Source of the DNA: Escherichia coli
GTDB lineage: Bacteria; Pseudomonadota; Gammaproteobacteria; Enterobacterales; Enterobacteriaceae
Assembly (NCBI RefSeq): GCF_003334305.1
Contig: NZ_QOWS01000054.1
Reading direction: 5' to 3' (one strand)
Length of the DNA stretch: 2,565 nucleotides
Shown: piece after piece, positions 1 through 2,565 of the stretch
How positions within the stretch are numbered: the first letter of the stretch is position 1
How the letters are laid out: every line of letters starts with the position of its first letter
Translations under genes and position numbers: made by a program
Notes under the pieces: model-generated
Database searches by the model: none
What the model was told of the DNA's origin: nothing
The model's input: the letters and a program-made list of their open reading frames with translations, nothing else

Positions 1-657
1 GAGGAGAACCCGCATCACCTGCACCAGCCGTACCGGCTGCCGGGGCAGCAGTATGATAAGGAGTCGGGGCTGTACTATAACCGTCACCGGTACTACGATC
101 CGTTGCAGGGGCGGTATATCACCCCGGACCCGATTGGGTTGAGAGGTGGATGGAATATGTATCAGTATCCGTTGAATCCCATACAAGTGATAGACCCAAT
201 GGGGTTAGATGCGATTGAGAATATGACATCAGGTGGACTAATTTATGCCGTATCTGGTGTACCTGGATTGATTGCTGCAAACAGCATTACTAACAGTGCT
301 TACCAGTTCGGTTATGATATGGATGCTATTGTTGGCGGAGCTCATAATGGGGCCGCCGATGCAATGAGACATTGTTACTTGATGTGTCGAATGACTAAGA
401 CATTTGGATCAACAATAGCTGACGTGATAGGTAAAAATCATGAGGCGGCAGGGGATAGACAAGGTCAGCCAGCTAAAGAAAGAATCATGGATCTTAAAAA
501 TAACACTGTCGGTATTGCTTGTGGCGATTTTTCTGCCAAATGTAGCGATGCATGTATTGAAAAATATAACACTGGGCAACTCTTCGGGTTAGATGGTATA
601 AAAGCAGATAATCCAATAAAAGCAAAGCAAGGGAGTTCAGATGCTTCAAATTATTAG
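1..657 (+). CDS. rhsE: Rhs-family polymorphic toxin, 3' portion (5' end lies upstream of the window): terminus of the conserved RHS core followed by a variable C-terminal toxin domain
   Basis: Frame 1 is open from nt 1 with no stop until TAG at 655-657, so the gene starts upstream; the ORF-track start at 103 is only an internal TTG. Translation from nt 1 reads [69 protein letters not shown], the hallmark end of the RHS repeat-associated core (YD repeat, then the DPxGL demarcation). The first 200 nt are GC-rich (about 60% by eye) and composition drops immediately after DPMGL, as expected at an Rhs core/CT junction. The symbol is a tentative recollection of K-12 synteny (rhsE-ydcD-yncI-ydcC), not verified. 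Confidence 0.85.
193..207 (+). other. DPxGL motif (DPMGL) marking the boundary between the conserved Rhs core and the variable C-terminal toxin domain
   Basis: Codons 65-69 of the frame-1 translation encode D-P-M-G-L, preceded by the conserved PxxxxDPxGL context ([13 protein letters not shown]). In Rhs/YD-repeat proteins this motif delimits the core from the polymorphic CT and is associated with autoproteolytic release of the CT (established knowledge of the family). An upstream DPIGL at codons 43-47 belongs to the conserved core. Confidence 0.7.
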
Positions 658-1123
658 AGGCAAACTTGTCATTTTTTTAATTACCCTTTGTTTATTTGTT
701 GTTTACCTTGGGTTTGATAACAATTCAAATTCTGACATCGTATTTTATGGACATAAAACACCAAAGAGCGTTGAGATATATCTTTCTGAAAAAAATATTA
801 TTTATAAAATAATTAATGACCAAAAAATTAGTAGAGGGAATGGTCATTTTATAAGTATAATGGTTAATAATTACAGGACGCACTGTGGAGTGGTTGATAT
901 AAATCTTAATTTTTTCAATGATATTCTTTATAGCGTGCGATTAAAAAACATTAGTAAACTGGAGAATATGGAGTTCTGCGCTAAAAAACAACGGGTGTAT
1001 TTTAGTGATAAAAACAAGAAGGCTAGTTATAAAATAATTAATTATGGAGACTATTACGATGTTGATTATTATGATAACAATTTGAAAAATGAAGTTTTTG
1101 ACTGGATTGGTAAATGGTCATAA
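641..1123 (+). CDS. ydcD: Putative Rhs-toxin immunity protein (160 aa, AT-rich, N-terminal hydrophobic segment; uncharacterised)
   Basis: ATG at 641 is preceded by a good RBS (GGGAG at 631-635, 5-nt spacer). The ORF overlaps the toxin stop by 17 nt, the typical arrangement for a toxin/immunity pair. A 160-codon ORF in DNA this AT-rich (well under 30% GC by eye) is unlikely by chance. Residues about 8-25 ([18 protein letters not shown]) form a hydrophobic stretch after a positively charged start. The symbol is a tentative recollection of K-12 synteny; immunity function is inferred from position only. Confidence 0.7.
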
Positions 1124-1202
1124 TGAACAACACCAGAAAGAGAAAAATATAAAATACATACAGAAAGACATGAGAGCAAGGGACGGGGCAGGGCAAGATC
1201 AT

Positions 1203-1230
1203 GAAAATTGTGATGTAAATCACGATTTTC
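1203..1230. promoter_or_regulatory. Near-perfect 12-bp inverted repeat with 4-nt loop (GAAAATTGTGAT-GTAA-ATCACGATTTTC); contains a CRP-like TGTGA-N6-TCAC core; could also act as a weak intergenic hairpin or terminator
   Basis: Seen directly: 1203-1214 pairs with 1219-1230 with a single G·U position. The core TGTGA (1209-1213), 6 nt, TCACG (1220-1224) matches the CRP consensus TGTGA-N6-TCACA at 9 of 10 positions. It lies in the 180-bp gap between the immunity gene and the H-rpt transposase start. The stem is AT-rich, so terminator function would be weak. Either function is speculative. Confidence 0.25.
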
Positions 1231-1259
1231 ATCTTGGCTTTAACGCCTACAGGTGATCA

Positions 1260-2480
1260 AAATTTAACCTTTGGAATAACTAAAAAGATAAAAAAGGACC
1301 CAGGTGAGTATTCAAAGTTTGCTTGATTATATTTCAGTGATCCCTGATATACGACAACAAGGAAAGGTTAAACATAAATTATCTGCTATTTTGTTTCTCA
1401 CCGTATGTGCAGTAATTGCAGGTGCCGATGAGTGGCAGGAAATTGAAGATTTTGGACATGAAAGACTTGAATGGCTAAAGAAATATGGTGATTTTGATAA
1501 TGGCATTCCGGTCGATGACACCATTGCACGCGTTGTGAGTAACATTGACAGTTTGGCCTTTGAAAAGATGTTTATTGAATGGATGCAGGAGTGCCATGAA
1601 ATCACTGATGGTGAAATTATAGCAATAGATGGAAAGACCATAAGAGGCTCCTTTGATAAGGGAAAAAGAAAAGGAGCAATCCATATGGTGAGTGCATTCT
1701 CGAACGAAAATGGTGTTGTACTGGGGCAGGTGAAAACGGAAGCCAAAAGTAATGAGATTACAGCCATTCCAGAGTTGCTTAACCTACTGTATTTAAAGAA
1801 AAATTTGATAACCATTGATGCTATGGGCTGTCAGAAAGATATCGCTTCGAAGATCAAAGATAAAAAAGCAGATTATCTTCTGGCAGTAAAAGGCAATCAG
1901 GGGAAATTACATCATGCATTCGAGGAAAAATTTCCTGTAAATGTGTTTTCTAATTATAAAGGCGATTCGTTTAGTACGCAGGAGATAAGTCATGGAAGAA
2001 AAGAAACACGTTTGCATATTGTCAGTAACGTAACGCCTGAACTTTTGTGATTTTGAATTCGAATGGAAGGGATTAAAAAAGCTTTGTGTAGCATTGTCAT
2101 TCAGGCAGAAGAAAGAAGATAAATCAGCAGAAGGTGTAAGCATCCGATATTATATTTCATCAAAGGATATGGATGCTAAAGAATTTGCACATGCTATCAG
2201 AGCGCACTGGCTGATCGAGCACAGTCTTCATTGGGTGTTAGATGTAAAAATGAATGAAGATGCCAGCCGGATAAGAAGAGGAAACGCAGCCTAAATAATA
2301 TCTGGAATAAAGAAGATGGCACTGAATTTATTAAGAGATTGCAAAGACATTAAGGGTGAAGAGGAAAAGAAAGAAGGCTGCGTTAAACACAGGGAAAGAT
2401 CATCAGAAGTTCACTTTTTGTACTAAATAATTCGCATTTTATGTTTAAAAATTGAGATATTCCTCATTACCTGAAGCTGT
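1260..2480 (+). mobile_element. Remnant H-rpt (ISAs1-family) insertion sequence; boundaries approximate
   Basis: The transposase pseudogene fills most of this span, consistent with the roughly 1.2-1.3 kb size of H-rpt elements. I could not identify convincing terminal inverted repeats by eye, so the ends are estimated from the ORF position and from the upstream homology shared with the second copy (ATAAA(A/T)AAGG before each start codon). Confidence 0.4.
1304..2426 (+). pseudogene. yncI: ISAs1-family (H-repeat / H-rpt) transposase gene, inactivated by a +1 frameshift and an in-frame stop
   Basis: Track ORF 1304-2050 (GTG start, RBS AAGGA at 1294-1298) is collinear with H-rpt transposases (…ISVIPDIRQ…GIPVDDTIARVV…AIDGKTIRGSFDK…AIHMVSAFS…KSNEITAIPELL…IDAMGCQKDIA…ADYLLAVKGNQ…). 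It stops at TGA 2048-2050 just after a TTTT run at 2043-2046. Deleting one T restores [24 protein letters not shown]…, which continues into track ORF 2094-2294 (…[29 protein letters not shown]). That ORF ends at TAA 2292-2294, where homologs have a sense codon (GNAAE…). The same frame continues IISGIKKMALNLLRDC… to TAA 2424-2426, giving about 374 codons, the expected ISAs1 transposase length. The symbol is tentative. Confidence 0.8.
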
Positions 2481-2532
2481 TTTTTATTGCTTATACATGA
2501 TCAAATACTCCTTACATAAATAAGGTGAACAA

Positions 2533-2565
2533 ATGGAACTTAAAAAATTGATGGAACATATTTCT
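2533..2565 (+). CDS. ydcC: 5' end of a second ISAs1-family (H-rpt) transposase gene, continuing beyond the window
   Basis: ATG at 2533 follows an RBS-like AAGGTG (2522-2527). The 11 codons in the window, MELKKLMEHIS, match the characteristic N-terminus of E. coli H-repeat-associated proteins and align with the pseudogene N-terminus (MSIQSLLDYIS). Only 33 nt are visible, so the call rests on the N-terminal match and context. The symbol is tentative. Confidence 0.55.
   Translation, partial: MELKKLMEHIS

Follow-up and report, generated by a model that had tools for sequence, protein, structure and literature searches.

A candidate immunity gene, ydcD, overlaps the DUF6973-type C-terminal toxin tip of an Rhs protein in Escherichia coli

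The window, i.e. the whole stretch of 2,565 nucleotides that was analysed, begins on the + strand with the 3' end of an Rhs core (1..207), whose terminal part is recognised by the NCBIfam models RHS_core and Rhs_assc_core. Direct translation showed that the core is closed by a demarcation motif of the PxxxxDPxGL type at 178-207. This is followed by a variable C-terminal Rhs toxin tip (208..657, +) of 149 amino acids and a TAG stop codon, which matches the Pfam family DUF6973 (PF22322) with E=7.2e-12 over nt 286-525. The next gene on the same strand is ydcD (641..1123, +), a candidate immunity gene of the YdcD family. It starts with ATG, encodes 160 amino acids and reads exactly as first described. 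A Shine-Dalgarno-like AGGGAG (630..635, +) was read directly 5 nt ahead of the ATG at 641, within the toxin frame. As the Rhs frame stops with TAG at 655-657, it overlaps the start of ydcD by 17 nt; both this overlap and the ORF itself had been claimed in an earlier note on this DNA and are present. The identical sequence in strain 503025 forms the end of a 1412-aa Rhs protein that combines an N-terminal DUF6531 with RHS repeats, and an identical copy of ydcD is found there in the order tssB...hcp-vgrG-rhs-ydcD.

The length of the ydcD ORF is far beyond chance. The G+C content of the segment is 27%, and by composition 160 consecutive sense codons have a probability of ~1e-7. Among 2000 shuffled sequences the longest open stretch was 42 codons on average and never above 108, as compared with 160 in ydcD. 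The product matches the NCBIfam whole-protein HMM NF050020 (YdcD_fam; curated cut-off 65 bits) with 215.5 bits and E=3.8e-64, residues 3-160 being aligned to profile positions 1-164, and K115T is the sole residue difference from b1457 of K-12. Of 5426 complete E. coli genomes, 2465 (~45%) have an annotated ydcD, and 2440 of these copies show at least 99% identity. The distant homologues are about 20-35% identical, or 24-32% in a second comparison. RefSeq has the same ydcD start and the same arrangement of toxin and ydcD as described here. When YdcD or the toxin tip alone was the query, word-indexed protein searches gave nearly exclusively E. coli sequences and frameshift fragments; the distant relatives were reached through an exhaustive search of representatives and a profile search. 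A Pfam scan of YdcD returned noise only (DUF6337, E=0.03; Endonuc_Holl, E=0.11). Literature searches retrieved no functional study of, or experiment on, YdcD or this Rhs tip, and a paper on EHEC 'RhsE' deals with a different immunity candidate of 61 aa. The ORF is the known E. coli gene ydcD, which is without described function in the literature.

The nature of the upstream toxin bears on where an immunity protein would have to work. BteO is a T6SS effector of Bacteroides fragilis GA3 that is toxic only in the periplasm, and its toxicity was abolished by Ala substitution at each of the residues R143, H144, H167, E168, D187 and D191 (PMC12541434). A BteO fragment matched Pfam DUF6973 with E=3.6e-14 in the same region of the model as the Rhs tip, and a profile made from eight enterobacterial tips had PDB 9UU0 (BteO) as its sole significant PDB match (E=1.6e-7). 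Five of the six residues essential for toxicity are identical in the tip, R143, H144, H167, E168 and D191 corresponding to R123-H124 (367-372), H147-E148 (439-444) and D164 (490-492), and the sixth, D187, is replaced by E160. The R/H, H/E, Q, D and NN columns are invariant and common to the tip and the BteO-type proteins; five cysteines that BteO lacks are invariant among the enterobacterial tips. AlphaFold2 predicts an all-helical tip (pLDDT 81). Comparison of this model with the PDB by Foldseek, a method that is poor for small helical bundles and whose library may lack 9UU0, gave no match with E<=0.001, and 9UU0 was outside the top 50. Because Foldseek returned neither 9UU0 nor a significant match, homology is claimed on sequence profiles only, by which the Rhs tip is homologous to BteO. 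The earlier suggestion that the toxin acts in the periplasm or at the membrane is thus supported, in that the tip is a DUF6973 domain related to a toxin that is active exclusively in the periplasm (PMC12541434).

Hydrophobicity and charge analysis of YdcD assigned a predicted export signal to its N-terminus (641..715, +). An n-region, M1-K8, with the basic residues R6 and K8, precedes an uninterrupted apolar run of 17 residues, L9-F25 (665-715), that is followed by D26; it is this run that had been noticed earlier as a hydrophobic N-terminal segment of 17 residues. By the position-independent Hessa scale its insertion energies sum to -4.0 kcal/mol, and the highest Kyte-Doolittle mean over 19 residues is 2.36. 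The KR/DE counts are 2/0 ahead of the segment and 1/2 behind it. The AlphaFold2 model shows a helix across residues 2-26. The run is at the short end of membrane-span lengths, and this reading of the topology is based on rules and simple hydrophobicity scales. The earlier note favoured a signal anchor or transmembrane helix over a cleavable peptide; the segment serves either as such an anchor or as the h-region in a signal peptide of the Sec type. A hydrophobic N-terminal segment is present in every full-length YdcD relative, its sequence not being conserved, and the flanks on its N-side contain basic residues wherever a flank exists (9 of 11 sequences) and no acidic ones. Because all full-length relatives have this segment together with two invariant cysteines, and no conserved lipobox was found among them, YdcD is most likely exported with its domain facing the periplasm.

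A Sec signal peptide has an n-h-c organization in which an h-region of 7-15 residues is soon followed by small residues at -3 and -1. In YdcD the apolar run leads into a low-confidence linker (residues 26-40; 716..760, +), in which the pLDDT drops below 50 at residues 27-31 and where the (-3,-1) scan indicated S29-N30-S31|D32 as the sole candidate signal-peptidase I site. There is an appreciable chance, if well short of an even one, that the long signal peptide is cleaved at S31|D32 and that YdcD is a soluble, Sec-secreted periplasmic immunity protein without a tether, its function being unchanged. The site (SNS|D, 31/32) fits the (-3,-1) rule and is situated 6 residues past the h-region. In addition, the apolar runs of the Salmonella homologue L010 and of P0088 and P0089 are 10-11 residues long, which is typical of cleaved peptides, P0082 has a classic SSA|S site, and a signal peptide was described for BtiO, the immunity protein of BteO (PMC12541434). 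However, the h-region of YdcD itself comprises 17 very hydrophobic residues and the helix of residues 2-26 is continuous in the AlphaFold2 model. Furthermore, the cleavage site is not a conserved feature of the family, since the nearest relative, P0029, lacks a comparable site near its apolar run, with SIG|FY at residue 34 as its sole rule-compliant site, and P0077 has none at all. With an anchor or a cleaved peptide alike the domain would face the periplasm, and the functional conclusion is therefore unaffected.

Beyond the linker, residues 41-160 (761..1120, +) form a globular alpha/beta 'double-wing' domain. The chain in PDB 8WJ5 aligns to residues 26-160 of YdcD only, residues 1-25 being absent. 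Family-invariant are C82 (884-886), C113 (977-979), F91-F92 and the C-terminal W155...W159-S160, and the conserved residues of the family fall in this domain and not in the N-terminal helix. The two invariant cysteines probably form a C82-C113 disulfide that stabilises the domain.

In Rhs/CDI polymorphic toxin systems, immunity genes canonically come right behind the Rhs tip. In six out of six enterobacterial-type DUF6973 Rhs-tip loci with a readable downstream gene, a YdcD-family gene touches the toxin stop, the overlap or abutment being 17, 17, 8, 8, 5 and 1 nt. These loci are from E. coli (two), Salmonella, Buttiauxella and two metagenome contigs, i.e. at least three genera plus metagenomes. 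This supports the proposal of the earlier note that toxin and ydcD form a toxin/immunity module with coupled translation. The homologues found directly after a DUF6973-type tip are 59% (P0029), 30% (P0082), 26% (P0088), 28% (L010) and 29% (L011, from Buttiauxella) identical to YdcD, and the one from Salmonella is also placed after hcp-vgrG. The Bacteroides BteO subgroup pairs with BtiO and not with YdcD. We infer, with a probability of about 0.7, that ydcD is the cognate immunity gene for the DUF6973 (BteO-like) C-terminal toxin of a T6SS-associated Rhs effector.

As a cognate immunity protein, YdcD would be sent through Sec by its N-terminus. On the periplasmic side its double-wing domain, attached to the inner membrane by the uncleaved anchor or freed by cleavage at S31|D32, would then bind toxin tips that are injected by sister cells. 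Binding may cover the groove of the tip that is lined by R123/H124, H147/E148, E160 and D164, which would prevent the toxin from reaching its target in the envelope. If BteO is a guide, this target could be the OmpA-C-like domains by which OmpA or Pal bind peptidoglycan. In K-12-like strains, which have lost the T6SS and retain an rhsE pseudogene only, the intact ydcD would serve as orphan immunity against T6SS-1-positive E. coli that carry this widespread toxin. No similarity in fold or sequence was detected between YdcD and either BtiO or the OmpA-C-like domains. Because YdcD is unlike both, the neutralisation by 'target mimicry' of BteO is not simply transferable to it. A more specific proposal, which is put forward tentatively and may well prove incorrect, is that the Rhs tip is an E. 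coli member of the BteO class of non-enzymatic envelope toxins and binds the OmpA-C-like domains that anchor OmpA or Pal to peptidoglycan, that YdcD neutralises it without target mimicry and that the K-12 ydcD is a functional orphan immunity gene.

Alternatively, YdcD might not be an immunity protein but an exported envelope protein, for instance an accessory factor of the toxin or a general periplasmic protein, that is merely co-mobilised with it. Three remote homologues (P0077, P0078 and P0081) stand alone, with no adjacent DUF6973 toxin, and one of these toxin-less homologues is located among the housekeeping genes truD...surE-pcm-nlpD-rpoS. Such stand-alone homologues may be orphan immunity genes, which are common in polymorphic toxin systems, or may be a sign of another role. 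Nevertheless, the pair and its stop/start overlap are kept in the six loci while YdcD diverges to 26-30% identity, and ydcD occupies the canonical immunity slot. In the equivalent slot, after BteO, BtiO was shown to be the immunity protein (PMC12541434). A role for YdcD outside immunity is consequently considered improbable.

Even less probable is that YdcD is an integral-membrane immunity protein that acts within the bilayer against a pore-forming or ionophore toxin. Membrane-embedded immunity proteins are known for the ionophoric colicins and for some CDI toxins, and YdcD does have a single, strongly hydrophobic N-terminal helix. However, the Rhs tip is without a membrane-spanning segment (best 17-residue Hessa sum +4.9 kcal/mol; best Kyte-Doolittle mean 1.34) and belongs to the soluble, helical DUF6973/BteO family. 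In YdcD, moreover, ~120 of the 160 residues make up a globular domain that is soluble and was crystallised by itself, and it is this domain, not the helix, that contains the conserved residues. The combination of a pore-forming toxin with intramembrane immunity was rejected on the lack of a hydrophobic segment in the tip. It is hardly conceivable that the hydrophobic N-terminus is an artefact of start-codon annotation, given the good Shine-Dalgarno sequence at ATG 641, the next internal Met only at M74, the identical start in RefSeq and the apolar N-terminus found family-wide, or that it is a lipoprotein signal, for which the presence of Cys17 inside the apolar stretch could be adduced but in which I14-T15-L16-C17 has Leu at -1 where a lipobox, which closes the signal peptide with [LVI][ASTVI][GAS]C and whose Cys is conserved, needs Gly, Ala or Ser, and of which the Cys is missing from P0029, P0077, P0078 and others, i.e. 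most relatives; both a wrong start codon and a lipoprotein were rejected.

Together, ydcD and the Rhs tip make up a plausible and fairly ordinary toxin/immunity pair. The module is found in ~45% of the complete E. coli genomes, K-12 included, yet both toxin and ydcD are without described function. The position of the toxin in the family of BteO predicts periplasmic toxicity, a groove with R123/H124, H147/E148 and D164, and OmpA or Pal as candidate targets. If this is true, a mechanism described so far only in Bacteroides would extend to the Enterobacteriaceae and to Rhs-delivered toxins, and two unrelated immunity folds, each exported independently, would have been recruited by one toxin family. 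The hypothesis would also account for the retention of an intact ydcD beside a dead rhs gene in the T6SS-less K-12. If the intact K-12 gene indeed provides orphan immunity, ydcD would shape which E. coli strains coexist in the gut.

With respect to its fold, the closest known system named for YdcD is the C-terminal domain of phage T4 MotA (PDB 5JLT), which has the double-wing fold. In its genetic organization the locus resembles the classical Rhs-CT/RhsI systems of Dickeya, Enterobacter, Serratia and E. coli, whose toxins are nucleases, deaminases and ADP-ribosyltransferases. It shares with them the PxxxxDPxGL demarcation, an AT-rich variable tip immediately followed by a small immunity gene, and H-repeat/ISAs1 elements nearby. 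It differs in that the classical RhsI proteins, whose partner toxins attack nucleic acids or proteins of the cytoplasm, are for that reason cytoplasmic themselves and lack an export signal, whereas YdcD has a predicted export signal or anchor. The concept of an envelope-acting effector with an immunity protein waiting in the periplasm is shared with Tse1-Tsi1, Tse3-Tsi3, Tae-Tai and Tle1-Tli1, in which the immunity proteins carry a Sec or lipoprotein signal. Tli1, for instance, is described as an outer-membrane lipoprotein (bioRxiv 10.1101/2024.03.05.583533). These effectors differ, however, in being enzymes (amidases, muramidases, lipases) that are unrelated to DUF6973 and in being mostly cargo effectors instead of Rhs tips, and their immunity proteins are unrelated to YdcD.

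In the BteO-BtiO system, of which the structures are available (PDB 9UU0, 9UU1), BteO is a stand-alone protein of 294 aa that has a transmembrane helix of its own at the N-terminus and is extended at the C-terminus by a long helical part, whereas the toxin described here is the ~150-aa tip of an Rhs cage protein. BtiO has a fold unlike that of YdcD and no sequence similarity to it, and a BtiO homologue has an LTSC lipobox. The two systems nevertheless have in common that both toxin domains belong to Pfam DUF6973, that the BtiO gene is directly downstream of the BteO gene and overlaps it, as ydcD does with the Rhs tip, and that both immunity proteins bear an export signal, which for YdcD is a predicted one.

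The window (2565 bp) covers the terminal part of an rhs element from E. coli. The G+C-rich end of the Rhs core (1-207, + strand) closes with the demarcation motif and is followed by a variable Rhs tip of 149 aa (208-654, + strand; TAG stop at 655-657) and, on the same strand, by the ydcD ORF at 641-1123. The core has 55% G+C, the tip ~43% and the ORF 27%; such a drop is the usual mark of Rhs cassettes in which tip and immunity gene are exchangeable. Further downstream lie an ISAs1 (H-repeat) transposase pseudogene (1304-2430), which like yncI carries a frameshift and an internal stop, and the start of a second, tandem ISAs1-family (H-repeat) transposase gene like ydcC, of which only 2533-2565 falls in the window. 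An inverted repeat between ydcD and the pseudogene (1201-1232; perfect 14-bp stem, ATGAAAATTGTGAT-GTAA-ATCACGATTTTCAT) was flagged as terminator-like, yet it has only 3 G-C pairs; it could be a terminator or a piece of an IS end. On the minus strand a very hydrophobic 61-aa ORF (1038-1223) runs antisense over the last 86 nt of ydcD; the K-12 annotation calls it 'protein YncO' (b4745), those of other strains a hypothetical protein.

Many E. coli chromosomes carry the window sequence at 100% identity. In strain 503025 it forms the end of an Rhs protein of 1412 aa with DUF6531 and RHS repeats, encoded in the order tssB ... hcp-vgrG-rhs-ydcD-ISAs1 x2-yafV, a locus that, judged by the known island position, we take to be the T6SS-1 island. 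The rhsE(pseudogene)-ydcD-yncI-ydcC region of K-12 is 99.3% identical to the window. The chromosomal position of the tip-ydcD-ISAs1 cassette differs between E. coli strains, with two sites found: in K-12 it lies at the rhsE pseudogene locus, near ansP/pptA, and in other strains in the T6SS island adjoining yafV.

The earlier note had described a 160-aa ORF that overlaps the toxin reading frame and starts with a hydrophobic segment, and both features were recovered: the ORF starts at ATG 641, shares 17 nt with the Rhs frame, is preceded by AGGGAG 5 nt upstream, and its product has 17 uninterrupted apolar residues (L9-F25). At this DNA composition 160 consecutive sense codons are expected with P ~1e-7, and the longest open run in 2000 shuffles never exceeded 108 codons, so the ORF is not due to chance. 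It is the known gene ydcD (NCBIfam YdcD_fam, 215.5 bits; cut-off 65), annotated in 2465 of the 5426 complete E. coli genomes and almost always ≥99% identical, and its product differs from that of K-12 b1457 solely by K115T. A crystal structure of residues 26-160 is available as PDB 8WJ5 ('Double-wing domain of E. coli YdcD'). The A7 tract at 789-795 is A6 in E. coli O157:H7 MB41-1, where ydcD is therefore frameshifted (a pseudogene in the RefSeq annotation) and lies at the yafV site beside an Rhs that lacks its N-terminal part. Many 142-aa 'YdcD' database entries begin with a stretch in an alternative frame that joins the ydcD frame near this tract, and for that reason look like similar frameshift alleles.

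The N-terminus of YdcD consists of the basic residues R6 and K8, the apolar run and an acidic/polar DNNSNSD stretch. The basic-then-apolar character is kept in every full-length relative while the sequence itself is not conserved, which argues for selection on a physical property rather than on residues. For E. coli YdcD an uncleaved anchor appears favoured over a cleaved signal peptide, at roughly 55:35. S29-N30-S31|D32 meets the (-3,-1) rule, which is a point for cleavage, and the relatives from Salmonella, P0088 and P0089 have apolar runs of 10-11 residues, typical of cleaved signal peptides. Against cleavage, P0077 lacks any rule-compliant site, and P0029 lacks one near its apolar run. Whether anchored or cleaved, the globular domain would face the periplasm either way. 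Of the two invariant cysteines, C82 lies in a beta-hairpin turn and C113 in a helix, and as a pair they are compatible with a candidate periplasmic disulfide. A lipoprotein was rejected, there being no lipobox (ITLC, with Leu at -1) and the Cys being missing from most relatives; a later true start was dismissed as well, as no alternative start codon occurs before codon 74.

The earlier note had deduced from a membrane-tethered partner that the toxin acts at the inner membrane or in the periplasm. Independent evidence from the toxin itself points to the periplasm. The tip matched Pfam DUF6973 (E=7e-12), and its top match among solved structures was 9UU0, the Bacteroides fragilis effector BteO. 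From the single tip sequence this match was weak (E=0.15); for a profile built solely from eight enterobacterial tips it was the only significant one (E=1.6e-7). When the aligned BteO segment was compared with the DUF6973 model, it hit the part matched by the tip (E=3.6e-14). BteO is a T6SS effector that is toxic only if directed to the periplasm and causes elongation, blebbing and lysis; peptidoglycan-hydrolase activity was not seen, and a groove of helices alpha3 to alpha6 binds OmpA-C-like domains (PMC12541434). Its toxicity is abolished by each of R143A, H144A, H167A, E168A, D187A and D191A (PMC12541434). These residues align to R123, H124, H147, E148, E160 and D164 of the tip (frame-1 numbering), five of the six being identical and one changed from D to E. 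Across 29 diverse DUF6973 proteins there is no variation at R, H, H and E, and almost none at D. The non-enzymatic mechanism is taken from PMC12541434 for BteO; alternatively, the RH...HE...D constellation of the tip could be a catalytic site. The tip was modelled by AlphaFold2 as five helices (pLDDT 81); a Foldseek search with this model had no significant hit, and 9UU0 was not among the results. The enterobacterial tips are shorter than BteO, and all eight contain five invariant cysteines (125, 129, 174, 181, 185) that the BteO subgroup lacks, a hint that the domain may be extracytoplasmic and disulfide-bonded. As PMC12541434 mentions neither Rhs nor DUF6973, the link between BteO and the E. 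coli Rhs tips appears to be undescribed in the literature searched.

No reported function for YdcD was found in the literature searched, so the argument for immunity is a comparative one. Gene neighbourhoods were examined both ways, from the YdcD relatives and from the DUF6973 Rhs tips. An exhaustive search yielded relatives of 20-35% identity; C82, G83, F91-F92, C113 and a C-terminal W...WS are kept in all relatives found. P0029 (59% identity), P0082 (30%) and P0088 (26%) lie directly 3' of a DUF6973-type tip with stop/start overlaps of 17, 1 and 8 nt, respectively. Conversely, the DUF6973 tips of Salmonella enterica (after hcp-vgrG) and Buttiauxella are followed by genes for YdcD-like proteins with overlaps of 8 and 5 nt; these are 154-157 aa long, 28-29% identical to YdcD and contain all invariant residues. 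Of the enterobacterial-type DUF6973 tips for which the downstream gene was readable, 6/6 are followed by a YdcD-family gene, which is the pattern expected of a cognate pair. A role strictly limited to immunity is challenged, among the comparative data, mainly by the remote relatives P0077, P0078 and P0081, which are stand-alone genes. P0081 (6001-6498 of its locus; 24-27% identity) has truD on one side and an eptA-like gene on the other, in ftsB-ispDF-truD...surE-pcm-nlpD-rpoS surroundings with no toxin gene nearby. These three may be orphan immunity genes.

Two of the neighbourhoods showed further genes. P0078 is located inside a run of small same-strand ORFs (136-2462 of its locus), and the 167-aa product upstream of it also has a signal-like hydrophobic start; the run may represent several immunity-like genes with exported products. 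At the P0029 locus the ydcD stop is overlapped by a gene for a DUF4329 protein, followed by a 100-aa ORF; together (1003-1650 of that locus) the two may form a second, orphan toxin/immunity cassette.

The earlier reading of a toxin/immunity cassette thus seems essentially right, with an immunity protein that is probably exported. The cassette is not a new kind of system: pairs of an envelope-acting T6SS effector and an immunity protein exported by Sec or as a lipoprotein are well known, and the gene ydcD already had an annotation and a solved structure. What is new is the probable placing of a very common E. coli Rhs tip in the BteO family, which gives it a concrete predicted mechanism and target; also new is the pairing of one toxin family with two immunity folds. 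The gene of the BteO homologue P0119 overlaps the next gene by 19 nt, and this next gene encodes a 141-aa protein that matches the BteO immunity protein BtiO (9UU1; E=1.4e-31). Since this protein begins with a lipoprotein-type signal (...LTSC), both immunity proteins of the DUF6973 toxin family would be exported. YdcD and BtiO are nevertheless unrelated (hhalign probability 0.1%), and the YdcD profile matched solely 8WJ5 in the PDB. One toxin family is therefore associated with two unrelated exported immunity folds.

Follow-up and report, generated by a model that had tools for sequence, protein, structure and literature searches.

We propose that an insertion sequence (IS) in Escherichia coli carries a symmetric operator as its own control, namely a 32-bp palindrome upstream of an H-rpt transposase gene that is recognized by a dimeric DNA-binding protein, most probably cAMP-CRP, a reading in which we place roughly even confidence. 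Its position within the IS, its score against a CRP position weight matrix (PWM), a published dissociation constant (Kd), its conservation in an IS subfamily, and the direction of substitutions among E. coli alleles all suggest a CRP operator. Binding of CRP to this site in vitro was already known; what is new here is that the site belongs to an IS, that it is conserved in the subfamily, and that the palindrome is under additional constraint.

The window, by which we mean the whole stretch of 2,565 nucleotides analyzed, is an E. coli locus of the RhsE type and matches approximately 2,450 complete E. coli genomes at 98-100%. RefSeq annotates, in order, the RHS core and tip, ydcD, yncO on the minus strand, the ISAs1-family H-rpt pseudogene yncI, and the start of ydcC, which belongs to a second H-rpt (Table 1). 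The stop codon of ydcD is 66 nt from the IS terminus. The yncI transposase gene is frameshifted, contains an internal stop flagged by RefSeq, and lacks its 3' end. Compared with the intact O157 protein, its reading frame shifts near 2040-2050 and meets a stop codon at 2292-2294, which fits the RefSeq flag. Homology to the O157 element ends at approximately 2391, and the first H-rpt lacks about 98 nt at its right end, where the left terminus of the second ISAs1 element truncates it; in O157 the second element is absent and the first is intact at 1305 bp. The module formed by the rhs tip, ydcD, and ISEc26 adjoins pptA in K-12 and yafV in both the window-type strain and O157, and the whole block has been moved or exchanged between two Rhs loci. 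The ydcD/yncI region has been listed as an H-NS-bound "promoter island" (PMC3661553).

At 1203-1230 the window reads GAAAATTGTGAT-GTAA-ATCACGATTTTC, as an earlier note on this DNA had it. The inverted repeat described there, of 12 bp with one wobble pair, is real, and T1209/G1224 is the sole non-Watson-Crick pair in the stem, but its length was understated: the arms occupy 1201-1214 and 1219-1232, are 14 nt each and 13/14 (93%) complementary, and enclose the 4-nt loop GTAA. The distance to the transposase GTG at 1304 measures 72-103 nt, in agreement with the 75-100 nt or so given earlier. On the plus strand the 32-mer (1201-1232) folds at -15.3 kcal/mol (z = -6.4), equaled by none of 200 shuffles, and on the minus strand at -10.0 kcal/mol, with no shuffle as good. 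For 1190-1245, which comprises the palindrome and its flanks, the folding energy is -22.6 kcal/mol (z = -7.0); the same note had proposed computing it for 1195-1245. The palindrome is well beyond chance expectation, with a stem that contains three G-C pairs among 14 and is otherwise A/U-rich. An extended helix (1194-1198/1232-1236) seen in the fold of 1190-1245 was dropped as not conserved, O157 having C at 1235. The segment 1214-1231 (TGTAAA-TCACGA-TTTTCA) matches the TyrR box, whose consensus is TGTAAA-N6-TTTACA, at 11/12 positions, a likeness that is probably a by-product of the A/T-rich palindrome.

Table 1. Features of the window and left ends of related elements, with the basis for each assignment
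Feature	Position in window	Strand	Basis
ydcD, downstream of the Rhs C-terminal tip (the "immunity" gene of the earlier note)	641..1123	+	ORF and RefSeq annotation
yncO, small ORF; annotated GTG start 1223, in-frame ATG 1232	1038..1232	-	ORF and annotation
Left terminal inverted repeat (IRL), 19 bp, CAGGGCAAGATCATGAAAA	1189..1207	+	Homology start and match to right inverted repeat (IRR)
GATC (Dam) site in IRL	1196..1199		Invariant in 9/9 aligned ISEc26-subfamily left ends
32-bp palindrome, loop GTAA, nt 13-44 of the IS, over the inner 7 nt of IRL	1201..1232		Fold and 9-sequence alignment; perfect in O157 and R32_14_1F copies
CRP box AATTGTGATGTAAATCACGATT; half-sites TGTGA 1209-1213 and TCACG 1220-1224; center 1216/1217	1206..1227		PWM, published Kd, conservation
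Leader, palindrome to transposase start; Shine-Dalgarno AAGGA at 1294-1298	1233..1303	+	Sequence and alignment
ISAs1-family (ISEc26-like, H-rpt, yncI) transposase pseudogene, GTG start	1304..2389	+	ORFs, RefSeq
Second, different ISAs1 element (ydcC, ISEc5-like); left end CAGGGAAAGATCATC... at 2390, ATG 2533	2390..2565	+	Sequence, annotation
Salmonella enterica (L209) left end, CAGGGCAAGATCACAAAAACCGTGATGTAAATCACGATTTTCGT			
Metagenome (L215/216) left end, CAGGGCAAGATCATGAAAGTTGTGATATCAATCACAACTTTTGT			
Metagenome (L217-219) left end, CAGGGAAAGATCACGAAAGTTGTGATTTATATCACAACTTTCGT			

The palindrome is, as judged from its sequence, a CRP-type site, for which binding in vitro has been published and a role in vivo can be proposed. 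Its core, TGTGA-N6-TCACG, matches the CRP half-sites at 9/10 positions, the count given in the earlier note. We scored the site with a CRP PWM trained on 39 high-affinity sites, this one excluded, from Table 1 of a Footprint-seq preprint (PMC12871828). Against the window's own composition, the 20-mer at 1207-1226 scored 19.3 bits, compared to 2.8 for the next best site in the window, and none of 500 window shuffles reached 19.3 bits; the site is hence not background-like, and the suggestion of a CRP-type site holds. Against a uniform background it scored 21.3 bits, above all 39 training sites (9.9-20.9 bits). The same preprint (Wang, Stringer & Wade, bioRxiv January 2026), which applied Footprint-seq as a single method to K-12 genomic DNA, lists the K-12 sequence atTGTGAtgtaaaTCACGatt, centered at NC_000913.3:1530492 and assigned to yncI, as a new in-vitro CRP site with a Kd of ~0.6 nM, the second tightest among the new CRP sites listed; "novel" sites were defined there as those >500 bp from any described site (PMC12871828). 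The published sequence is identical to the palindrome site of the window, and the dyad, when mapped via the yncO coordinates, falls at 1530497.5, 5.5 bp off the published footprint center, with the palindrome corresponding to NC_000913.3:1530482-1530513. It was also found that the outer base of each CRP half-site matters least, and that CRP binds 1,217 regions in vitro, many without a known role (PMC12871828).

This CRP-type site belongs to the end of an IS. An ISEc26-type ISAs1 element has its left terminus at window position 1189, and homology among three insertion contexts starts exactly there, at CAGGG: the copies linked to ydcD, a copy in SCU-301 that sits inside another ISAs1 transposase gene of an Rhs region (L206 2359-2624), and a copy in R32_14_1F that follows an unrelated ORF. 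Independent insertions with three different flanks therefore define the boundary. An intact copy of 1305 bp, annotated "ISEc26 family" and encoding a transposase of 390 aa, is present in O157:H7 EDL933 (NZ_CP008957.1:276083-277387); it begins CAGGGCAAGATCATGAA, and the reverse complement of its right end, CAGGGCAAGAGCATGAA, matches IRL at 16/17 positions. The element has the features of the ISAs1 family, namely CAGGG terminal repeats, a transposase with the domains PF13808 and PF01609, and a length in the 1.2-1.5 kb range, and dozens of ISAs1 transposase genes in other bacteria are preceded, at a distance of 60-170 nt, by the terminus CAGGG(C/A)AAGATCA(T/C)G. Given a terminus at 1189, the palindrome corresponds to nt 13-44 of the IS and overlaps the inner IRL. 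It therefore does not lie in intergenic host DNA (the earlier note had placed it in the intergenic region between the immunity gene and H-rpt), and the idea that it is a regulatory site from the locus as it was before insertion is excluded, since it is inside the IS, 12 nt from the terminus, and the insertion contexts share their start at CAGGG. Nothing comparable to the palindrome is found next to IRR. The right inverted repeat carries GAGC where IRL has GATC, and by analogy with IS10 and IS50 the GATC could mean control by Dam hemimethylation. The right arm of the palindrome (ATCACGA, within 1218-1229) resembles the inner inverted repeat (ATCATGA, within 1197-1207) at 6/7 positions, as it does in the Salmonella and metagenome relatives. 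A tblastn search of plasmids returned no new insertion context, only the same locus or distant family members, and a search of the literature on H-rpt and ISAs1 ends yielded nothing useful.

Conservation of the CRP box extends across the ISEc26 subfamily. A scan of GTDB genomes (species representatives) gave no relatives between 62% and 94% identity, and the intermediates came from a protein search only, which recovered transposases 81% identical in Salmonella enterica and in two metagenome lineages (left ends in Table 1). In all four ISEc26-subfamily lineages examined, the CRP box is at nt 19-38 of the IS; it scores 15.4-17.7 bits in the three relatives and is the only strong site in each of the four whole elements. 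The half-site cores GTGAT/ATCAC are invariant at 10/10 columns across these four diverged lineages, the only ones available, compared to 36/72 of the other leader columns and 1/4 of the central columns; at a background invariance of 50%, the chance of 10/10 invariant core columns is ~0.001. Within the half-site, only the outer base (C or T) varies. This profile, with the core kept and the outer base varying, is the specificity profile of CRP. The earlier suggestion of a control element for the H-rpt transposase is plausible and is favored by the presence of the box at the same position in all four lineages.

The palindrome as a whole, and not only the CRP box, shows signs of constraint. In an alignment of nine sequences, 96.8% of cells are paired, and 3/14 pairs change on both sides (1202/1231, T-A to C-G; 1207/1226, A-T to G-C; 1209/1224, C-G to T-A), with G-U intermediates seen; slid controls gave none, and 7-8 of 500 shuffles matched the observed covariation. 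The inner five stem pairs are invariant, with no covariation, while the loop varies freely. In one metagenome lineage (L217) the palindrome is perfect over 14 bp and departs from that of O157 at three pairs. Since pairs 1202/1231 and 1207/1226, which change on both sides, lie outside the CRP box or on its margin, something also favors a long palindrome.

Within E. coli, variation at one pair of the stem bears on the choice between CRP and a hairpin. R32_14_1F and ~310 genomes from the O157:H7/O55:H7 group carry the perfect palindrome (CGTGA...TCACG), and UTME-7, with a decayed copy linked to ydcD, also has C at 1209. C1209T occurs in the window, K-12, and most other genomes, and SCU-301 has G1224A (TCACA). 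From this distribution, C at 1209 is probably ancestral within E. coli. Each substitution creates a consensus half-site, raising the score from 19.7 to 21.3 bits, and weakens the stem. Two independent substitutions at pair 1209/1224 thus seem to point toward CRP over hairpin stability, two events being no proof.

We infer from the site and its setting that cAMP-CRP would occupy the palindrome in vivo; the direction of regulation and the target promoter are likewise proposed here as parts of a model. At high cAMP, a CRP dimer would cover 1197-1236, based on the protection of approximately -19 to +20 that is general for CRP sites, and would bend the DNA and cover the inner half of IRL. Bound CRP would in this way set the amount of transposase and/or the accessibility of the left end. 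One possible route is a weak promoter in the 70-nt leader, the center of the site being ~70 nt upstream of a conserved AATAA(T/C); alternatively, bound CRP may block transcription crossing the IS boundary in either direction. More tentatively, and as a reading that is less likely than not, we suggest that the ISEc26 subfamily ties a carbon-starvation signal of the host to transposition, with cAMP-CRP at nt 13-44 switching transposase expression and/or use of the left end, and with the site serving as both CRP operator and hairpin. In the window and in K-12 the transposase gene no longer functions, which leaves the site as a relic, still able to bind CRP and overlapping the start of yncO.

The search for a promoter that could be served by the site gave weak candidates only. 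A sigma-70 consensus scan from the palindrome to the GTG at 1304 found no promoter that passes, and with a crude matrix of consensus frequencies the candidates place the CRP center at -53.5, -58.5, and -82.5 on the plus strand and at -72.5 on the minus strand. The conserved AATAA(T/C) hexamer (alignment columns 86-91) is -10-like; the corresponding start would lie ~70 nt from the dyad, a spacing that would be near that of class I sites. The sigma-70 list of Latif 2018 gives yncI a start at 1529663 (NC_000913.2), which was set aside as irrelevant, being ~1 kb off by coordinate offset.

Several observations weigh against a CRP operator. No good sigma-70 promoter was found at a canonical CRP distance. 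In-vivo CRP occupancy is not on record, a full-text literature search (ydcD with CRP; yncI) having returned no report of it or of crp-dependent expression at the locus, and H-NS, which binds the region, may exclude CRP in vivo. The symmetry exceeds the 22 bp of a CRP site, and the changes on both sides at 1202/1231 and 1207/1226 are not explained by CRP alone. Finally, the left ends of 44 distant ISAs1 elements lack a CRP-like site, and several have unrelated palindromes at the same place.

That last comparison also defines how far the palindrome extends within the ISAs1 family. No CRP-like site was found in the leaders of 44 other, more distant ISAs1 left ends (taken from genomes of species representatives and from a metagenome scan), whose highest CRP score was 8.4 bits, and we dismiss CRP control of the family as a whole; the neighboring ydcC (ISEc5-like) left end, with a best score of 4.9 bits, has no CRP-like site. 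The metagenome scan for the IRL pattern was mostly noise, an ISAs1 transposase being encoded in only 12/121 segments. A family-wide conserved hairpin is unsupported in general, since the fold z-scores of 35 ISAs1 left ends scatter around 0, with only Vibrio, Legionellales, and L030 standing out. Other clades with a CAGGGCAAGAT.. terminus bear unrelated sub-terminal palindromes, none of them CRP-like, in Vibrio (L017, L019, L183), Legionellales (L034, L035, L042, L047), and Shewanella (L025/L081). For example, the Vibrio palindrome CCCTTAT-N3-ATAAGGG has one compensated pair (T-A to C-G), the Legionellales hairpin has 19-bp arms, and a further unrelated palindrome of this kind reads TTTTTTGTACAAAAAA. 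A structural role of sub-terminal palindromes in ISAs1, perhaps an ancestral one, is possible.

One alternative, which we consider unlikely, is that the palindrome acts as a nucleic-acid hairpin and the CRP match is incidental. It could insulate the boundary or, with its A-tract, stem, and U-tract, work as a weak bidirectional intrinsic terminator, in either role halting transcripts that read into the IS from rhs-ydcD and/or out of it, or its RNA could mask the yncO start. The strong predicted fold on both strands and the compensatory changes with their G-U intermediates argue for this reading, as do the hairpins at the same position in other ISAs1 clades (z = -4.3 in Vibrio L019 and down to -6.5 in Legionellales L042), some of which are followed by T-runs. 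There are precedents in the left-end terminator hairpin of IS200 and in the fold-back inhibition of IS10. A simple terminator scan flagged the plus strand of the palindrome (14 pairs, three of them G-C, tail CTTGGCTTTA) as the only such site in 1000-1450, but the UUUU is inside the A/U-rich stem. Moreover, the invariance of the inner five pairs beside a variable loop fits a protein site better, and the derived E. coli alleles weaken the stem. Covariance models from Rfam 15 gave no match on either strand of the whole window at E-values up to 1. For ydcD, yncI, yncO, and ydcC, the E. coli 3'-end map of Adams et al. 2021 has no entry in the supplements consulted, a weak negative given how poorly the region is expressed.

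The expression of yncO bears on the same question. The start of yncO is in the right arm of the palindrome, and the ORF crosses the IS terminus at 1189 and then runs antisense to the 3' end of ydcD; because it spans the terminus, it is a chimera of IS and flanking DNA. The symmetry of the palindrome means that both strands begin by encoding MKIV. YncO protein has been detected with a chromosomal SPA tag (PMC6001520 Table 1), and convergent transcription of ydcD and yncO is reported in the literature, so that minus-strand transcripts cross the hairpin and YncO is translated through it. The earlier proposal of a weak terminator after the toxin-immunity operon is thus unsupported: the hairpin travels with the IS and not with ydcD, it has three G-C pairs, yncO is expressed although it starts within the palindrome, and the transcript 3' ends that were to reveal such a terminator do not appear in the supplements just cited, with the weight already given to them.

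A quite unlikely alternative is that the arms are additional inverted copies of a transposase sub-site, bound by the N-terminal DDE_Tnp_1_assoc domain for autoregulation or synapsis, with the likeness to CRP sites again incidental. In all four lineages the right arm, ATCAC(G/A)A, matches the inner inverted repeat, ATCA(T/C)(G/A)A, at 6/7 positions, and the palindrome overlaps the inverted repeat; the lineage-specific palindromes beside the inverted repeats of other ISAs1 clades would fit co-evolving sites. However, the likeness to the inverted repeat is short, a comparable palindrome is lacking beside IRR, and binding has been measured for CRP, whereas transposase binding is putative.

We find it improbable that the palindrome has no present function, being a chance or relic sequence within a dead IS and binding CRP in vitro only fortuitously. 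Both the window and K-12 carry the transposase gene as a pseudogene, H-NS binds the region, and many of the in-vitro CRP sites (1,217 regions) lack a known role, all of which favor this view. The occurrence of the palindrome at the same position, with an invariant core and a compensated stem, in four lineages that include intact elements argues against this, as does the low probability (~0.001) of such invariance by chance. Least credible is a binding site for FlhD4C2, the flagellar master regulator, which was suggested by a gSELEX-chip peak between ydcD and ydcC and an FlhDC box chosen by MEME, AAGATCATGAAAATTGTGATG TAAATCACGATTTTCATCTTT (PMC9962212 Table 1), in the K-12 equivalent of 1189-1240, since the peak (intensity 11) is barely above the cut-off of 10 and is without a gel shift, the 42-mer matches only ~16/28 specified positions of AAYGSSNNAAATAGCG-N10-12-CGCTATTTNNSSCRTT by direct count, and any A/T-rich palindrome would attract a motif finder.

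Returning to the operator for cAMP-CRP, its origin in an IS has consequences for how CRP sites are interpreted. A CRP site that ranks among the tightest measured on the chromosome of E. coli K-12 is a conserved component of a mobile element and not an element of a host promoter. The IS origin explains why a "new" CRP site is found beside a pseudogene, and where YncO starts. If the site is non-functional in vivo, it is a caution for in-vitro regulon maps, being a strong site imported by a dead transposon.

Compared to the cAMP-CRP sites of E. coli (consensus AAATGTGATCTAGATCACATTT), the palindrome shares 22-bp two-fold symmetry, TGTGA-N6-TCACG, T at position 9 and A at position 14, and A/T flanks, and it tops the 39 reference high-affinity sites in PWM score and has published sub-nanomolar binding in vitro. 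It differs from them in being located in the terminal 45 bp of an IS and in forming part of a longer 32-bp palindrome, and from class I, II, and III promoters in that no partner promoter was found at a canonical distance. The element resembles the H-rpt/ISAs1 elements of Rhs loci (ISEc1, ISEc5, ISEc26; ybfD/ydcC/yhhI type) in its DDE transposase (PF13808 and PF01609), CAGGG termini, length of ~1.3 kb, and association with Rhs C-terminal tips. The CRP-like palindrome, in contrast, is confined to the ISEc26 subfamily and is absent from the neighboring ISEc5-type copy and 43 others.

Other insertion sequences offer parallels for the arrangement at the left end. A stem-loop terminator at the left end of IS200, and fold-back structures in IS10 and IS50, protect these elements against outside transcription. 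Like them, the element described here has a stable hairpin just inside its left end, upstream of the transposase gene and flanked by A- and U-tracts. Unlike in those elements, the stem is A/T-rich with three G-C pairs, its inner part is invariant and does not covary, the ribosome-binding site of the transposase is outside the hairpin, 62 nt downstream, and the hairpin is a predicted one. Sites for host factors occur in several IS ends, including IHF in IS10 and IS1, a DnaA box and Fis in IS50, and Dam GATC sites in IS10, IS50, and IS903, and such sites couple transposition to host physiology. The left end of the ISEc26 subfamily is similar in having a site for a global host protein beside or over the terminal repeat, together with a GATC in the inverted repeat (1196-1199). 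The difference is that the factor here would be CRP, for which we know of no description as an end-bound factor in any IS; if functional in vivo, the site would tie an insertion sequence directly to a global nutrient signal.

Follow-up and report, generated by a model that had tools for sequence, protein, structure and literature searches.

Frame break in the yncI transposase pseudogene of Escherichia coli: a probable C insertion beside an unchanged T run

The window, meaning here the whole stretch of 2,565 nt of Escherichia coli DNA that was analysed, very probably holds the known pseudogene yncI, a decayed copy of ISEc26 (ISAs1/H-repeat) located downstream of ydcD and of the Rhs toxin tip with which ydcD is partnered. 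The base that breaks the reading frame can be assigned with high confidence to a C inserted at position 2042, between codon 246 (GAA) and codon 247 (TTT), and the mutation is in all likelihood old and inherited. That yncI is broken is already known from the K-12 annotation, from PGAP and from the literature, and the base-level assignment to C2042 is the only refinement over what was known. The gene has been described as a pseudogene that carries a premature stop in MG1655, as intact in O157:H7 Sakai and as annotated among the ISEc26 family transposases (2024; PMC11540155), and it has been used as a neutral integration site in metabolic engineering (PMC11566304).

Over positions 2034-2050, the window reads CGCCTGAACTTTTGTGA, with TTTT at 2043-2046. 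In translation, frame 1 starts with a GTG at 1304 and runs for 248 codons to a TGA stop at 2048-2050, while frame 2 is closed by a TAA at 2031-2033 and is then open from 2034 to the TAA at 2292. Since frame 1 ends at 2047 and frame 2 opens at 2034, a +1 shift, i.e. one extra base, has to lie within 2034-2047. The two pieces match the ISAs1 transposase profile NF033564, frame 1 (1304-2047) at profile positions 1-218 (E 1.7e-87, 293.5 bits) and the +1 frame (2049-2291) at positions 225-300 (E 1.1e-26, 93.8 bits), both scores being above the 70-bit cut-off of this profile, on which an intact ortholog reaches 415 bits. Because the two pieces match one and the same profile in consecutive order, the +1 frame break is real, far beyond chance. 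The preliminary description of this DNA, which had reported a +1 disruption of an H-rpt/ISAs1 transposase at 2034-2050, is thereby borne out, as regards the disruption by the frame ends and the in-order profile matches, and as regards the identity of the protein by the scores above the cut-off. It had also named, as an outcome that would refute it, that the two ORFs are normally separate genes. For these ORFs, of 248 aa and 66-81 aa, the probability of such an arrangement is practically nil: the intact homologs are single ORFs, with most of the 120 listed among 7,999 homologs being single proteins of about 375-390 aa that carry both Pfam domains. In the intact ortholog, DDE_Tnp_1_assoc (PF13808) covers residues 8-94 and DDE_Tnp_1 (PF01609) residues 102-342, the latter domain spanning the junction.

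The window matches many complete E. coli chromosomes at 100% identity and contains, in order, the Rhs tip, ydcD, yncO, yncI and the start of ydcC (Table 1). The C-terminal Rhs tip (window 103-657), which PGAP presents in some strains as a DUF6973 domain-containing protein, begins directly past the conserved PDPIGL-type core boundary (about 124-141). Its stop is overlapped by ydcD over 17 bases, as expected of a toxin/immunity pair, and yncO, on the opposite strand, overlaps ydcD at its 3' end as well as the left inverted repeat that belongs to the yncI element. An Rfam scan of the window found no RNA family. Besides, the window is without a G at 1299/1300 that K-12 and O157 both have (GGAC-CCAGGTG versus GGACGCCAGGTG), a site in the spacer that separates the GTG start codon of yncI from a Shine-Dalgarno-like AAGGA. 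On the 5' side of the ydcC-type start (2520-2535), the window reads AAGGTGAAC-AAATG and K-12 AAGGAGAACAAAATG, and the ribosome-binding site of the window's ydcC-type gene looks weakened compared to that of K-12. In a window-identical genome, this second transposase is annotated as a pseudogene with an internal stop (locus positions 8533-9669), while it is intact in K-12.

Table 1. Features of the window, with their positions, strand and the source of each assignment
Feature	Position	Strand	Source
RHS element core protein, 3' end	to 657		annotation of strain 503025 (window-identical)
ydcD	641-1123		annotation of strain 503025, window coordinates
Small ORF (yncO in K-12)	1038-1223	-	annotation of strain 503025
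Left terminal inverted repeat GCAGGGCAAGATCATGAA; belongs to the yncI-carrying ISAs1 element (ISEc26 type)	1188-1205	+	pairing in the intact O157 element
Pseudogene 'ISAs1 family transposase; frameshifted; internal stop'	1304-2430		PGAP annotation of strain 503025
yncI codons 1-246, read in the original frame from a GTG start; DDE_Tnp_1_assoc domain, D109, D172	1304-2041	+	translation, NF033564 match, Pfam of the intact ortholog
Inserted base C, causing the +1 frameshift (probable)	2042	+	absent in the O157 ISEc26 allele and outgroups; present in K-12 and 2,131 genomes
T4 run, unchanged versus functional alleles; Phe247 codon and first base of the Cys248 codon	2043-2046	+	TTTT in all intact genes aligned
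yncI codons 247-329, shifted into the +1 frame; conserved block with E305	2043-2291	+	translation, NF033564 match
GAA (Glu330, intact) to TAA nonsense change	2292-2294	+	alignment with O157; exact window allele in 2,192 genomes
One GGGTG unit versus intact GGGTGGGGTG; 5-bp deletion, second frameshift	2354-2358	+	alignments; +5 bp form in 310 genomes
Last ISEc26-homologous stretch, now in the third frame	2359-2391	+	alignments
Degenerate repeat ACAGGGAAAGATCATCAG that matches the yncI left end at 14/18; putative left end of the next H-rpt (ydcC/ISEc5 type)	2389-2406	+	alignment; inferred
Second ISAs1 transposase, start	2533 onward		annotation of strain 503025
ydcC-type ISAs1 transposase start (MELKKLMEHIS)	2533-2565	+	annotations and alignment to K-12

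The assignment of the extra base arises from DNA alignments. The intact allele of O157:H7 reads CCTGAA-TTTTGTGA, compared to CCTGAACTTTTGTGA in the window and in K-12, with four Ts in both, and the sole difference between GAA-C-TTTT-GTGA in the window and GAA/GAG-TTTT-GTGA in the intact genes is C2042. The DNA of two intact outgroup genes, of Salmonella enterica and E. coli respectively (about 80% protein identity), was taken to polarise the insertion; aligned to the window, both read GAG-TTTT-GTGATTTTGAG, with no C. Comparison with orthologous loci, which the preliminary description had itself proposed, thereby yielded an intact O157:H7 ortholog lacking C2042. The same description had placed the shift exactly at TTTT, as a homopolymer indel. 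The insertion of a non-repeated base beside a run is mutationally less common than slippage of the run, so that the prior favoured this T-run idea; nevertheless, the run is T4 in the window, in the ortholog and in the two outgroups, its length being the same in the mutant and the ancestral forms, and the location has to be moved to C2042.

The distribution of the alleles was assessed over 5,426 complete genomes with queries of 80-81 nt, for which a single difference gives an identity below 99%. The window allele (C followed by T4) was found in 2,131 of them, including K-12 MG1655 and BL21(DE3), the intact allele (T4, no C) in 311, a T5 allele, with a T where the window has the C, in 8, and the C+TTT form, which is the one repaired in the preliminary description, in 0. 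The segment is held by about 2,506 genomes, and the broken allele is present in about 85% of the gene-bearing ones. The O157:H7 lineage retains the intact form, the intact-allele genomes among the matches listed (40) being O157:H7 or strains without a listed serotype. A scan of the GTDB species representatives, in which 0 or 1 extra base was allowed, returned only four short contigs, all with the C allele. These contigs, of 2.6-3.5 kb, carry the yncI site in MAGs labelled Sporosarcina, Bacillota, Flavobacterium and Planococcaceae, and are almost certainly E. coli contamination in the bins.

The removal of one T, suggested in the preliminary description, does restore the frame but not the ancestral sequence: the ancestral peptide is PEFCDF, with Phe247, as opposed to the PELCDF obtained from that repair, and the corresponding DNA is not carried by any of the complete genomes. 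The 130-nt query with the repaired form, GAACTTTGTGA, as a candidate ancestral state gave no exact match among 2,512 genomes, and this candidate was rejected. The closest intact proteins share one reading at the site, and the PELCDF repair looked homolog-like because PDELIDF stands at this site in more distant paralogs, of the ydcC/yhhI type and with an identity of about 58-60%.

The possibility that the gene is really intact and that the break is a sequencing or assembly error at the homopolymer, also raised in the preliminary description, has a vanishingly small probability. While homopolymers are a classic source of indel errors on some platforms, the extra base is here a C, with the run length unchanged, and the identical allele is found in all the 2,131 independently assembled genomes just mentioned, K-12 MG1655 and BL21(DE3) among them. 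In addition, the C insertion is tightly linked with the TAA at 2292 and with the 5-bp deletion. The 5-bp-deleted form was detected in about 2,207 genomes (1,879 exact and 328 in the 95-99% identity band), and, for each of the three sites, about 310-325 genomes are of the intact type. The genuine decay put forward in the preliminary description, together with its second lesion at 2292, is upheld, and two lesions can be added to its list: 5 bp are deleted at 2354-2358, and the 3' end is truncated after about 2391.

More precisely, the homology to ISEc26 stops in the alignments at about 2391, with about 27 codons and the right inverted repeat missing. In the intact O157 element, the left 18-mer pairs with the right end, 17 of the 18 positions being complementary, at a distance of 1,271 nt. 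The left repeat has one exact copy in the window, and no right inverted repeat was found in the window or downstream of it in the window-identical genome, so that what remains is the left repeat only (1188-1205) of an insertion sequence that, when complete, has repeats at both ends. A degenerate repeat at 2389-2406 overlaps the end of the ISEc26 homology by 3 bases (ACA); it abuts the truncated yncI and leads into the ydcC-type element, and its likeness to the yncI left end suggests that it may be the left end of this ydcC-type H-rpt. When the ydcC element was searched for a pair of terminal inverted repeats, none was called, the left end being too degenerate. Apparently, yncI lost its last 27 or so codons and its right repeat at the place where the ydcC element abuts.

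The existence of the T5 allele, GAATTTTTGTGA, in 8 genomes, along with the general concentration of indels in runs that is known from mutation spectra, could suggest another course of events, in which slippage from T4 to T5 made the frameshift and the first T was later changed into C in most lineages. Such a course is unlikely in view of the haplotypes. Position 1844 is a G in O157, in the window and in K-12, whereas a derived SNP private to the T5 group and its background, 1844T, is common to all five of the T5 genomes examined, where it sits on a haplotype resembling that of K-12, and 1844T was also detected with C2042 in at least 15 genomes. The ancestral 1844G was seen only with the C (window, K-12) or without the insertion (O157). 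The haplotypes observed at 1844 and 2042 are (G, no insertion), (G,C), (T,C) and (T,T), and the ancestral one that would combine 1844G with T5 is not among them. If T5 were ancestral, the change from T to C would have to have occurred more than once, or to have spread by gene conversion. From this set of haplotypes, it follows that T5 is in all likelihood a single, secondary C>T change, and its candidacy as an intermediate was rejected on the ground that the 1844T background also occurs with C. The order of events would thus have been the C insertion, followed by the G>T change of position 1844 and, within one small sublineage, by the C>T change of position 2042. The five T5 genomes examined, from China, Spain and elsewhere, all have the allele at the pptA locus (locus position 4041), and EC4, the sole one compared over the full region, possesses every derived base specific to K-12, such as 1236T and 1341C. 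This haplotype argument could be blurred if gene conversion took place between the copies at the two chromosomal loci.

Two overlapping frames at a U-rich sequence also bring to mind programmed recoding, and the preliminary description had listed a slippery site among its options. Under this hypothesis, a +1 slip of the peptidyl-tRNA-Leu from CUU to UUU would produce the full transposase at a controlled level. The sequence CUU_U permits +1 slippage in principle, as in the CUU-UGA of prfB, and the IS1 and IS3 families are established to regulate their transposases via frameshifting. To our knowledge, these IS1/IS3 frameshifts are of the -1 type on A-rich motifs, and no such mechanism is described for ISAs1. 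The likeness to the programmed sites (prfB, +1; IS1/IS3, -1) is superficial and recoding here is extremely unlikely: the functional family members are single ORFs without the extra base, neither the site nor the two-frame arrangement being conserved in them, and the codon that follows CUU is the sense codon UUG rather than a stop. No Shine-Dalgarno-like stimulator was visible by eye upstream of the shift site. Moreover, the downstream frame is itself broken rather than open to its full length, since a slipped ribosome would meet the TAA at 2292, and then the 5-bp deletion and the missing 3' end.

Regarding the consequences for the protein, DDE transposases rely on a conserved acidic triad for catalysis, and each of D109, D172 and E305 was found in 113 of the 114 homologs aligned. 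In the window, the two domains that an intact transposase carries on a single polypeptide of about 370-390 aa are split by C2042, the TAA at 2292 and the 5-bp deletion, and the triad is not found on one chain, D109 and D172 being encoded in frame 1 and E305 in frame 2. With its two pieces scoring above the cut-off of an ISAs1-family profile, the window copy is a pseudogene of that family. The insertion of C2042 puts the rest of yncI into the +1 frame, and the 248-aa product that could still be made keeps the N-terminal DDE_Tnp_1-associated domain, D109 and D172 but lacks E305; as this residue is missing, the product would presumably be unable to work as an active DDE transposase. Together with the stop, the 5-bp deletion, the 3' loss and the absence of a right repeat, this would leave neither a working gene nor an element able to move as a unit, and a loss of yncI function is predicted on the basis of the sequence. 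It is conceivable, although very unlikely, that the 248-aa fragment, with its DNA-binding-type domain and its two acidic residues, is expressed and acts in trans as a regulator or inhibitor of its ISAs1 neighbours (ydcC) or of rearrangements at the Rhs locus. If true, such a role would explain the spread of this broken allele. The wide distribution is more simply accounted for by the vertical inheritance of a neutral remnant.

The module made of the Rhs tip, ydcD, yncO, yncI and ydcC, with the same yncI lesions, was found in different strains at two chromosomal loci, one being that of a vgrG-linked full-length Rhs gene adjoining yafV, and the other the rhsE locus adjoining pptA (ansP...pptA). 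The presence of the same lesions at both loci indicates that they are older than the movement or copying of the module between them, and it is this sharing, in conjunction with the share of gene-bearing genomes that are affected, which points to an old and inherited mutation. In K-12 MG1655, the annotated gene order is rhsE-ydcD-yncO-yncI(b1459, pseudogene)-ydcC. This RhsE-linked yncI has the same allele as the window (C insertion, TAA, 5-bp deletion and 3' truncation) and the same neighbours, the two sequences showing about 25 base differences over the aligned 2.5 kb. They differ in location, the K-12 gene lying between ansP and pptA, whereas in the window-identical genomes examined the module lies at the vgrG-Rhs locus adjoining yafV-ivy-fadE.

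The closest intact counterpart is the transposase WP_000027427.1 of O157:H7, annotated as 'ISAs1-like element ISEc26 family transposase' with 390 aa, which occupies the orthologous place downstream of ydcD/yncO at the yafV locus and has the same left inverted repeat. Apart from the lesions, it is separated from the window by a handful of base differences. In contrast to the window, this ISEc26 copy has no C, a GAA instead of the TAA, GGGTG twice, a full 3' end and a right inverted repeat. In the ISEc26-intact strains, it is ydcD that is frameshifted instead. Thus, in the O157-type strain 272, ydcD is annotated as frameshifted (locus positions 2163-2644) and ISEc26/yncI is intact, a case of reciprocal decay; the Rhs gene of this strain is an N-terminally truncated fragment, which is preceded by another ISAs1 element. 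The H-rpt/ISAs1 elements ydcC (ISEc5 type), yhhI and ybfD belong to the same family (NF033564; DDE_Tnp_1_assoc and DDE_Tnp_1) and share the association with Rhs, but as proteins they are only about 58-60% identical, with PDELIDF at the site.

The biological weight of the finding is small, as yncI represents a textbook decayed IS gene in an Rhs locus. Since the lesion is real and, in all likelihood, ancient, annotation pipelines are right to leave yncI unrepaired. The case also illustrates that a frame-restoring edit picked by eye can yield the wrong ancestral protein, here a Leu in place of Phe247. Finally, the state of yncI, intact or broken, cleanly splits the O157:H7-type lineage from most other E. 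coli, and this split may account for the surfacing of 'yncI' in pangenome association studies.

Follow-up and report, generated by a model that had tools for sequence, protein, structure and literature searches.

The TAA codon at positions 2292-2294 is almost certainly a fixed G-to-T nonsense mutation, at Glu330, in a dead copy of the ISEc26 (yncI) transposase gene that carries three further lesions; those that arose after the first inactivation would have been neutral, and the TAA would have no function of its own. The codon lies in a 2565-nucleotide stretch of Escherichia coli DNA (hereafter, the window), the whole of which matches many E. coli chromosomes at 100% identity and the rhsE-ydcD-yncI region of K-12 MG1655 at 99.3%, differing from the latter by 16 substitutions and 2 indels, including changes at positions 1295-1299. 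The window corresponds to the E. coli block made up of the Rhs tip, ydcD and yncI; in K-12 nomenclature the pseudogene is yncI (b1459) and the gene downstream is ydcC. The features are listed in Table 1. The start of ydcD and the end of the Rhs tip ORF overlap by 17 nt (641-657), the usual toxin/immunity-like arrangement, and the antisense gene yncO overlaps the 3' end of ydcD and runs as far as the ISEc26 remnant, entering its left inverted repeat. No match was returned when the window was scanned against Rfam.

A premature stop codon in yncI is already known and is ordinary. PGAP labels the coding sequence 'ISAs1 family transposase; frameshifted; internal stop', RefSeq lists yncI of K-12 as a pseudogene, and the gene has been reported to contain a premature stop codon in MG1655 and to be intact in Sakai, where it encodes an ISEc26-family transposase (PMC11540155). 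In the same study, yncI showed a weak pangenome association with epithelial adherence, and according to the authors looking more closely at the gene cluster did not make clear what part it might play in adherence (PMC11540155). What is added here is the exact codon and substitution, two further lesions, the true 3' boundary and the allele frequencies. Beyond correct annotation the results have very little significance, as they concern a long-dead insertion sequence beside an Rhs toxin module.

Table 1. Features of the 2565-nucleotide window
Feature	Position	Strand	Basis or remark
Rhs core protein, C-terminal tip	to 657		Annotation of matching genomes
ydcD	641-1123		Annotation of matching genomes
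yncO, small gene	1038-1223	minus	K-12 name; 'hypothetical protein' in NZ_CP025892
ISEc26-like (ISAs1 family) remnant, left end to truncation point	1188-2391	+	99.0% identity over 1203 aligned bases to the intact 1307-bp O157:H7 element
Left terminal inverted repeat, GCAGGGCAAGATCATGAA	1188-1205	+	Matches the intact O157 left arm; right repeat absent from the window
ISAs1 family transposase pseudogene, as drawn by PGAP	1304-2430		Note 'frameshifted; internal stop'
First transposase fragment, GTG start, 248 aa	1304-2050	+	ORF list; NF033564, 293.5 bits
Lesion 1: inserted C, +1 frameshift after codon 246	2042	+	Intact GAA-TTTTG, window GAACTTTTG
Second fragment, shifted frame, codons ~264-329, holds HWLIEH	2094-2291	+	NF033564, 82.3 bits
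Lesion 2: TAA from GAA (Glu330), G-to-T transversion at 2292	2292-2294	+	Alignment, homologues, Pfam
Last in-frame transposase stretch, IISGIKKMALNLLRDCKDIKG, codons 331-351 of the intact protein	2295-2357	+	
Lesion 3: 5-bp deletion, -5 frameshift	2354-2358	+	One GGGTG, intact tandem GGGTGGGGTG
Lesion 4: truncation junction	2390-2391	+	Alignment to the O157 3' end and to sequence upstream of K-12 yhhI
Second ISAs1-family element, left end (K-12 ydcC/yhhI 'H-rpt' type)	2390-2565	+	Alignment with the K-12 yhhI upstream region
Second ISAs1 transposase gene, first 33 bases	ATG at 2533		

The ISEc26 remnant, its intact counterpart and its lesions

A search with the transposase segment alone returned a class of matches at 98.9% identity, annotated as 'ISAs1-like element ISEc26 family transposase', in O157:H7. 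In O157:H7 F8798, the intact gene is an uninterrupted ORF of 1173 nt encoding 390 aa (WP_000027427.1), in which PF13808 (DDE_Tnp_1_assoc, residues 8-94) and PF01609 (DDE_Tnp_1, residues 102-342) form the ISAs1 architecture within a single reading frame. The intact element measures 1307 bp from outer edge to outer edge (L003:2885-4191) and is bounded by 18-nt inverted repeats, GCAGGGCAAGATCATGAA and TTCATGCTCTTGCCCTGC (L003 2885-2902 and 4174-4191), that are 94% complementary. ISAs1 ends typically begin with CAGGG, and the left repeat in the window contains this motif. The O157 flanks read ...ACGGGG/CAGGG and CCCTG/CGGGGGG (the slash marking the element edge), with a short CGGGG match that may be a target-site duplication but could equally be due to chance or to a longer inverted repeat. 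The F8798 copy lies between ydcD/yncO and yafV-ivy-fadE, which is also the position in the genome type of the window (ydcD-yncO-IS-yafV-ivy-fadE).

The remnant in the window shares with this NCBI-named ISEc26 copy its position, its left inverted repeat and 99.0% nucleotide identity, and is assigned to ISEc26 by that identity. Unlike the window, the O157:H7 copy has GAA at codon 330, neither the inserted C nor the 5-bp deletion, and an undamaged 3' end that includes the right inverted repeat; it is not followed by a second ISAs1 element. Against the ISAs1 model NF033564 (cutoff, 70 bits), the intact copy scored 415 bits, and both fragments in the window also scored above the cutoff (Table 1), the 248-aa fragment over profile positions 1-218 and the 66 residues preceding the TAA over profile positions 240-300. 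The transposase ORF of the window is thus of the ISAs1 family and is broken by mutations only; compared with the intact copy, it shows four missense changes (D28A, I89M, D163Y and V360A) and one synonymous change. The K-12 ydcC gene was rejected as an intact reference because at only ~65% DNA identity it is too distant to define lesions, and the O157:H7 same-locus copy was used instead. For both haplotypes the median copy number per genome was 1 and the maximum 2, with no sign of recent activity, and the O157 copy, which is called intact here by sequence, was single-copy and at the same locus in the genomes sampled.

Several differences were observed around the two copies. Just upstream of the GTG start codon, positions 1295-1299 read AAAAAAGGACCCAGGTG in the window and AAAAAGGACGCCAGGTG in both K-12 and O157, a difference that resembles the gain of one base paired with the loss of another, lies where the ribosome-binding region is presumed to be, and is variable within the pseudogene haplotype. 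In F8798, where the transposase gene is intact, ydcD is annotated as frameshifted (L003:2339-2820) and the Rhs gene lacks its N-terminus. A further relative of ISEc26, 92.9% identical, was found among the glycosyltransferase genes of an O40-type O-antigen cluster in NZ_LT883142 (L004:3000-4171), where it is annotated as 'frameshifted; internal stop'. This copy has AAA at the codon equivalent to the TAA, lacks the inserted C and keeps the GGG(C/T)GGGGT tandem; it therefore decayed independently.

Apart from the TAA, three disabling lesions were found in the window, namely the inserted C at 2042, the 5-bp deletion at 2354-2358 and the 3' truncation at 2390/2391. The 248-aa fragment consists of codons 1-246 of the intact protein followed by two out-of-frame codons and a TGA at 2048-2050. 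The 5-bp deletion looks like the product of slippage between the tandem GGGTG copies, either of which could be the one that was lost. At the truncation, ISEc26 homology stops at A2391 (approximately codon 364 of 390) and the left end of the next element (CAGGGAAAGATC...) begins at C2390, so that 2 nt are common to both elements; the sequence from C2390 reads CAGGGAAAGATCATCA.... The 3' end of ISEc26 that was lost, its last 99 bp, contained approximately 26 codons together with the stop codon and right inverted repeat.

Any one of the four lesions would abolish the full-length transposase, and the copy is predicted to be non-functional. Given the frameshift at 2042, ribosomes starting at 1304 would halt at 2050 and would never reach 2292, and loss of the right end would make the element immobile in cis. 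Nor could a transposase provided in trans mobilise a copy that lacks its right inverted repeat. The course of events would be that of ordinary pseudogene decay, in which an insertion-sequence copy loses its transposase or one of its ends, and later lesions are neutral and pile up. We infer that the lesions in the window accumulated neutrally in this manner after the first inactivating event and that the TAA itself serves no function.

The stop and the frameshift might instead serve programmed recoding or regulation, or the 248-aa truncated transposase might have been domesticated, for example as an inhibitor or as a DNA-binding regulator of H-rpt, leaving the downstream sequence as debris. In other IS families, truncated transposases function as inhibitors, and the 248-aa ORF retains the DDE_Tnp_1_assoc N-terminal domain and is nearly unchanged in ~2,200 genomes, with an identical product called in many assemblies (2147 member sequences). 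However, this near-identity among genomes is no greater than the ordinary within-species similarity of E. coli, and the four missense changes to one synonymous change relative to the intact copy do not suggest purifying selection. Recoding at TAA is not known in E. coli, and programmed frameshifting or readthrough was rejected because the intact same-locus copy is a single unbroken ORF and GAACTTTTG (2042) contains no slippery heptamer. We therefore regard recoding or domestication as very unlikely, and give as little credence to the specific proposal that the 248-aa fragment (1304-2050) is expressed and binds ISAs1/H-rpt ends, thereby damping transposition or affecting Rhs/ydcD expression. 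If such a derivative did exist, the TAA would mark only downstream debris.

The TAA codon at 2292-2294

A lone stop codon means nothing; the TAA at bases 2292-2294 is meaningful because transposase homology runs in one frame on both of its sides. The preliminary description had placed an in-frame TAA within the C-terminal region of the transposase, and this placement was confirmed by the one-frame translation of 2094-2426, in which the TAA is followed by a next stop at 2424-2426, and by the homology on either side. The same-frame continuation that it had reported was reproduced as a string of residues ending at that second stop, but only its first part, IISGIKKMALNLLRDCKDIKG (2295-2357), is transposase. 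The remaining tail, GEEEKKEGCVKHRERSSEVHFLY, comprises out-of-frame sequence and then the left end of another ISAs1 element, and is not the transposase C-terminus. The tail past DIKG is out of frame because the 5-bp deletion shifts the frame; the true continuation of the transposase past DIKG, read by hand from the alignment, is VKRKRKKAALNT and lies in a different frame. The stop at 2424-2426 is within the untranslated left end of the second element, and neither of the 'ORFs', 2094-2294 and 2316-2426, should be annotated as a gene.

For at least 60 bases on either side of the TAA, the DNA is the same as that of the intact O157:H7 ISEc26 gene except for a single G-to-T change, the O157:H7 F8798 same-locus copy reading GCC GAA ATA and the window GCC TAA ATA. 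The single substitution, GAA to TAA, that had been proposed as the origin of the codon is thus the only base difference around it, and the comparison with the same locus in a related genome, which had also been suggested, showed an intact gene with GAA at codon 330. It had further been called a second, independent inactivating lesion. In mutational terms it is indeed separate from the +1 frameshift at 2042; it is, however, one of four lesions rather than the second of two.

We built an alignment of the intact protein and 111 full-length homologues, which have lengths of 360-415 aa and identities of 51-81%. Among these 112 ISAs1 proteins, the residue at position 330 was Glu in 107, Gln in 3, Ser in 1 and Ala in 1, and the equivalent codon was GAA in K-12 ydcC and AAA in the 92.9%-identical copy from the O-antigen cluster. 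This agrees with the earlier statement that H-rpt homologues have a sense codon here (GNAAE). Codon 330 is located inside both the Pfam DDE_Tnp_1 domain (residues 102-342) and the NF033564 match (residues 29-343), 27-29 residues past the HWLIEH motif (301-306), which we take to hold the catalytic Glu of IS4-like DDE transposases. Judged by these alignments, the direction of change is evidently GAA to TAA. An in-frame stop with homology on both sides and a sense codon at the same place in intact relatives, accompanied by the other disabling lesions, characterizes the gene as a pseudogene.

The alignments also bear on the possibility that the TAA is the natural stop of a shorter form of the transposase and that the similarity downstream is incidental. 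The catalytic residues all lie upstream of the TAA, the putative third being in HWLIEH, and would be kept by a protein that ended there if the frameshift at 2042 were absent. However, no C-terminus was found before reference position 361 among the 112 full-length proteins, the earliest aligning to 361, so that the intact homologues ending at codon 330 that would, by the preliminary description, have refuted its reading were not found. Moreover, the residues past codon 330 are well conserved in these proteins, with A339, N341 and L343 invariant, the Pfam and NCBIfam models reach residues 342-343, and the O157:H7 same-locus copy reads through with GAA. A natural stop is accordingly highly improbable, and the TAA is best read as premature.

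Allele frequencies and the order of the lesions

We counted the alleles at three of the lesions in 5,426 complete E. coli genomes. At codon 330, scored by the exact 63-mer, TAA was present in ~2196 genomes, or ~40% of the complete genomes, and GAA in ~309, the GAA examples listed being O157:H7-type genomes annotated with ISEc26. At position 2042, the inserted C was present in 2198 genomes and absent from 311, and at 2354-2358 the 5-bp deletion was present in at least 1907 genomes, a lower bound since some weak alignments were lost, with 310 genomes undeleted. The allele counts gave no evidence of intermediate haplotypes among the 5,426 genomes, and there are effectively two haplotypes, one fully intact and one fully decayed. 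Because the lesions are almost completely linked, their order cannot be read from the counts. The intact allele (GAA and none of the other lesions) marks the O157:H7-type haplotype.

The frequencies raise the question of whether the TAA could be ancestral in the lineage, the GAA of O157:H7 having arisen by back-mutation or by gene-conversion repair, as might be thought from the far greater abundance of TAA (2196 versus 309 genomes). In opposition to this, a sense codon is found in all outgroups (GAA in ydcC, AAA in the O-antigen copy and Glu in 107 of the 112 proteins), and none of the other three lesions occurs in the O157 copy, so that four independent, exact reversions would be needed, including the regaining of 174 bp. 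An ancestral TAA is thus about as improbable as a natural stop, and the evidence favors a fixed mutation from GAA in a decayed ISEc26 copy. That the TAA arose by error during sequencing or assembly of the source record can be practically dismissed, as 2196 complete E. coli genomes, each assembled independently, contain the identical 63-mer with TAA, as do four metagenome-derived contigs.

These four contigs came from a scan of species representatives in which the mutated base was left as N; the scan returned only the four short contigs, all with T at this base, and no outgroup. The contigs (DEQI01000209.1, DYWT01000153.1, JAEWTL010000046.1 and QFQM01000416.1) are 2.7-3.5 kb in length and 99.3-99.9% identical to the window, and sit in MAGs labelled Planococcaceae, Sporosarcina, Bacillota and Flavobacterium. 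The most likely reason for this match is that E. coli DNA was mis-binned or present as a contaminant.

The second ISAs1 element and the K-12 locus

The element that truncates the ISEc26 copy derives from the type represented in K-12 by ydcC and yhhI. These genes resemble ISEc26 in belonging to the ISAs1 family, in domain architecture and in the GNAAE motif with GAA, and differ from it in DNA sequence (~65% identity), in length (378 aa versus 390) and in being intact in K-12. Terminal repeats were not reported by an automatic inverted-repeat search on ydcC/yhhI-type elements; the left end was therefore placed by means of the yhhI upstream alignment, and the right end by reading the sequences. 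Relative to O157:H7 (L003:4093-4266 versus L001:~6391-7686), 174 bp are missing, comprising the 99 bp of the ISEc26 3' end and ~75 bp of flanking sequence. The arrival of the second ISAs1 element coincides with this loss and was not a simple insertion, and no remainder of ISEc26 was found downstream of the second element.

The yncI gene of K-12 (b1459), an RhsE-linked defective H-repeat/ISAs1 pseudogene, has the same inserted C, TAA and 5-bp deletion as the window, together with an identical ydcC-type junction; it is the same gene in the same haplotype. The genomes that match the window at 100%, such as NZ_CP025892, differ from K-12 in the location of the block. A segment of ~5 kb, which extends from the 3' part of the Rhs core through the toxin tip, ydcD and the decayed ISEc26 to the right end of the second ISAs1 element, is 96.7% identical between the two (L001:2621-7677 versus L002:2903-7961), and is placed in the context vgrG...yafV-ivy-fadE in NZ_CP025892 and in the context ansP-yncG-yncH...pptA in K-12. 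Since the ISEc26 lesions are identical in both contexts, the block was moved or exchanged after the decay. In the NZ_CP025892 type, the second ISAs1 element (L001:6390-7680) is itself a pseudogene, with the nonsense changes Q18* (CAA to TAA) and E206* (GAA to TAA), and the copy of the same type at K-12 ydcC is intact.

Follow-up and report, generated by a model that had tools for sequence, protein, structure and literature searches.

ISAs1 of Aeromonas salmonicida is the founding member of its insertion sequence family; it is only distantly related in sequence to the two copies described here, and we take it to share with them the NF033564 profile and the PF13808 plus PF01609 architecture. Transposition is documented for some ISAs1 family members, and by ISfinder convention elements sharing more than 90% of their DNA are isoforms. 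The original description of the H-rpt, a member found in E. coli, is that of Zhao et al. in the Journal of Bacteriology in 1993. H-rpts are associated with Rhs elements, and no H-rpt transposition has been observed (PMC3032704). In E. coli K-12, an H-rpt stands at the distal Rhs end in all three loci examined, that is, at RhsB (yhhI), at RhsC (the triple array ybfQ/ybfL/ybfD), and at RhsE. The RhsE block of K-12 MG1655 lies between yncH and pptA and reads rhsE′ (a 5′-truncated pseudogene), ydcD, yncO, yncI (b1459, a pseudogene), ydcC (b1460, annotated as an "H repeat-associated putative transposase"), and pptA. Annotated as an ISEc26 family transposase, yncI is a pseudogene in MG1655, whereas O157 Sakai has an intact version (PMC11540155). 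The ISEc26 copy of O157:H7 is complete, with 1,305 bp, a 390-amino-acid ORF, and two inverted repeats that agree at 17/18 bases (it begins CAGGGCAAGATCATGAAA and ends with the complement of CAGGGCAAGAGCATGAAT), and no H-rpt follows it.

In this study, we compared these systems with the window, by which we mean the whole 2,565-nucleotide stretch of E. coli DNA that was analyzed. The window is an E. coli Rhs locus, and at least 80% of it is present in 2,432 of 5,426 complete E. coli genomes (megablast), many at 100% identity. The aspV–yafV island of strains 503025 and 120899 is 100% identical to it and has the gene order (vgrG), rhs, ydcD, a small antisense ORF, an ISAs1 pseudogene, a second ISAs1 pseudogene, yafV, ivy, and fadE. 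Against the K-12 RhsE block, the window shows the same order (rhsE, ydcD, yncO, yncI, and ydcC) at 99.3% DNA identity. The two differ in that K-12 ydcC is intact and begins MELKKLMGHIS (MELKKLMEHIS in the window), whereas in the window's 100% matches the corresponding gene carries in-frame stops and the cassette stands behind a full vgrG-rhs pair. On the evidence of the MELKKLMEHIS start, the window is not K-12 DNA, and its most likely home is the aspV–yafV island. The arrangement is the annotated K-12 yncI–ydcC pair, already known and ordinary, and it has little importance beyond annotation hygiene. From comparative sequence analysis, we hold with high confidence that the window ends in two different ISAs1-family insertion sequences, placed head to tail at the distal end of an Rhs toxin/immunity cassette, which would have arrived separately and have both decayed.

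The Rhs cassette and its two ISAs1-family copies

The cassette opens with the 3′ end of an Rhs core ORF and its variable C-terminal toxin tip (positions 103 to 657, plus strand), which matches the NCBIfam RHS_core and Rhs_assc_core models on residues 1 to 35 and is annotated as "RHS element core protein" in the identical match of the strain 503025/120899 type. The cognate immunity-type gene ydcD (641 to 1123, plus strand) overlaps the rhs stop codon by 17 nt, scores 215.5 bits against the NCBIfam model YdcD_fam (cutoff, 65), and is annotated as ydcD both in the window-identical genome and in K-12. The small antisense ORF yncO runs from 1223 down to 1038 on the minus strand and starts inside a hairpin at 1201 to 1232. 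An Rfam scan of the window returned no match, and a sigma-70 promoter scan of positions 1100 to 2565 found 1 site where 4.4 were expected.

Downstream of this module, two ISAs1/H-rpt transposase genes in tandem had been predicted, and NCBIfam, Pfam, and existing annotation all bear this out. Against the NCBIfam ISAs1 transposase model NF033564, with its curated cutoff of 70 bits, copy 1 scores 293.5 bits (residues 29 to 243 of the ORF at 1304 to 2050) and again 82.3 bits (the fragment at 2094 to 2294, on the C-terminal part of the model). Its raw ORF also matches PF13808 (DDE_Tnp_1_assoc; 2.3e-32, residues 8 to 94) and PF01609 (DDE_Tnp_1; 3e-16, residues 102 to 230), a combination that recurs in the precomputed hits of relatives. 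The ORF of copy 2 is annotated as an ISAs1 family transposase in the window-identical genome and in K-12. By these profiles and annotations, both copies are ISAs1 family insertion sequences, with a DDE transposase, a length of ∼1.2 to 1.5 kb, one ORF, and short terminal inverted repeats. Only the two left repeats lie within the window (at 1189 and 2390), the right repeat of copy 1 being deleted and that of copy 2 lying beyond the window.

Copy 1 occupies positions 1189 to 2389 (plus strand), starts 65 bp downstream of ydcD, and is 98.7% identical over 1,201 bp to the intact O157:H7 ISEc26, which stands at the same position behind ydcD/yncO; a base-by-base comparison counts 18 small differences over the ∼1,205 bp shared. 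This degree of identity to copies that PGAP annotates as ISEc26 family identifies copy 1 as ISEc26, in a defective form that K-12 carries as yncI. It corresponds to ISEc26 positions 1 to ∼1205 of 1,305 bp and lacks the last ∼98 to 100 bp, having lost with them 27 codons, its stop, and the right inverted repeat. Its left terminal inverted repeat, CAGGGCAAGATCATGAAA (1189 to 1206, plus strand), agrees at 17/18 bases with the reverse complement of the right end of the O157:H7 element, and a motif scan for it hits the window only at 1189 and 2390. Just inside this end, a self-BLAST inverted match marks the hairpin already mentioned (1201 to 1232, plus strand), with a 14-bp stem that is perfect in O157:H7; positions 1189 to 1310 fold as RNA at −31.8 kcal/mol (z = −3.8), and the hairpin is flagged as terminator-like.

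The transposase pseudogene of copy 1 (1304 to 2430, plus strand) follows a 115-nt leader that runs from the left end at 1189 to a GTG start. The Shine-Dalgarno-like AAAGGA 6 nt upstream of the GTG (1292 to 1297, plus strand) is conserved in the O157:H7 ISEc26, in a Salmonella relative, and in a hybrid element. From the GTG (MSIQSLLDYISVIPD...), the ORF runs to 2050, and three-frame translation finds other frames resuming at 2094 to 2294 and then at 2316 to 2426. Relative to the intact O157:H7 gene, three lesions are present: one extra base in a T-run at ∼2042 to 2046, which shifts the frame; a G-to-T change at 2292 (GAA to TAA); and a 5-bp deletion after 2353, which shifts the frame again. When these are repaired, the translation matches, at 99% identity, a 390-amino-acid protein named "ISAs1-like element ISEc26 family transposase". 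The apparent tail of the ORF at 2390 to 2430—its last 13 codons and stop—is encoded by the left end of copy 2. Copy 1 is decayed, as the original prediction had it, and is truncated as well; the predicted ORF start at 1304 is correct, although the element itself begins at 1189 and its own DNA ends at 2389. In the window-identical genome, PGAP labels copy 1 "frameshifted; internal stop" and copy 2 "internal stop".

Copy 2 enters the window with the first 176 nt of a 1,291-bp H-rpt of the ydcC type (2390 to 2565, plus strand; ISEc1/ISEc5 family in PGAP), that is, with its left repeat, a 143-nt leader, and 11 codons. This stretch is identical at 168/177 positions to the K-12 H-rptE and at 169/177 to H-rptB (∼95%). 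The 1,291-bp unit is common to K-12 RhsE, RhsB, and RhsC, its RhsE copy being 97.9% identical to that of RhsB and 95% identical to the complete copy of RhsC. It begins CAGGGAAAGATCA and ends TAATCTTGCCCTG, with terminal inverted repeats that agree at 11/13 bases, and its ORF starts 144 nt into the unit and stops 10 nt before the right end. In the window, the left repeat CAGGGAAAGATCA lies at 2390 to 2402 (plus strand) and agrees at 11/13 bases with the reverse-complemented right end (CAGGGCAAGATTA) of K-12 H-rptB, H-rptE, and the O157 copy. The transposase start, an ATG at 2533 preceded by the Shine-Dalgarno-like TAAGGTG at 2520 to 2526, opens the 11 codons MELKKLMEHIS (2533 to 2565, plus strand), and the ORF runs off the window. 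Colinear with the RhsB and RhsE copies from the same left end, copy 2 is on this alignment the 1,291-bp H-rpt. Its homology extends well past the 11 visible codons: in the window-identical genomes (strains 503025 and 120899), as in K-12, the ORF spans 378 codons of an ISAs1 transposase, and the element is 1,290 bp long at the yafV locus of this type. The idea that this second copy might be intact downstream fails there, given the in-frame stops, and holds in K-12; in the genome that the window itself comes from, copy 2 might in principle be whole as well. The RhsB H-rpt and the RhsC array share the left end and leader of copy 2; the RhsC array differs from the window in being built of one H-rpt type (90 to 95% identical mutually), whereas the window pairs two insertion sequence types.

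The junction between the copies and the probable order of events

The intact left repeat of copy 2 directly abuts the internally truncated copy 1, with no spacer between the elements. The alignment of copy 1 to ISEc26 ends at ISEc26 ∼1205 to 1207, equivalent to window positions 2389 to 2391, and the two junction bases CA are ambiguous between the copies. The second start does lie 107 nt past the end of the copy 1 ORF (2533 − 2426 = 107), as had been noted, but this "gap" is copy 2's own leader. For annotation, the point is that the second element accounts both for what looks like the end of the first pseudogene and for the 107 nt read as "intergenic".

The state without copy 2 can be seen in O157:H7, where the complete ISEc26 stands at the same site behind ydcD/yncO with no second element, and where 76 bp separate its right end from the same yafV flank. 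Since this intact ISEc26 exists without copy 2, the arrival of copy 2 appears to have been a separate event. After the right repeat of copy 2, the chromosomal flank follows directly, both in the window-identical locus (yafV) and in K-12 (pptA). A nested insertion, with the rest of ISEc26 lying beyond copy 2, was considered and is rejected on these flanks at the yafV and pptA sites. Comparison of the flanks with O157:H7 indicates that copy 2 replaced the last ∼98 bp of ISEc26 together with ∼70 bp of adjacent DNA. In K-12, yncI shares with copy 1 both the junction and all three lesions, which argues that junction and lesions arose once, before the block reached both loci. Of the 5,426 complete E. 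coli genomes, 2,192 (∼40%) have the copy 1/copy 2 junction and 2,529 the ISEc26 body, while 310 have an intact ISEc26 right end.

We infer the insertion events themselves from the structure of the element ends and from the O157:H7 state, and the following order would account for both. ISEc26 would have been in place first, 65 bp downstream of ydcD, a state that survives intact in O157:H7. The 1,291-bp H-rpt would then have come to rest with its intact left repeat within the 3′-terminal part of the ISEc26 transposase gene, either by inserting there with loss of DNA or by inserting nearby, after which a deletion starting at the H-rpt left end brought the two together. Having lost its right end, ISEc26 would have become immobile and would later have gained its two frameshifts and nonsense codon. 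In the window-type lineage, the H-rpt copy would in turn have gained stop codons and a degraded right repeat, leaving two dead relics. These relics probably have no cellular function and may serve only to mark, as fossils, where the Rhs accessory region ends and to offer repeated DNA for recombination.

Terminal repeats and target-site duplications had been proposed as checks on this history, and the two fared differently: the repeats were found, but no consistent direct repeats flank the six elements compared. A 5-bp CGGGG stands on both sides of the O157:H7 ISEc26 and could be chance. Any target duplication once present where the two copies meet would have gone with the deletion there. Among the complete E. 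coli genomes, we found no ydcD site without ISEc26; 2,444 of the 2,467 with the ydcD end also hold the ISEc26 left end. Nor was an insertion sequence end, as in a composite transposon, found at the left boundary of the K-12 RhsE block.

An intact element end that abuts a truncated neighbor is seen twice in the RhsC array of K-12. This signature suggests that the transposase was once active, but no activity has been reported (PMC3032704).

The distal edge of the Rhs island and its mosaic identity

A 5,059-bp block, extending from inside the Rhs core to copy 2's right repeat, is common to K-12 RhsE and the yafV locus. In a metagenomic E. coli contig, this toxin tip and ydcD stand beside nfrB at 99.8% identity, and there too the end is at an H-rpt right repeat, so that the shared Rhs block stops at this repeat in three contexts (yafV, pptA at RhsE, and nfrB). 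Beside yafV, K-12 itself keeps the last ∼290 bp of this same H-rpt copy with the same junction, annotated as the pseudogene yafF, and has lost everything else of the island. By these alignments, the right repeat of copy 2 marks the distal Rhs edge and offers a precise marker for the distal edge of the Rhs island, in agreement with the view that the pair of transposase genes delimits the Rhs accessory region. The metagenomic contig with the nfrB site also carries a hybrid of the tandem pair, produced by a 1,229-bp deletion.

Identity along the shared block is uneven. When the yafV and RhsE loci are compared, the single-copy cassette (tip, ydcD, and copy 1) shows 5 differences between window positions ∼200 and 2400, whereas the flanks show 6 to 28 differences per 200 bp in the Rhs core and 2 to 17 per 200 bp in copy 2. 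There is a sharp step between the window and K-12, with 0 differences at 1342 to 2427 and 8 in the next 128 nt. This mosaic fits two readings: exchange of the cassette through its two arms, or gene conversion of the multicopy parts from paralogues.

The first reading holds that copy 2 is a long-term resident and that the tip, ydcD, and the truncated ISEc26 moved between Rhs loci by homologous recombination, the Rhs core supplying the homology arm on the left and the H-rpt that on the right. The tandem pair at any one locus would then be a product of such exchange and not of insertion on the spot. It is a serious contender that we nonetheless judge somewhat improbable. The scarcity of differences in the cassette relative to its arms and the identity step after 2427 speak for it, and more genomes have the junction of copy 2 with pptA (2,290) or with yafV (2,642) than have that of copy 1 with copy 2. 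Moreover, K-12 holds an H-rpt right end at yafV without any cassette, and the same cassette occurs at a third site, beside nfrB. However, a single block copy followed by paralogue gene conversion of the Rhs core and H-rpt would give the same mosaic, and cassette exchange complements the explanation of how the junction originated and does not replace it. Generalizing from this locus, we speculate, more tentatively still, that the H-rpt may act as a portable right homology arm and the Rhs core as the left one, through which toxin-immunity cassettes are swapped between Rhs loci with the dead ISEc26 as a passenger. If so, cassette swapping would have left its footprints in the identity step, in the three sites that all stop at an H-rpt right repeat, and in the broader spread of the H-rpt/chromosome junctions. 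The mosaic identity is a modest hint that H-rpt copies help to shuffle Rhs toxin cassettes between loci.

Divergence of the two copies and their leaders

The separate arrival of two elements has also to be weighed against an ancient tandem duplication in situ of a single H-rpt, whose copies would have since diverged to ∼60% protein identity. The copies are adjacent and colinear, in the same orientation and at a constant offset of 1229 nt, as a duplication would leave them. The nucleotide and protein comparisons agree with the claim that the copies are homologous but diverged: their transposases share 59% identity over 373 amino acids, and the complete elements are 60.6% identical in DNA globally and 68.5% identical over ungapped columns. 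They differ in their inverted repeats, in leader length (115 against 143 nt), and in the C-terminal tail. An element from Salmonella is 78% identical in DNA to ISEc26 and only 64% identical to the H-rpt, which indicates that the ISEc26 and H-rpt lineages split before they came to lie side by side, and the other H-rpt copies of K-12 are 95 to 98% identical to the copy 2 unit. Against a duplication there is, furthermore, the complete left repeat of copy 2, which interrupts the coding sequence of copy 1, and there is O157:H7, with a complete ISEc26 that has its own right repeat and no copy 2. Taken together, the divergence, the Salmonella element, and the O157:H7 state exclude a recent duplication in situ and, with very little residual doubt, an ancient one. 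The two copies are, on sequence grounds, different insertion sequence species and not the products of a duplication. Of the two origins offered by the original prediction, independent insertions is the one that agrees with the different insertion sequence types, the O157:H7 state, and the abutting left repeat, and the ancient duplication is the one that falls.

Still less credible is co-option of one or both genes for a host function such as adherence. In its favor, a weak genome-wide association places yncI with the genes most strongly linked to adherence to bovine recto-anal cells prior to multiple-test correction, and one contig holds an intact hybrid ORF. Against it, the association is gone after correction (all P = 1; PMC11540155), copy 1 in the window is truncated and bears two frameshifts and a stop, stop codons interrupt copy 2 in the matching genomes, and the lesions are fixed in more than 2,000 genomes.

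The leaders of the two copies had also been said to share a motif. ATAAAWAAGG does occur exactly twice in the window (1288 to 1297 and 2516 to 2525), 6 to 7 nt before each start, against a chance expectation of ∼0.05 matches, a figure that overstates the significance because the pattern was picked after seeing the data. The first 14 nt of the leaders are identical at 13/14 positions, this being the inverted repeat, and they have little else in common: beyond the left repeat their alignment is weak, with a score of 77.5 against a shuffle mean of 52 and a maximum of 71. When the 32 nt before the start were aligned in nine copies, the Shine-Dalgarno core alone was conserved, reading AAAGGAC in copies of the ISEc26 type and either TAAGGAG or TAAGGTG in those of the H-rpt, and the remainder of the 10-mer differed in the intact K-12 and O157:H7 copies. 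A shared regulatory element in the leaders is rejected, since the other copies keep just this core. What the two copies share upstream of their starts is the predicted ribosome-binding site.

Mosaic identity between the yafV and RhsE loci

We compared the yafV locus of a genome 100% identical to the window (L001, 4621-9679) with the RhsE locus of K-12 (L002, 2903-7963), which sets window positions from about 100 to 2427 against their flanks. The identity between these loci is a mosaic: the single-copy cassette—toxin tip, ydcD and copy 1, the defective ISEc26—is ∼99.8% identical, whereas the Rhs core and H-rpt flanking it are 2 to 14% divergent, and the identity step falls at most about 40 nt from the junction of copy 1 with copy 2, the H-rpt element.

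The small ORF yncO (64 amino acids; window 1038-1223, minus strand), annotated in K-12, starts within a hairpin with a 14-bp stem in the left end of ISEc26 (window 1201-1232) and is read outward over the ISEc26 inverted repeat, overlapping the 3' end of ydcD in antisense. Since it begins inside the element and crosses the repeat, yncO is an IS-junction ORF, possible only once ISEc26 had arrived.

On the H-rpt side, copy 2 carries TAAGGTG with an 11-nt AACAA spacer variant (window 2520-2532); in intact K-12 copies this stretch reads TAAGGAG, with an additional A. Judged by these motifs, the ribosome-binding site of copy 2 is predicted to be weaker than that of the intact copies, which fits with decay of the copy in the window.

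Truncated, hybrid and relic elements

Of the three tandem H-rpt copies at RhsC of K-12 (L004, 8303-10926), one is a left fragment of 380 bp, one is complete and one is missing its first 24 bp; at every junction one intact element end abuts a truncated neighbor, as in the window. The O157:H7 locus has a complete H-rpt of 1,291 bp upstream (L005, 427-1717), which truncates the rhs core gene at the H-rpt right repeat; ydcD carries a frameshift there, whereas the ISEc26 behind it is intact. This complete ISEc26 has CGGGG on both sides (L005, 3996-4000 and 5306-5310), which may represent a 5-bp target duplication; no such flanking duplication was found at any other element examined.

A metagenomic contig from ENA carries a single 1,263-bp hybrid element adjoining nfrB (L006, 888-2150), a third chromosomal site, with ISEc26 on its left, H-rpt on its right and an intact 378-amino-acid ORF (P0008). 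It is preceded by the same toxin tip and ydcD as in the window (99.8% identical) and looks like the tandem pair collapsed through recombination in the conserved KSNEITAIPELLN-coding stretch. The yafF pseudogene of K-12 (L010, 6099-6390), which adjoins yafV, is what remains of copy 2 there, its final ∼290 bp, with the junction to yafV unchanged; K-12 has thus lost the aspV-yafV T6SS/Rhs island up to a point inside H-rpt.

The ISEc26 lineage in other genomes

A complete ISEc26-like element of 1,303 bp in Salmonella enterica (L007, 3885-5187; 78% DNA identity, 387-amino-acid ORF) adjoins a SymE-toxin-family gene. Its position ∼2 kb from yafV/fadE homologues suggests that the lineage is tied to this neighborhood by an old or recurrent association. 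In strains 2015C-4498 and 8479, the match to the ISEc26 right-end query is restricted to its last ∼135 bp, where no feature is annotated; this stretch may be a solo right-end remnant of ISEc26, in which case it would mark a further state of the locus.
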